Below, one piece after another: positions 1-58,432 of a stretch of DNA of 58,432 nucleotides. This stretch comes from a virus (Duplodnaviria; Caudoviricetes), in IMG/VR virus record IMGVR_UViG_3300047476_001256, positions 1 to 58,432 of that record, one strand, 5' to 3'. Position numbers and translations under genes: made by a program. Within the stretch, counting starts at the first letter, position 1; each line of letters begins with the position of its first letter. The notes below the pieces were generated by a model. That model worked only from the letters and a program-made list of their open reading frames with translations, did no database searches and had not been told where the DNA came from.

Positions 1-253
1 TCATATACCTTTGATTTATTCTTTATTATTATTGTTGTTCTATATCCTTAAACTTCTTTAATAGTCTATTCTCTCTTTTATTGTAGTATTCAGTTAGTCT
101 TTGTTCTAACTCTCTTATTTGATTTATATTCCTATTAAATTCCCTTATACTATCTATTATTAATACTATACCTATTATCACTATTATTGTTATTACTACT
201 ATCATATATCCTTGCTGAATTTATTTTATCTTACTTTTCAAATTTGTTTTAGT

Positions 254-583
254 TTATTTTTGTGTTTCCAATAAGAATTTTATATCGATTAAAAATGTTC
301 CTATCGTTTGTAGGTTTTGTTTACTACAAAGGATATGGTTTTTTGTTTCGTTATCTTCCAATTTATAGTATGGATACTTTGTCATAGGGCCATGCATACT
401 TATATCCTTATATAACTTCAATATCTTATCACTTCCATAAAAAGGCTCTCTTAATCCTATTGAATAATATGTTTTTTGGTCTACTATCCATTCGATTTGA
501 TAGGATAAAGATTTGCCGGTATTCTTATCTTCACAAAGTATCGTTTGACCTATTCCTTTATTTGTTTCGTATATTGTTAACAT
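254..583 (-). CDS. hypothetical protein, 'MLTIKN'-like paralog family
   Basis: ORF in tightly packed minus-strand run; N-terminus MLTIYETN resembles neighbours. Confidence 0.6.
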   Translation of the reverse strand: MLTIYETNKGIGQTILCEDKNTGKSLSYQIEWIVDQKTYYSIGLREPFYGSDKILKLYKDISMHGPMTKYPYYKLEDNETKNHILCSKQNLQTIGTFLIDIKFLLETQK

Positions 584-827
584 AACTTCTACTTACTAAT
601 TTATTTACTCTATTTCTTTTGATGTGCATTGTTAGGTGTTTATTATCAATATACATTCTACTCCAACCTATTCTTTTCACTCTATTTTTATATCCTCTTG
701 TTTGATATCCCGTTATTTTTCTCCATCCTTTTGTTATAAACATTGGTAGTGTTTCAATCGTACCTTCACCATCTTTGAATTTCAATTGTGTTGTTTTTCT
801 TATATTCATTTTATTTATTTTTATCAT
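558..827 (-). CDS. hypothetical protein
   Basis: ORF in packed minus-strand run. Confidence 0.55.
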   Translation of the reverse strand: MIKINKMNIRKTTQLKFKDGEGTIETLPMFITKGWRKITGYQTRGYKNRVKRIGWSRMYIDNKHLTMHIKRNRVNKLVSRSYVNNIRNK

Positions 828-940
828 TCATAATACAAAGCCATAACATAATCAATATTGCAAGTATGTATTTCATATCTTATCTTATTTATACTATCAA
901 AAAAATTTCCCTATTCGACATTATTTTTCCCCGGCCCCCT

Positions 941-1267
941 TTAATTTATATCGTCTAATATTATACCCAACATTTTAATAAAGGTATTCTTATCCCTTAT
1001 ATCACTTATAAAAAGTCTTGCAACTTCACTACCCGTATGATAACCACCACCTACATATATTGAATACATCGCTTCTCCTCTTGCCGCCACCCATACACCT
1101 ACTCTTTCCAATGATAATTGCAGTGTCACATTACTACGATATAAAAAAAGATTAATCATATATCTCGTTTTACTTTTAGTTACATTATTGCATAACCACA
1201 CTCCACCATCCTTTGTATGTATTCTTTCGTATCTTATACCCTCTCTATAATTTTTTATTGTTAGCAT
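941..1267 (-). CDS. hypothetical protein, 'MLTIKN' paralog family
   Basis: N-terminus MLTIKNYREG; C-terminal I.DK..F motif. Confidence 0.7.
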   Translation of the reverse strand: MLTIKNYREGIRYERIHTKDGGVWLCNNVTKSKTRYMINLFLYRSNVTLQLSLERVGVWVAARGEAMYSIYVGGGYHTGSEVARLFISDIRDKNTFIKMLGIILDDIN

Positions 1268-1274
1268 TGTGTTA

Positions 1275-1688
1275 TTATTTTTTCATTACTAAAAGTTCAT
1301 ACTCCTCTGCCAGTGTTTTCACTGCACTAAAAAAAGTAGTTTTATCCCTTACCGCAATTTTTGATATGTAGGTGGACATAACCAAACCTGCAGCCTGGTC
1401 ACCAATATACATTTCATACAACCCATCTCTATTTGGTTTTCTTTCAACCCATATTTCAAATTGGTATGTCCTATGTTCCAATACTATAATATACTTCGGA
1501 CTTGTTGCATTCCCACAAAATTGTGCAATAGTTTTAATACTGAAATAATTTGTTACTGCTAGTCCTTCTAGCGTTTCTCTTATATTCTTTATTGTTATCA
1601 TATTATTCCGATTATGCATTGTCTGTGCTTGTTTCATTGCATCTTTTGCATTCTTTATACTCATTTGTCTTAAATAATCACTATCCAT
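1275..1688 (-). CDS. hypothetical protein, 'MLTIKN' paralog family
   Basis: internal MITIKNIRETLEG; C-terminal VRDKTTF. Confidence 0.7.
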   Translation of the reverse strand: MDSDYLRQMSIKNAKDAMKQAQTMHNRNNMITIKNIRETLEGLAVTNYFSIKTIAQFCGNATSPKYIIVLEHRTYQFEIWVERKPNRDGLYEMYIGDQAAGLVMSTYISKIAVRDKTTFFSAVKTLAEEYELLVMKK

Positions 1689-1814
1689 ACTAACAATTTG
1701 TTTTATATTTTTTCACTTTACCTTTTAATCTTTTAATGCAAATAATACATGCTCTGTTTTCTTTTATTACCTTTCTGATATTCCAAATTTTATTAACACG
1801 TCTATTTACTTCTA

Positions 1815-2126
1815 CTAACATACTTGTTTCATTTTATTCATAAATTCTGGTAAACTTTTTATTTGACTTAAATATAAGTTCATTGTTCCTCCTGGACCTT
1901 TCAATTCGTATAACATTCGTTTTTCGTTTGTAACTAAATCAATTGTTCCATTCGTTGCATCCTTTTCTAAACTAATTGTAGTGGATGCAATACCACCCGT
2001 TCTATCCAATTGAAATATATAATAGTCTTTACCATTATCACCTACATAATTTTTATATATGTGTGTTATTGTCCAATCATTTATTTGAATACTCTTTAAT
2101 ATTTCTATATTTTTTATTGTTATCAT
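1815..2126 (-). CDS. hypothetical protein, 'MLTIKN' paralog family
   Basis: N-terminus MITIKNIEIL. Confidence 0.7.
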   Translation of the reverse strand: MITIKNIEILKSIQINDWTITHIYKNYVGDNGKDYYIFQLDRTGGIASTTISLEKDATNGTIDLVTNEKRMLYELKGPGGTMNLYLSQIKSLPEFMNKMKQVC

Positions 2127-2207
2127 ACTATCAAAAAATTTTCCTTAAACGACTCACCCCCCAACCCCCGCCCCTTCGGTTCGTGGATAGTGGTTTCGTA
2201 TTTACTT

Positions 2208-2534
2208 TCACTTACTTAATGCAACTAATCTTAATTTGTCAATGAATATATCCATATTACGAATTTCATTTTTGATTAGATATAATATATTTCCGTTACT
2301 ACTTTTTAGTTTATATGCCTGTAAACTATCATTTGCAACAAATCCTCGACCTTCTCTATCCAATGTAATTGTTATTGCATATTTTCTATTGGTTATTGTT
2401 ATCTTATATTGATATGCATATGCATTGTATGTAACATTATCAATAGTAAATACTTCTTGTATACTTTCAACATAAAAGTTTTTCTTACCCAATGTCTTAT
2501 TGTTTAACTTATTTATATTCTTTATTGTCAGCAT
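2208..2534 (-). CDS. hypothetical protein, 'MLTIKN' paralog family
   Basis: N-terminus MLTIKNINKL. Confidence 0.7.
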   Translation of the reverse strand: MLTIKNINKLNNKTLGKKNFYVESIQEVFTIDNVTYNAYAYQYKITITNRKYAITITLDREGRGFVANDSLQAYKLKSSNGNILYLIKNEIRNMDIFIDKLRLVALSK

Positions 2535-2535
2535 A

Positions 2536-2883
2536 TTAAAACGGATTATTAAAGTTTGTGTTGCCTGTTGTTTTTTGTGCTTTTGGTTTGTATCTTATGA
2601 TAAAGTCTTCAAATATCATTGTAGTTAATTCAAAGGATTTCAATTTTCTATTTTGTACCCACGATCTTCCGAATTGTGACATATCCATTCCATCCCTTAA
2701 TACCATTTCATATTCATTTGTAATTGTTCCCTCTCTGAATATTTTTATTATGTAAGGTGTTCCATTATATCCAATAGTAAAAGAATACAATAAAGTGGTT
2801 TCATATACAGCACCTATTCTAAAGTCTTTATAATCATGTGCCCATCCTTCTAACTTCTTATAATTCTTTATTGTCAAATTCAT
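2536..2883 (-). CDS. hypothetical protein, 'MLTIKN' paralog family
   Basis: N-terminus MNLTIKNYKKLEG. Confidence 0.7.
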   Translation of the reverse strand: MNLTIKNYKKLEGWAHDYKDFRIGAVYETTLLYSFTIGYNGTPYIIKIFREGTITNEYEMVLRDGMDMSQFGRSWVQNRKLKSFELTTMIFEDFIIRYKPKAQKTTGNTNFNNPF

Positions 2884-3009
2884 ATACTAAATAGTTTTGT
2901 TCTTTATGTGTACCAACTCTTGTCGGTTTTTGTTTTAGTAAACTATCATTTGACAATTCAATATTGTTTTTGATAATCATTTCAATTGTTCTCTGCATGT
3001 ATATTACTT

Positions 3010-3408
3010 TCATTTGACTTCAATACTTTTAATAATTGTTTTACCAATTGGAAAATGTGCTATAATTTCTCTTTCTTTATATCCATGTGAACCAATTTTG
3101 TATCTATAAAAATAATATGTACCACTACCACTATAATCAAATCCTCTTGCTTCAATAGTGTAAGGTAATACTACTCCACCTGATACAACTTCTATACTAA
3201 ATCGTTTCATTGGATAATCTCTATCCATCTCTTCTTGTGCATTTTTATTTAATTCTTCCCGCTTTAACTTTTCAGCCAATTCGTAATTGTTTCTTTTTAT
3301 TCTTTCTAAATCATCTATTTGTTCTAATGCTTCAAGTGACTTAGCCATTGGAAAGAATATGTCTTTTAATTTACTCATATTGTTTATTTTTATATTGTTT
3401 GCATACAA
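3010..3408 (-). CDS. hypothetical protein
   Basis: ORF in packed run; true start probably MSKLKD. Confidence 0.6.
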   Translation of the reverse strand: MYANNIKINNMSKLKDIFFPMAKSLEALEQIDDLERIKRNNYELAEKLKREELNKNAQEEMDRDYPMKRFSIEVVSGGVVLPYTIEARGFDYSGSGTYYFYRYKIGSHGYKEREIIAHFPIGKTIIKSIEVK

Positions 3409-3659
3409 ATTAAAATCTTATCTATTGTGTCAAATTGGTTTTTATTTAATGGCAAAAAGTTTTCTCTATATTCCATTAAATACATTCCATCATTTCTTTG
3501 TTTTCTATGTAGTAAAATAGTTTCTACATTCGGTCTACCAACTGATGCGTACCCTAATGTAAATTCGTAGCAATGTGTATGTTCTTTCACTTCAATAATA
3601 TCATATACCTCATTGTATTTTGTTCCAACTATTTCTTCTATGTTTTTTATTGTTAGCAT
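3390..3659 (-). CDS. hypothetical protein, 'MLTIKN' paralog family
   Basis: N-terminus MLTIKNIEEIVG. Confidence 0.7.
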   Translation of the reverse strand: MLTIKNIEEIVGTKYNEVYDIIEVKEHTHCYEFTLGYASVGRPNVETILLHRKQRNDGMYLMEYRENFLPLNKNQFDTIDKILICMQTI

Positions 3660-3663
3660 ATTC

Positions 3664-3924
3664 TTACCATTTACTTAGTGGACATTCACTTTCAGGAACC
3701 AAAGTCTTTGCAGATATGTTGCAACCACAACCTTTTCTTTCTTTCTTTGTTATTATGTTTATTCCAACTTTCTTTGTTGAACATGTGTTATTCACTCTCA
3801 TATCACATGAATTACACAATAACAATCTATTCGCTGCCATTAGTTTTAACTTCGGGTCTAATGTTCCTATTTTATCTTTTACTACATTTGCCCATCCGTT
3901 GATTATTTGACTTAACTTTGACAT
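3664..3924 (-). CDS. small Cys-rich (Zn-binding) phage protein
   Basis: CxxC...C...GCGC...CP..KW pattern. Confidence 0.65.
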   Translation of the reverse strand: MSKLSQIINGWANVVKDKIGTLDPKLKLMAANRLLLCNSCDMRVNNTCSTKKVGINIITKKERKGCGCNISAKTLVPESECPLSKW

Positions 3925-3930
3925 ATTATT

Positions 3931-4128
3931 TTATTTTTTCAATTCAAAATCTTTATTGTATATGTTGTTCTCTTTTATTTTATTAACAGCATATTCAATT
4001 CCTTTACTCAATCCCTGTGTATGGATACCCGGTTCGTTTTTTAGTTCGTCAGAATATTCAATCAAATCTTCTAATACTTTTCTTTCAATTACAATAAATT
4101 CTTTGTAAGCTCCAATGATTTGTTTCAT
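3931..4128 (-). CDS. hypothetical protein
   Basis: ORF in packed run. Confidence 0.55.
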   Translation of the reverse strand: MKQIIGAYKEFIVIERKVLEDLIEYSDELKNEPGIHTQGLSKGIEYAVNKIKENNIYNKDFELKK

Positions 4129-4246
4129 AGTTATTTATTTTTCTTTTTAGTATAATCCCATAACCAAATTGCATACATTGATAAAATGCATACTATATAC
4201 ACTATTGTTTGTTTTACATACATTATTCAAATATACTACATTTTTT

Positions 4247-4756
4247 TCACTTCACCAAATTCCATTTTCCGTCTATTAGTTTGTAGTGTTTAATTCTTTC
4301 TAATCCGACTTGGTAAGGTATTGTTATAAAAGTTTTTTCTATTGTAGTCCAATTTGCTGGTAGTTTATCATCCTTATATAAATTTTTATGATATTCTTTT
4401 ATCAATCTCCAATCATACCATAAAAATTCAGTTAAACTACTATTTAAGAATTGAATATAATCAACATACCATTCTTTGTATTTATTAAAATATCCAAACA
4501 TATTAAAGTCTTGTTCATTCCAATACTTTTGTTTTCTATAAGGTATTCTAAAATGATTATGACTTTTAAACCTCTCCATGCCATAACTAATTTGCTCTAC
4601 ATCAGCACCTCGTTTGAATTTGTGGACTTCTAAATCTAAATCGGTTTTACCACCCATTTGAATATCATACCACCCATTTAATTCTAAAAATTGTTTTGCA
4701 ACTTCTCTATCTTCGGTATCATTGTGAGAAAGTGCAACTAATCTATCTACTGCCAT
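4247..4756 (-). CDS. hypothetical protein, possible PD-(D/E)XK-like nuclease fold
   Basis: E...DL...DVE spacing reminiscent of restriction-like nucleases; weak. Confidence 0.4.
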   Translation of the reverse strand: MAVDRLVALSHNDTEDREVAKQFLELNGWYDIQMGGKTDLDLEVHKFKRGADVEQISYGMERFKSHNHFRIPYRKQKYWNEQDFNMFGYFNKYKEWYVDYIQFLNSSLTEFLWYDWRLIKEYHKNLYKDDKLPANWTTIEKTFITIPYQVGLERIKHYKLIDGKWNLVK

Positions 4757-4757
4757 A

Positions 4758-5018
4758 CTATAACATATTACTCAAATCCTCTTCGTTTTCTTTTATATCT
4801 TTCAACTTTTGTTTAAGTTTTTCAAAGTCTATGTCCAACTTTTCACCTCTACCAACTTTGAAACTCCATTCAATGTAGAAAAACAATAAACCAATTGTTA
4901 GTGAACATACTCTTGTTGAATATAATACTCTATCAATTTCTTCAATTGCACCTGTCATTTCGATATCCAATCCTAAGATACTGCGATATTTACTAAATAA
5001 ACTTAAACCTATATTCAT
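4758..5018 (-). CDS. hypothetical protein
   Basis: ORF in packed run. Confidence 0.55.
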   Translation of the reverse strand: MNIGLSLFSKYRSILGLDIEMTGAIEEIDRVLYSTRVCSLTIGLLFFYIEWSFKVGRGEKLDIDFEKLKQKLKDIKENEEDLSNML

Positions 5019-5019
5019 A

Positions 5020-5697
5020 TTATTTTGTTTTCTTTGTTTTTCTTTTTGGTTTTTCTTCTTTTATTTCAGGTAAGACTTCCGATGCTTCTAATAATTTCTT
5101 TTCCAAATCTAATTTTACAATTTCAGTAATTTGTTTTCTAGCTTCGTTTGATATTCTACTAAAATTTAATGCTTCAAAATCTATTTTCAATTTATCTTCT
5201 CTATCTCTTTCAGCTTGTTTTCTTGCAGCTCTTACTCTTAATTTAGTCAATTCGACTTCATCAATATCATCCGACTTTACAATTGATTGTATTTTTTTAG
5301 TTAAATCAGTTACTCCTTTATTTCTATCATATTCTTTGATACCGGCTTTAACTAATATTTCCTCATTCTTTGCTTCGATATATTCCATTAATTGTTTATC
5401 ACTAAGTGCAGATTTTTCTTCTACCTGTGTTTTCCTTTCATCTGCCCATTGTTTTTGTGTTTCCCAACTTGCTTCTTTAACTCCGGCAATATGCAATGCT
5501 TTTTCAATATTACCACCCATTAATAATTCGGCAGGAACTTCTTCTACTGAACTGGTTGGTGGTGTCCAATTGACTGGACCAGATGTATAATTACCAAGAC
5601 TTCCTTCGTAATTCATTTTACTCATTTGTTTTGCACCTACTATATATCCAATAAAGAATATTACGATTACTGCAAATACTGCTAATACTAATTCCAT
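5020..5697 (-). CDS. membrane-anchored coiled-coil protein
   Basis: N-terminal hydrophobic helix, charged helical body, Lys-rich tail. Confidence 0.65.
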   Translation of the reverse strand: MELVLAVFAVIVIFFIGYIVGAKQMSKMNYEGSLGNYTSGPVNWTPPTSSVEEVPAELLMGGNIEKALHIAGVKEASWETQKQWADERKTQVEEKSALSDKQLMEYIEAKNEEILVKAGIKEYDRNKGVTDLTKKIQSIVKSDDIDEVELTKLRVRAARKQAERDREDKLKIDFEALNFSRISNEARKQITEIVKLDLEKKLLEASEVLPEIKEEKPKRKTKKTK

Positions 5698-5857
5698 AAC
5701 TTACTTTTTTGTTTTGTTGTTTTTCAATTTTGTTTCTAACTTTTCTATTTTTGATTTGATACTATTTGTTCTAACTGACTTATACCATTTACCCATATTA
5801 TTTACGGGTACCATATTTTCTACTTCAGTCAATTCTTCTTTTAATTTCTTTAGTGTC

Positions 5858-6379
5858 TTATATAGTGCCATTTTGTTGTAATTTTAAATCTTCAATTTGT
5901 TTTTGTAACTGTTTTATTGTATCAACCAAATCTATTGATGTTCCCGTTGATGCATCATATATAGAGAATGTTCCACTATTATTTACTTGACCAATTATTC
6001 CGCCCATTGGTTTGGGTGTTATAGTTTGTAAAGAATGACTACTATACATTGGTGCAGATATCAATCTCGTTTTCAACATACCATCAATCATTTCCTCAAA
6101 TATCATTCTAAAATTTTGTTTGGAACTCATCATTTCTTTAGAATGTTCGTTTATTCTAGAACGACCTTCATCATCTTTTAGAATAACACTAAATGTATCA
6201 CTAATTTTAAACTTATGTGCAGGTGTTAATACTGATAATTCCCATTTTGGTTTTGTTGGGTCGTTCAAATCTAATATAGTTGCAAAGTATTTTGTTTCAT
6301 CCGCATTGTGTATTGGATTAACTATGCAGTAACCTTTGTATGCATAACCACTTATTTTTTCCCAACCTTTGATTTTCAT
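5858..6379 (-). CDS. hypothetical protein (divergent 'MLTIKN'-like N-terminus)
   Basis: MKIKGWEKISG. Confidence 0.6.
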   Translation of the reverse strand: MKIKGWEKISGYAYKGYCIVNPIHNADETKYFATILDLNDPTKPKWELSVLTPAHKFKISDTFSVILKDDEGRSRINEHSKEMMSSKQNFRMIFEEMIDGMLKTRLISAPMYSSHSLQTITPKPMGGIIGQVNNSGTFSIYDASTGTSIDLVDTIKQLQKQIEDLKLQQNGTI

Positions 6380-6389
6380 ACTAATATCT

Positions 6390-6833
6390 TTAACTAGTTA
6401 AAATTTTAACTTCTTCAATCATATAGTTTCTTAAAGCATCTTTGTCTTTTATGGTATCCAGATAAACACTACCAACTGACATATCAAAACCTTTCCAAAT
6501 ATTCATTTGAACTCTATCAGCTATTATTGTAGTATGTAATTCAAATTTAACAAGTTTACTAAATGTATTATTTTTAACTCCTTCAAATTTGTAAATAGTA
6601 TATGGGGTTTTATCCGATGCATTTATTCTATCTTCCCAACCTATAAAAGATATTTCTATAAAAGAGCCATCTTGTAAATAGTTTTTACAATTTATGTGGT
6701 GTGGATTTTCTATTTTTAGTTTTGTTTTCACTTTGTTATTTTGTAGTACACAAGATAAGTGGTCGGTATCTATTAAATAATCCATATCAACACCATTGGT
6801 ATCTTTGCCACAATATCGACAAGTCCAATTCAT
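6390..6833 (-). CDS. hypothetical protein with N-terminal Zn finger
   Basis: CRYCG...HLSC. Confidence 0.6.
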   Translation of the reverse strand: MNWTCRYCGKDTNGVDMDYLIDTDHLSCVLQNNKVKTKLKIENPHHINCKNYLQDGSFIEISFIGWEDRINASDKTPYTIYKFEGVKNNTFSKLVKFELHTTIIADRVQMNIWKGFDMSVGSVYLDTIKDKDALRNYMIEEVKILTS

Positions 6834-7435
6834 TTTACTTCTTTTGTAATGTGAAATAGTAATTCCACTTTAACCAACTGATTGCAATTCCAAATGCAGG
6901 TGTAAATGTATTCGGCCCAGCATAGTATCTTTCACTAAACCATAACTTAAATATTGGTAATATAACTACTATATCTTTGTTCTTTTGTATTTTATTGTTG
7001 TCAATAACCCATTCTAATTTTCTCATCTTATTTTATGTTTTGTTTTGTTTTTTCTATTGTTTCGTTTTGTGCCTGAACTTTCGACTTATACATATGTCTA
7101 ACTATTTCACCCAATTGGTGGTCGGTAGTATTTTCATCTAATATAATTTCTTTACGAATAGTCAGGGTTTGTTTTGCTTCTTCTGCCCATTCTATTATTT
7201 GTTTTGCATATTGTTTTTCCATTATCCAAAAAATTTACTTAATGTTTTTTCTGATTTTGTTTTGACTGATTTTTTCTTTTTAGTTTTTGGTTTCACTTTA
7301 ACAACTTCCGGTTTTGGTTGTTTAGTTAGTGCATACCATTGTTCTAACTTTTCTTTTGAGTCAATTATGTAATATCCATTTTTATCAGGTCTTATCATAT
7401 ATCAAATATACTAAATTTATTCGGTTTTACCAAAT

Positions 7436-7470
7436 AAAAAAGGGACATCGGTGAGAACGATATCCCTTTA
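7436..7470 (-). terminator. intrinsic terminator
   Basis: AAAGGGATATCG-loop-CGATGTCCCTTTTTT on minus strand. Confidence 0.75.
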
Positions 7471-7516
7471 AGTCAAAATGACAAACAAATATTTTATTAT
7501 AATTTACTTTTTTATA

Positions 7517-7690
7517 TTATTCTACTGGTAAAAATATGTATTTAACGGTATCACCACATTCATTTGGTGTTTCCAATGATTCATTATTTTCTGACATCCA
7601 AACATCAACTTGTTCTTGTGTCATTGATTCACATCCTTCGACAGGTGTATTTGTGCAAGATTCACAAATTTTCCATAATTGTTCTTCCAT
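7517..7690 (-). CDS. small acidic protein (57 aa, not in ORF track)
   Basis: MEEQLWKICESC...PVE*; TATTTAT motif upstream, terminator downstream. Confidence 0.6.
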   Translation of the reverse strand: MEEQLWKICESCTNTPVEGCESMTQEQVDVWMSENNESLETPNECGDTVKYIFLPVE

Positions 7691-7925
7691 TGTATTTTAT
7701 TTTAATTGTTCTACAATAAATATCAAATAATTTCCAATTCCTCAATTTTATTCACAAATAGATATTCCATTGTTTGGTGAAACTTTAATATCTTCTCAAC
7801 TCCATAATATTCTTTTAATGTGTCTGCCATTTCACCCGACAATTCTTTATTAAATCTTTGGATTGGCATTTTCTTTACAATTTCATATAAATCACCACCA
7901 ACTTTTGCAGTTTCTATCTTTCTTA

Positions 7926-8267
7926 TCATTTCCAGAATATTTGAATTAATAATATACTTGCGGCTAAGAATAGACAAGTAAGTGTTTTAAGTGTAATTGG
8001 TTCTTTGAATAATAACCAACTCAAACTCACAAATATTATAATACCAATACCAAATCCAATAAGACGAGATGGCCATAATTGACCATCACCCCACATTACC
8101 AAACTTTCTACCGATTTAATGTAAAACCAAGTAGCTGGGATTGCACTTAATAATATTAATATTGGATATTTTTGAAACCAATTATATTTTACACTTCCTT
8201 GTAGTTGCATAAAGGAAAAAACCTGCCCTAAGATACCATATAAGATACCAACTAATAACCTATTCAT
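7926..8267 (-). CDS. small multi-pass membrane protein (DMT/SMR-like)
   Basis: four hydrophobic helices; LFKEPITLK motif. Confidence 0.6.
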   Translation of the reverse strand: MNRLLVGILYGILGQVFSFMQLQGSVKYNWFQKYPILILLSAIPATWFYIKSVESLVMWGDGQLWPSRLIGFGIGIIIFVSLSWLLFKEPITLKTLTCLFLAASILLIQIFWK

Positions 8268-8405
8268 TTTGTTTTGTTTAATTAATAATCTTCATCCTCA
8301 AATGATAATGCATCCATTGCAGCATCATCTTCATAAATTTCATCTTCAATCAATTCTAATCTTTCGTATACATCTTCTAAAAGTGGATGAGAAATACCAT
8401 CAGCA

Positions 8406-8771
8406 TCAATTGATTTTAGGTTTTCTTTGATTTGATTTACCAACTTTAATATTCTTTGTTTCATTTTTTAGATTTTCAATAAGTATATACAAATCACGAA
8501 TTTTTGCACATTTTTCGTATTCTTCTATACTCATAAAATAATCCATAGCTTTATCCAAAGTTAATTTTATGTTTTCTCTCTTCAAAAGAAAGACTATATT
8601 ATCATAATAATTTGATACCATTATAGCCTGAACTGTATCTAAATTTTCAGATAACATTTTTTCAGAGTATCTCAATAACTCCGAATAAATAACATATCTA
8701 TTTTTAGATAACCAATTAGGTAAGGACTCATTCTCCAAGTCAATGTGTAATATGATTGGTTCCTGTTTCAT
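8406..8771 (-). CDS. protein with C-terminal UVR (UvrB/C) motif
   Basis: EEYEKCAKIRD. Confidence 0.6.
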   Translation of the reverse strand: MKQEPIILHIDLENESLPNWLSKNRYVIYSELLRYSEKMLSENLDTVQAIMVSNYYDNIVFLLKRENIKLTLDKAMDYFMSIEEYEKCAKIRDLYILIENLKNETKNIKVGKSNQRKPKIN

Positions 8772-9254
8772 TTAAGATAAATATGTATTCTTTCTTTTTA
8801 ATTGAATATCCATTTCTGATTTGGTAGTTCCAATTTTACATTGTTTCTTATACCAATAATACAAATCTTCCAATGTTCCCTTACCTCTTTGTCGTTCCAT
8901 TGCCTTATCCCACAAATCTTTTCCAAATTCCTTAGTAAATTCACTTCGTAATCTCCATAATATCATTTGTTCTTCTTTGTGAGCTTCCAATTCTAACTTC
9001 AAAGCTTTTAATCGTTTCATTTGTGATGCTTCCAATGCAGCCTGTATTCTATTCCTTTCATCCGTTCCACCATAATTATCATATGCTTGTTGGTAAACTT
9101 TGTGTTGGGTTTCCCTCATTTGTTTTGCTTCACCAAACATATAACAATAGTCAAAATCTCCGTTTCGTATTTTCAATAACAAAGGTGCATCTGCAGGTAG
9201 TGGTTTATTTACTCTACCCTTTGTCCACCATCTATAACGATTATATCTTCCCAT
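8772..9254 (-). CDS. hypothetical protein
   Basis: ORF in packed run. Confidence 0.65.
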   Translation of the reverse strand: MGRYNRYRWWTKGRVNKPLPADAPLLLKIRNGDFDYCYMFGEAKQMRETQHKVYQQAYDNYGGTDERNRIQAALEASQMKRLKALKLELEAHKEEQMILWRLRSEFTKEFGKDLWDKAMERQRGKGTLEDLYYWYKKQCKIGTTKSEMDIQLKRKNTYLS

Positions 9255-9408
9255 AACTTTACTTTACTTTCTAAGAAATTCATTGCATCACTATCACCAT
9301 CCCAACTATCATATTTTCTAAATCTATTATACAATGCTTCCAATCCAAATTCATTATAGTATTTGATTAGTTCATCCAACTTAGGTATATGACAATTGTT
9401 AAATCCCA

Positions 9409-9975
9409 TTATTTATTTCTTTTTTGTTTTGTATTCATTTTCTTCACTTCACTTTTGTATCTTTCGTTTGCAGCTTTTAAGTTTTCATTTGCTTCCCATT
9501 CATCACCTTCAAATAAATCTTCATCATCTTCAGGTTCATCACCCCATTCGAAAGTAACTCTATCTTCCGGTATTCTCATACCATAATCATCAAATTCACT
9601 TTCATCTTCTTCAGTTGCTCTATATCTACCAAAGAAATCATCTTCCAATTTCTCACGATCTTCATATCCATGTCTTAAGTTTTCAAATTCTTCTTCATCA
9701 CGTTTGAAATCATCCGCCGTATATGATTGTGGAAATTCAAATGAAAAATTCTCTTCAAATTCTTCATTTCTATACTCATCTGCTCTATCCAATATCCATT
9801 GTTTCCAACTATCTTTATGATAACCTAAACCGGTTGCAATAGTTTCAAATGCATCCATCAATTGGTCAATATCCAAATCACTATGGTCGTGTTCTACTGA
9901 TGTTTTTACTCCATATGCCTCACCTGTAAACTTTGCAGGTTTGTGATAGTGTGGGTTAAATTTTTCGTAATTCAT
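9409..9975 (-). CDS. acidic hypothetical protein
   Basis: D/E/F-rich C-terminal half. Confidence 0.65.
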   Translation of the reverse strand: MNYEKFNPHYHKPAKFTGEAYGVKTSVEHDHSDLDIDQLMDAFETIATGLGYHKDSWKQWILDRADEYRNEEFEENFSFEFPQSYTADDFKRDEEEFENLRHGYEDREKLEDDFFGRYRATEEDESEFDDYGMRIPEDRVTFEWGDEPEDDEDLFEGDEWEANENLKAANERYKSEVKKMNTKQKRNK

Positions 9976-9986
9976 ATTATTTGTGT

Positions 9987-10316
9987 TTATTCTTCTTCGT
10001 CAAAATTATAATCTTTGTTTGTTGAGTATAGTATTTCACCATCCCCATTTACTGACATATTTAGTGCACCTTTGTCTACCAAATCTTCAATAGTTTCACC
10101 AATACCATCTGCATTTACTTCATTGCAAACTTCCAAAAATTCATCATCAGATAATATTATTTCATTTTCTTGTTCCCATTTTCTTTGCATTCTAATTTGT
10201 AATGCTCTTTTCAATGGTAATGGCTCTATGAATAAATTTTCTTCAAAGAATCCATTTTCTTGTAAGGTATCAACTATCTGATTTGATATCTCAATTATTT
10301 CACTAAGTATGTCCAT
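9987..10316 (-). CDS. acidic hypothetical protein
   Basis: ORF in packed run. Confidence 0.6.
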   Translation of the reverse strand: MDILSEIIEISNQIVDTLQENGFFEENLFIEPLPLKRALQIRMQRKWEQENEIILSDDEFLEVCNEVNADGIGETIEDLVDKGALNMSVNGDGEILYSTNKDYNFDEEE

Positions 10317-10521
10317 TTTGTTTTTTTATTTGTTCAAAATTTTGTTGTTCTTCTTCCAGTGTTGGTATGTAATCAGGATCATTTTTCACTTTAGAAATAT
10401 ATTCCCAATATTCTTCATTTAACTTTTCTTGTAAAATGTATTGTTCGTATAAATAATCTTCATCACCACCGATACTGCCGGTTGATAATTGTTTGTTAAA
10501 TTCTTCGTTAGACTTCGACAT
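10303..10521 (-). CDS. hypothetical protein
   Basis: start moved to MSKSNE, downstream of TATTTATA motif. Confidence 0.55.
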   Translation of the reverse strand: MSKSNEEFNKQLSTGSIGGDEDYLYEQYILQEKLNEEYWEYISKVKNDPDYIPTLEEEQQNFEQIKKQNGHT

Positions 10522-10558
10522 AATTATTTTCTTTTTATAAATATACACTAAATTTTTG

Positions 10559-11131
10559 TTATTTCAAAATAATCTTTTGAATAACCATAGCTGAATCCCG
10601 TTTCCATTCACTCTCAAACATACCATTCTTTTTTGTAGCATATGTATATTTCACTCTAGCAGTAATTGTAATCGTATCACCTTGCATTTCAGAAACAGGT
10701 GCAATAATTGTGTTTATCTCACCCGTTTCCAAATTACTATAACAACTTTTGTTAATGGTGGGTATCACATAGTTTGCATATGCAATCACATCTGGTAATT
10801 GAGATGTAGTCCATTGACCCGTATATTGGTTCAAATAGTTTTTGTATACTTTGAAAACTGGACTACCAGCTTTCATTACCCAAAAATGTGAACTTTCCCA
10901 ATTTACTATAACGGGTTCTGGACTGGGTGGCAATCCATCTATCAAAACTTTACCACTTATCCTATGTATATTTTGTCCATCAGGATTATACAAAGTAAAA
11001 TACGGATACCCATTTGAATCAATAGGCAATCTCGTATCCAATGTTAATGATAATATTGGTTTTTTAATTGGTGTTTCTACTTCTTTAGAACAACCTGTTA
11101 ATATCAATAATATTACAAATAACCATTTCAT
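10559..11131 (-). CDS. lipoprotein
   Basis: MKWLFVILLILTGC lipobox; start adjusted. Confidence 0.7.
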   Translation of the reverse strand: MKWLFVILLILTGCSKEVETPIKKPILSLTLDTRLPIDSNGYPYFTLYNPDGQNIHRISGKVLIDGLPPSPEPVIVNWESSHFWVMKAGSPVFKVYKNYLNQYTGQWTTSQLPDVIAYANYVIPTINKSCYSNLETGEINTIIAPVSEMQGDTITITARVKYTYATKKNGMFESEWKRDSAMVIQKIILK

Positions 11132-11132
11132 T

Positions 11133-11726
11133 TTACTTTGTTTTAGCTTCTCTAATATGTTTACATTCATTTGCACCTGAGTATGCGTAAGATGGACAAT
11201 TACATTCCCAACTTCCGTTATCGTTTGTTACTTTATATGTAACATTCGGGTCTTTTGATGATGGTATATTAAATGTTTTAACTTCTGATAATCCTTTCTG
11301 ATGTAGTTTTAATTTAATCAAATCATCAACAGCATCATTCGATATCCATTGAGCTCTATTTTTTCTAAATTCAGAAAAGAAATATCCGTCATCAAATAAT
11401 GCATCCAATACTTTTAAAGATATATCTTCACCCTCATCACCAGCTACGTGGAATAAATTTCTATCCCCATCTTTTACAAATTTACCATTGTCGGCGTAAT
11501 CACCTGCAATAACAATGTTATCACCTACCCAACTACCAACAATTGGATTATTACTATTTAAATCACCACCACCTCTACCATTTCCATCAGCAAGTAATAT
11601 TGCCAAACCGGCTAACACTCCATTTGCTGACATACTAAATTCCATTAACTTTGCACCATCACCGAATGTGGATGGTCTTATGTATTGTTTCTTTTTGATA
11701 TTTACTATCTTATAATATTGTCCCAT
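11133..11726 (-). CDS. protein with C-terminal SWIM Zn finger
   Basis: CNCP...ECKH. Confidence 0.7.
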   Translation of the reverse strand: MGQYYKIVNIKKKQYIRPSTFGDGAKLMEFSMSANGVLAGLAILLADGNGRGGGDLNSNNPIVGSWVGDNIVIAGDYADNGKFVKDGDRNLFHVAGDEGEDISLKVLDALFDDGYFFSEFRKNRAQWISNDAVDDLIKLKLHQKGLSEVKTFNIPSSKDPNVTYKVTNDNGSWECNCPSYAYSGANECKHIREAKTK

Positions 11727-11954
11727 AATTATTTCTTTTTTCTTTTGTCATATCCAACTGGATAATAATATTGTTCTTCTAATCTAATTGAGTGCACTTT
11801 GAAACCTGTAACTTCATCTTTGATTTCAATTGCTTTATCTGGATTTGTTCCCCATACCAAACCATCCAATACGATACGACCATCGTCTAATTTTCTAAAT
11901 TCGTTCATTTGTGTTTGAATTGCTTTTGCCATACTATTTGTTTTTGTTTTATTA

Positions 11955-12311
11955 TTAAAATTTAATTACTCCCATTGCCATACCCAATGATAATTCGTAT
12001 CTATCGTAGAATTTAACTTTGTTTTTCACTTCGTTAATATCCACTTTACAATCTACACTTTCACCCTCATCATCACATCCCATAATCAACCCATTACCCG
12101 CAAATGGTTGATGTGCACCTTCAAATGTAAAAAATACATCCGTTCCGTTCATCAATCCTTCATCATCTACAAAAATAGCATCTTGTTTATCCAAATATGC
12201 ACCAATTGTAAATAACTCACACTCTAATTGTTTATAGATTTCTTTGTAGTCTTTACCCATTTCAACTTCTTTTACTTCTTTTGTCTTTGAGTTAATCAAT
12301 ATCGCTTTCAT
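11955..12311 (-). CDS. DUF3846-like protein
   Basis: FVDDEGL...FAGNGLI. Confidence 0.65.
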   Translation of the reverse strand: MKAILINSKTKEVKEVEMGKDYKEIYKQLECELFTIGAYLDKQDAIFVDDEGLMNGTDVFFTFEGAHQPFAGNGLIMGCDDEGESVDCKVDINEVKNKVKFYDRYELSLGMAMGVIKF

Positions 12312-12314
12312 AAT

Positions 12315-12719
12315 TTATAATTTATATATTTTTACTTTTTTTAATTTTGTTTGTTTATCATTGTGTCCAACCAATATATCAATTCGTTTTCTATATCGTT
12401 TGTTCATTAAATCATGTACTCTATATGTTCCATCATATTTACCTGCACCAACTATTCTAACCTTTTGTCCAAATTTGTATTTTCGTTTCAGGTCTCTACT
12501 AACTGCAATTATTTTATGTTTCGTTGGGTTAGTAATTTTGAAACCAGATGCTGTAATATTCGGTGTTGAGTCCGTTTCATTTTCGTTTGCTTTGTATGTA
12601 GTTAGTGTAACAATTTCAGGTGTTATTGTTTCTATCATTTTGTTCACTCTAACTTCTTCCCGTTTTAATTCATATGGTAATATCAACATCACCATAGATA
12701 ATACTAAGTTTAAATTCAT
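12315..12719 (-). CDS. 3D-domain (MltA/RlpA-like) cell-wall hydrolase
   Basis: TASG...IAVSRDL...HD...RIDIL. Confidence 0.75.
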   Translation of the reverse strand: MNLNLVLSMVMLILPYELKREEVRVNKMIETITPEIVTLTTYKANENETDSTPNITASGFKITNPTKHKIIAVSRDLKRKYKFGQKVRIVGAGKYDGTYRVHDLMNKRYRKRIDILVGHNDKQTKLKKVKIYKL

Positions 12720-12725
12720 AACTGA

Positions 12726-13046
12726 TTATTTAATTTTGCGTAGACTTTCGTATTTACTTACAACCAATCCAACATTAGTCAAAAATGTTTTCATAGTATC
12801 AAATCCACCTTTTATCCAATTATCATTGTAAATTTGATTACCATATGATTCGTAAACAATTCTAACATTATATTCATTATTGGCCTGTTCTTCTTTGTAG
12901 ATTTGTACAATCATACCACATTTACTACCCTTCCTTTTCGCGGATGCGGCCATTTCATATCTGTTGTCATTTTCCGATATATCGTATATTTCCCAATCAC
13001 CGAATACTCTGCCCTTTATGTTTTTAAAGTTTTTAATTTCTAACAT
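12726..13046 (-). CDS. hypothetical protein, 'MLTIKN'-like family
   Basis: MLEIKNFKNIKG. Confidence 0.6.
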   Translation of the reverse strand: MLEIKNFKNIKGRVFGDWEIYDISENDNRYEMAASAKRKGSKCGMIVQIYKEEQANNEYNVRIVYESYGNQIYNDNWIKGGFDTMKTFLTNVGLVVSKYESLRKIK

Positions 13047-13057
13047 ATAATTTTTTT

Positions 13058-13405
13058 TTAATTTGCAAATTTCATTAAACTAATTGACTCTTGTATAAAA
13101 TTACCCATATTAATAACAAATGTATCTTTTGTTTTTACCACATCGGTAGTTAATAAATTGTCTTGAAATATATACTCACCCATATCACCCTCACCTAATA
13201 CACATTTTTTCATACTAAAACAATCCATCTCCCAGTTGAATTCAAACTTTACACAATAATCACCTAAAAGGGGGCCATTACAAAATACCCACACCCAATT
13301 ACTTTGTTTTTTATTTTGTAAATTATCAAAATCAAAATAAAATTGATATCCTTCCAATTCAAAATCTACTCTATCTATTTTTTGAAAATTTTCTGGTCGT
13401 TTCAT
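13058..13405 (-). CDS. hypothetical protein (paralog of 25329-25658)
   Basis: MKRPENFQKID vs MKKPVNFRKID. Confidence 0.6.
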   Translation of the reverse strand: MKRPENFQKIDRVDFELEGYQFYFDFDNLQNKKQSNWVWVFCNGPLLGDYCVKFEFNWEMDCFSMKKCVLGEGDMGEYIFQDNLLTTDVVKTKDTFVINMGNFIQESISLMKFAN

Positions 13406-13411
13406 TTGTTA

Positions 13412-14065
13412 TTATTTTAAAAAATCTCTTAATGTTGTTTCAAATGCTTTATAATATTTTTTTCTATCTTTTATATCTACCCCTTTACCAAAACTATCAC
13501 TATCATATCCGAAAGAAAGATACGCCTGAATTTCATCATCAATTACTTTTTCAGTATATCCCATTTCTAAAAGATTAGTTTTGAATATATCTTTATGTTC
13601 TTGTGGAATTGTAGATAATACTAACTTAGCTTCTTTCTTATATGCAGGATTTGTATACCATAAACCATGACAAACTTCATGTTGAAATGTCCACCCTTCC
13701 ATATCACCTGCACCAATCACATATGCTTTCTTATTGATATCCATTTTACTATCTATCTCTCCTAATATTTCCCACATAGTTTCATCATACGGAGTTTCCA
13801 TTTCATTAGATTGATAACAATCCCATAAAACATCAAATGGAATGTTAAATCCACTCCAATCACTTGCATAACTAAAACCTCTTTTGTATTCACTACTATA
13901 CCATTTCATATAATCCCAAATACTGAAATCTTTTCCTCTGAATTTTTTATTAGGACTTTCGTAGTATTCTTGTCCTCTACAAAATAACATTGCTCTGTCG
14001 TAACTATCTTTAACGATAACTGCAAAGATATTTGGTTTTACTTCTTTAATTTTATACTTTACCAT
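13412..14065 (-). CDS. HEXXH zincin-like protein
   Basis: HEVCH ... DEIQAY. Confidence 0.6.
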   Translation of the reverse strand: MVKYKIKEVKPNIFAVIVKDSYDRAMLFCRGQEYYESPNKKFRGKDFSIWDYMKWYSSEYKRGFSYASDWSGFNIPFDVLWDCYQSNEMETPYDETMWEILGEIDSKMDINKKAYVIGAGDMEGWTFQHEVCHGLWYTNPAYKKEAKLVLSTIPQEHKDIFKTNLLEMGYTEKVIDDEIQAYLSFGYDSDSFGKGVDIKDRKKYYKAFETTLRDFLK

Positions 14066-14066
14066 A

Positions 14067-14390
14067 TTATCTATTTTTTACATAATCTAATTGCATCTGT
14101 CTAACTTGTGCAATGTATGAACAAAATGTTTTTAAATCTTTGATACAATCCAATGGAATTTCTAACTTTCTAGTTGAACAATGTAGTGTAAATATTTTAT
14201 TACTATCACCTATTTTATCCAAATCAAAATACCACTTACCACCATTATCTTGGGAGTCTTTGTAACCAAATCGGTATTGACTACCAAAGTCTTCAATATA
14301 AACTGCCGTCAAAGTTCTACCCAATTCGTTTTGCATTAAAATATTAAACTTATGTGTCAATTCATCCGTAATTTCAAACTTTATTTTCAT
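14067..14390 (-). CDS. hypothetical protein
   Basis: ORF in packed run. Confidence 0.55.
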   Translation of the reverse strand: MKIKFEITDELTHKFNILMQNELGRTLTAVYIEDFGSQYRFGYKDSQDNGGKWYFDLDKIGDSNKIFTLHCSTRKLEIPLDCIKDLKTFCSYIAQVRQMQLDYVKNR

Positions 14391-14393
14391 AAC

Positions 14394-14753
14394 TTATATT
14401 TCTTTATTGTGTCTTTCTAAGGAATGTTCTTTAACTAATTTTGCTGATTTATTATATCCAGCATTTACTAATAATGTATGTGCTAGATTGTCAGCATCAT
14501 ATTCATCTTTATCATTTCTATCTTTTGTATGTTTCAATAGTATGTGTGCAACTTCATGTGCTTCCACCCATCTCAATTCATCTTTGGTTAGTTTCACTTC
14601 ACCATCTATGAATACACAACCCGAACTGGTCTCAGCAAAACCAAAACCACATATTTCGAATAGTGGTTTAATAACTTCATATCGGTAGTCATCTTTCTTT
14701 AGTATTGCAACTGCAACATCACTTTTGAATTCACTAAAATATGTCTTACTCAT
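14394..14753 (-). CDS. IrrE/ImmA-like HEXXH metallopeptidase
   Basis: AHEVAH...EYDAD; start adjusted to MSKTYF. Confidence 0.65.
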   Translation of the reverse strand: MSKTYFSEFKSDVAVAILKKDDYRYEVIKPLFEICGFGFAETSSGCVFIDGEVKLTKDELRWVEAHEVAHILLKHTKDRNDKDEYDADNLAHTLLVNAGYNKSAKLVKEHSLERHNKEI

Positions 14754-15126
14754 AATAGTATACAATGTGTATTGGTTCTTTAATTTTCTTTCCACCACCA
14801 TTTCGTTTACCCCATCCTTGGTCGGGATCATTTTCACTTTGAGTTGTTGGTATCTGACCAGTAAAATACTTTTCTAATACAACTGCAATTCCGTCACCGG
14901 GATTTGAATTAAACATTAAATCACATGCATCATGCCAATCCATTTTCCATTCAAAAGAGTCTTCAAAGTCTTTTTTGAATACTCTACCATAAGAGTCGTA
15001 ATGACCTCTCATCTCCTCTACAACCTTACCATTTTTCAATAGATACAATCTACATGCATCACCATCAAAAGAACTGGATGCAACTGGTAATCCACTTTCT
15101 TTACATATAAAACTAAAACATCCCAT
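14746..15126 (-). CDS. hypothetical protein
   Basis: MGCFSF...YDSYG pattern. Confidence 0.6.
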   Translation of the reverse strand: MGCFSFICKESGLPVASSSFDGDACRLYLLKNGKVVEEMRGHYDSYGRVFKKDFEDSFEWKMDWHDACDLMFNSNPGDGIAVVLEKYFTGQIPTTQSENDPDQGWGKRNGGGKKIKEPIHIVYYYE

Positions 15127-15146
15127 AACTTTTTAATTTAAATTTT

Positions 15147-15401
15147 TTATAAATAACAATTCATATTACACATAGTCAACAAATAAATGTTGTTTCTACA
15201 ATCGATATCTGCTCTACTCATAGACAAATACAAATTGTTATCGACTATCGCCTGAACGAAACCGCCACCTGCGTAGGAACTTTTATCTCTCGTACACATA
15301 ATACTAACCATAATATCCAAAATATGTTCACTTACATTTGTGAACCCATATTCAATAGCGAATTTAGTAGCTCGCTCTCTACATTGTTCTCTTATATCCA
15401 T
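15147..15401 (-). CDS. hypothetical protein
   Basis: GGFVQAIVDNNL..RAD pattern. Confidence 0.6.
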   Translation of the reverse strand: MDIREQCRERATKFAIEYGFTNVSEHILDIMVSIMCTRDKSSYAGGGFVQAIVDNNLYLSMSRADIDCRNNIYLLTMCNMNCYL

Positions 15402-15405
15402 AACT

Positions 15406-15738
15406 TTATTTTTTATTTTTTATTTCCTTAATATGTTTACAGTCACGCCCTCTACCGAAACCATGTGCTGGACAACTACAAGTCCAAATACCTTCATCAC
15501 TTATTACCTTATACACATTCCCCCTACTACCTTTAACTTTGTATTCCTTTTTTGGAGTTTTCTTCACTTCGAGTTTTTTACCATATTCTATTTTATCCCA
15601 AAGTGGTTCCAATTCGTTCCAACTATAATAACGATTTACTTTAACCCAACCATCACCATCCGAACTACATATTACATACTTTTGATTACTAAAAACCCCT
15701 TCGTATGAAAATGGTGGGTGAAATGATTTGAATCTCAT
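15406..15738 (-). CDS. SWIM Zn-finger protein
   Basis: GSRGNVY...CSCP...CKH. Confidence 0.7.
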   Translation of the reverse strand: MRFKSFHPPFSYEGVFSNQKYVICSSDGDGWVKVNRYYSWNELEPLWDKIEYGKKLEVKKTPKKEYKVKGSRGNVYKVISDEGIWTCSCPAHGFGRGRDCKHIKEIKNKK

Positions 15739-15750
15739 AAATTATTATTT

Positions 15751-16086
15751 TTAAAATGATACATTATTTTGATTATTATAATGTTCTAATTTGTGTAAAC
15801 ATCTTCTTAACAGAGTTGAAAAGTCAGATGCACCTCTACCCATATCCATAACTTCTTTTTTTGTAAGGGTCAACACAGTTGCTACGTGAAATCCCATTAC
15901 GAAAATCTCATATACATCTTTATAATGAGATTCTCTAAAGTAAACTTCAACTGGTTCAGGTTTTATGCGTGGTATGTTAAATTCAAATATGTATGCATTT
16001 TCTTTAACACTATACCTAACACCATCAACCCGATGTCCGTTACAATGCATTCCCATTATTTTTTGTACATTCAATATCTTTATCAT
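15751..16086 (-). CDS. hypothetical protein, 'MLTIKN'-like family
   Basis: MIKILNVQKIMG. Confidence 0.55.
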   Translation of the reverse strand: MIKILNVQKIMGMHCNGHRVDGVRYSVKENAYIFEFNIPRIKPEPVEVYFRESHYKDVYEIFVMGFHVATVLTLTKKEVMDMGRGASDFSTLLRRCLHKLEHYNNQNNVSF

Positions 16087-16496
16087 AACTTATAATTTTA
16101 ATATGGGCCTAATCCACTTCTATTTCTAATTCTTACATCAATTGTTCTATCTTGTTCGTTCCAAATTTTAGATTGTAAATCTTCCACATCACCCTCAACA
16201 TATAAATCGTCACCATCGATGAATTTAGCAACACACCATTTATCAGGAGATACTCCATTCAATTCCGTAAACCCACCTCTAATTTCTTTAATCATTGATA
16301 CATTGATAAGTTGTGGTAGGAATTGACTACCATGTGATGATACATTTAATTTTATAAACATAGGTTTTAATTTTAATAATTTGTAATATTGTTTTTTTGT
16401 TTCACTTTGTTCTGAGCTGTATGAGTTTGAACTTCTTAATATTTGTTGTTGTATCAACCCTGCTCCTAATAATACTCCTATCATAGTGTTTTAATT

Positions 16497-16868
16497 TTAC
16501 CACCAACTTGTGTAATAAACTGTCATACCATTTGCAATTGCTTCCCTAGCTTTTGCAACAAATTCCAAATCATCATTATCTTCGTCACCAGATGATATAC
16601 CGAAAAAGAAACCAGATGTATCAGGTAAGTTTCCCTCTTTAATATCGTATTCCAAATTGTCTAAATCTTCATTATCCAATACAACAGGTACACAATTGAA
16701 TGAGTCGGCTTTACCACCTTTCTCATAATATAAACTTTCCATCCAACCATGTAAGTTAGGATGCTTTCTCCAATAGTGTAATTCCGTTTCTTCAAAATTC
16801 TTAGTTGAAAAATCCACTTCCGTTTCTGGTTTTGCTTTGGTAGCAAATGCATTCATATCTAATCCCAT
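16497..16868 (-). CDS. conserved phage protein (MGLDM...YWRK...YTSWW family)
   Basis: recognisable motif pattern. Confidence 0.7.
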   Translation of the reverse strand: MGLDMNAFATKAKPETEVDFSTKNFEETELHYWRKHPNLHGWMESLYYEKGGKADSFNCVPVVLDNEDLDNLEYDIKEGNLPDTSGFFFGISSGDEDNDDLEFVAKAREAIANGMTVYYTSWW

Positions 16869-17378
16869 ATTATACTAATTTATTTGTTATTTTTAAAATT
16901 GTTTCTTCATCTTCTTTTGATAATCTCCATTTGTTGTTGAATAGTTTATTAACTTGTTCATTCCAATCATCATCAGTATTTCTTTCTGATGTATCTTTCT
17001 TAGCAGTGTAACCAGCTTCATAAAGCTCATCTGCTAACTCTTGTTTTTCCCAACTACTTAGGGAATACATAATATCATCAATCTCAATGTCTATACTTGC
17101 CATATTAATTTAAATTTAAATTGTTTGTTAATACACTATTTATCATTTGTTCTCCGTTTAATTGTCTAACTATACTAGTCAATTCAGCATTCATTGCTAT
17201 AGTCAAATCAATTAATTCTTCACTTCTAAACACACTATCATCTTTGCCAATCAAATCACCAAATGTTGAAATGGTTGCTTGTTTAATTGCGGGTGGAGTT
17301 TTTTCACTTCTTACAACTGCACATAATAGTGCGAATAATTCTGCTATTGCTTTTTCGTTATTTGTCATTTGTTTTAAT

Positions 17379-18152
17379 TTATATGTTATTAAGTTTATAT
17401 TTTCCATCGGTATCTTTATACAAACATCTCCTACATCTTCTACCTACCGCATTAGTGGTATCTAATAAAGAATGTAAATGATGAATGAAACTGCCACCTT
17501 TAATCATATTTGAATTACCCCTAAGAATTACATCATAGTATTCTTTCAATTCAGTAAAAGTTACCTTACCATATAATTCAGTAAAGTCTAATAAAGCTTG
17601 TGCTATAAATCCCCAATCACCGGGTTGTAATTTATAACTCTTATTCATATACTTTCGTTTCATTTCCTTTCGTTGAAACTTTGGGTCTTTCATTTGAGTT
17701 TGATATTGTAAATTGTAGATAGCTTGTAGTGGTGCACTTGTTTGTTTTGATTGTTGTGTGTGTTTCACTCCATCTGCCAAACTATGTCCAATTGTTCCTA
17801 ACACTCTTGCAGTAATTACATTGGTATCATTTAACTTTAAATTGTTTCTTTGCATACCCTGTTTCTTATCTATCCTTTGACGATTTGGATTAGCATGATG
17901 TAAGTAAATGTCAATGTATTGTGCTACTCTCCACGGAACATCATTTTGTCTACTTCTACCCCAATTTTTCACTACGGATTTTCTATCACTATGACGACCT
18001 CTCAATGTAACCCAACCGAATATTTGTTCTAATACTTTTTTCACTTCCAACACTTGCTCCTCATTCTTCATTGGAATAGTTGCAATGTAGGTAGATGTTC
18101 TATTTGATGCCATATTATCTAATTTTTTTATCGTATTGTTTTGTAATTTCAA
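17379..18152 (-). CDS. hypothetical protein
   Basis: long ORF; likely start MASNRT. Confidence 0.65.
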   Translation of the reverse strand: MKLQNNTIKKLDNMASNRTSTYIATIPMKNEEQVLEVKKVLEQIFGWVTLRGRHSDRKSVVKNWGRSRQNDVPWRVAQYIDIYLHHANPNRQRIDKKQGMQRNNLKLNDTNVITARVLGTIGHSLADGVKHTQQSKQTSAPLQAIYNLQYQTQMKDPKFQRKEMKRKYMNKSYKLQPGDWGFIAQALLDFTELYGKVTFTELKEYYDVILRGNSNMIKGGSFIHHLHSLLDTTNAVGRRCRRCLYKDTDGKYKLNNI

Positions 18153-18282
18153 TAGTTTGAATTGTGTTTATATTAGTTGTTAAACTATTCAATGAACTAT
18201 TGGTTAATCCTTTAATGATTATTGTATCACCACTTGCTGATAATACATTAACATCATAATATGTCTTTGTCATTTGTTTGTA

Positions 18283-18597
18283 TTAAATGTTTCCTAACTT
18301 TCTATCTTCACTTTGTGCTTCATTCATACTATCTGCGTAATCTTTGAATGCAGAATAATCACGTTGAATACTTTCTACATACTCACGTGATTTTTCCAAT
18401 TCTTTCACTTCATCAGTTAGTGCTTTACTTATCTTATTCAATAACTGAATTGATTTGTCTAACTCTCTATCAAAATATCCCATCAATTCGGGAGTATCAT
18501 TTTTAGCATTTTCAACTAATTCTCTATGTCTTTCAACTCCTTTACTAGCCAAATAATAAAGGTCATTTAATTCCAATAAGTTTAATTCTATATTCAT
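18283..18597 (-). CDS. hypothetical coiled-coil protein
   Basis: ORF in packed run. Confidence 0.55.
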   Translation of the reverse strand: MNIELNLLELNDLYYLASKGVERHRELVENAKNDTPELMGYFDRELDKSIQLLNKISKALTDEVKELEKSREYVESIQRDYSAFKDYADSMNEAQSEDRKLGNI

Positions 18598-18615
18598 ATC
18601 TTTATATTTTAATTA

Positions 18616-18873
18616 TTAATTATGTTTCATACCTTTACATACACCATATCCTTGTCTTTGAGATAGTTTGTATAATCTATCAGCATCTTCTTTAGGCATG
18701 ATTTGAATTTCGTTACCTGTCTTATGATTTGCAATTGCAACACCACCAACTTTTTGAATAGTAGAACAATCAACACAACTTTTGTAACCATATTTCACTA
18801 CTCGCAAAAGTGGCATCTTACCACCACACTTAATACATTGTGTCATTTCTAATTTTACTTTCACTTTACTCAT
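18616..18873 (-). CDS. DksA/TraR-type C4 Zn-finger protein
   Basis: CIKCG..MP..R......CVDCS matches TraR/DksA C4 spacing. Confidence 0.55.
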   Translation of the reverse strand: MSKVKVKLEMTQCIKCGGKMPLLRVVKYGYKSCVDCSTIQKVGGVAIANHKTGNEIQIMPKEDADRLYKLSQRQGYGVCKGMKHN

Positions 18874-18877
18874 ATTA

Positions 18878-19210
18878 TTATTGTTTACTTTCTAAATAAG
18901 GTTTAAACCAACTTTTAATTATTCTATGTGTTAGGTCATCTCCGTCACTATCAACATCATTATATCGTTGTTTCACTTCGGATAAGACTTCATCTAACAA
19001 ATCATTGCCATCATACCTACATACTGAAATCAATATGTGTATCTTTTCTTGTAATTGTTTTTCGTTATTACGACCTCTCATATAAACATTGTGGTCATCA
19101 CTCATCATATATGAATAGTCATGTCGTTTCACTTCATCCATAAACTCACCATACAATTTACTTTCTTCATTATATGCATCGTTAATAAATGCGTCATTAT
19201 TTACTTTCAT
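18878..19210 (-). CDS. hypothetical protein
   Basis: HDYSYMMSDD..VY motif. Confidence 0.6.
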   Translation of the reverse strand: MKVNNDAFINDAYNEESKLYGEFMDEVKRHDYSYMMSDDHNVYMRGRNNEKQLQEKIHILISVCRYDGNDLLDEVLSEVKQRYNDVDSDGDDLTHRIIKSWFKPYLESKQ

Positions 19211-19348
19211 ATTATTTATTTTTACGAGCCCAATTACGACTCTGTTTTTTCTTTTTGTTTACTACGACTCTTTGTCTATATCTACCATCAAAAAGACCAG
19301 CTTGTAACTGGTCTTTTCTTTTTATTTGTCTTTCTATATCCGTTTTCA

Positions 19349-20221
19349 CTATCTATCATTATTTAATACAAACAATTTCTTTTTAGGAGTTTCTTTCACT
19401 ACATCATAAACACTAAACTTACTATCCATTGGAATAATAAATGCGTTATTAGATGTGTCAATTTTGTTTCTAACTTTCTTAAACTTCAATCCTACAATTA
19501 CACCTTGTGGGTCATAGTATCTCATATCATACGCATCACCATCAATTACATCATAACCCATAAATGTTTTTGGTAATACCTTGCCTTCAAATACCATAGC
19601 GACTCTACCTTTTTGTTTACTCAATAAGTCCAAACATTGTAACATATTGTGGCCACTAAATGAATAAGTCAAATCATAGTTATCATACTTATCTAACATA
19701 TCAAATCGTTTAGATACTTTAGTATAATCATAGAAAGGAATAAGTGGGAACATTTGTAATATATTCTTACGACCTAATTTGAAACTTTGTAAACTAATGT
19801 CGGATGTTCCATTGATACGAACTGAGAATTGATAACCTTTCATATGTGCGTCAATCTTAGCTTTAGTAATTTCGGTAACTAACCAACTCATAAAGAACTC
19901 TCTATGTTCAAAGAATAATTTAGTCTTTTTGATACGAGCTTTATTAATGTTATTCTTCTTAACATCAATACGATTATGTCCACTTTCAGTTAAACACGCC
20001 GTTCTACATTCTTCCGTACTCATAGGACATACATTATAACCTGATTGACTAGCGGGAGCGAGATACAATATATAAGTCATTTCGTTATATTGTAAACCTT
20101 TAGCGATTTTTGAACTACTCGCAACTGAACCTAAATAAGATAAACCAGTTAATTTTTTCGCAGAACTAATTGTTGTAAATTTCATTGTATTAATTTTAGT
20201 CATATTTTTAGTATTTGTCAT
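19349..20221 (-). CDS. GP88-family protein
   Basis: CP.....CR.ACL; RINGTSD; FYDYTK; GLKFK. Confidence 0.7.
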   Translation of the reverse strand: MTNTKNMTKINTMKFTTISSAKKLTGLSYLGSVASSSKIAKGLQYNEMTYILYLAPASQSGYNVCPMSTEECRTACLTESGHNRIDVKKNNINKARIKKTKLFFEHREFFMSWLVTEITKAKIDAHMKGYQFSVRINGTSDISLQSFKLGRKNILQMFPLIPFYDYTKVSKRFDMLDKYDNYDLTYSFSGHNMLQCLDLLSKQKGRVAMVFEGKVLPKTFMGYDVIDGDAYDMRYYDPQGVIVGLKFKKVRNKIDTSNNAFIIPMDSKFSVYDVVKETPKKKLFVLNNDR

Positions 20222-20266
20222 ATTATAAAAAATTTATATATACTCCTATCACTTTTGGAATATACC

Positions 20267-20298
20267 CAAAGATACGACATTTTAAGTTCCTGGCCAAA
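20267..20298 (-). promoter_or_regulatory. Bacteroidota primary-sigma promoter
   Basis: TTTG (-33) N20 TATCTTTG (-7). Confidence 0.8.
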
Positions 20299-20322
20299 CT
20301 TTTTGGAAAAATAGGGTAAAAT

Positions 20323-20490
20323 TAGCGGCTTGATTATCAACGAGTTATAAACTTTCTTTTTTACCATATGTAACTCGTTGATTCTCTATAAAGAATTTTT
20401 GGTTTTATTGGATAAAATAGCCGCCTGGAAATCAATGAGTTATACATAAAAATACCCCTAATTCGTAACTTATTGATTATCAACGAGTTA
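20323..20490. repeat. four 25-bp imperfect palindromes TAACTCGTTGATWATCAACGAGTTA (IHF-consensus-like)
   Basis: centres at 20335, 20383, 20430, 20478. Confidence 0.75.
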
Positions 20491-20595
20491 TGAAAAATGG
20501 GGTATTTAGGACATATATAAATAATATTATATATGATTTATTTGTTATATAATATGGGTATTTTTAGGTCAATTTTCACTTTGATTTTTGGGAAC

Positions 20596-20628
20596 AAAAA
20601 TAGGGGGAACATTTCTGCTCCCCCTTTA
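20596..20628 (-). terminator. intrinsic terminator
   Basis: GGGGGAG-loop-TTCCCCC-TATTTTT. Confidence 0.7.
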
Positions 20629-20630
20629 AT

Positions 20631-21980
20631 TTATTTTTTAGTATCTTTGGTATACATATCCAAATCTACATATTCTATTGGTGTAAAATTTTCAAGTTGT
20701 TGTAACTTTTGAAATTCAGCTCTTAGTTTTGGCCAATAGTTATCTCTTGCCCACTCGGATGTAAATTTGACATAACAAATGATTCGTTTTTGTTTTGGTT
20801 TATTTGACGCAATTCTTTCACTTTGTTCATTCCAATATGCCGATAGAATATTTTGTAATTTCATAGCAGCACCAGAATAACAACAAGCAAATACATCATC
20901 ATTAGTATTCTTTTCAATCAAATCATTAACAATTGGTTTATGCACTCCCTCATAGTCCATTACATTCCACCCACCTTTTCGTTTCTTTTTGTTAATGATT
21001 TCCTGTTTAACCCAACCAATTACTGTTTCAACTTGAGCAGTAGTTAATCCCAACTTAATCATTCTAACTTTATTCCTAGTTGTATTCCAAGATTGTCCCA
21101 TTTCGTGAAATCTCAATAATTCCTTTTCAGCATCTTCTTTACTATATGATTTAGCAGTAGATACTTCCGAATTTAATTCATTTCCCAATGCATATAGTTC
21201 GGCGTCTGAAAATTGTGAATGAATTTCTGGACCCAACTCAATGATTGGTAATTCTACTTCACGATATGCATCACCTAATTCGTAATAAGATGTTATAGTA
21301 TGGTTTCCACTAATTAATAGTTTATCATAATGCTCACCTTCAAATTGAACATCAATTAAATATACAGGAGGTTTTGCTCCTTCGGTAGAACCCATTGATA
21401 CTCGTATCTTTGATTTTATCTTTTCTAAGTTTTCTCTATCAATTGTTTCATATCTAACTTGTAATCTATTTTGTGTATACAATTCACTAATAGGATATGT
21501 CGTTTTTGATAGACAATCGAAATCAATTAATTCAAAATCATTTTTTTTATCATGTCTACCATCACGAATCCAATCAATTTCGTTTCTTAACTTTTCGACT
21601 TTATCAAAGTCTATTGGTTTAACTCCAGGAAATCCATTATGTTTGTTGTAATACTCATCACTTGCAGCCGCATTAACTTTTGTAAGCATTTCGTATTCCA
21701 ATTGTTTCATTTCTTTAACCGAACCCCATGCATGAATTGTTAATTTTAATTGGGAATTTGGATTCATTAAAACTTTCTTAAAATCCTTATCAGTTGCCGA
21801 TGTCCAATATGGTTTACTAACTTCTTCATGCATACCAATATATCGCATATCATTAATTAAATCATGCCATTCATAAGTTGTTGCACTATGTCCTTCTTCA
21901 GTAGGTGATAATGGGCCCTCTATATCTATAATTTGTTTGGGTCTAATTGATTTATGTTTTAATAATTCTATAAATTTCAT
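20631..21980 (-). CDS. GIY-YIG-like nuclease domain fused to ParB/Srx-like domain
   Basis: YEW...YIGMH...YWTS...E...YYN; PPVY...LLISGNHT. Confidence 0.6.
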   Translation of the reverse strand: MKFIELLKHKSIRPKQIIDIEGPLSPTEEGHSATTYEWHDLINDMRYIGMHEEVSKPYWTSATDKDFKKVLMNPNSQLKLTIHAWGSVKEMKQLEYEMLTKVNAAASDEYYNKHNGFPGVKPIDFDKVEKLRNEIDWIRDGRHDKKNDFELIDFDCLSKTTYPISELYTQNRLQVRYETIDRENLEKIKSKIRVSMGSTEGAKPPVYLIDVQFEGEHYDKLLISGNHTITSYYELGDAYREVELPIIELGPEIHSQFSDAELYALGNELNSEVSTAKSYSKEDAEKELLRFHEMGQSWNTTRNKVRMIKLGLTTAQVETVIGWVKQEIINKKKRKGGWNVMDYEGVHKPIVNDLIEKNTNDDVFACCYSGAAMKLQNILSAYWNEQSERIASNKPKQKRIICYVKFTSEWARDNYWPKLRAEFQKLQQLENFTPIEYVDLDMYTKDTKK

Positions 21981-22027
21981 GTTATTTGTTTTTTTAAATA
22001 TACTATTAATTTTTAATATTGCCAAAT

Positions 22028-23131
22028 TTATTCGTAACTTTCTCTATCAATATTTATCACATATGGGAAACGTGGTATTAAATCCGGTGTGAGGTTAAAG
22101 TATTTGATTGTTGCAGATTTACCAATTAATTCACTACGAGATTCTAACAACTCATACCCCTCATCTCTCGTACACTTAACATTCGATTTAAAACGCTTGC
22201 CATCTGCAGTTTCAAAGACCATATAACCAACTTGTCCAGTTTTGTTACCCTCACCCTCAACTACATCTAAGATTTCGTATTCCTCATCTATGAACGATTT
22301 ATGTTTCAATAAGAATTTACTTCTTTTGTTTTCATACTCACGATCCAATCTCAATATTTGTCCTTCATATCCTTGTTCTACATATTCACCATATAATTCC
22401 ATTACATCATCTTCATTATCACATATATCAGTTCCTACTAATTTAAGAATATATCCATCCCAACTTTCACACATATTATGCAATTCATCAAATCTTTTCT
22501 TAAAGTTTCCACTATTAGATGGCAAATCATATATCCAATACTGAATATACTTTTTACTTTCTTTTAAGTCATCATCCGTTGGTTTTGTTTTCTTAACCAA
22601 TGATACAATTTTATTAAAATCATTTGCAAACTTATCACAATACAATTCACCATCAAATATCAAATCAGGTCTATCTTCAAATAATGGCACTAATGATTTA
22701 AAAATATGTGGTGCTGAAATGATTGGTTTACCATTTCTACTAAACATACCATCCTTAGTTACGATACAACGAATACCATCCAATTTAGGTTGTGAGAAAA
22801 TAGGATATTGAATTTTATCTTTACTATCTTCCCATTTACTCGCCAACATTGGTTCAAAGTATTGTGTTTTGTTAATGTGTTTGATATTCTCAAAGTAACC
22901 ACTTTCTAACTTCTTTGTTCTCTTTGCAACTGCTTCCAATATTGCCTGTTCTTTATCCGTAGTTGCGTTTGCTCTACCGACATTCTTACCATAACAAATT
23001 GTCCATTCATTCGTTGTGATTATACCCCCAACTTGGCCAGAGTGTGTTCGATATTTATTACCCACCACTTCAATTGTCCACTCTTGTGTTGCACCTGTCT
23101 TTGTCTTTTTGTATATTGTATCTAATTTCAT
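22028..23131 (-). CDS. ATP-dependent DNA ligase
   Basis: motif I QPKLDGIR, DGELY, YEG.ILR, LLKHK, C-terminal PRFP. Confidence 0.95.
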   Translation of the reverse strand: MKLDTIYKKTKTGATQEWTIEVVGNKYRTHSGQVGGIITTNEWTICYGKNVGRANATTDKEQAILEAVAKRTKKLESGYFENIKHINKTQYFEPMLASKWEDSKDKIQYPIFSQPKLDGIRCIVTKDGMFSRNGKPIISAPHIFKSLVPLFEDRPDLIFDGELYCDKFANDFNKIVSLVKKTKPTDDDLKESKKYIQYWIYDLPSNSGNFKKRFDELHNMCESWDGYILKLVGTDICDNEDDVMELYGEYVEQGYEGQILRLDREYENKRSKFLLKHKSFIDEEYEILDVVEGEGNKTGQVGYMVFETADGKRFKSNVKCTRDEGYELLESRSELIGKSATIKYFNLTPDLIPRFPYVINIDRESYE

Positions 23132-23347
23132 ATTAAAAGTATATTTTTCTTATTGTAAAAAAATCGTTTGGATTGTTTTTGTAATGGTAATTGTTTATTA
23201 ATTCGTTTTCAGCTTCACTCAATGTTTGATAACATTTTATGTTTTGATAACTTTTTGTGGTATCATTATCCTCTACCCACATATTACTCCAATTCAACCA
23301 ACAATTTGTTCTATGATTATATATTGTATAGTAACCTCTCATATATT

Positions 23348-23707
23348 TTATTTTACTAATTCAATTCTAATTTTTCCATCGTCATTAAGCCAACCTTTCA
23401 ATGTAAAATGTGGGTCGGATGGATGCCCACTTGATAGATATCCAGCAAAGTGTGGTTGTTCTCCATCACTACCCGCATCTTTTATTGTTCTAAACTCAAT
23501 TGTTTTTGTTGTTATTACATTTCCAAAAGTGTCAATTTGAACATCCGATTTACGTGATATAATGTTTTTCAAAGATAGATGACCAGCACCAATTAAATCA
23601 CCCAATCGTAATTGGTAAGTTGCATCACTAACTCCTTTTATCTTCGATTTTATAGTCTTTCTTTTACTTCTCAGTTCTCTAACTTTATGTTGTGTGTATT
23701 GTGCCAT
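23348..23707 (-). CDS. hypothetical protein
   Basis: ORF in packed run. Confidence 0.55.
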   Translation of the reverse strand: MAQYTQHKVRELRSKRKTIKSKIKGVSDATYQLRLGDLIGAGHLSLKNIISRKSDVQIDTFGNVITTKTIEFRTIKDAGSDGEQPHFAGYLSSGHPSDPHFTLKGWLNDDGKIRIELVK

Positions 23708-23708
23708 A

Positions 23709-24173
23709 TTATATTTTTTGTCCTAAGTTATGAAATAGTTTTTTAATATTACCAAATGAACTCAATTGTGTTTTATCACAAATCAGTTTTGACAATTCCA
23801 TATATCCATTTTTTGTTTCTTCCAACAATGTTGCATGTGCAAATGTAGCAGTTCCATCTGACGGAATATTTAATTGTATCATTATTTTTTCCGGAACTGA
23901 ATAATTCCCCTTTACTTCACTTAGAGAAATGGCATAATCTTTACCAACTCCAGGATTATCCAATACTTCTTCCACATTCGTACAAAGATACATTTGTGTT
24001 TGTGCATGAAATACTGGAATATTAAACTCCATACCTTCTAAAAATTTTGGGCCTTTCTTTGTCATTTTTTTCATATCGTTTTCAAATAATAATTTTTCTC
24101 TTTCCTCTATTGGTAAATTCTTTATGTATTCCCAAATTTGAGGTGGTGTCATTCCTTCAAATATTTTCTTCAT
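23709..24173 (-). CDS. hypothetical protein
   Basis: ORF in packed run. Confidence 0.55.
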   Translation of the reverse strand: MKKIFEGMTPPQIWEYIKNLPIEEREKLLFENDMKKMTKKGPKFLEGMEFNIPVFHAQTQMYLCTNVEEVLDNPGVGKDYAISLSEVKGNYSVPEKIMIQLNIPSDGTATFAHATLLEETKNGYMELSKLICDKTQLSSFGNIKKLFHNLGQKI

Positions 24174-24174
24174 T

Positions 24175-24522
24175 TTACATACTTCTTTTTATCATTTCTC
24201 TAATTGTGTTAGCAATGCCCGTAGCAAATTCTTTTACAACGGATATATTTTCATATGTGAGATACCAAACACAATTATCACAATATACTTTGTAATAATT
24301 TTTATAGGTGGCCCAATTCATATCCGTACCGGTATATTCGTTTTTATCTACATATACTAACAAAATTCCTATCAAACCATCTATTGCAAATTTCACTCCG
24401 TATCTATCCGTTTCTTCAAATATGGTTAAGGCATATACATTTCTACGAAATTCAACCGATAGAGCAAATTTTAATTGTTCTTCATTGTGGGCTGAAATTT
24501 CTATGTTCAATATCCTTCCCAT
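24175..24522 (-). CDS. hypothetical protein
   Basis: ORF in packed run. Confidence 0.55.
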   Translation of the reverse strand: MGRILNIEISAHNEEQLKFALSVEFRRNVYALTIFEETDRYGVKFAIDGLIGILLVYVDKNEYTGTDMNWATYKNYYKVYCDNCVWYLTYENISVVKEFATGIANTIREMIKRSM

Positions 24523-25058
24523 TATCTATTTAATTTTGTTATACATTCATCAATTTTATCTCTTAATCTTCCACCTTGTCCAAAATCACCATCAACTTGA
24601 ATATGTCTAAATTGTGGAACTTTCATAAATTTGAATTGGTGTGATAAGTATAAATCATCAATTGCAATCCAATTACTAATCTTATTATCCTTAGCCCATT
24701 TAACAATTTGAGCTGCTCTTTCAAAGTCTAAAGATGGATTACTCAGTTTATTCCACAATCCAATTTGTCTACTATTCAAATGTGTTGTTATATCAATAAG
24801 TTTGGCGTAAATACCATACTCAATGAAAATGTCACTCATTTGTTTTAATGTGTAATGCAATTTCCAATCAGATGATAATACCAATTCTGCATTAGTTGCT
24901 TCACTTATCTTTGCTAACGCTTCACAATCTTCTTTAACCCAAGCGTAAGGTATTGTAAATTCATCGGAAGTATTTTCATTTATCTTCACTTTACCATCCA
25001 TCCAAGTTGCCCATGCCAATGGGCCATCTATATCAATGAATATTATTTTCTTTCTCAT
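24522..25058 (-). CDS. HAD-family phosphatase (Swiss-Army-knife RNA-repair-like HAD)
   Basis: IFIDIDG, LSSDWK, IAIDD. Confidence 0.8.
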   Translation of the reverse strand: MRKKIIFIDIDGPLAWATWMDGKVKINENTSDEFTIPYAWVKEDCEALAKISEATNAELVLSSDWKLHYTLKQMSDIFIEYGIYAKLIDITTHLNSRQIGLWNKLSNPSLDFERAAQIVKWAKDNKISNWIAIDDLYLSHQFKFMKVPQFRHIQVDGDFGQGGRLRDKIDECITKLNR

Positions 25059-25328
25059 AACTTATTTCATTATCTTATTAACTAATCCATTCCAATCTTG
25101 TCTTTCAATCTTATCTGCATTATACATTTCAAATTCATCCCTATCCTTATCATTACGAATTACAATTATATGATACTCATTATTCATATCCGATTTGTAT
25201 ATCGTTTCACAAGTTTGTCTCGCATCTTCATCACTCATCGAATTACTAAACCTCATTACGAATATTGGTTTGGGTTTAATTTGTGTTACCGATGGAGTGG
25301 AATTATTTGGTATTAAATGTGCCATATC

Positions 25329-25658
25329 TTATAAATTATTGTAAAAATATTCAAATTGAATTACTCTATTGTGGGCCCAATCAACAAATGAATTAATTGT
25401 TTTCATAGGTTTACTCGTAAAGTTTCCAGTATGAATAGTATCAATCCAATTTCTTCCATCACCATTTTCTGCTCTCTTTATTTCATATGTTTCATTTTCC
25501 CAATCTATAATAAATGCCATTACATATATACTATTATCAGGTATAGTATATACCCATAATTCAGGGTCTATACCATTCGTTGAAAATTTATATTTACCAC
25601 CTGTTCTAGTTGCAAATTTTACATCATCTATTTTTCTAAAATTCACCGGTTTTTTCAT
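25329..25658 (-). CDS. hypothetical protein (paralog of 13058-13405)
   Basis: shared N-terminus. Confidence 0.6.
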   Translation of the reverse strand: MKKPVNFRKIDDVKFATRTGGKYKFSTNGIDPELWVYTIPDNSIYVMAFIIDWENETYEIKRAENGDGRNWIDTIHTGNFTSKPMKTINSFVDWAHNRVIQFEYFYNNL

Positions 25659-25659
25659 A

Positions 25660-25920
25660 TTACAATTTTTGAATTTTTTCCATTACATCAGTCACATCTA
25701 TTTCTCTTAAATAACCAATCACATCATTCGTAATAGGTGTGTCATATGTTAAATCACCATTTTTGTCCAATACTGCCAATTCGTATAACCCATTAGGGCC
25801 ACCATATGAAAATTCGTGTTTAACTACCGATGCACCATATCCGTTGTCAAATGTGATACGACTAATAATTCCGTCAATGTGTGGATGTTTCTTAAATTTT
25901 AAATCTTTAAAAGTTTTCAT
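25660..25920 (-). CDS. conserved phage protein
   Basis: [10 protein letters not shown]...YG...GLYELAVL motif. Confidence 0.7.
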
Positions 25921-25943
25921 TTGATTTGTTTTTATTATTTGTT

Positions 25944-26345
25944 TTAACCTATATTAACATCACCCCTTTGTGAATTTGGTCTATCATCCGAAGATGTTTT
26001 CTTACCATTAGCTCTTAACCAATTAGAAACTATAACACCAATCTCTTCTTTACATTTTTCTAATGCCATTAAAGTAAGGGTTTTACTCATACCAGTTTCT
26101 CTTCTAAGATAGTTGATGAAACCAATATAGTCAGCGGGGTCTTCTTGAAATTCTATTAACTTGGTTTCTGGCCATAATATAAATTTCTTATTATCCCAAT
26201 CAATACCTTGTGCCGCTTGCTTTACCGATGTAACAGATGTTCCACCAATACCAACTTTACCATTTGGAATACATACTTCCAATTCATCATAGAACTCACC
26301 TTCTGGTACAGCCGCAATTCTATCTTTTAATTCTTTTAGTTTCAT
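25944..26345 (-). CDS. hypothetical protein
   Basis: start adjusted to MKLKEL. Confidence 0.55.
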
Positions 26346-26363
26346 ATTATTTGTTTTAATGAG

Positions 26364-26407
26364 AAAATAGCAGGGGAATCGAACCCCTGTAAATTCCAAA
26401 CTATTTT
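26364..26407 (-). ncRNA. tRNA minihelix-like element
   Basis: AAAATAG/CTATTTT stem stacked on CAGGGG-TTCGATT-CCCCTG T-arm. Confidence 0.5.
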
Positions 26408-27350
26408 ATTGAATGTTCTTAAACAATGTAGGTATTTGACCATATACTGGTAACTTGCCATCCCATTTGTTTACATATTCCATTTGAATAAGTAATGGTG
26501 TCAATGTTTGTTGTTTCATTCTGTTTGATTCAGCTTCCGCTTTAGCAGATGTTAATAAAGCTTGTGCATTACCCTCTGCGGTTGCAATTTTAATCTTAGC
26601 TTGAGCTTCTGCCGTTTTCACTTCGTTCTCTGCTCGTAATGCAGCTTGAACCGCATTGTTCTTAGCTTCAATTGATTTTTTAAATGTTTCTGGATAAACT
26701 AAGTTAGATGTAAACTGATTGATTACAAATCCCTCTTTCAATAATGAGTTATCCAATAATCTACGAACTTCAACTTCGAATACAGCACGATTACTAATCA
26801 ATTCATCAGCCGTATATTTGTTAGTTGCTAATCGGAATGCATCATAAACTGCTGTCTTTAAGAAACCCTCTTCGATATCTTCCAAAGGTCTACGATACTT
26901 ACTAAAGATTGCAGGAACTTTTTCTCTTTGAACGGAGTAGTTCATAATAGGTGAAACTGCAAATTCCGAACCATCCTTTGAGTTTACAATAAATGAATTA
27001 TCACCTACATATTCTTTGTGTTGAATAAAGGTCGGGAACTCATAGATTTTTGTAGTAAACGGATTATAGAATACCATACCTGTAACTGCTACTACATTAT
27101 CTACTCCTTTGTTATCACCATACTGATTTACTTTCACTCCTACATGTCCTGCGTCAATTCTTTCACACGACATAAATAAGAAAATTAATGTAATAAATCC
27201 TAATACACCAGCCGTAATTGTTTTTGTCATTTTTTGTTGTTTTAATTTTTGTTCTTGATTAAATTGTTCTTCCATTCTATCTAATTCTTCTTCACTTCTA
27301 CGCTTACCATAGTTATCCCATTGATAATCGTATCTTCTAAATTTTGCCAT
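26406..27350 (-). CDS. SPFH/band-7 (prohibitin-like) membrane protein
   Basis: TM helix, IDAGHVGV, AEAQA coiled coil, KWDGKLP; start may be 27230. Confidence 0.9.
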   Translation of the reverse strand: MAKFRRYDYQWDNYGKRRSEEELDRMEEQFNQEQKLKQQKMTKTITAGVLGFITLIFLFMSCERIDAGHVGVKVNQYGDNKGVDNVVAVTGMVFYNPFTTKIYEFPTFIQHKEYVGDNSFIVNSKDGSEFAVSPIMNYSVQREKVPAIFSKYRRPLEDIEEGFLKTAVYDAFRLATNKYTADELISNRAVFEVEVRRLLDNSLLKEGFVINQFTSNLVYPETFKKSIEAKNNAVQAALRAENEVKTAEAQAKIKIATAEGNAQALLTSAKAEAESNRMKQQTLTPLLIQMEYVNKWDGKLPVYGQIPTLFKNIQ

Positions 27351-27361
27351 GTTATATTGTT

Positions 27362-27664
27362 TTAATTGTTTACTATACTATAAATTCCATATTCCGGTAC
27401 AAAGATAGTGCGTGCTTCATGTTGTCTATCGTAATAATGAACTTCATATTGTTCTTGTCCACTATACCATTGAACAACTACTGCTCTCGTACTATCTGGT
27501 TTCAACCAAACTACATCACCTTGTTTGTATTTAGGTGGTGTTCTTTTTGGTTCTTTCACATTGCATGCGTAAGCAATTATTGATAATACAAAAATTGCAC
27601 ATATACCAAAGACTATAAAATGTCCAATTTCACGCCAATCGGTTTTTACTCCTTTACCTTGCAT
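27362..27664 (-). CDS. membrane-anchored SH3/KOW-like protein
   Basis: TM helix then KYKQGDVV. Confidence 0.55.
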   Translation of the reverse strand: MQGKGVKTDWREIGHFIVFGICAIFVLSIIAYACNVKEPKRTPPKYKQGDVVWLKPDSTRAVVVQWYSGQEQYEVHYYDRQHEARTIFVPEYGIYSIVNN

Positions 27665-27665
27665 A

Positions 27666-28184
27666 TTATTTTGTTTTTGGTTTTCGTTTTGTTTTTGGTT
27701 CTTCTACTGAAATTTTCACTCTACCTTCTGCTATTGGTTTGATTACACCATCTATTTCATTCATACCTTTGGCATCGGTAAAATCAATTGTTACTTTTGA
27801 TTTCTTTCTTGTTTTTACAAAAGGTTTATCACTTTCAACTCCATCAAATTGTTTAGGGTTTGATTTCTTTTTCACTACATCACTATATGCATTATGCTTA
27901 GTAATGTTTTCTTGCATTGATTTCATTTGTTTTTCAACATGTTCTCTCCATTCATCATCCTTTTGTTTTTCGTATTCACTTTTACCTACCCAATGTTTTA
28001 CCAATTCATATCCTACAAAAATTAGGATTGCAAGTAATACAATCAATCCAATAAAACCTATCACATTGGATATGGTGTTTGCTTTAGTTATTAACTCAAA
28101 GCTAAGGTTTAATGTGTAGAAATACAACACTATTGTAATTGCTGTAATTGCTACAATTCTCAGTTTTTCAATCAATCTTTCCAT
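27666..28184 (-). CDS. two-TM membrane protein
   Basis: two hydrophobic helices, Lys-rich tail. Confidence 0.6.
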   Translation of the reverse strand: MERLIEKLRIVAITAITIVLYFYTLNLSFELITKANTISNVIGFIGLIVLLAILIFVGYELVKHWVGKSEYEKQKDDEWREHVEKQMKSMQENITKHNAYSDVVKKKSNPKQFDGVESDKPFVKTRKKSKVTIDFTDAKGMNEIDGVIKPIAEGRVKISVEEPKTKRKPKTK

Positions 28185-28195
28185 ATTTGTTTGTT

Positions 28196-28840
28196 TTAAT
28201 TAATAAAAGGGTTATGTTCTTGTGGATAGAAATCTTCATCATCTATTATTTCTTTTGTGTCAATATACATCCACCTATCATCATCACTACTCCATTCAAC
28301 CAATCTACCGGAATCTTCATCAATCCATTCCAAATCACCCTCACATAAATCATCATCTTCATCCGTTACTTCATATACACCACAATATCCCATACCAGGT
28401 TCTGTGAATGATAAAGTAAATGTCAATTCGGGAAATTGTTTTGCAACATACCTAACCCATTCTATATTTGGAGCCCAAGCGGTATTGTATTGAACACTGA
28501 AAAACTCATCTTCATCATCTAAGATATAAGTTTCAGCAACATCCCATTTTGTTCCCCAATTGTCTACTCTCCAATTGTACCAGTCGGTATATCCGTATTT
28601 TTGTTTAAGTTCTTCTATCTTCTTTTCAAATTCCAACTTACCCTCAATATCATCTTCTTCACCCCTCCACATATTTGGAGATGTTTGTTCTAATAATTCG
28701 GTTGGAGTTTGTCGTAATATTTCCATTGTAAAGTTTAAGTCATCACTTTCTCCAAGTTTAACTAAAGTCAATTCTTTGAATTTCTGAATATCAATTTTGT
28801 TACCAGAAACATCTAATTTGTTTTCACACCAATTTGGCAT
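28196..28840 (-). CDS. DUF1281/YubB ferredoxin-like protein
   Basis: MPNWC...WYNW...NWGTKW...TAW.P...EPG. Confidence 0.8.
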   Translation of the reverse strand: MPNWCENKLDVSGNKIDIQKFKELTLVKLGESDDLNFTMEILRQTPTELLEQTSPNMWRGEEDDIEGKLEFEKKIEELKQKYGYTDWYNWRVDNWGTKWDVAETYILDDEDEFFSVQYNTAWAPNIEWVRYVAKQFPELTFTLSFTEPGMGYCGVYEVTDEDDDLCEGDLEWIDEDSGRLVEWSSDDDRWMYIDTKEIIDDEDFYPQEHNPFIN

Positions 28841-28875
28841 ATAATTTAATTTTAATTGTTAATGTATATAATAAG

Positions 28876-28903
28876 AAAAGGGAAGCAACCTAAGTCACTT
28901 CCC
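28876..28903 (-). terminator. intrinsic terminator
   Basis: GGGAAG-loop-CTTCCC-TTTT. Confidence 0.65.
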
Positions 28904-28929
28904 AATTCTAATCACCTAAATACTACTGA

Positions 28930-30222
28930 CTACCAAACAATAGTTTCGTCATCATTTTGTTCATCTTTCACTTCGTTGAACAATTGAGTGTTGTCATCAG
29001 TCTTAACGAACTTTTGTAGTAATTGAGTCATAAACACTCTTTCACTATCCAATCCGCCGTCATTACTGAAATAAGGTAAGATAGCGATTTCTGCGGCCTC
29101 CATTAAGGTAAATCCGTCATAAATCAAACCAGCAGCTTCAACATTCACACGGGTAGATACGATTGTAGAAATCTTACTCATATCCGTTTTGATTAACTGA
29201 CGAGTAGTGTCGGCAATCTCAGCTAAAGCTTGTAATGAATAATCATCAGCTTCAGGGAATTTGAACTTTAATAATTGGTATTCACTATCCTTATCTAATA
29301 AGTCCATTTCAATTTGGACAAATCTATCCATTAAGGCTCTATCCATAATACGGGTAGAGGTATAACTATTACCAATGTTAGCAGTTGCAATGAATGTAAC
29401 ACCACTTGCAACATTTACGATTGGTGAACCTTCCGCTTCGTCTAATCGTAAGTATCTTTGACCTTGGTCTAACACGGTCATTAAGATATTCCATGCTTCT
29501 GGATGTGCTCTCGAAATCTCATCCAATAAGATAATAGCGTTTGGTGTGGTAATTGCTTTAACGAAAGCAGACTCACTAAAGAATGTTCCGTTTTCTTTGT
29601 TAAAGTGTGTATTACCGATTAAGGTTGCTCTCGGGTCTTGTGTAGCACCTAAGTTAAAGTAGAAGTCAGGTCGTTTCAATGAACGAACTAACGATTGAGA
29701 TGCCAATGTCTTACCACAACCAGTAGGGCCTGTCATCATAATATTTCTACCACGAACCGCTGAACGAAGTAAGTATTTCCATTTCAAAGGTTCAATAAAT
29801 AATCCTTCGGGTTTCAATTCGGTTCCTTTCTCATGAATGAATTGTTTTAAGTGTTCGTGTGTTTCAAAAGCTTCTTGCACACTATCACATGTATTTTCTT
29901 CGATAACATTTGCAAGTTTTTTGAAGTCATCCATTTCCACCATTTTGTAGGTCAATTTACCCGTCTTACCTACATAACCACGCAATGCTTTACCATTCTC
30001 AGCAGCTTCTTTCATTTTAGCTTTTGAGATACCATTCACTTTGGTAATAACATCACCAGTTGTTGTCATTAATGCGAATGTTCTACCAATTTGGATAGAT
30101 TTGTAACATTCGTTAGTCAAACCAACATTATAGTCGATTTGTTTAGTTTTGCCAGAGGCAAGTCTTTTTACTCTCATAGAATTTGTTTTAGTAGTCTTTT
30201 TAGATAATTGTGTCTTTCTCAT
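28930..30222 (-). CDS. MoxR/CbbQ-NirQ family AAA+ ATPase
   Basis: GPTGCGKT, LLDEISR, ATAN, DRALMDRF, STR; start adjusted to follow promoter. Confidence 0.9.
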   Translation of the reverse strand: MRKTQLSKKTTKTNSMRVKRLASGKTKQIDYNVGLTNECYKSIQIGRTFALMTTTGDVITKVNGISKAKMKEAAENGKALRGYVGKTGKLTYKMVEMDDFKKLANVIEENTCDSVQEAFETHEHLKQFIHEKGTELKPEGLFIEPLKWKYLLRSAVRGRNIMMTGPTGCGKTLASQSLVRSLKRPDFYFNLGATQDPRATLIGNTHFNKENGTFFSESAFVKAITTPNAIILLDEISRAHPEAWNILMTVLDQGQRYLRLDEAEGSPIVNVASGVTFIATANIGNSYTSTRIMDRALMDRFVQIEMDLLDKDSEYQLLKFKFPEADDYSLQALAEIADTTRQLIKTDMSKISTIVSTRVNVEAAGLIYDGFTLMEAAEIAILPYFSNDGGLDSERVFMTQLLQKFVKTDDNTQLFNEVKDEQNDDETIVW

Positions 30223-30254
30223 AAAATTTGGTATTTTTGGTGATTTGATTATAT

Positions 30255-30286
30255 CAAAGATACGACTTTTTCTTGATATGGCCAAA
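30255..30286 (-). promoter_or_regulatory. Bacteroidota-type promoter
   Basis: TTTG N20 TATCTTTG. Confidence 0.8.
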
Positions 30287-30294
30287 TCTTTTTA

Positions 30295-30368
30295 TAACTC
30301 ATTGATTTATAGTCGTTTATAGCGATAAAAAAACCCCAATACATAACTCGTTGATTTCCAATAAGTTA
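30295..30368. repeat. two IHF-consensus-like palindromes
   Basis: centres 30307, 30356. Confidence 0.7.
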
Positions 30369-30418
30369 GGTTTTGGGGTGTTTTTTACCCTATTTTTAAT
30401 GTTTTTTAGTAATTTGTG

Positions 30419-30441
30419 AAAAGGGGACTCGAAAGTCCCCG
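30419..30441 (-). terminator. intrinsic terminator
   Basis: GGGGACT-TTCG-AGTCCCC-TTTT. Confidence 0.75.
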
Positions 30442-30467
30442 ATTTTTCACTTCGGGGCTTTCCGAGC

Positions 30468-32681
30468 CTATGATTTTTTAAGGAATAATTCGTTCATAGT
30501 CTTTGCAACTTCAAACACATTTTCCACATTGACATATTTAGCGTCATTTCCATAACACTTTTTGAATACTTGCCAATCGGATGAATGTTCAAATCTATCT
30601 TGTGAACACTCTGTGATAAAGTATGAAAGAATATTGATACCATTACCCATCATTTTCTTCACTTGTTTGTTAGTGTGTTCTGCGGCATTATTTCCAGAAT
30701 AGTGTATCTCATCATTTCCGTGACTGATACTATATGTGGGTTGTCCGTCAGAGAAGTTTAAGAAGTAACTATCCGTATCGTTTGTTGATGGGATAAGTTC
30801 TTTCATAATAGCTTCGAAACACAAACCTTCTGGTGTCGTATTCGTACAACTCAATGCTGACATATAGTAAGCAAATTGTTTGAATGAGTCCCTACGACTA
30901 TCATGTACAACTGCAACATAAGGTAATGACCTACCACCATTTTCGGTAGAACGGATTGAAACTTGTACATTGATATTACGAGCCATCTCACATGCTTTCA
31001 CAATAGCGACAGTTGATACGATACATCTTCTCAATTTATCACCACTCATTGATCCAGAATAGTCAATTGAAATATGTAAGTTTGCCTTTTTGAATTGGTC
31101 TACCTCTTTAGAATAGAATACATTTTCGTTATCATATCCCAATGACGCAACCATTCTACCATCAATCTTACCTTTCTTCAATCTACTGAATATTGTTTCT
31201 CTACTTTCACTACGGATTTGTAGTTTCTTACCCAATAGATTACCCATTATCGTTCCACGCTTCACTTCGTCAGTATAAGGAGTATTGATACCATCAGCAT
31301 TCCACTTTTTATGTGTAAATGGAAAGTCTTCACTCTCTAATAAAGCAGGAGTAAGTTTCTTCACTACGATACAATCCACACCTTTACCAACTCTAGTACC
31401 ATCTTGGTTAGTATAATCACTACCAACACGTGTCAATTCGGTGCCTGATTCTTGGATAGTATCTAACTTATCTGATTCTTGTTTGGTAAGTTGTTTCTTC
31501 TTAACTTTATCGTTTAAGAAGTCTTTTTGTTTTTGGATTTTCTTATCCAATTGTTTCTTAGCATTGTCCGATAACTTAACTTTTTGTCCCGATGTTCCAT
31601 CACCATCCTCACCCAATTCCATATCAGAAATATCATCAATCTCAATCTCACCATTACCACTTTCACCCTCACCTTTACCATTTCCATTTTGTGGTTGGGA
31701 TTGTGATAACTCCATAGGAACATATCGTAAGATTTCAGCAACTACATCAATTGCAAGATTAAGTGCGTCAGTAGTAGTTTTCAATCTACTGATGTTTTTA
31801 AGGTCTAACATTCTATATATGTTTCTCAAACCTTTCAACTTACCTAATGTAGTTTCTGGGTTGTTAAGGTTGATAATACGGAACATATAACTTTCCCAAG
31901 TTTCATCCGTATATTCATCACTCTTAATACCTTTAGTAACTATCTTATCATTGAAATAGTGTTCATACATACTGATATAGTAATCTCTATAACCTGGTGC
32001 TGAATTGAATATATAATTGTCAATTCTTCTATCTTCTACCCAATTGGTCAAACCTTGTACTATATCCAATACTTCTTCGGTTACAAACCCCTTACTACCA
32101 ATCTTACCATTTGATAAAAATATCTCCGATAATTGTGGTTTGTAATTTCCACCATATGTATCAATTAAAGATTTAATTTCATAATACATTTGGTCGGATG
32201 TAAGTGGTGTTTCTCCATTTGCAATGGCAGTTTTGTTTTGATGTTCTAAATTAGACATTCTAGATGAATAGACTCTTCTAATATCAGCAAATACACCCAA
32301 CATTTTGAAATCGGATAATACAATGTGTGAACCTTCGTGTAAGGCCAAACCTACCGACACATCAAAGTTATCATCTACATCAGCAGAAAGGATAACTTTT
32401 TCACCATCCGTTTTACTTTCACTCTTAGTAGCAAAAGAAACAGGTATAGATTTACCAGTTACAATTTGAACGAAGTTTGAAATAGCTCTTCTAACTGAAG
32501 CTAATTTATAAAGATTGTGTGTCTTTTTGTAAGCGTCTAAATCTTTCTTTTGATAAGAACCAAATTGTTCCATATAATCAAAAGATGTATCATAATCATC
32601 ATACCAAAATGATGATGTCTTACTTTTTGATTTTACAAGGTAATCTTTTGTACCTGTTTTGAAATTGTCATACCAACTCAT
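30468..32681 (-). CDS. VWA-domain protein with N-terminal HEXXH metallopeptidase-like domain (MoxR partner)
   Basis: HEGSH...EDRRI; MIDAS DYSGSM, T, SDG. Confidence 0.85.
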   Translation of the reverse strand: MSWYDNFKTGTKDYLVKSKSKTSSFWYDDYDTSFDYMEQFGSYQKKDLDAYKKTHNLYKLASVRRAISNFVQIVTGKSIPVSFATKSESKTDGEKVILSADVDDNFDVSVGLALHEGSHIVLSDFKMLGVFADIRRVYSSRMSNLEHQNKTAIANGETPLTSDQMYYEIKSLIDTYGGNYKPQLSEIFLSNGKIGSKGFVTEEVLDIVQGLTNWVEDRRIDNYIFNSAPGYRDYYISMYEHYFNDKIVTKGIKSDEYTDETWESYMFRIINLNNPETTLGKLKGLRNIYRMLDLKNISRLKTTTDALNLAIDVVAEILRYVPMELSQSQPQNGNGKGEGESGNGEIEIDDISDMELGEDGDGTSGQKVKLSDNAKKQLDKKIQKQKDFLNDKVKKKQLTKQESDKLDTIQESGTELTRVGSDYTNQDGTRVGKGVDCIVVKKLTPALLESEDFPFTHKKWNADGINTPYTDEVKRGTIMGNLLGKKLQIRSESRETIFSRLKKGKIDGRMVASLGYDNENVFYSKEVDQFKKANLHISIDYSGSMSGDKLRRCIVSTVAIVKACEMARNINVQVSIRSTENGGRSLPYVAVVHDSRRDSFKQFAYYMSALSCTNTTPEGLCFEAIMKELIPSTNDTDSYFLNFSDGQPTYSISHGNDEIHYSGNNAAEHTNKQVKKMMGNGINILSYFITECSQDRFEHSSDWQVFKKCYGNDAKYVNVENVFEVAKTMNELFLKKS

Positions 32682-32728
32682 AGCTCGGAAATTTTATGTG
32701 TTTTTGTAAATTAATTTTGTGAATATAC

Positions 32729-32761
32729 CACAATATACGACTTTTTTCCCGAATTACCAAA
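32729..32761 (-). promoter_or_regulatory. Bacteroidota-type promoter (variant -7)
   Basis: TTTGGTAA...TCGTATATTG. Confidence 0.7.
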
Positions 32762-32780
32762 TATTTATTAAACTTTTTTA

Positions 32781-32854
32781 TAATATGTTGGAAATCAACC
32801 AGTTATGCATAAAAAAAGACCTATATACATAAGTCTTTGATTATCAACGAGTTA
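32781..32854. repeat. two IHF-consensus-like palindromes
   Basis: centres 32793, 32842. Confidence 0.7.
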
Positions 32855-33047
32855 GGAAAATACCCCATTTTTGGTCAATTATAGGGTAAAATCTTCATTA
32901 GTTTGCACTCCTTTTGGAATTTTCGTATTATTTTGTGGTTTGTTACCAACTACCGTGATTTTGGTTTGTGGTTGTTTGTCCTCTTTTAGTAAATCCCTAA
33001 TTTCACTTAATAGGTCTACTATAATTTTGAATTGTTCTAATTCCATA

Positions 33048-34124
33048 TTAATTGTTTAATAATTTTTTAAAATATTCGGTATAAGAATAATCGTGTATAT
33101 ATTCCATTAATTTTTTTCTATTGTCTTTCGACTTTTCAACAAAATATTCAAATTTTGACTCCAAATCATTACTTCCAATAAATTCATCAATAGATTTAAA
33201 TTCCGAATTTAATAGAAAAAAATGTTTTGATAATTCTTTAATCATTTCAATTGGCCCTACCAAGAAAAATGGATGATTAAAAAATAAAGCTTTAAATGTT
33301 TTTTCAGTTATAAAATATTCTGAATTATTTTGATAGTATATAGTTTCAAATACTAAATTATAATTTTTATAATTATAATCATTTATTGTTTCGAAATGTT
33401 TATATTTTGTAAATTCCAAATCATAAGAATCATTTATAGAACTTCCATTGAATATTTTATTTGGAAATTTTTTATGTAGTCTATTCAATATTTCACTACG
33501 CCAACTACTATCATTTGTTGCTTTGCTGTATGTGAATATTGGCAATTGATTTTTATCAAATTTTTTTTCTTTCATATTAGACATCAAATCCGTTAAATAG
33601 TAATATCCAATATAATAATAAAAATATTTAAAACTTAGTTTTGGGTCAAATATACCTATTTCCGAAAAATCATATGGTTCGGACATCATATCGTTTAAAT
33701 GAATATTTGATTGATTGGATGCCGATAAAATTAAATCTATTTTTGTAGATTTACATTTATCAAATAATTTCTTTGGAAAAACTTCACCCCACATCCAAAG
33801 TAATACCAATTTACAACCTGGATATGTTTCTCTAAACCTTTCACATTTATCATAATAGATATCGGTGTCGGATATCATTATTATTTTATTTTGATATGAG
33901 TTTATTTCTTCTGCTGGGACATTATCGTAAACTATATGATTCATTGATACAAACATTAAATCCGCTTTCATTTCTTCGGAATAATATTTTACATAAGTAG
34001 ATGATTGATACGCCCTATGGTCAAACTCATCTTTATATATTAGGTTTTCTTTTCCAAACAAACCAAATGCTTTACATAAAGCATATTTTCTATCTAAAAA
34101 AAGAATAAGATTATTCGGTTTCAT
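33048..34124 (-). CDS. glycosyltransferase-like protein (GT10-like C-terminus)
   Basis: NLVFET...FITEKTFKAL...PF..VG. Confidence 0.6.
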   Translation of the reverse strand: MKPNNLILFLDRKYALCKAFGLFGKENLIYKDEFDHRAYQSSTYVKYYSEEMKADLMFVSMNHIVYDNVPAEEINSYQNKIIMISDTDIYYDKCERFRETYPGCKLVLLWMWGEVFPKKLFDKCKSTKIDLILSASNQSNIHLNDMMSEPYDFSEIGIFDPKLSFKYFYYYIGYYYLTDLMSNMKEKKFDKNQLPIFTYSKATNDSSWRSEILNRLHKKFPNKIFNGSSINDSYDLEFTKYKHFETINDYNYKNYNLVFETIYYQNNSEYFITEKTFKALFFNHPFFLVGPIEMIKELSKHFFLLNSEFKSIDEFIGSNDLESKFEYFVEKSKDNRKKLMEYIHDYSYTEYFKKLLNN

Positions 34125-34407
34125 TTTCCATAAATTCAGTAAACTGCTTACCCGCTTTAGGGTTCACTTCGTATAAGTGTTCCAAACTTAATTCGTATCT
34201 ACCATTCTGTGTTTGTAATAAAAATGTTTCGGTTTGCAAACTATCAATTGCAACCTGCAAACTATCCACACTCTTTGAGTAAGATATACTTGCCTTTTCA
34301 CTTCTAAGTTTAGACAATTCTTTTTGTTGTAGATAACATATCAATAATACCGATACTGCACCTGTTCCAACAATTGCTTTTTGATATTTTTGTATAAATT
34401 CTTTCAT
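34111..34407 (-). CDS. membrane-anchored coiled-coil protein
   Basis: N-terminal hydrophobic segment. Confidence 0.55.
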   Translation of the reverse strand: MKEFIQKYQKAIVGTGAVSVLLICYLQQKELSKLRSEKASISYSKSVDSLQVAIDSLQTETFLLQTQNGRYELSLEHLYEVNPKAGKQFTEFMENETE

Positions 34408-34629
34408 AATTATAAATATTAAAAATCACCTTCCGAATTAACTGAGTTGTCATCCCATCCATCACGACCGGCTGATGTTAAAAAATCATTCTCATCGATA
34501 TCGATTTCATCATCCATTAAATAATCATTGCTTTTTATCAATACCCAAGCAATTAAAGAAATTCCAAATAAACTAAACAAAATAACAGCAAGCATAAAAA
34601 AAATATATAATAAAGGTTTAATAATCCAT

Positions 34630-35151
34630 TTAATCCCACCATCCTCTCATCCCACCATCCATTTTGTTTCCTTTTAAAATCTTCCACAATTCTTTCCATT
34701 CGGCCTCTCTTATATCATGTGACCTTTGGAATACTTTTCTATTGTGTTCTTTTTGTTCAGGTGTATCTTCCTCATCACTCCATTCCCAATCAATATGTAA
34801 CTTACCTAATTCATTTTCGGCTTGTTCCACATATCCATCTTCTCGTATGTTATCAATCAACTGAATTGCTCTTTTGATATTATTCACTTTTTCCATTCTA
34901 CTTTCCTCAACTTCCCATCCATGAAATTCCAATGTGTGTGCAAGTTTAGTCAAAGAGCGTCTTAATATCATCAGTGAATACATATAGTCCCAACTACGAT
35001 GCTCCCACAATTCTTTTCTAAAATACCAAACATTCTCAAAGAAATATGGTATTTTATATCTAAACAATTCGTAGGTTTTATACCACCAAGTTCGATGTCT
35101 ACTCATTGTTTTTAGACTTTCCCAAAAACTATCTGCAAATTCTACTTTCAT
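34630..35151 (-). CDS. conserved phage protein
   Basis: W..R.WD.....; C-terminal GWWD. Confidence 0.65.
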   Translation of the reverse strand: MKVEFADSFWESLKTMSRHRTWWYKTYELFRYKIPYFFENVWYFRKELWEHRSWDYMYSLMILRRSLTKLAHTLEFHGWEVEESRMEKVNNIKRAIQLIDNIREDGYVEQAENELGKLHIDWEWSDEEDTPEQKEHNRKVFQRSHDIREAEWKELWKILKGNKMDGGMRGWWD

Positions 35152-35316
35152 AACTATTTGTTTTTATTTTTTTTCTTAAAAAAGTCCATTATTTTCTTCT
35201 CTTTTCGTATTGTAGTCCATGAACCATCCAATTTTTCTTCTAAAAGAGGTGCTTTCCACATTTCAAACATCATCCATAAAAATGTTCCAATGATGCCAAT
35301 TAAAACATATTCCATA

Positions 35317-35799
35317 CTATATAAGTTTTAAAATTCTATTCTCTACTAATTTGTGAGAATGTTTTATAATATAACCCCACATTAAATCACCTAATATTGA
35401 ATATCCAAAGAAAGGAATTGCCAAAGTATAACACATAGTCAACCCTTCAATCGTATGTGGGTAGTCCATAAACCATACTCCAAAATTTGACACTATGAAA
35501 AATACCAATGATGATAAGAATATGGATTTAACATTCATTTGATTTAAAAACCAACCCATTATTGTAACCAATACAAATCCGGCATATACCCATAATGATA
35601 TCATTCCAAATCCTAAAACTATGTCAGATAAGAACATTGCAACTAAAGGTGTTAATATACTTAACCATCTCTTTTGAAACATTAAACCAGAAAACAAAGC
35701 CAATGATGTTACTGGTGTAAAATTTGGTGGATGTGGTATCAATCTAAAACATACGGCAATTAAAATAAATGCCACTAATAAATTTTCTTTTTTGTTCAT
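35317..35799 (-). CDS. DUF6580-like putative transport membrane protein
   Basis: RLIPHPPNFTP...SD...FF.VSNFGVW...CY..AIPFF. Confidence 0.75.
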   Translation of the reverse strand: MNKKENLLVAFILIAVCFRLIPHPPNFTPVTSLALFSGLMFQKRWLSILTPLVAMFLSDIVLGFGMISLWVYAGFVLVTIMGWFLNQMNVKSIFLSSLVFFIVSNFGVWFMDYPHTIEGLTMCYTLAIPFFGYSILGDLMWGYIIKHSHKLVENRILKLI

Positions 35800-35800
35800 A

Positions 35801-36277
35801 TTATTTGTTTTTCATTATGTTATATCTTCTCTGTCTTTCTTCTGCAGACAATTCTTCAGTATAGGTATGTGCAATGTTTGCTTTAACACATATTTCGGGT
35901 AACTTACTATTTCTGAAATAATTGTTTATATATCCTATGATGTTTGCCGAACCTATTGGATTTGCAGAGTGAACATATATTTGTGGTAAGGGTATTTTTG
36001 TATTCATACTTTCTGCTACTAAAAATCTTGCACAATCCATTCCCGTTTTTTCAGGTATTCTTTCGTAATTCAATTCGTAATTTGGTTTAACATTTGTATA
36101 ATATTCAACCATTGCACCTTCACCCAAATCGTGGTCTAAAGTGATTACTTCATACGCTCCCAAACCTTTCAATTTAATGTGTGCCACAAATTCATCATAG
36201 TTTCTCACCACTTCCCAATCACCTTCGGTTGGTATTCGGACATCATCTAAATACAACCATATTTTATTCTTTTCCAT
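35801..36277 (-). CDS. cyclic-phosphate-processing receiver domain protein
   Basis: LYLDD.R, LDHDLG, TG.D, HSANP.G. Confidence 0.8.
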   Translation of the reverse strand: MEKNKIWLYLDDVRIPTEGDWEVVRNYDEFVAHIKLKGLGAYEVITLDHDLGEGAMVEYYTNVKPNYELNYERIPEKTGMDCARFLVAESMNTKIPLPQIYVHSANPIGSANIIGYINNYFRNSKLPEICVKANIAHTYTEELSAEERQRRYNIMKNK

Positions 36278-37131
36278 TATATTAAATTTGTTTTTTCTAA
36301 TTTTTTAATGTGGTCTATTACCCTATCTGCTACCCATCTATGTCCTTTAACTGAGGCGTGGTCTTCTTTATGATTGTATTTATAATTTCCATTCCAAGCT
36401 TTTGCAACATTCCATATTTGCAATTTGTTATTTTGTAAATACCCCATTATACCACCTTCCCAATTGGGTATATTGATAAATGAATCTTTTATTTTATCAT
36501 ACAATTCATTCTTCTTTAAAAAATCGGGTTGATTACCAGACCAAGGTACTAAAATAACTTTTATTTCTGGAAATTCCTTTTGAAATAACATTATTTTTTT
36601 GTATGTTTCTATCCAAAAATTTTCTTCATTATAATTTTTAATCCATTCAATAGCTGCTTCTACAACATCCGGATTGCTATTTTTTAATTTTAGATAATTT
36701 TCAATTTCTGTTGGGGTATTTGGTAGATATTCACCACCTTCTTTACCATGTAAATTTTCATCCCACCATCTCACATATCCTATTTCTAAAACAACATATT
36801 TTATCCTATCAATTAGTTTTTTAATTTCAACATCATCTTTTTTCTCATATAAATGCCATATTGCACTGGGAGCTGTTCCTCCTAAAGTTGGTTTATTGGA
36901 TGAATCGTGTACATTGAATTCATTATAATTTAAATCTTTACAAGTAAGAGATGACCATCTATAATATTTCCAATATTTTTTCTCATAGTTATCTCTAGTG
37001 TTTACATCTAATGGCAAATGGACTCCCTTACTTAAATATTCTTCACTATTTAATTCAGGATCCAATTCCCACTCCAACCCCAATCCAAATGTATTAGATT
37101 GTCCAGCAAAAACAATTGTATCTCTTTCCAT
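36277..37131 (-). CDS. SGNH/GDSL hydrolase-like protein
   Basis: GQSNTFG ... DHAS..GH. Confidence 0.65.
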   Translation of the reverse strand: MERDTIVFAGQSNTFGLGLEWELDPELNSEEYLSKGVHLPLDVNTRDNYEKKYWKYYRWSSLTCKDLNYNEFNVHDSSNKPTLGGTAPSAIWHLYEKKDDVEIKKLIDRIKYVVLEIGYVRWWDENLHGKEGGEYLPNTPTEIENYLKLKNSNPDVVEAAIEWIKNYNEENFWIETYKKIMLFQKEFPEIKVILVPWSGNQPDFLKKNELYDKIKDSFINIPNWEGGIMGYLQNNKLQIWNVAKAWNGNYKYNHKEDHASVKGHRWVADRVIDHIKKLEKTNLI

Positions 37132-37898
37132 TATATAAAATTGATTTGTCTTGTCATAAAATCGTAATCAAAAGTAATTGGTTCATTATAAACCTCATAT
37201 CTTAAATTACAACTACATCCATTAAAAGTATAAATATCACCCCACTCATCTTTATAAGGAATAATTCCATATCCATATGCTTCATGTATATGACCTGCAA
37301 AATGTAAGTGCGGTTTTACTTCATGCAATCTATGATACAAATCTTCACAACCTACATTTTGATAATTGTTTTGAGTCTTATCACAATATCCGTAAATAGG
37401 ACTATGTGTTATTACAATGTCTGTGTCATCTGGTATTTTGTTCCAAACTTCATTGATATCCTGCCCTCTATCTTTGTTAAAGGCCCAACCATATCCGAAA
37501 CTAGGACTGATAGGACTTCCCCATATTTTAATATTGTCGAATTCAACAAAACTATTCTCTAAATAAAATGTATCATTATCCAATTTAGATAACAACTCAA
37601 TCAACCATTCGGGTTTTCCTTCAACAGGTGGTTCAAAGTATTGTTTCTTATCAAAGTGGACTGACTTATCTCTAAATAAAACCTCACTATCAAAACTTAA
37701 GTCGTGGTTACCTGCAATAAATACTTTGAATTTATATGGTTGTTCACTAAACCATTTAACGAAATCTTCCACTTCGTGTTTTCTACCGATAGATGAAATA
37801 TCTCCACTATGTATTAACAAATCTCCTCCTGGTAATTTACCATTAAGTTGTTTGTGTTTATTATGTGTATCACTTATGTGCGTTATTCTCATTTTCAT
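37131..37898 (-). CDS. calcineurin-like metallophosphoesterase
   Basis: SDTH, GD, GNHD, TH, GHIHE. Confidence 0.9.
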   Translation of the reverse strand: MKMRITHISDTHNKHKQLNGKLPGGDLLIHSGDISSIGRKHEVEDFVKWFSEQPYKFKVFIAGNHDLSFDSEVLFRDKSVHFDKKQYFEPPVEGKPEWLIELLSKLDNDTFYLENSFVEFDNIKIWGSPISPSFGYGWAFNKDRGQDINEVWNKIPDDTDIVITHSPIYGYCDKTQNNYQNVGCEDLYHRLHEVKPHLHFAGHIHEAYGYGIIPYKDEWGDIYTFNGCSCNLRYEVYNEPITFDYDFMTRQINFI

Positions 37899-38191
37899 TT
37901 TACTTTCTTTAAATATTTTATAATATCTTTTATCTTATCCGTATCTTTTGGACTAATAATAAATTCATCAAATGCACCATACATACATTGATATCCAAAT
38001 ATATACTTTATACCATACTTTACTCTTTCCCAAAATGGTCTTTTGTTTAAGTGAGTATGAATATAAACCATAGGTGATTTTGTTCCATCCGGATATTCAT
38101 CTTCCGAATAATGTACAACCATTTGATGCTCGGTTGAATGACAATCACATATTAAAATATCGTGTGTTTCGTAAGGTATCTTTTTAGACAT
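37895..38191 (-). CDS. hypothetical protein
   Basis: CDC..EH; FW.R....IKYIFG. Confidence 0.6.
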   Translation of the reverse strand: MSKKIPYETHDILICDCHSTEHQMVVHYSEDEYPDGTKSPMVYIHTHLNKRPFWERVKYGIKYIFGYQCMYGAFDEFIISPKDTDKIKDIIKYLKKVK

Positions 38192-38305
38192 ATTATTGAG
38201 TTTACTATGTAAATATACGAAAAAAACCCCAAATTACCAAATAAATCTTCGGTATTAAGGGGTTCAATGACTTATATATATTAAAAAAATTATATATGTA
38301 AATAG

Positions 38306-38477
38306 CTGTATCGGTAGGACTCGAACCATACAAACGGAGATTCAATAAGTAACATAAGTGCTTGCAAGCTTGGTGGTCTACCCCAGTATTACTCATCTAT
38401 TTCTTTATCCGTGCCCTCGGGACTGGAGGGTGTGTTTGCCAGGTTATAACTGAGATAACCAATTTCACCACGATACA
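38306..38477 (-). ncRNA. giant tRNA-like RNA (172 nt) with expanded D and variable arms
   Basis: acceptor TGTATCG/CGATACA, anticodon stem CCCTC/GAGGG, TTCGAGT T-loop. Confidence 0.7.
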
Positions 38478-38483
38478 ATTTTT

Positions 38484-38556
38484 GAACTAACTCACTGGAA
38501 ACCTTATAATTGAATTGAATCAACTTATGGGTTAAGCACTCCGTTTATGTTAGTTC
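38484..38556 (-). ncRNA. unknown small structured RNA
   Basis: closing helix GAACTAAC/GTTAGTTC. Confidence 0.45.
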
Positions 38557-38573
38557 TTCGTGCTCCAAATTTG

Positions 38574-38661
38574 CGGAAAGACAGGGATTCGAACCCCAGA
38601 TACGCTCATCACGTATGCCGCTTTTCAAGAGCGGTGCAATCAACCTCTCTGCCATCTTTCC
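38574..38661 (-). tRNA. tRNA-Ser(UGA)
   Basis: cloverleaf, long variable arm, G73. Confidence 0.95.
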
Positions 38662-38668
38662 TAATATA

Positions 38669-38938
38669 CTAATAGATATGTGTTTCTTCGTTTCTGAAGT
38701 CTTTTGTATCTATTTCAAATTTTTCTTGTCTAATTCTAGCTTCTTCTGCTTCTCTAACCATTCTAATCCAAGTAATAGATACATCAACAGGCGCCAATAC
38801 CCATGCCATAACTAACACCATAATTGAGTCTAATTCCGGTGATGTCCCATAATCAACTCCTCTATTTTTGTATTTTTGATTCAGTTGATAGAAACAATAC
38901 ACTATGCAAATAACATAATAAATAACAAACCAATTCAT
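38669..38938 (-). CDS. small membrane protein within tRNA array
   Basis: two hydrophobic segments; own promoter at about 38960-39007. Confidence 0.65.
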   Translation of the reverse strand: MNWFVIYYVICIVYCFYQLNQKYKNRGVDYGTSPELDSIMVLVMAWVLAPVDVSITWIRMVREAEEARIRQEKFEIDTKDFRNEETHIY

Positions 38939-39013
38939 AATTTTAAGTTTTAAGTTTTAATAAATATACGATAATATTTTTATATTACCAATTTTTATAT
39001 TACCAAATAAATG

Positions 39014-39087
39014 TGGGAAAGATAGGACTCGAACCTATGACCTCAAAATTATGAGTTTTTTGCTCTAACCAACTGAGCTACATTCCC
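39014..39087 (-). tRNA. tRNA-Ile2/Met(CAU)
   Basis: cloverleaf, CAT anticodon; GGG acceptor suggests Ile2. Confidence 0.85.
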
Positions 39088-39090
39088 AAT

Positions 39091-39195
39091 AAAGATTATA
39101 TTCATTCCGCCTTTAGTAGTCTATTTACCATTCACTACCACGTTTATCTAGTCAGACTTCTTTGGGTTTGGTATCGTTCCCTTTATATAATCTTT
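39091..39195 (-). ncRNA. unknown small structured RNA
   Basis: 11-bp closing helix AAAGATTATAT/ATATAATCTTT. Confidence 0.45.
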
Positions 39196-39203
39196 AAATA
39201 AGG

Positions 39204-39313
39204 TGCCGGAGGAGAGATTGGTTACTCACACGCAGGCCATTTCGGCTAATACTGCTCCTTTCTAGATTACGGCGCGTCTCAAAGTTGTACACACTTCTTT
39301 CCGCCACTCCGGC
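39204..39313 (-). ncRNA. tRNA-Leu-like RNA with degenerate anticodon arm and T-loop
   Basis: acceptor GCCGGAG/CTCCGGC, A73, Leu-type GCG/CGC D-stem, long variable arm. Confidence 0.65.
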
Positions 39314-39319
39314 ATATTG

Positions 39320-39391
39320 TGGAGAATACCGGATTCGAACCGATGTATCATGCGTGCAAGGCAGGTGCTAAACCAACTCAGCTAATTCCCC
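39320..39391 (-). tRNA. tRNA-Ala(UGC)
   Basis: cloverleaf, G3:U70. Confidence 0.95.
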
Positions 39392-39397
39392 CATTTG

Positions 39398-39483
39398 TGC
39401 CTCAAGCGGGAATCGAACCCGCACCCACATTACTGCGGACGAGATTTTAAGTCTCGCGTGTATACCGATTTCACCATCGAGGC
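39398..39483 (-). tRNA. tRNA-Leu(UAA)
   Basis: cloverleaf, long variable arm. Confidence 0.95.
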
Positions 39484-39491
39484 GGTGATTG

Positions 39492-39563
39492 TAGTCCGGC
39501 GTGGAATCGAACCACGAATAGTTGCTTAGAAGGCGACGGTTATATCCATTTAACTACCAGACC
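39492..39563 (-). tRNA. tRNA-Arg(UCU)
   Basis: cloverleaf. Confidence 0.9.
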
Positions 39564-39566
39564 ATT

Positions 39567-39730
39567 GGTTGTTTCAACTTGCAAGTTTACTCTTAACATC
39601 TCTTTCTCTACAACGACTGAACTTAATCACATTTGTAGTCCGAATGTAGCGTTGGGTAATTACTCCATGCTTCTATGTAACTCTATATACCTTACTTTGT
39701 TACTAAGTGTGTTAAGTGTATGAAACAACT
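39567..39730 (-). ncRNA. unknown structured RNA (about 165 nt)
   Basis: closing helix GTTGTTTCA/TGAAACAAC; inner CTTAACA/TGTTAAG. Confidence 0.5.
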
Positions 39731-39732
39731 TG

Positions 39733-39807
39733 CGGAATTAACGGGATTCGAACCCGTGGTCTCATCCGTGACAGGGATGCATGTTAGGCCAACTACACCA
39801 TAATTCC
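39733..39807 (-). tRNA. tRNA-Asp(GUC)
   Basis: cloverleaf, G73. Confidence 0.95.
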
Positions 39808-39813
39808 AATTTG

Positions 39814-39886
39814 AGCCTAGTGATGGATTCGAACCTCCGACCCTCTCATTACAAATGAGATGCTCTACCAGCTGAGCTAACCAGGC
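39814..39886 (-). tRNA. tRNA-Thr(UGU)
   Basis: cloverleaf. Confidence 0.95.
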
Positions 39887-40013
39887 AATTTAGAAGGTCA
39901 CCGATACCACCTTCAACGGAGAGTTATTTAATGTCATTTTGTCTAATTTATCTTTCGATACATAGTCGCAGGTTTCTCTCTTAACTGACGAACCCGACCC
40001 GGTTTTAAGTTTG

Positions 40014-40085
40014 TAGTCCCGAGGAGAATCGAACTCCCCTCTCGTCCGTGAAAGGGACGCGTCCTAACCGATAGACGACGGGACC
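40014..40085 (-). tRNA. tRNA-Glu(UUC)
   Basis: cloverleaf. Confidence 0.95.
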
Positions 40086-40090
40086 AGAAC

Positions 40091-40189
40091 TAAAGGAAAG
40101 TAGAAGATGGGTGCGTGGACATCTACTTTTATGATTGGCGTTTCTAACCGGTCAGTATTACAATGAATACCCATCCCAATCAACCTTTA
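40091..40189 (-). ncRNA. small RNA with potential kissing-loop pseudoknot
   Basis: TAAAGG/CCTTTA, TGATTGG/CCAATCA, AAAGTAGA/TCTACTTT, loop-loop GATGGGT/ACCCATC. Confidence 0.55.
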
Positions 40190-40195
40190 ATAAAT

Positions 40196-40227
40196 TAAAT
40201 ATACGATAAATAATTTAATCTACCAAA
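40196..40227 (-). promoter_or_regulatory. internal Bacteroidota-type promoter driving distal tRNAs
   Basis: TTTGGTAG...TCGTATATTTA. Confidence 0.7.
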
Positions 40228-40683
40228 TTATAATTTTACTAAGTGGTCTGCTGCATATGTTGCAATAGGCCCCAAAGATTTATACCTAACTTCATATCCC
40301 ATTCCTTCTACCATACCAACTGCTTGTCTAAACACTTCGTTAGATTTATACTTTGGGTCTGGGTTAATGTCAATGTCAATCCATTTCACTTTAGGTATTC
40401 CTGCATTTTTCATTGACTCAGCAACTTCAACTGCATACCATACTTCGTTTAATAGTCTAACTGACCTTGTTGGTTCTCTTTGAGATTTCCACTTATTATA
40501 TAACACATGTGCACCTTTTCCTTTGTGGTATAATGCAACTACAATTGCATATATAGTCTTGTCCGAAAAGTTTTGAGAGTCACATCCAATTAAGATTTCT
40601 ACATCCTTATTTGACTCCATATACTCTTTTACATAATCAAGTAATTCTACTTTCTGACCACTATATAATTTTTTGTATGTCAT
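40228..40683 (-). CDS. RNase H-like YkuK/DUF458 family protein
   Basis: IGCDSQ...RL..EV...IDIN...S......ADH; start adjusted because the longer ORF overlaps tRNA-Leu. Confidence 0.8.
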   Translation of the reverse strand: MTYKKLYSGQKVELLDYVKEYMESNKDVEILIGCDSQNFSDKTIYAIVVALYHKGKGAHVLYNKWKSQREPTRSVRLLNEVWYAVEVAESMKNAGIPKVKWIDIDINPDPKYKSNEVFRQAVGMVEGMGYEVRYKSLGPIATYAADHLVKL

Positions 40684-40703
40684 AACATATGTTTTATTTT
40701 TTG

Positions 40704-40779
40704 TACCCGTAGAAAGACTCGAACTTTCAATTGTACGGCTTCTAAGACCGTTGCGTATGCCTAATTCCGCCATACGGGC
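40704..40779 (-). tRNA. tRNA-Leu(UAG), short variable loop
   Basis: cloverleaf. Confidence 0.9.
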
Positions 40780-40785
40780 ATTTTG

Positions 40786-40874
40786 CGGAAGATGTAAGAT
40801 TCGAACTTACGATACGAATTACTCCGTATAACGATTTAGCAAACCGGCCCTATCAACCACTCAGGCAATCTTCC
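40786..40874 (-). tRNA. tRNA-Ser(GCU)
   Basis: cloverleaf, long variable arm. Confidence 0.9.
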
Positions 40875-40879
40875 TTTTG

Positions 40880-40951
40880 GGTGTAAGAACGGTATCGAAC
40901 CGTCTTCCCTGGCTCCACAAACCAGTGCATCACCTTAATGCTTCAAACACC
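40880..40951 (-). tRNA. tRNA-His(GUG)
   Basis: cloverleaf with G-1:C73. Confidence 0.9.
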
Positions 40952-40957
40952 ATGTTG

Positions 40958-41025
40958 TTGCGGGGCTAGGAGTCGAACCTAGGACACTCGGCTTATGAGA
41001 CCGGTGGGAAACCATTCTCCCCGCA
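40958..41025 (-). tRNA. tRNA-Met(CAU), initiator-like, truncated D-arm
   Basis: TGCGGGG/CCCCGCA acceptor, CAT anticodon, 68 nt. Confidence 0.75.
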
Positions 41026-41033
41026 ATATGTTG

Positions 41034-41104
41034 AGGTCAGTATTGGATTTGAACCAATGTGAAAGCTTTTGCAGAGCTCCTCCTCGCCTCTCGGACAACC
41101 GACC
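41034..41104 (-). tRNA. tRNA-Cys(GCA)
   Basis: cloverleaf, U73. Confidence 0.92.
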
Positions 41105-41111
41105 TTATTTG

Positions 41112-41183
41112 TAGCCCCTAAAGGATTCGAACCCTTACTCTAACATCCGTAGTGTTGTGTGCTATCCGTTACACTAAAGAGCC
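41112..41183 (-). tRNA. tRNA-Arg(ACG)
   Basis: cloverleaf. Confidence 0.92.
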
Positions 41184-41191
41184 ATCATTTG

Positions 41192-41260
41192 CACGCAGTG
41201 AATGAATCGAACACTCTCCTCTGGTTTTGGAGACCAGTTGGCTACCATAGCCTACCACGC
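41192..41260 (-). tRNA. tRNA-Trp(CCA)
   Basis: cloverleaf. Confidence 0.88.
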
Positions 41261-41265
41261 ATTTG

Positions 41266-41338
41266 TAGGAATAACAAGACTCGAACTTGTGACTTCAATC
41301 GTATCAGAATTGCACTCTACCAACTGAGTTATATTCCT
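41266..41338 (-). tRNA. tRNA-Ile(GAU)
   Basis: cloverleaf. Confidence 0.92.
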
Positions 41339-41343
41339 ATGTG

Positions 41344-41415
41344 TTGTCCCTCAGGGATTCGAACCCCAACTATCTGGACCAAAACCAGATGTACTAGCCG
41401 TTATACTAAAGGACA
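41344..41415 (-). tRNA. tRNA-Gln(UUG)
   Basis: cloverleaf. Confidence 0.93.
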
Positions 41416-41420
41416 ATAAT

Positions 41421-41493
41421 CTCAAGCATTCTACTCCCCGCAGTACGGAATTGTATCTTACTTAGCCCATCGTTAGCGGTATGGGTACTTGAG
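41421..41493 (-). ncRNA. unknown tRNA-sized multibranch RNA
   Basis: closing CTCAAGTA/TGCTTGAG; CCCAT/ATGGG and TTCCGT/GCGGGG hairpins. Confidence 0.5.
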
Positions 41494-41496
41494 TTG

Positions 41497-41568
41497 AGCA
41501 GGTGAGAGGAATCGAACCTCCGTCTCAGGCTTGGAAGGCTAGAGTAATAACCATTATACGACACCTGC
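41497..41568 (-). tRNA. tRNA-Gly(UCC)
   Basis: cloverleaf, U73; two mismatches in anticodon stem. Confidence 0.9.
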
Positions 41569-41578
41569 TTATATTTTG

Positions 41579-41654
41579 TCGGAATAGCAGGATTCGAACC
41601 TGCGTGCTCCACATCCCAAATGTGGCGAGATAGACCGGACTCCTCTACATTCCG
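41579..41654 (-). tRNA. tRNA-Pro(UGG)
   Basis: cloverleaf. Confidence 0.93.
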
Positions 41655-41703
41655 TTATTGTACTTCCTATGTGCAGAGTTGTCTAGTACTAACCATTCTC
41701 CAG

Positions 41704-41777
41704 TGACCCCTAATGGACTCGAACCATTGACTCCTATATTAAAAGTATAGTGCTCTAACCAACTGAGCTAAGAGGTC
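41704..41777 (-). tRNA. tRNA-Lys(UUU)
   Basis: cloverleaf. Confidence 0.95.
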
Positions 41778-41816
41778 TGACTTTTGTCACTTTCCATTTT
41801 GTTTCTTTTTGGTTTG

Positions 41817-41889
41817 TGGTAATGAGTGGTATCGAACCACTTCCTAAAGATTTTCAGTCTTTCGCTTCTACCTAGTTAGCTTCATCACC
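41817..41889 (-). tRNA. tRNA-Phe(GAA)
   Basis: cloverleaf. Confidence 0.93.
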
Positions 41890-41895
41890 AAATTG

Positions 41896-41977
41896 TGAGA
41901 GTAAGTGGACTCGAACCACTGAACTCGAATGAGAGCGGATTTACAGTCCGCCGCAATTGCCGCTATGCGATACTCCC
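41896..41977 (-). tRNA. tRNA-Tyr(GUA)
   Basis: cloverleaf, long variable arm. Confidence 0.95.
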
Positions 41978-41985
41978 AATTGTTG

Positions 41986-42060
41986 TAGAAGATATAGGAT
42001 TCGAACCTATGACTTTCTCGGTGTAAACGAGATGCTCTAAACCAACTGAACTAATCTTCT
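41986..42060 (-). tRNA. tRNA-Val(UAC)
   Basis: cloverleaf. Confidence 0.95.
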
Positions 42061-42066
42061 ATGTTG

Positions 42067-42138
42067 CGCTTTCCGAGAATTACGATATCTCGACCCCATC
42101 ATTAACAGTGATGTGCTCTGCCTCTGAGCTAGGAAAGC
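42067..42138 (-). tRNA. tRNA-Asn(GUU), atypical T-loop
   Basis: cloverleaf, G73; T-loop ATCGTAA. Confidence 0.85.
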
Positions 42139-42147
42139 GTATATAAC

Positions 42148-42183
42148 AAAAAAACCCCTAACTTTTTTATCAGTTAGAGGTCT
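42148..42183 (-). terminator. intrinsic terminator (attenuator) immediately upstream of tRNA array
   Basis: CCTCTAACT-GATAAAAA-AGTTAGGGG-TTTTTTT, 9 nt before tRNA-Asn. Confidence 0.85.
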
Positions 42184-42213
42184 TTTAAATATTGTTTATA
42201 AAACTATTACATT

Positions 42214-42333
42214 TTATCCTACATCCGTATCCTCTAACTTATCAATTCTATCTTGTGAATTAAACATACTAATGCCCGCCCACACCTTAAGTGTCGGTTG
42301 ATAACAATTTGTATGTAAGTTAAAGTTTTTCAT
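42214..42333 (-). CDS. putative attenuator leader peptide (39 aa, all 20 amino acids)
   Basis: MKNFNLHTNCYQPTLKVWAGISMFNSQDRIDKLEDTDVG*; codons 32-35 contain AGTTAGAGG, complementary to the terminator 5' arm; TATTTATA motif 21 nt upstream. Confidence 0.75.
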   Translation of the reverse strand: MKNFNLHTNCYQPTLKVWAGISMFNSQDRIDKLEDTDVG

Positions 42334-42385
42334 CGTTAATATATATAATCTTTTTATAAATAATGTTAAAAAAGTAATTTAATTT

Positions 42386-42655
42386 CAAAATACGCCACGT
42401 CAAGTCATGCTCCGGTTATTATCAGCCTCATCAAATTACTTTTGATTAGTACAAACAGGTTTTAACGGGAGGCGATAAACCTTCATAGTGTACTGCTATC
42501 TAAATCGGTAACATATATCGTCTTTATTACATTTTTCACGAAAAATCCTCCCAAAAACGCTCATTACCAATTTTATTTTTTCGTTAATATCTTTTAGGTC
42601 TTTTAAACGATTTGACGGTTGAATAAGAAACCGCCGGAAATGTCGACCACGAAAA
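42386..42655 (-). ncRNA. unknown structured RNA(s)
   Basis: TTTTCGT/ACGAAAA with GGCGGTT/AACCGTC; GGGAGG/CCTCCC with AGTACA/TGTACT and AGGTTT/AAACCT potential pseudoknots. Confidence 0.5.
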
Positions 42656-42666
42656 TCTTCGTATTG

Positions 42667-42762
42667 AGCGGGGCCATAGAATCGAACTACATCCTCTCAC
42701 CTGGATCGGTAAGTGTGCTATCCCGTGGGTAAACCCGCGTGGAACCATTACACCAACTCCGC
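42667..42762 (-). ncRNA. tRNA-Gly-like RNA with D-loop hairpin insertion and 8-nt anticodon loop
   Basis: GCG/CGC acceptor, U73, TTCGATT T-loop, loop CGATCCAG. Confidence 0.65.
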
Positions 42763-42771
42763 TTATAAATG

Positions 42772-43620
42772 GATGAGAATACTCCATTGGGAGAACTAGC
42801 TTTAGAAAGATTATTTGTTTCCTTTCGTTTCCACTACCTTTTGAGTAGTACCAATTCAATGTGGATGATTTAAGACTATCAGTCTTTAAGTTGCCGATTA
42901 CTCTCTCATTACTCCGCTTCTTCAAATCTGCCGACCTGATTAAACCTTGCGAGTCTAGAAGTTTTTCGTAAGAATCACAGACCTCTTGCGGAGGTATCGT
43001 GGCAAGGAACAACTCCCTACTATGTACACACCTTTCATCTGCAACTGGTAAACACTTAAGCTTAATTTTTATTGAATTTTGATAAATGCAAATCAAATTG
43101 AGTTTTAGTTTATAGAATTATTCAGGTAGCGGTTTACCACTAGCTCCCTCATCTTTTGAACGAGAGAATACTAAACTACCCGATGCAGTATCCCTACTGC
43201 GGTTTTTTAAGTCATCTTCAGTTATAGGTTTTGGTAAACTCTATAAGAGGATGGTAACAACACCACTTGTACACTATCTTATCTCGCGTCCTTTCGGATG
43301 GCTTGATGTTAAGATAACTTTCAAACTGAATACCGCAATGATGTAGAGGGATTAAGTCTACACTTCTTACTGATATTCTATGGGTTATTCTTATTGTTGT
43401 TCCCAACTCAGTCGGAGTATCTATACTACCCCAACCATTCCCACTATTCACCTAAAGTGTTACCCTCAACTACTTTAGCGAGAATGATATCCCACTTGCC
43501 TACTCAAGTTATTCTCTCCTTACGGGGAGAGTAACCGCAGATACACCACTTAAGTATATCCACTTTATCCTACTTTCGTAGTTTATTTGACCACCATAGG
43601 CGGCGGTTGTTTACTTTGTG
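42772..43620 (-). ncRNA. GOLLD-like giant structured RNA (about 850 nt)
   Basis: GC-enriched, many GNRA-capped hairpins (GCAA, GAAA, GTAA), long-range CTATGG/CCATAG and GTGTAC/GTACAT pairings; size and tRNA-array context typical of GOLLD; ends approximate. Confidence 0.7.
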
Positions 43621-43652
43621 AGTAGAAACTCACTTTGTAAAGATTTCAATAT

Positions 43653-44108
43653 TTTAAAGAACTTTTCTTTCGGTTTTAATAAATATACGAATAATTTTTT
43701 TTATTGCCAAATATTTTTAAAACTTTTTTTGTAAATTTGATAACGAGTATCTTTCATCACCTATTGTTTCTCATTTACTTATGTAATATACGAAACATTT
43801 TTAACATTACCAAATTTATTTTCAAAAAACTTTTAAGATAATTGGTATCCGGCTTTCTTAAGAGCTTGAGCCCCGCACATAGTCGGTTTTATTACTATTG
43901 GCTTCAACCAATCATCTTAAATGTAAGATACGATAATTTTTTCAAACTACCAAATCTTTTTTATTTTAATAATAATTGAAATGTTATACATTTTACGGGC
44001 GTCTTATTTTTACTTAGTCTACTCTCCCACAATTATTATATTTTTAAAGAACTTATCATTGTTTCCTTTGATATATCAAATATACGACAAATTTTTCAAT
44101 CTACCAAA
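43653..44108 (-). promoter_or_regulatory. four tandem Bacteroidota-type promoters, two followed by boxA
   Basis: TTTGG...TCGTAT(A/C)TT at 43680-43711, 43783-43814, 43923-43954, 44077-44108; AGTTCTTTAAA at 43653-43663 and 44043-44053. Confidence 0.8.
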
Positions 44109-44141
44109 TATTTTTTTAAATCATTAGAAATCAATGAGTTA

Positions 44142-44515
44142 TGGTGGAGATGAGCGGAGTCGAACCGCTGTCTTACTAGAAATCAATAATATCAGCATCT
44201 CACATGTTTATTCAGTTATTCACAACTGACAAATATATAAGTTTTTACATTTCGTTATAATCAATGTTTTGACTCGATTTAGGGTTCAGTCAATTTTCCA
44301 CCTTTATAGCTACTTCTGTTACTAGGCGTATGTAGTCCGGCCCTATTGTTTGAATTAGGCTGCTACAGCGTAATCCATACCTACAAACGCCATTAAATCG
44401 TTGTAAGTCATAGTTGACATTTCGTCATTTATTGTTTTGCAAGTATTTTAAGACATTCTTACTTTGTCTACATGTGATATTACCATTTACATAGCAATCA
44501 ATTCCATACATCCCC
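44142..44515 (-). ncRNA. ssrA: tmRNA
   Basis: 5' GGGGATG, 3' GGTTCGACTCCGCTCATCTCCACCA with G3:U70; tag ORF ending YAVAA*. Confidence 0.95.
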
Positions 44516-44518
44516 ATA

Positions 44519-44629
44519 TTTCAATGAACTTATCAATTTTTGTTTGATATACTCAAATATACGACAAATATTTGATATTACCAAACTTTTTTTAAAGTTT
44601 TTTATAACTTATTGATTATCAACGAGTTA
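44519..44629 (-). promoter_or_regulatory. tmRNA promoter with boxA-like element and upstream palindrome
   Basis: TTTG N20 TATATTTG (44554-44585); AGTTCATTGAAA; TAACTTATTGATTATCAACGAGTTA at 44605-44629. Confidence 0.75.
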
Positions 44630-44671
44630 TGTATTATAAGTATTTATATAGATAAAAAATCGTAATATAAC

Positions 44672-45184
44672 CTATTTCCAATGGTTATTATCCCTTTCCC
44701 ACCAAAAAGTTATGTCTTGGGTTTGATTGTCATAATACTCACCTACGAAGTCCGACTTAAATGTAGAATGTGTATTTTCGTATAATGCAAGAGTAATCAA
44801 TTTTTTACCAGTTTCTAATCTTTTTTTAGTCCAATCTATGATATATGTGTAATTTCCACCTCTAATTACTGCAGCTTCTACAAATATCAAAGTTTTTCCT
44901 CTGAATAGACTTGAATGTAATCTGAACATTTCATACATTTCATCAACATATCTCCTATTCCAAACTTCATCAGGATATGGAACATCTATACCAAACCCAT
45001 CACAAACCTCACCATTGAAAGATAATTGATGTCTAAGTATTTGTCCTACCATTGCAGAATAATCGGTAGAAACAGTCACTATGCAAGAATTAGACGCATT
45101 AAAACCTACGTCTAACAATTGTTCTCCTAATTTTACTATTAGTTGTAATTCCTCTGTATGTGAAACAAATTTAATTGAACGCAT
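44672..45184 (-). CDS. phosphoribosyltransferase-fold protein (divergent)
   Basis: LIFVEAAVIRGGNY resembles PRPP-binding loop; C-terminal FWWE. Confidence 0.55.
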   Translation of the reverse strand: MRSIKFVSHTEELQLIVKLGEQLLDVGFNASNSCIVTVSTDYSAMVGQILRHQLSFNGEVCDGFGIDVPYPDEVWNRRYVDEMYEMFRLHSSLFRGKTLIFVEAAVIRGGNYTYIIDWTKKRLETGKKLITLALYENTHSTFKSDFVGEYYDNQTQDITFWWERDNNHWK

Positions 45185-45199
45185 ACTATTTGTTTTTTA

Positions 45200-45835
45200 T
45201 TATTTAAACTTCAATCCTGTCAATTTTTCTACATCTACCAAATCTACCTTATTGTTATTTATACCATCTGGATTAGATAAGTCATTTTCAAATAAGAAAG
45301 CCATCCATTCATTTGACTTCTTAGTATAAACAACTTTCCAACATTGTTTAGGAACTGCAACTTGTCCAACTCTTTTAATTTCACCAACATTACCTGCCCA
45401 AATATGAACACTATCTTCTTTAGATGCAATTTCTCTAGTCAAAGTTTCTAACGATTTCCAATCACCTGCATTCAATCTATGTGTTTGTGCAGCCATATTA
45501 CTAAAGTAGAAACATTCATCTTGTACTGCTTGAGTTTGACATTGATTGGATTTTGCTGGCATCAAATGTCCTCTATCATATCCACTATTTACATAATCTT
45601 TAGATAAGTCAGTTTCGGTAGGTAATAAGGGGTCTGGTTTAAAATTATCTTTTCTAGCTAATGGTTTTTCACAAGCAACTTTTGCTTTTGTTTCCCACCA
45701 CTCTACCATTACTGGATATTTTTTTGACTTACTGAAATGTGATGTGTAGTTTGTGTGTTTTAATACTACTACATCTTGTGCAAATAAAGTAACACTAATA
45801 ACCAATAGTGTAACTAATGATAATACTTTTTTCAT
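45200..45835 (-). CDS. secreted DNA/RNA non-specific endonuclease (NucA/EndA family)
   Basis: signal peptide; YDRGHL, SNM..Q...LN...W..LE, VP. Confidence 0.92.
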   Translation of the reverse strand: MKKVLSLVTLLVISVTLFAQDVVVLKHTNYTSHFSKSKKYPVMVEWWETKAKVACEKPLARKDNFKPDPLLPTETDLSKDYVNSGYDRGHLMPAKSNQCQTQAVQDECFYFSNMAAQTHRLNAGDWKSLETLTREIASKEDSVHIWAGNVGEIKRVGQVAVPKQCWKVVYTKKSNEWMAFLFENDLSNPDGINNNKVDLVDVEKLTGLKFK

Positions 45836-45871
45836 CCGATTTTTGTTTAGGATAAATATAATAAAATTAAA

Positions 45872-47329
45872 TTATAACATTACTCTACTACCTATCAGGA
45901 AGTTATGTAAAATAGGTGTTCCAGGTTGAGTTCCACCACTAAATTTATAGTTAAAACTGAATCCAAATCTTTTACTAATTTTATAGTCAAATGAACTACC
46001 TAAAAGAAATCCTGCATGTCTATTTACCGTTGTCCCACCTGTTTTTGAATTGTAAGATAATGGTGATGCCATTACAAATACCTGTGGTGATATTGTAAGT
46101 TTTTTTGAATACTGATATGGTTTAGTCCAAAATGCAACTGATGATGTAATGATAGAATAATCAAATCCACTATTTTGATTTTTTAAAAATAGATTTACCA
46201 TACCAACATTATATCCAAATGTTCCGTATTTTGGATGTGGTTTAATCCATGTATATCCTACCAATCCCATATAGTTTCCGTCTAAATATGCCGTAGTAAC
46301 TCCGTAAGAGTGTATTGCATCTAATTTGCCCTCATTAAATTCCATTTTAGTATAACCACCACCCAATGCAAATTGTTTCAAATTTGACCATATCATTGCA
46401 TTTGCAGAGAATGATTCATCACCAGCCATACTTGCCCTACTCCAACCCAATCCTAATATAGAACCAAACTTTCTATCTGCATTTTCGGCAACAGTATAAT
46501 CCGATGCTATTAACATTGGATTTAAGTTTCCATTTTTTTTCTTTTCTTCTTTCTTACTCTCTTTCTTATCTTCCTTTTTTTCCTCTTTTTTAGTTTCTTC
46601 TTTCTTTTCCTCACTCTTACTTTCTGATTTCTTTTCTTCTGATTTAGATTCTGATTTTGTTTCACTCTTACTTTCTGATTTACTTTCCGAAGATGAAGAT
46701 GAACTACTCTCACTCTTTGTTTCAGTTTTTGTTTCCGATGAAGATGAACTACCCCCACTTTGTGACGAAGATGAAGATGAACTACCCCCACTTTGTGACG
46801 AACTATTATTTGGTGGTGGAGTTGATGATGCAGAAGATGTAGATGCGGTTGCACCACTACTTGCTGCAGATGAACTTGCCGTAGATGCCGATGAAGATGC
46901 TGCAGAACTTGCAGAGTTACTTGCGGCAGTTGATGCAGAGCTACTTGCTGCAGAACTTGCTGCAGATGATGCAGCTGCAGATGCAGCAGAACTTGCGGCT
47001 TGTGATGCTGCGGTTGATGCAGCCTGTGTAACTGTATTGGTAACCGTTTGTTGAACTACTATATTTGTAGGACATGCTAAATTAGAATAACTCAAATAAA
47101 CTTGATTTATCCAAATTTGTAATTGACCTGTTTGAACTTCTATTGGTGAGAATGTTTTGACTTGATTATAAAAAGAAACACTTGCATAACCATTTATCAT
47201 TGTTGTAGTTGCAACTTTCTTTTCACCCGTGCATTTGTCTATGAAAGATTGTGTATAGGTTTGCCCATTAGCTTTGAATGCTAATAAAAATGTAACAATT
47301 AGAACTAAACCTATTTTCCATTTTTTCAT
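45872..47329 (-). CDS. outer-membrane beta-barrel protein with Ser/Ala- and Glu/Lys-rich linker
   Basis: signal peptide; low-complexity spacer; alternating aromatic beta-strand C-terminus. Confidence 0.7.
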   Translation of the reverse strand: MKKWKIGLVLIVTFLLAFKANGQTYTQSFIDKCTGEKKVATTTMINGYASVSFYNQVKTFSPIEVQTGQLQIWINQVYLSYSNLACPTNIVVQQTVTNTVTQAASTAASQAASSAASAAASSAASSAASSSASTAASNSASSAASSSASTASSSAASSGATASTSSASSTPPPNNSSSQSGGSSSSSSSQSGGSSSSSETKTETKSESSSSSSSESKSESKSETKSESKSEEKKSESKSEEKKEETKKEEKKEDKKESKKEEKKKNGNLNPMLIASDYTVAENADRKFGSILGLGWSRASMAGDESFSANAMIWSNLKQFALGGGYTKMEFNEGKLDAIHSYGVTTAYLDGNYMGLVGYTWIKPHPKYGTFGYNVGMVNLFLKNQNSGFDYSIITSSVAFWTKPYQYSKKLTISPQVFVMASPLSYNSKTGGTTVNRHAGFLLGSSFDYKISKRFGFSFNYKFSGGTQPGTPILHNFLIGSRVML

Positions 47330-47670
47330 TATCTTTTTTGTCTTGGTGGTAAAGGTCTTTGTGGGGCAGACCATCTATTATGTGGTATTGTAGGTCTATA
47401 CCATCTATTTGGTTGAATGTGTGGTCTTTGTGGAATTACAATAGGTCTTTGTCTTTGTATGATTATCGGATTGTAGTAAGGAACTCCCCAACCATAATTA
47501 AAAAAGAATGGTGATGGAACATACAAATCATCATATAGTACTCTTTGTTTTTTTACAACTGAGTCTTTTTGGTCTACATACACATATCTAACAGGTGTAC
47601 AACTTGCCAAATACATTGTAACCCATAAAAATAATATAAATCCTACACAAATTGAAATTATCTTTTTCAT
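47329..47670 (-). CDS. Pro/Arg-rich lipoprotein
   Basis: LASC lipobox. Confidence 0.6.
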   Translation of the reverse strand: MKKIISICVGFILFLWVTMYLASCTPVRYVYVDQKDSVVKKQRVLYDDLYVPSPFFFNYGWGVPYYNPIIIQRQRPIVIPQRPHIQPNRWYRPTIPHNRWSAPQRPLPPRQKR

Positions 47671-47671
47671 A

Positions 47672-47902
47672 CTATTTTAATTTATAACAAATTCTATCTA
47701 ATTCTTCTTTTCTTAATGCAATTGTTTGTTCTACAAATCCTGTATTTGAAACCATATCAACAACATACATTCCATTCATTTTTTCCGTAACTTCTATTTC
47801 TTGTCCCTCTATAAAACCCAATTCCATCAATTTCATTCTCATACATGGAATACATTTTTGACAATCTTCAGGTTGTGGAACATCTATTACTTCATAGTGC
47901 AT
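47672..47902 (-). CDS. FeoA-like SH3 protein
   Basis: RMKLMELGFIEGQEIEV...IALRKEE. Confidence 0.75.
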   Translation of the reverse strand: MHYEVIDVPQPEDCQKCIPCMRMKLMELGFIEGQEIEVTEKMNGMYVVDMVSNTGFVEQTIALRKEELDRICYKLK

Positions 47903-48099
47903 TGAGCCATCTTTAAAAATTCATCTTTGTCAAATATAACATCTTCATTTCTGAACTTTGCCATCATTGCAACTGCTATATCTTTTCTATTGTGTAAATC
48001 TTTAACCATTTTAATTATTTCTGCAACACCCATAACCATATCTCTATCGTTAGAATGGTCTGGACTTGCTTCTTTAATTAAACTACTTAGCTTTATCAT
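47887..48099 (-). CDS. hypothetical protein
   Basis: MIKLSSLIKE N-terminus typical of large-phage virion-associated proteins. Confidence 0.55.
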   Translation of the reverse strand: MIKLSSLIKEASPDHSNDRDMVMGVAEIIKMVKDLHNRKDIAVAMMAKFRNEDVIFDKDEFLKMAQCTMK

Positions 48100-48208
48100 T
48101 TTGTAATTTTTTTAAGATTACTAAATTTGCATCTACTAATTCTTTTTTCTTTACACCACTTCTTCTACTTCTCATTGCTCTTGGTTTTTTTGCTGCACTT
48201 CCCATAAA

Positions 48209-48937
48209 TTATTTAGCGAATACGCCCTTTTTAATCATTTTATCTAATATATTTGCACATGCAATATCTAATGCTTTCTTTGTAGATATAGATATTGTCG
48301 ATTGGTTGAATTTGATTGGGTCTACCGATGCATCCGAAACTAATGTTAATTGTCTATTTGTTTTAGCTTCACCTAAACCAGATGCTGCAATAATTGCACC
48401 TGTTTCTGCATTTGTAAATCTAACTTGTAAACCTATTCTTGTCACCATATTATCTTTGATACCATCTTTTAAGTTGATAGTTTCATCTTCCGATACCGAA
48501 TAATCATATACTTCAATTTCAACAAAGTAATGTGCTAATTTAATATTTCCTCTACCTTGTATTTTATTTTCAGAAATACCAGCATTTGATGCTTTGAATT
48601 GTTGCACCATTCTGTTTTTGATTTCAGTCTTATCTTCGGTAAATTCAAATCTATTAAGGTTGTCCAAATATTCCAATGTGATATTTGCAACACCCAAACC
48701 AACTCTCTTCTCTTTCAATTCAGGATACATTTCATACACTTCCTCACCGATACCACATTTAAGGATTTGAATGTATTTCTTTGGGCCTTCATAATCTAAA
48801 TATGCAGATATATCTTTCTTCTTTTCAAAATCTGCTTTAAATTCTTCTGTCTTTGTTACTCCTATTGTTTGTGCATGAAGGGCACCCACAACACTGCTTA
48901 GTAAAAAGAAACTTAATAACACTAATAATTTTTTCAT
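48209..48937 (-). CDS. CsgG/HfaB-like protein
   Basis: signal peptide; NRF...E; QVRFTNAETG.I..ASG.G.A. Confidence 0.7.
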   Translation of the reverse strand: MKKLLVLLSFFLLSSVVGALHAQTIGVTKTEEFKADFEKKKDISAYLDYEGPKKYIQILKCGIGEEVYEMYPELKEKRVGLGVANITLEYLDNLNRFEFTEDKTEIKNRMVQQFKASNAGISENKIQGRGNIKLAHYFVEIEVYDYSVSEDETINLKDGIKDNMVTRIGLQVRFTNAETGAIIAASGLGEAKTNRQLTLVSDASVDPIKFNQSTISISTKKALDIACANILDKMIKKGVFAK

Positions 48938-48962
48938 ACATAATTTGTTTTGATATAAATAT

Positions 48963-48989
48963 AAAAAAAGGGAGTATTTAACTCCCTTC
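48963..48989 (-). terminator. intrinsic terminator
   Basis: GGGAGT-loop-ACTCCC-TTTTTTT. Confidence 0.7.
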
Positions 48990-48996
48990 TCTAATT

Positions 48997-49269
48997 TTAT
49001 CCTTTTTCCGATTCGGCATCTAATTTGTTCTTATCATGTTCTGCTTTTCTATTGATGTATTTATCAACCGATGCAATGCCGAATGAACCTAAAGTGATTA
49101 CCAAAAATCCGTTAAAAATATATTCGTTAATCAATAATTCTTTACCCATCCAACCTGTGATAAGGTCTACGAATAATGCAATTACCATCATACCGAATGA
49201 CAAGAAACCAACTACTGATTTTTCGTTGATATCGTTGTTGTCTTTAAATAATTCTTTCCAAAATCCCAT
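48997..49269 (-). CDS. small two-TM protein (holin-like)
   Basis: two TM helices, charged tail. Confidence 0.55.
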   Translation of the reverse strand: MGFWKELFKDNNDINEKSVVGFLSFGMMVIALFVDLITGWMGKELLINEYIFNGFLVITLGSFGIASVDKYINRKAEHDKNKLDAESEKG

Positions 49270-49308
49270 AGTTTTATGTTTTAATTGTTATAAACTATGT
49301 AACCTATT

Positions 49309-49902
49309 TTATCCTGCCATTTCAGCATCTTCATCTTTAATCTTTCCACACTTCAAACATTCCTCATCACCATCACCATCTACATCACCCCAGATATGTT
49401 CACATTGTCTATGTGCAAAGTATTCATCAATTTTTCCGTCACCATCAAAATCTAAACCATCCATTACACCATCACCATCTTCATCCACTTCAACACCTTT
49501 CTTTTCTACTTTCGGTGTTTCTACTGCGGATGTTGTTTCGGTTGTTGGTAATACTAATGGTGTAGTTGACATTGGAACGATTGGAGTATTTGGCATATCT
49601 GCAGTATTACTCATTGAAGTTCCATCTTCTTCATCCATTTTTTGAACTAACATCTTATCTTTATCGGTATCACTAAACCAGTAATCTATGATTTTACCAT
49701 AACTACCAATGAAAGCACCTAATAACAATAATAAAAGTTCTTTCCACTCTCCTGCAATTTCGGACTTATAAAATATAGCGGCAAACATACCACCCATAAT
49801 TAACATAAATCCACCCAATACTAACGCAGTAATATACCATCTGCGTTTCATCATTGCGTTTAATAAATCTTTAAATCCGCTTGGCGGTTGTTGATTACTC
49901 AT
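49309..49902 (-). CDS. two-TM protein with DxDGDG Ca-binding repeats
   Basis: TM helices, IIDYWF, DEDGDG/DFDGDG/DVDGDG. Confidence 0.65.
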   Translation of the reverse strand: MSNQQPPSGFKDLLNAMMKRRWYITALVLGGFMLIMGGMFAAIFYKSEIAGEWKELLLLLLGAFIGSYGKIIDYWFSDTDKDKMLVQKMDEEDGTSMSNTADMPNTPIVPMSTTPLVLPTTETTSAVETPKVEKKGVEVDEDGDGVMDGLDFDGDGKIDEYFAHRQCEHIWGDVDGDGDEECLKCGKIKDEDAEMAG

Positions 49903-49986
49903 CTTCTTTTTTTATTTTAAATGACCATTTAATTAATAAAGTCAATCCTACTACAAAAAATAGAACTGTCCCTATTTGATACCATA

Positions 49987-50310
49987 TTACCATTCTGCTG
50001 GCTTCTCTTTGAACTCATCACCATCTTTCTTCTTAGGCTTTGGTTGCTCTGCAGGTTTTGCATTTGATGCTCCACCATTACCGCCACCATTTACAATTAC
50101 AGTTTTACCTGCTGATTGTTGTTGTTGGTTTGAGTTAGTGATATTAATAACCGGTGCTGCTTGTTGAACTGGAGTTGCTTCCTTATCATCACCACCTGTT
50201 AATTTTGTTGTTATCCACCCACCTACACCTAATGTAATAGTTGAAATGAAACCGATGATTACATTCTTAATAGATGAACCACCACCTTGTTGTTCTTGTT
50301 CTTCTGACAT
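49987..50310 (-). CDS. single-TM low-complexity protein
   Basis: hydrophobic helix, Q/G-rich tail. Confidence 0.6.
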   Translation of the reverse strand: MSEEQEQQGGGSSIKNVIIGFISTITLGVGGWITTKLTGGDDKEATPVQQAAPVINITNSNQQQQSAGKTVIVNGGGNGGASNAKPAEQPKPKKKDGDEFKEKPAEW

Positions 50311-50322
50311 AAATTGTTGTTT

Positions 50323-50703
50323 TTATAATTTGTTAAAATCTGTTATTCCTAATTGTTTTCCATTTGAGTCATATATACCAATTCTATAAGCTGATGATGG
50401 AAGTGCGTTTGTATATACTTTCAGTACATTGTCCCCCATTCTTACATCACTTGTAGATTTAGATACAACTCTATTTGCAATATCAAATATTCTAATAGTA
50501 ACAGTTTGTGCTACCTCACTCTTTACATTCATTGCAACTTCAGATGTTACAAAATGTGATTGTAGTTTGATACCACTTACACTTTGAATTTGTAATGTTG
50601 GGTCTATTTGATTTACTAATGGCATTTCAGTTGTTTTTCTACAACTCAATATTACTAATGTCATCAAAAATCCTAACCCTAAAATTTTGTCAATTTTTCT
50701 CAT
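50323..50703 (-). CDS. lipoprotein with T9SS-CTD/Ig-like domain
   Basis: ILSC lipobox; IRIFDIANRVV...LPSSAYRI. Confidence 0.6.
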   Translation of the reverse strand: MRKIDKILGLGFLMTLVILSCRKTTEMPLVNQIDPTLQIQSVSGIKLQSHFVTSEVAMNVKSEVAQTVTIRIFDIANRVVSKSTSDVRMGDNVLKVYTNALPSSAYRIGIYDSNGKQLGITDFNKL

Positions 50704-50704
50704 T

Positions 50705-51046
50705 TTACTTTACTATTATTATTGTTTTTCCTACTTTACTTTTGTTTTCATCCTCCAATAACAGATATAAATATTTAACTGAAAGTGATTTAGTATATAT
50801 TTTCTTTTTATTTTGTCCAATTTGACCGATAAATCTTTCTCTTGTCAAAACTTGGTTATTCACACTATCACCTAAAGTCAATGTATAGACACCATTTTTA
50901 GTTAATTCAAATTGTATTTCTTGTCCGTTTTCAACACTACTTTCGTTAACACTAAATATGTTTACAACAGGTTGTGGTGTAGGTATGACTTGTGTTTTTC
51001 TACATGCTATCAAACTTAAGAATAATATGAATATTAATTTTTTCAT
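50705..51046 (-). CDS. lipoprotein, Ig-like
   Basis: LIAC lipobox. Confidence 0.6.
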   Translation of the reverse strand: MKKLIFILFLSLIACRKTQVIPTPQPVVNIFSVNESSVENGQEIQFELTKNGVYTLTLGDSVNNQVLTRERFIGQIGQNKKKIYTKSLSVKYLYLLLEDENKSKVGKTIIIVK

Positions 51047-53334
51047 TACTTCATTATTACTTTTAGTGTTTTTCCATTTTTATTTACTGCATCTGAAAAT
51101 CCAACTGAAATCAATCCTAATACATTATCTAATTTTGTTTGTGGTTTGAAACTAATTTTGTATTCAGTAGTATTATCCAAAATTCCACCATCCGTTATTA
51201 GAGAACCTAAATTGATATAATCACCTTTGTCAGTTCCATAGTTAGTTGGTGAACCTTTTGTTTTGAAACTAATATTATTAAATTGTAATAAACTATTATC
51301 ATAATTCAATTGTAATTGTGTTCCTACCAATTCTTGTCCTAATGGGTCTATTGTAATATATGCATAAACACTATCACCAATAATTTCAGTTATGATTGAT
51401 GCATTGATTTCATTTGATACAGGTAAACTCATACTTCTTACACTCATACTTACAACTGCATTTTGAGTTTGTTGTGCCGAATGTGAAAGATTTACATCAC
51501 CCACCCAAGTTACACTTAAATTATAGGTGTTGTTCAATGTTCCAGTATTCAAATTAAATGGAATTAAACTTCTCGTATAATTGAATTGTGTATTCCAATT
51601 TGATTTTGTTATTGCATCATATTCCGATTTGTTGTATAGTTTCATTAAATATGTTAATGCAGAATATTGTGTAAGTGGTTCTATTCCCGTTAGATGTCTT
51701 AATAATTTATAAGTATCCACTTCATTAAACACACCATTGCCATCCACATCTGCATTCATATATTGAATACCATATCCAAATTCCAATCCACTTTGATTTC
51801 CAAATAAACCCGTATTTGATAATTCTTTGAATGCTAAATATACATCCGAAACACTCACAATGTTTGAATATAATGTATTTAATTCGGTTTGTGAATTTGC
51901 AACAATTTCTATTCCATGTTGTTTGTAACTTTGGATTGGTGAAAACGAAAATGCTGCAGATGTTCCATACCAATTATCTTGTCTCCTTAATAAATTACTA
52001 TATGAACTTGTTGATATTTTATTTGTCAAATCACCTCTTAATAAATAAGTTTTCCACCAACCACTCACACTTATTACACTAACTGCACTATCGTAAATAT
52101 CCAATACTTTAATTGATGTAATTGTATTTGGGTCTATTGATGTACCGGTAAACATTCTATCATCTATAAGAAATTGATGTCCACCTAATGTAGCATCGTA
52201 ATCATATATTATTGCAGCTTCCCATTGTCCTGCAGATGCTATTGCTTTGTAATTATTACTATTCACTTTGTTAGTATCCAAATCATTTGTAATATCCGTT
52301 TTGCCCAATCCATTTAATGTTCTGGAATTATTAGTTGTAACACTCCATATATTATTTACATATGTGTTTACTTTTGCTGAAAATTTGGTTTCATCTAATG
52401 TGCTACCAAAATCAATATTAAATTGTGCTCTTAAAACATTACCATTTGAATGATTTGCCGAATTTGTATAAAATTCAGTGAAAGATGCATCATCTGGATT
52501 AGTCCAAGTTCCATATTCAATTACATACGCATTTGCCCAATTGTTTGATAAATCGTTCCACTTATTACCATTCCATTTTGTTACTGCGTAATCTTCTCCA
52601 TGATTATATCCATTTGGTTCACCCGATGACCAGTTATTATAAACACCAGGTATATTTCCAGCAGTTGGGCCATTTGATGTTTTCATTACTGTCCCTCTTT
52701 CAGGTCCTGCATCAATTACCCAAGTTCCATCTATTACCTCATCCGTTGCTGCGAACCATATATTTGTAACCGGTACATTATTATAAATGAATAAATCTTC
52801 ATCTGCAGAAGTTATGGTTACTAAATATCCAGTCTGTCCTTTGAATGTTGTTAATAAAGACCTTGCTCTTGCGTTGGTGTATGTTGTTCTATCAACCGTT
52901 GCAGTTATAGGTTTGTAAAAGTGTCCATTCACACCATTATAATAATATCCCGTTGGATTGACTGTTGCAGCTACTGATAATTTAACATTACCTATCGTTG
53001 CACCGGTATTTACTTTTAAGGATGTCAATGCATTGTTAATGTTTGCCATTGAACCTGTTACAACTAATCGAGTCTTATTTCCTGTTAATGTAAATCCACT
53101 TGCTGCCGTTAAACCGGCGGTGGTAGTTAAATAAAATGTAGTTCCCGATGGATATTCAACTAAACTAATTGATGCCAATACAATATCGGTTGTTGCAAAT
53201 CCACTTAATACAAACCCACTTGCATCTTGTCCCGATGTGGATGGTATAAATGATTTAGAGTCCGGAGCAGATACACTCTGTCCGAACCCTAAAAATGATA
53301 TTAAAAGAAATAATGTAACTAATAAGTGTTTCAT
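51046..53334 (-). CDS. secreted protein: C-type lectin + dockerin-like + cohesin-like domains
   Basis: NGHFY...GYLVTITS..E...W..GEPN...WNDL; ADVDGNGVFNEVD; GTQLQLNYD. Confidence 0.75.
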   Translation of the reverse strand: MKHLLVTLFLLISFLGFGQSVSAPDSKSFIPSTSGQDASGFVLSGFATTDIVLASISLVEYPSGTTFYLTTTAGLTAASGFTLTGNKTRLVVTGSMANINNALTSLKVNTGATIGNVKLSVAATVNPTGYYYNGVNGHFYKPITATVDRTTYTNARARSLLTTFKGQTGYLVTITSADEDLFIYNNVPVTNIWFAATDEVIDGTWVIDAGPERGTVMKTSNGPTAGNIPGVYNNWSSGEPNGYNHGEDYAVTKWNGNKWNDLSNNWANAYVIEYGTWTNPDDASFTEFYTNSANHSNGNVLRAQFNIDFGSTLDETKFSAKVNTYVNNIWSVTTNNSRTLNGLGKTDITNDLDTNKVNSNNYKAIASAGQWEAAIIYDYDATLGGHQFLIDDRMFTGTSIDPNTITSIKVLDIYDSAVSVISVSGWWKTYLLRGDLTNKISTSSYSNLLRRQDNWYGTSAAFSFSPIQSYKQHGIEIVANSQTELNTLYSNIVSVSDVYLAFKELSNTGLFGNQSGLEFGYGIQYMNADVDGNGVFNEVDTYKLLRHLTGIEPLTQYSALTYLMKLYNKSEYDAITKSNWNTQFNYTRSLIPFNLNTGTLNNTYNLSVTWVGDVNLSHSAQQTQNAVVSMSVRSMSLPVSNEINASIITEIIGDSVYAYITIDPLGQELVGTQLQLNYDNSLLQFNNISFKTKGSPTNYGTDKGDYINLGSLITDGGILDNTTEYKISFKPQTKLDNVLGLISVGFSDAVNKNGKTLKVIMK

Positions 53335-53335
53335 A

Positions 53336-54985
53336 TTATTCTATTGTTAAATCAATCTTCTTACCGAAACCATCAACTGCATCTGCCAATACGAAGAAAA
53401 ATAAACCTGCAGTGTTTGTTAAAGGTTCTTTTGGTGTGAATACTAATTTATATGGAGTTCCCACTTTAATTCTTGCAGTTTTTAATTGGTCAATAGAACC
53501 AAATGTTAATCTACCATTATCATGAGTTGAGAAGTTTGTCATAGTTGATCCTGAATCGAATATAATATTATCTAAAGTTAATTTAGTTGAATCATAATTC
53601 ATAATCACTTGCAAACCTGCCAATCCTTCTTTTGTCAATGTAGTCGTTAATACAACCTTACCATTTTCCAAAGTAGATGTAATACCCAATGTTGCTTTTT
53701 CAAATACAGGTGCCGTATAAGACATCGATTGAACTGACATTGATTTGATTACATTATTATCGTTTATCGAATTAACATAATTGTTAGTTGCAATTCTATT
53801 TGCAATTGTGTCAGGATGTGATGAGTGTGACCAGTTTAAGTCACCTGCCCAAGCAAATACTGCATCAACAGTTTGTGATGGTGCCGTAATGTATACTCTA
53901 TTTTTTGTAACACCGTCTAACCAACTTTGATTTAACAAACCACTATACCATCTCCACGAAGTTGCAGTTGATGTTGGAACGAATGCATTTGCTGATACAT
54001 CTTGTCCCATTACATATGCAAATAAATTATATGAATCGGACTCATTAAAAGTCATATCATTTTTTGTTACATTACCAATTTTCTTTTCGAATGTAGGTCT
54101 TGTAAAAAAGTTTGAAACTCCACTAATATCGGTTTGTGCATGTCCTAAAAATGCTTTATATGCATCTGATACAGTTACAATATTGTTCATCCAACTTTTT
54201 TGAGAAGCAGGTGATACAAATACACCAACACTATCTCCAACTTTAACACCTGATGTGAATATTACCTCACCACTTGCATCCAATGCCGCCTGTGTAATTG
54301 GTTGTTGTGACCAATCAATATCACCACTGCCATCTGTTTTCAATCTCATCAATTGAACATTGTGGTCAGAAATTGTATAACCTTGTGGAAATAAAACTCT
54401 AACTTTGAATTGTGATGTGTTACCCGTTACATTTGATATAGATGACCAACCACCACCATAGATAGTTCCAACATTTGCACCAGTAGTATCAGTACCAGTT
54501 GCCAAATTTATTTTGAATATATTGTTGTAAGTGTTTTGGTCTTTTAGGATGTATTTTTGAGTAGCAATTAAACCACTAATAGATGCATCAGCTCTTTGAA
54601 CAGTCAATTGTCCAACATTCCAATCTGCATTTACTGCATATCCCCAAGGACTTAATCCATATTGTAAACTCAAAGTGTTATCACTTACACCTGCATTTGG
54701 AGTAAACTTATAGTTATTCCAACCGGTATAAAATGTTTGTGTTGATGCACCTTGATTAAATGTAGTTGAAACATATGTCAATGCCTTATTGTTGAATTGG
54801 TATCTAAACCAAAGATAACGAGGATTAACAATAGTATCTCCTTTTGTTAATGTGTATTTAATTGTGATTGTATCACCCACCTTTAATCCAATTGTTGGTG
54901 ATAATGACTGACTTATTGTTAATTGGCTAAATGACGATAGGGATACTAATAAAAATACCCCAATAAATAAAATGATTTTTTTCAT
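53336..54985 (-). CDS. secreted cohesin/dockerin-like protein, paralog of 51046-53334
   Basis: signal peptide; shared IV.VSD.Y.AF and W.GD.N.SHS; GLQVIMNYD. Confidence 0.7.
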   Translation of the reverse strand: MKKIILFIGVFLLVSLSSFSQLTISQSLSPTIGLKVGDTITIKYTLTKGDTIVNPRYLWFRYQFNNKALTYVSTTFNQGASTQTFYTGWNNYKFTPNAGVSDNTLSLQYGLSPWGYAVNADWNVGQLTVQRADASISGLIATQKYILKDQNTYNNIFKINLATGTDTTGANVGTIYGGGWSSISNVTGNTSQFKVRVLFPQGYTISDHNVQLMRLKTDGSGDIDWSQQPITQAALDASGEVIFTSGVKVGDSVGVFVSPASQKSWMNNIVTVSDAYKAFLGHAQTDISGVSNFFTRPTFEKKIGNVTKNDMTFNESDSYNLFAYVMGQDVSANAFVPTSTATSWRWYSGLLNQSWLDGVTKNRVYITAPSQTVDAVFAWAGDLNWSHSSHPDTIANRIATNNYVNSINDNNVIKSMSVQSMSYTAPVFEKATLGITSTLENGKVVLTTTLTKEGLAGLQVIMNYDSTKLTLDNIIFDSGSTMTNFSTHDNGRLTFGSIDQLKTARIKVGTPYKLVFTPKEPLTNTAGLFFFVLADAVDGFGKKIDLTIE

Positions 54986-55635
54986 TATTTTTCTCCTAAT
55001 AGTTTGGTGATTAATTTACCAGAACCTTTTTTAAGTGCGTTACTCAATGATGTCTGATTAAATCCACCACCCTCATCTACTATGAGAGTTGACATTGAGA
55101 TTTCAGACGAACTTTCTTCTACTATAACCTCTTTGTCCTTTTTACCATCTTTATACAATGTTCCTTTCAAACGAATTACCACTTCTTCTTCTCCACTATG
55201 GAATACTGAAATGTTTTTCTTAGTAGATAGAACATCTAAAAATATAATTGAAACTTTTAATTTTTGTGTTGCGGATGGTGCCAAATCGTATCCTTTTTCT
55301 TGTAGATACTCTTCTAAAATGTTCTTAACACCGAATTCTAATTTTCTATTTCCTGCCAATTTACCAATTTTAACTTCATTGGTAACACCTTCTATCCAAA
55401 TATATTGTTCTTCATCATACCAAATATTACCAGGCATATTTTTGAATGAACCATTGAATTTATGGTCAAACCATGTTCCAACTTTTGCAGGTAATTCACT
55501 ACCACTATAATGTAAACCAACCATTGTAAATTGGAATAGTAATGCAATGATTACCCATGCCAATCCAATGTATGCAAGTGAAGATAATAATATATCGTTC
55601 CAATTTTCTTTTATTTCTAATAACTTTGCTTTCAT
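54985..55635 (-). CDS. membrane-anchored CsgG-like/periplasmic protein
   Basis: TM helix; FGVKNILEEYL and FNQTSLSNALKK resemble 48209-48937 (GVANITLEYL, FNQSTIS.STKK). Confidence 0.55.
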   Translation of the reverse strand: MKAKLLEIKENWNDILLSSLAYIGLAWVIIALLFQFTMVGLHYSGSELPAKVGTWFDHKFNGSFKNMPGNIWYDEEQYIWIEGVTNEVKIGKLAGNRKLEFGVKNILEEYLQEKGYDLAPSATQKLKVSIIFLDVLSTKKNISVFHSGEEEVVIRLKGTLYKDGKKDKEVIVEESSSEISMSTLIVDEGGGFNQTSLSNALKKGSGKLITKLLGEK

Positions 55636-55684
55636 ATCCGTTTTTACTTTTACGAATATAAATATAAGTTACTGACTTAAATCA

Positions 55685-55876
55685 TTAGTAATCTGTGTTA
55701 TCTTTACCAAAACTACTCAAATAATGATGTATTGGTGTCCAAATACAATATACACCAATTGCTTCTAAAAATGAAAGTTTTGGTAACATTGGAATAAGTT
55801 GAGTCAAATAAGATATTGCCAAACCTATAACACAAGTAACGATTATAACATTTAATGTAATTTTTAATTTTTCCAT
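55685..55876 (-). CDS. small membrane protein
   Basis: two hydrophobic segments; promoter upstream. Confidence 0.55.
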   Translation of the reverse strand: MEKLKITLNVIIVTCVIGLAISYLTQLIPMLPKLSFLEAIGVYCIWTPIHHYLSSFGKDNTDY

Positions 55877-55902
55877 AAATGTAATATACGAAAATATTTT
55901 AA

Positions 55903-56733
55903 CTACACCAAATTATTTTTAATTATATGATTATACATCAATTCAAATAAATCATTGTAAGCAAGTTCTCCCAAATGGCCACCTATATCCATTATCCATC
56001 CACTTTTTTCGTATTCTCTATCACTATTTCCTTTTAAAACATTATATTTAGATATATCAATATCTTTAACTACAATTTTTTCTGCTTTTTTTGCATAGTA
56101 TTGTGTAAAACAAAAATTCATTTTTTCCAAAATAGTATCATCTGAATTAATAGATAAATAATTTTTAGGGTTTATCTCTTGCAACCAACTTTCTCTAGCA
56201 GTTAAAACATTCGAATCCAACTTACCCATATTTAAAAATAAATGTGGAATATTTTTTTGTTTGAAAAAATTATGTAATGCAATTGTATAAAGAATAGTAT
56301 CATCTGTTCCTTTGGGTTCAAATTTTAATAAAAGATGATTTCCACTATCATGTGATGGTATTAAACCAGTATATCCATGAAGTTTTCTATTCGGAGAATC
56401 TCCTAAATATGATTTTTCAGATTCTTCTTTTAATTTATTATATTCTAAATTTATAGAATTATCTAAAATTAAACTTCTTTCAGGATGAGACCATCCAATT
56501 ATAACAAAATCAAAATCATTTTTAGAACAATCTATCAATGTTCTACGAAAAATCGATTCATTACTGGAACCCAATGCAGATGCAATATAACTAGATTTTG
56601 CATCCAATTCATTTTCTTTGTAAAACAAATTAGACAATAGACTCTTATCCGATAAAATATAATTTGGAGAAATCATAGAATCGGGATACAAAAAAGAGCA
56701 ACTATTCCAATATAACCTTTTTTTATTTTCCAC
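55903..56733 (-). CDS. SGNH-like (DUF6071-type) protein
   Basis: CSF...A.GSSN..I.R.T...IGWS..ER...GH. Confidence 0.6.
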   Translation of the reverse strand: MENKKRLYWNSCSFLYPDSMISPNYILSDKSLLSNLFYKENELDAKSSYIASALGSSNESIFRRTLIDCSKNDFDFVIIGWSHPERSLILDNSINLEYNKLKEESEKSYLGDSPNRKLHGYTGLIPSHDSGNHLLLKFEPKGTDDTILYTIALHNFFKQKNIPHLFLNMGKLDSNVLTARESWLQEINPKNYLSINSDDTILEKMNFCFTQYYAKKAEKIVVKDIDISKYNVLKGNSDREYEKSGWIMDIGGHLGELAYNDLFELMYNHIIKNNLV

Positions 56734-57572
56734 TATGATAGTAAGTGATAATACTCCTTGAAGTGTTTAATCCTATCTGCCAATCCGATTGTTCCACCGT
56801 TTACTCTTTTAGTAATCTTTGTTACAACTGCATCCGTTGCTCCTTCATCTGCCATTTTATGTAAACCATTTTTAGAGAAGAACCAAGCTGCTGATAGCAA
56901 TGCGTAGTCAGTTGCAACTTTCTCTGGATTTGTAGTCATATCTTCGCCGATTGATTTACCAAATGCAGTGTAGTTATCTTTACCTGTTAATTGAATGTAT
57001 CCTCTACCACAGAATTTTGCACCATCACCACTACTTTCAGGACCATTACCCATTCTACCACCATATACTTTGTTAGCAATTTTTTGTGGTTGTCTTGCGT
57101 ATTGATTTGCAATTGCTTCGGTTGGGAAATACTTTTTGAATATACCCATCAAACCTTTTGCCGAATAGTTTAAGTTTTCTTTTGTAAGTCTAAATCCACC
57201 ACTTTCATGCCCACATTGTGCTAAGAAGTGTGCTAATCTCAATGGAGTATTAATTTGGAATTTTGCAGCAGTGTCAGGAATCATTTTAATTACTGCATCT
57301 GGAATATGTCCTTTTAATTTGTCTAATTTTAATCCACCAACAGGTACGATTGGAGTTGGTTCAACAGGTGCAACTGATACACCACTATGACCCATAATCA
57401 TTTCCCATGTCTTAGGGCCTACAATACCATCTGCAGGTAATCCGTGTTTTGTTTGAAATTCTTTTACGGCCGCTTCTGTTTTTGGGCCAAAGTTAGTAAC
57501 AGCTGGAGAGATACCTAATTTCTCTTGCATCAACTTTACATTTTCATTATTGTCACCTTTTCTTAACAACAT
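56733..57572 (-). CDS. endolysin: peptidoglycan-binding domain + GH19 catalytic domain
   Basis: FGPKT.AAVKEFQ...DGIVGPKT; FLAQ..HESGGF; GRGYIQLTG; INGG..GL.DR. Confidence 0.93.
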   Translation of the reverse strand: MLLRKGDNNENVKLMQEKLGISPAVTNFGPKTEAAVKEFQTKHGLPADGIVGPKTWEMIMGHSGVSVAPVEPTPIVPVGGLKLDKLKGHIPDAVIKMIPDTAAKFQINTPLRLAHFLAQCGHESGGFRLTKENLNYSAKGLMGIFKKYFPTEAIANQYARQPQKIANKVYGGRMGNGPESSGDGAKFCGRGYIQLTGKDNYTAFGKSIGEDMTTNPEKVATDYALLSAAWFFSKNGLHKMADEGATDAVVTKITKRVNGGTIGLADRIKHFKEYYHLLS

Positions 57573-57605
57573 AATTTATAAGTTTAATTTCTTATAAATA
57601 TAATG

Positions 57606-58088
57606 TTATATCTTAAACTTACCTTTGTAGTTTATAATTTTTACTGGAATGTTTTTAAGTAGTGCAAATGCAGCCATTAAACGAGTATTCCCTGCTAATA
57701 AAAATAATTTACCATCCTCATCTCTTAATACTATTGGTGGTGGGACAGGTCTACCAGTTGAATATGCATTTACCAAACTACCCCAATCTCTATTATATTT
57801 GTCTGAAAGTGTAATTAAAACATCCGATGGATATTCTGCATCAATTATTTCAGACACATCACTATTCATTAAAGATTTGAATTGAACATCTGAAAGTTTA
57901 ACAGGTTTAGATGATTTCATAATATCAATCATTTCTTCCTTACTTTCAAATGCATTAGGTGCAACTCTTTTAGTATTATCATTTTTGAAATACTCATTAG
58001 TTTCACTCTTATATTCTTTATCTGTGTAATCTCTTATTACAACATCTTTAGAATAGTATGATTCTTTTAAAAGAGATAATAATTTCAT
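57606..58088 (-). CDS. ParB/Srx-like domain protein
   Basis: PPPIV.......LLAGNTRL; start adjusted to MKLLSLLKE. Confidence 0.65.
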   Translation of the reverse strand: MKLLSLLKESYYSKDVVIRDYTDKEYKSETNEYFKNDNTKRVAPNAFESKEEMIDIMKSSKPVKLSDVQFKSLMNSDVSEIIDAEYPSDVLITLSDKYNRDWGSLVNAYSTGRPVPPPIVLRDEDGKLFLLAGNTRLMAAFALLKNIPVKIINYKGKFKI

Positions 58089-58089
58089 T

Positions 58090-58224
58090 TTATCTGCCTT
58101 GTCCTTTGTATTTCTTTGGTTTTGGAGTATGCTTGTTATAACTCTTTGTACCAGAACCTGGACCAGTTTTTCTCTTACCAAACGATGTTTTTTGAGAAGA
58201 ACTACTACCTTTTGCTTTTGCCAT
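58090..58224 (-). CDS. small basic peptide (44 aa, not in ORF track)
   Basis: MAKAKGSSSSQKTSFGKRK...KKYKGQGR*. Confidence 0.6.
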   Translation of the reverse strand: MAKAKGSSSSQKTSFGKRKTGPGSGTKSYNKHTPKPKKYKGQGR

Positions 58225-58242
58225 AATTGGTTATTTTCCGAT

Positions 58243-58432
58243 TTACTTTACTTTTACTTTTTTGTTGTCTTAGTTGCTTTTTTAGTTGCTGGTTTTTTTA
58301 CTTTATCAGCTACTTTTGCAACTTCAGCTACTGCAGTCTTTACTTTTTCTGCTTTAGCTTTTGCTTTCTTAACTACAACTTTAACTTCTTCAACTTTCTC
58401 TTCGATTGCATCTGGAATGTTGTTGTTGTTTG
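58243..58432 (-). CDS. partial Lys/Ala-rich protein (5' end outside window)
   Basis: NNNNIPDAIEEKV...KKPATKKATKTTKK. Confidence 0.6.

What the first reader, a model, noticed from the sequence alone, without database searches (positions are those of the whole stretch)
42148..42362. Putative pan-tRNA-sensing attenuator: an all-20-amino-acid leader peptide gates the phage tRNA array
Seen: an unannotated minus-strand ORF 42333->42214 encodes MKNFNLHTNCYQPTLKVWAGISMFNSQDRIDKLEDTDVG*, which contains every amino acid. 17 appear by codon 23, including the rare W, C and H; even with uniform usage about 2.7 would be expected missing from 39 residues. Repeated residues switch synonymous codons (AAA/AAG, TTA/CTT, AGT/TCA, GGC/GGA, GTG/GTA, ACA/ACG) and use GC-rich codons unusual for this genome. 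33 nt after the stop is a U7 intrinsic terminator (CCTCTAACT/AGTTAGGGG) ending 9 nt before tRNA-Asn. Leader codons 32-35 (42231-42239, AGTTAGAGG) pair perfectly with the terminator 5' arm, giving a mutually exclusive antiterminator. A TATTTATA motif lies 21 nt upstream of the ATG. Established: this is trp/his-type attenuator geometry, but classical leaders carry runs of one or a few amino acids. Inference: smooth translation masks the antiterminator and transcription stops; a stall at any early codon (tRNA uncharged, or cut by host anticodon nucleases such as PrrC, PARIS or VapC types) frees it and induces the phage tRNAs. I do not know a description of such a system.
Basis: partly seen in the sequence, partly recalled or inferred. 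Interest (0 to 1): 0.95.

Follow-up and report, generated by a model that had tools for sequence, protein, structure and literature searches.

The report
Leader-peptide switch before phage tRNA genes
A short conserved coding stretch in front of a phage's cluster of tRNA genes looks like a translation-sensing on/off switch whose codons mirror the very tRNAs it controls, a form of control I could not find described for tRNA genes.

Summary
The 39-codon ORF (42333-42214, minus strand), its 20/20 amino-acid content, the terminator (42186-42149) and the 9-nt antiterminator match are all there. The unit is conserved. In 138 related loci from viral and metagenome contigs, 132 keep an ATG ORF of 22-52 codons; 5 of the other 6 are cut by a contig end. 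Where enough downstream sequence is held, a terminator follows, with a tRNA gene 5-12 nt behind it (112 of 120). A fixed 14 nt separates segment 2 from the stop codon. Leader content tracks the array: 645 of 657 tRNA types in the first sub-array have their amino acid in the leader, and 502 of 610 anticodons have a cognate codon. Losses of tRNA-Gly/Gln/Pro coincide with loss of Q and P codons. All-20 coverage holds only for long leaders (15 of 20). The proposed promoter is not conserved, and the link to anticodon nucleases is untested. There is no expression or experimental evidence. Most likely this is a leader-peptide attenuator of a phage tRNA array, a new variant of a known mechanism.

The parts
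43682..43710 (-). Promoter-like motif (TTGGCA-N15-CGTATATT), the last copy upstream of the unit. It is the likely start of the GOLLD-leader-tRNA transcription unit.
   Evidence: The pattern TTGGYA-N13-19-CGTATMTT occurs 9 times in the window, all on the minus strand, against 0.03 expected. There is no copy between 43682 and 40226. Its function as a promoter is inferred.
42770..43183 (-). GOLLD RNA, conserved 3' domain. The variable 5' part probably starts near 43680.
   Evidence: Rfam RF02032, 287.3 bits against a gathering score of 150, model positions 1-416 of 416. RNA-library contigs of 4 runs cover about 42694-43661. A paper passage states a conserved 3' region and a variable 5' region.
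42665..42762 (-). tRNA-like element directly after GOLLD. No tool calls it a tRNA in the window.
   Evidence: Read from the sequence. At the same position in relative L003, ARAGORN calls a tRNA with an odd anticodon loop and Rfam gives tRNA at 31.6 bits. The same holds after GOLLD in LR756502.
42373..42440 (-). Conserved 68-nt structured RNA element, an 11-bp closing stem around a near-invariant core, directly upstream of the leader. Function unknown.
   Evidence: Its core pattern retrieved 31 viral loci, 103 metagenome loci and 1 genome locus. RNAalifold on 34 of the 61 unique versions predicts 19 pairs, 6 with changes on both sides. No Rfam family matches at E up to 1.
42214..42333 (-). Leader ORF, 39 codons plus TAA, holding all 20 amino acids.
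   Evidence: Homologous ORFs in 132 of 138 loci, all with an ATG start; stops are TAA in 124 and TAG in 8. Synonymous changes make up 94 of 206 single-base codon changes, against 22% expected. No Pfam or PHROG match.
42317..42325 (-). Segment 1 (CTTTAACTT, codons 3-6), which pairs with segment 2 (anti-antiterminator).
   Evidence: The minimum-energy fold of the window pairs it with segment 2. Duplex energy with its own segment 2 is -9.12, against -7.43 kcal/mol with other loci's, 0 of 10,000 permutations. Paired in 97.3% of cells in 37 mid-length forms and 75.9% in 15 long forms, where the alignment shifts register.
42231..42240 (-). Segment 2 (AAGTTAGAGG, codons 32-35), the antiterminator strand. 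It ends 14 nt before the stop codon.
   Evidence: The 2:3 helix is paired in 90.2% of cells with 3 pairs changed on both sides (14 cells), 0 of 500 shuffles, and in 92.7% in the mid forms. The spacing is exactly 14 nt in 55 of 61 unique mid and long units, across at least 8 different tail sequences.
42172..42180 (-). Segment 3 (CCTCTAACT), the 5' arm of the terminator, also the partner of segment 2.
42148..42163 (-). Segment 4 (AGTTAGGGG) and the T7 run, which complete the intrinsic terminator.
   Evidence: Terminator scan, 15 pairs. The hairpin folds at -18.3 kcal/mol. The 3:4 helix is paired in 96.3% and 94.2% of cells.
40703..42138 (-). First tRNA sub-array (Asn Val Tyr Phe Lys Pro Gly Gln Ile Trp Arg Cys [Met-like, Rfam only] His Ser Leu), the genes gated by the terminator.
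   Evidence: ARAGORN and Rfam. It starts 9 nt after the T run. No promoter-like motif lies in between. In 112 of 120 loci the first tRNA starts 5-12 nt after the T run.
38573..40226 (-). Second promoter-like motif (40226-40198), a conserved RNA element, and the second tRNA sub-array (Glu Thr Asp Arg Leu Ala Met Ser).
   Evidence: Its amino acids (A, D, E, T) are the ones found in the leader but not in the first sub-array.

Best explanation
This is a ribosome-mediated (leader-peptide) transcription attenuator. It sits at the end of the GOLLD RNA unit and 9 nt in front of the phage's first block of 16 tRNA genes.

The transcript carries four segments. Segment 1 (codons 3-6) can pair with segment 2 (codons 32-35). 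Segment 2 can instead pair with segment 3. Segment 3 with segment 4 plus the U run forms the terminator.
- With no ribosome, or with a ribosome that runs smoothly to the stop codon 14 nt beyond segment 2, helices 1:2 and 3:4 form and transcription ends.
- With a ribosome held up in roughly codons 2-27, segment 1 is covered or kept apart from segment 2. Helix 2:3 forms first, the terminator cannot form, and RNA polymerase reads into the tRNA genes.

Instead of a run of one amino acid, the leader carries about one codon for nearly every tRNA species that the array encodes. Slow decoding of any of them, for whatever reason, would raise expression of the array, and ample tRNA would shut it off.

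Shown by sequence and comparison: the ORF, the four segments and their conservation and covariation, the fixed spacing, and the match between leader and array.

Inferred: that the ORF is translated, that stalling causes read-through, the direction of the response, and the transcription unit.
For: (1) Conservation. 132 of 138 loci that carry the upstream element have an ATG ORF of 22-52 codons. Five of the other six are cut by the contig end; L046 has lost the ORF and almost all of its array.

(2) Coding signal. All 132 start with ATG; stops are TAA in 124 and TAG in 8. In alignment A1, gaps inside the ORF are multiples of three, while gaps after the stop are not. Synonymous changes are 94 of 206, against 22% expected, p = 5e-14.

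(3) Structure.
- The window's minimum-energy fold is 1:2 plus 3:4. Without segment 4 it is 2:3, and ribosome masks switch the fold as expected. The same holds for a short, a mid-length and a long relative.
- Helix 2:3 is paired in 90.2% of cells, with 14 compensatory cells and 0 of 500 shuffles reaching that. In the mid forms it is 92.7%.
- Helix 3:4 is paired in 96.3% and 94.2%, and helix 1:2 in 97.3% of the mid forms.
- Duplex energies with a locus's own partner beat those with other loci's partners for both 1:2 and 2:3, 0 of 10,000 permutations.

(4) Geometry tied to the reading frame. There are exactly 14 nt from segment 2 to the stop in 55 of 61 unique units, despite at least 8 unrelated tail sequences. 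In the 22-26 aa forms, segment 2 overlaps or follows the stop.

(5) No room for a promoter. The first tRNA starts 5-12 nt after the T run in 112 of 120 loci. No promoter-like motif lies between 43682 and 40226.

(6) The leader mirrors the array.
- 645 of 657 first-sub-array tRNA types have their amino acid in the leader. Permuted leaders give 588.6 +- 5.4, 0 of 10,000.
- 502 of 610 anticodons have a cognate codon. Random ORFs give 350 +- 9 and permuted leaders 475.7 +- 4.6. In the window it is 21 of 23.
- Phylogenetically independent pairs go the same way 12.4 times and the opposite way 0.7 times.
- Precise Gly-Gln-Pro tRNA deletions in L041, L049 and L096 go with leaders that lack Q and P.
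- Tyr: leader and array agree in 32 of 37 cases.
- Types with a tRNA in the first sub-array lie in the stall-sensitive part in 206 of 239 cases, against 127 of 188 for the others.

(7) Codon choice. 76.1% of codons in discriminating families can be read by the locus's own array, against 60.6% expected. CCG makes up 81% of Pro codons, against 7% genome-wide.

(8) Long leaders. 15 of 20 unique long leaders are 20/20 despite different tails. So is the out-of-sample L142.
Against: There is no expression, ribosome-occupancy or read-through data.

Classical leaders use tandem regulatory codons (established knowledge of trp, his, leu and thr). A single codon per amino acid should give a weak response to loss of one tRNA.

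The geometry does not fit every codon. In this leader D, E and R lie in the last 12 codons, where a stall would cover segment 2 and favour termination. Only 514 of 597 sub-array types lie in the inferred sensing window, against 587 in the whole leader.

The match between leader and array is one-sided and imperfect. Leaders often carry K, V, A or F without a tRNA in the array, and short leaders lack E although their arrays have tRNA-Glu. L003 and L104 have tRNA-Tyr without a Y codon; L037, L109 and L087 show the reverse.

The independent-pair test is small: no single amino acid reaches significance, and pairs for different amino acids may share branches. The permutation tests ignore relatedness.

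The 2:3 duplex (mean -12.6 kcal/mol, before the cost of a roughly 50-nt loop) is weaker than the terminator hairpins (about -13 to -22).

Codon-position bias is weak: 132, 149 and 164 changes at positions 1, 2 and 3. Part of the peptide conservation (L-H-T, S-M) is explained by RNA pairing.

The host is unknown, so the rules for translation initiation are assumed.
Confidence: 0.7

Rival explanations
1. It is a leader-peptide attenuator, but one that senses overall translation capacity (ribosome supply or general elongation rate) rather than individual tRNAs. The varied codon content only makes the leader an average sample of codons.
For: The four-segment design and the fixed stop spacing are as in the main reading. 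There are no runs of any codon, so the response to a single tRNA should be weak. Some sub-array types sit outside the inferred sensing window, 83 of 597. Leaders carry amino acids with no tRNA in the array.
Against: An average sampler need not follow the gain and loss of particular tRNA genes, yet leaders do. Independent pairs go the same way 12.4 times and the opposite way 0.7 times. The Q and P codons are lost together with tRNA-Gln and tRNA-Pro. 645 of 657 types are present, against 588.6 for permuted leaders. Rare residues (C, H, W) and rare codons (CCG at 81% against 7%) are kept.
Confidence: 0.15
2. The ORF encodes a small protein with a function of its own. The hairpin is simply the terminator of the GOLLD and small-gene unit, and the tRNAs are made by leaky read-through or from an unrecognised promoter.
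For: There is purifying selection on the peptide: synonymous changes are 46% against 22% expected. The motifs H-T, W-x-G and the LEDTDVG tail are conserved. In the megaphage LR756502, GOLLD is followed by a tRNA-like element and a plain terminator.
Against: This reading does not explain several results:
- the conserved and covarying 1:2 and 2:3 pairings;
- the fixed 14-nt spacing from segment 2 to the stop across unrelated tails;
- the match of leader codons to the array's anticodons;
- the loss of the ORF together with the array in L046.
The peptide has no Pfam or PHROG family. Its tails are replaceable and its length runs from 22 to 52 aa.
Confidence: 0.05
3. It is a nascent-peptide arrest switch of the TnaC or SecM kind. 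The conserved residues (H7, T8, C10, W18, G20) would stall the ribosome in response to a small molecule or a factor, and that stall sets termination.
For: H-T, W and G are conserved at fixed places in nearly all of the 63 unique peptides. A resemblance to TnaC (a conserved Trp some codons before the stop in the short forms) is recalled from memory, not tested.
Against: The CAT-ACA (H-T) codons pair with the GTATG(T) codons downstream in the folds, so RNA constraints explain part of the conservation. The UGGGG of the W-G codons can itself pair with the terminator arm in the short forms. C moves between positions 10, 11 and 17. This reading does not explain the link between leader and array.
Confidence: 0.05
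4. It is an RNA-only switch. The conserved 68-nt element upstream binds a ligand, a protein or a tRNA and sets the fold downstream. The ORF is not translated.
For: The 68-nt element is highly conserved, has a covarying closing stem and always sits directly upstream. Its function is unknown.
Against: The ORF shows coding features: ATG in 132 of 132, in-frame gaps, an excess of synonymous changes, and a stop codon at a fixed distance from segment 2. I found no pairing between the element and segments 1-4, though I made no systematic search for one. The spacer between the element and the ATG varies from 17 to 84 nt.
Confidence: 0.05

Closest known systems
Leader-peptide attenuators of amino-acid biosynthesis operons (trp, his, leu, thr, pheA of enterobacteria)
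   Same: A short translated leader, four segments with alternative 1:2, 2:3 and 3:4 pairings, and an intrinsic terminator just before the regulated genes. Ribosome position would decide the fold.
   Different: There is no run of one regulatory amino acid. Instead there is about one codon for nearly every tRNA species downstream. The regulated genes are tRNAs, not enzymes. In the long forms segment 2 lies inside the ORF, 14 nt before the stop. The unit belongs to a phage and follows a GOLLD RNA. The design of the classical systems is recalled from established knowledge. I saw only the opening of one paper's abstract (PMC1183508, listing).
Multivalent attenuation of ilvGMEDA and ilvBN (Leu, Val and Ile codons in one leader)
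   Same: One leader senses more than one amino acid.
   Different: Those leaders sense three related amino acids with several codons each. Here 13 to 20 kinds occur, mostly once or twice. This comparison is recalled, not tested here.
pheST attenuator (an aminoacyl-tRNA synthetase operon under leader-peptide control)
   Same: Leader-peptide attenuation is applied to a gene of the translation apparatus rather than to a biosynthetic gene.
   Different: It uses one amino acid (Phe) and regulates a protein-coding target. This comparison is recalled, not tested here.
T-box riboswitches
   Same: The state of tRNAs is sensed and decides between a terminator and an antiterminator.
   Different: A T-box binds one uncharged tRNA directly, without translation. 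No T-box or other Rfam family matches here, and the element here carries an ORF with coding signatures.
GOLLD RNA loci next to tRNA islands
   Same: GOLLD lies beside tRNA genes in a phage, as reported (passages of 10.1101/2024.12.08.627333).
   Different: The passages I read mention no leader ORF or attenuator between GOLLD and the tRNAs. In LR756502, GOLLD is followed only by a tRNA-like element and a terminator.

Membership tests
Ribosome-mediated (leader-peptide) transcription attenuator | A short ORF with a start codon lies in the transcribed leader | tested here: met
   An ATG ORF of 22-52 codons is present in 132 of 138 loci. Coding signatures appear. Translation itself is not shown.
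Ribosome-mediated (leader-peptide) transcription attenuator | An intrinsic terminator lies directly upstream of the regulated genes | tested here: met
   The hairpin with a T run is at 42186-42149. The first tRNA starts 5-12 nt after the T run in 112 of 120 loci.
Ribosome-mediated (leader-peptide) transcription attenuator | An antiterminator helix (2:3) excludes the terminator | tested here: met
   The helix is paired in 90.2% and 92.7% of cells, with changes on both sides in 3 and 2 pairs. Slid controls give 23-58%.
Ribosome-mediated (leader-peptide) transcription attenuator | An anti-antiterminator helix (1:2) has segment 1 inside the ORF | tested here: met
   It appears in the minimum-energy folds. 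It is paired in 97.3% of cells in 37 mid-length forms. Own-partner energy is -9.12 against -7.43 kcal/mol with other loci's partners. In the long-form alignment it is only 75.9%, because of a register shift.
Ribosome-mediated (leader-peptide) transcription attenuator | Several, usually tandem, regulatory codons for the amino acid that is sensed | tested here: not met
   No runs occur; most amino acids occur once or twice. This is the respect in which the unit departs from the classical family.
Ribosome-mediated (leader-peptide) transcription attenuator | The leader codons correspond to the function of the regulated genes | tested here: met
   645 of 657 tRNA types and 502 of 610 anticodons are represented in the locus's own leader, above all controls.
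Ribosome-mediated (leader-peptide) transcription attenuator | Read-through depends on ribosome stalling | not testable with these tools
   This needs reporters, in vitro transcription-translation, Term-seq or Ribo-seq.
GOLLD RNA (Rfam RF02032), upstream neighbour | The covariance-model score is above the curated threshold over the whole model | tested here: met
   287.3 bits against 150, model positions 1-416 of 416. Relatives score 267-298 bits.
T-box riboswitch | A specifier loop and the T-box sequence, detectable with the Rfam model | tested here: not met
   There is no match at the gathering score or at E up to 1 in 42100-44200.

The most novel reading that the evidence does not exclude
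The leader is a codon-by-codon mirror of the phage's own tRNA repertoire, a translational self-test. It makes the whole first tRNA block inducible whenever any one of those tRNAs runs short, whether through starvation, codon demand late in infection, or host defences that cut tRNAs. It co-evolves with the gain and loss of tRNA genes. Because it ends the GOLLD transcription unit, it would also tie the still unexplained GOLLD RNA to control of tRNA supply.
Probability: 0.45. Interest if true: 0.95.

Novelty: new variant of a known kind. Interest (0 to 1): 0.87.

Why it matters
Why phages carry large tRNA arrays, and how those arrays are controlled, are open questions. Current ideas, seen in the search listing, are codon compensation and escape from host nucleases that target tRNAs.

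A leader peptide whose codons sample the array's own tRNAs would be a simple feedback device for tRNA supply. I did not find such a device described. Searches listed no paper on a leader peptide or attenuator in front of tRNA genes or next to GOLLD.

It gives a directly testable cis-element: about 190 nt, with clear mutations to make. It offers a comparative signature, anticodon coverage by an upstream ORF, that can be searched for in other phages. It also gives a first functional neighbour for GOLLD RNA, whose role is unknown. The family is common in freshwater metagenomes, with 138 loci found using one 22-base pattern.

Tried and rejected
Related loci and public databases
- The phage record collection holds no close relative. 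The only hit is one distant GOLLD match in LR756502. There GOLLD is followed by a tRNA-like element and a plain terminator, with no leader and no array.
- The genome-contig scan gave one contig of a metagenome bin, which says nothing about the host.

RNA data
- All 24 runs listed held only 9-15% of the sampled words and are kept as contigs.
- I laid four of them. They cover GOLLD (about 42694-43661) heavily, but leave the leader (42210-42330) at depths of 0, 0, 0 and 1.8. Contigs cannot show starts, ends or levels, so I draw nothing from this about the leader.
- One contig of X9 (depth 33.9) joins 42767 to 42671 and 42602 to 42442. So in a relative it runs from the GOLLD 3' end to the start of the 68-nt element. 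That does not prove a single transcript.

Ideas rejected
- The TATTTATA promoter: it is not conserved.
- A hammerhead ribozyme in the 68-nt element: the GATGAG letters vary and covary as part of the closing stem, and Rfam finds nothing.
- A second leader ORF before tRNA-Glu (40183-40064): relatives keep an RNA element there but no ORF.
- The terminator as a chance hit: the simple scan finds 4 sites against 4.1 expected, so the scan alone proves nothing. Conservation does.

Weak or negative results
- The column-wise count for helix 1:2 in the long forms is only 75.9%, because codon-anchored alignment shifts the register.
- Independent-pair tests for single amino acids do not reach significance.

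Rows dropped and data treatment
- L071 was left out of all counts, because my ORF finder took an upstream in-frame ATG.
- L001 is a copy of the window and L002 has no element.
- Loci whose contig ends before the terminator (L042, L050, L081, L097, L137) are missing from the structure counts.
- The array tests used only loci with at least 600 nt after the last tRNA (37 or 38 combinations), or sub-arrays of at least 3 tRNAs (68 combinations).
- ARAGORN calls of Ser(act) were read as gct.

Closed sources
- Supplements of papers were not opened. They may hold GOLLD locus annotations that bear on whether this has been described before.
Full report
What is there

The window is a 58,432-base fragment of a virus record, with estimated completeness 24 and about 30% G+C. 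On the minus strand, ARAGORN finds 23 tRNA genes (42138 down to 38573) and a tmRNA (44515-44142). Rfam adds a 24th tRNA (41025-40958).

The reported ORF (42333-42214), its peptide, the terminator (42186-42149), the T7 run ending 9 nt before tRNA-Asn, and the 9-nt complement of the terminator's 5' arm inside codons 32-35 are all exactly as described. With the composition of the window's 38 long ORFs, 20 of 20 amino acids in 39 residues has P = 0.0033. None of 50,000 natural 39-residue windows reached 20. That would not survive multiple testing on its own.

Relatives

A neighbouring protein (44672-45184) led to four loci. Three of them have the same order: tmRNA, GOLLD, tRNAs. All three have a homologous small ORF in front of a terminator and the first tRNA. 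Directly upstream of that ORF lies a highly conserved element of about 70 nt.

The 22-base core pattern of that element retrieved 31 viral loci, 103 metagenome loci and one genome-bin contig. Of 138 loci, 132 have an ATG ORF of 22-52 codons behind the element. Five of the other six are cut by the contig end. One (L046) has the element and a terminator but no ORF, and has lost nearly all of the array.

There are 82 unique ORF-terminator units and 63 unique peptides. L071 was dropped afterwards, because my ORF finder took an upstream ATG. A scan with a pattern from the leader tail found one further locus (L142). It has a variant element and a 52-aa leader that again holds all 20 amino acids.

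Is it coding?

- All 132 ORFs start with ATG and end with TAA (124) or TAG (8).
- In the alignment of long forms, gaps inside the ORF are multiples of three, while gaps after the stop are not.
- Along minimum spanning trees of same-length ORFs, 94 of 206 single-base codon changes are synonymous, against 22% expected (p = 5e-14). That corresponds to a dN/dS near 0.3.
- The excess at third positions is weak (132, 149 and 164 changes). Part of the conservation is RNA-level.
- The peptide has no Pfam or PHROG family.

Structure

Folding the window from the ATG to the T run gives segment 1 (codons 3-6) paired with segment 2 (codons 32-35), together with the terminator 3:4. Leaving out segment 4, as in the nascent RNA, gives the antiterminator 2:3. 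Masking 28-30 nt around a ribosome at early codons keeps 2:3. A short, a mid-length and a long relative behave alike. In the short form, the untranslated leader holds segment 2 in a long 1:2 hairpin even before segment 4 exists.

Pair counts:
- In 15 long forms, 2:3 is paired in 90.2% of cells. Three pairs are changed on both sides (14 cells). 0 of 500 shuffles reach this, and slid controls give 23-56%.
- In the same forms, 3:4 is 96.3% paired and 1:2 is 75.9%. The 1:2 figure is lowered by a one-base register shift in the alignment.
- In 37 mid-length forms, 1:2 is 97.3%, 3:4 is 94.2% and 2:3 is 92.7%. There is little variation in this class.

Duplex energies of a locus's own segments beat those with segments from other loci. 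For 1:2 the means are -9.12 against -7.43 kcal/mol, and for 2:3 they are -12.55 against -10.46, with 0 of 10,000 permutations in each case. Visible covariation links all three strands. TTGAC, GTCAG and CTGAC occur in some lineages; TTAAC, GTTAG and CTAAC occur in others.

The telling detail is geometry. In 55 of 61 unique mid and long units, exactly 14 nt separate the last pair of segment 2 from the stop codon. This holds although the intervening codons differ (DTDVG, DVILG, EASGW, DDTKG, GYSKVV, DINKG and others). In the 22-26 aa forms, segment 2 overlaps or follows the stop. A stop codon has meaning only for a ribosome.

The transcription unit

A promoter-like motif (TTGGYA, 15 nt, CGTATMTT) occurs nine times, always on the minus strand, against 0.03 expected. 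Copies lie before the tmRNA, before GOLLD (43710-43682) and before the second tRNA block (40226-40198). None lies between 43682 and 40226. No other terminator-like site lies between GOLLD and the leader on that strand.

The first tRNA starts 5-12 nt after the T run in 112 of 120 loci. So the first 16 tRNA genes most likely depend on read-through of this terminator, within a unit that begins with GOLLD. This is inferred, not shown.

The leader mirrors the array

Long leaders go with arrays that begin Asn-Val-Tyr-Phe-Lys. Short leaders lack F, V and E codons, and their arrays lack tRNA-Val, Phe and Lys.

- Over 37 leader-array combinations with complete arrays, presence in the leader and presence in the array agree in 553 of 703 cells. 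Permutations give 505 +- 7 overall and 529 +- 5 within length classes, with 0 of 10,000 reaching the observed value.
- For the first sub-array (gaps of at most 150 nt; 68 combinations), 645 of 657 tRNA types have their amino acid in the leader, against 588.6 +- 5.4 for permuted leaders.
- The amino acids found only in the leader are mostly A, D, E and T, whose tRNAs sit in the second sub-array.
- At the codon level, 502 of 610 anticodons have a standard-wobble cognate codon in their own leader. Random ORFs give 350 +- 9 and permuted leaders 475.7 +- 4.6. In the window it is 21 of 23; Arg-ACG and Leu-TAG are missing.
- Precise deletions of tRNA-Gly, Gln and Pro in L041, L049 and L096 coincide with leaders that have lost Q and P.
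- Tyr codons and tRNA-Tyr agree in 32 of 37 cases.
- A test on phylogenetically independent pairs, pooled over 13 variable amino acids, gives 12.4 pairs the same way, 0.7 opposite and 17.9 without difference (sign test p = 0.003). It is not significant for any single amino acid, and pairs may share branches.
- Types with a tRNA in the first sub-array lie in the part of the leader where a stall would free segment 2 in 206 of 239 cases, against 127 of 188 for other types.
- Leader codons favour those read by the array: 76.1% against 60.6% expected. CCG is 81% of Pro codons against 7% genome-wide, and GTT is 1% of Val codons against 40%.
- Of the 20 unique leaders of 38 aa or more, 15 hold all 20 amino acids and 5 hold 19, with several unrelated tails.

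What speaks against the model

- The leader has single codons, not runs, so the gain per tRNA should be low.
- D, E and R of this leader lie in the tail, where a stall should favour termination.
- Leaders often hold K, V, A or F without a matching tRNA. Short leaders lack E although their arrays have tRNA-Glu.
- There are counter-examples for Tyr.
- The antiterminator is weaker than the terminator.
- All statistics rest on related sequences.
- No RNA or ribosome data bear on the leader. Metatranscriptome contigs cover GOLLD but not the leader, and nothing follows from that.
- The host is unknown.

Comparison with what is known

In how it works, this is the trp/his type of attenuation. It meets every structural criterion I could test. 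It fails the criterion of tandem regulatory codons. That failure, together with tRNA genes as the target, is the novelty.

It is not a T-box. In the passages I read of the GOLLD cryo-EM preprint, GOLLD is said to lie near tRNA islands, with no mention of a leader ORF. Seven full-text searches listed no description of a leader peptide or attenuator before tRNA genes or beside GOLLD. I saw search listings only, apart from those passages of one preprint, and supplements were closed.

Verdict

- There is a fourth segment.
- The unit lies in a GOLLD context.
- There is no local promoter.
- All-20 coverage holds only in the long forms.
- The trigger is unknown.

My odds are 0.7 for a leader-peptide attenuator that samples the array's tRNAs, and 0.15 for a general translation-rate sensor. 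I rate it a new variant of a known kind, of high interest, and directly testable.

Noticed in passing
window 42770-43183 (-), probably up to about 43680: A GOLLD RNA (Rfam, 287 bits) lies between the phage tmRNA and the leader. RNA-library contigs of four runs from four studies cover about 42694-43661 at high depth.
   Followed up: partly
window 42373-42440 (-): A conserved 68-nt structured RNA element lies directly upstream of the leader in all loci. It has an 11-bp closing stem with compensatory changes around a near-invariant core, and no Rfam match. L142 carries a variant core with a possible compensatory change (GAG/CTT to GTG/CAC). Its function is unknown.
   Followed up: partly
window 42665-42762 (-): A tRNA-like element directly follows GOLLD. 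Neither ARAGORN nor Rfam calls it here. The equivalents in L003 and in LR756502 are called as tRNAs with an abnormal anticodon loop. It may mark a processing site.
   Followed up: partly
window 42447-42600 (-): An extra module is present in only some relatives. It is bracketed by GGGAGG and CCTCCC. One RNA-library contig (X2, depth 245) matches 42493-42645 without a difference.
   Followed up: no
window 44584, 44107, 43953, 43813, 43710, 40226, 38991, 38240, 32760 (-): A repeated promoter-like motif (TTGGYA, 15 nt, CGTATMTT) occurs 9 times on one strand, against 0.03 expected. Three copies between the tmRNA and GOLLD each precede only about 100-150 nt with no called gene. Relatives have a tRNA-Met in that interval.
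   Followed up: partly
window 40090-40195 (-): A conserved RNA element lies between the second promoter-like motif and tRNA-Glu: GGTTGATTGG, a variable insert, CCAATCATAAAAGTA, then a conserved C-rich stretch. It is found in many relatives. The ORF listed there (40183-40064) is not conserved.
   Followed up: partly
window 40958-41025 and 41416-41495 (-): Rfam finds a weak tRNA (33.4 bits) that ARAGORN misses. It stands where relatives have a tRNA with a CAT anticodon. An 80-nt gap between tRNA-Gly and tRNA-Gln, with no call by either tool, recurs in relatives.
   Followed up: no
window 40231-40683 (-): A 151-aa protein of the RNaseH_like family (PF04308, E = 9e-21) is encoded at the end of the first tRNA block. 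A secreted-type DNA/RNA non-specific endonuclease (PF01223) is encoded at 45203-45835.
   Followed up: partly
L046 (whole locus): This is a natural deletion variant. The 68-nt element is followed at once by the terminator, with no leader ORF. Only one tRNA-like gene comes before the next promoter-like motif.
   Followed up: partly
L003 16150-16500: A Cys-rich ORF with His-containing motifs that looks like a homing (HNH-type) endonuclease gene is inserted between tRNA-Tyr and tRNA-Asn. This locus is one of the exceptions to the Tyr rule. The family name comes from reading the sequence, not from a search.
   Followed up: no
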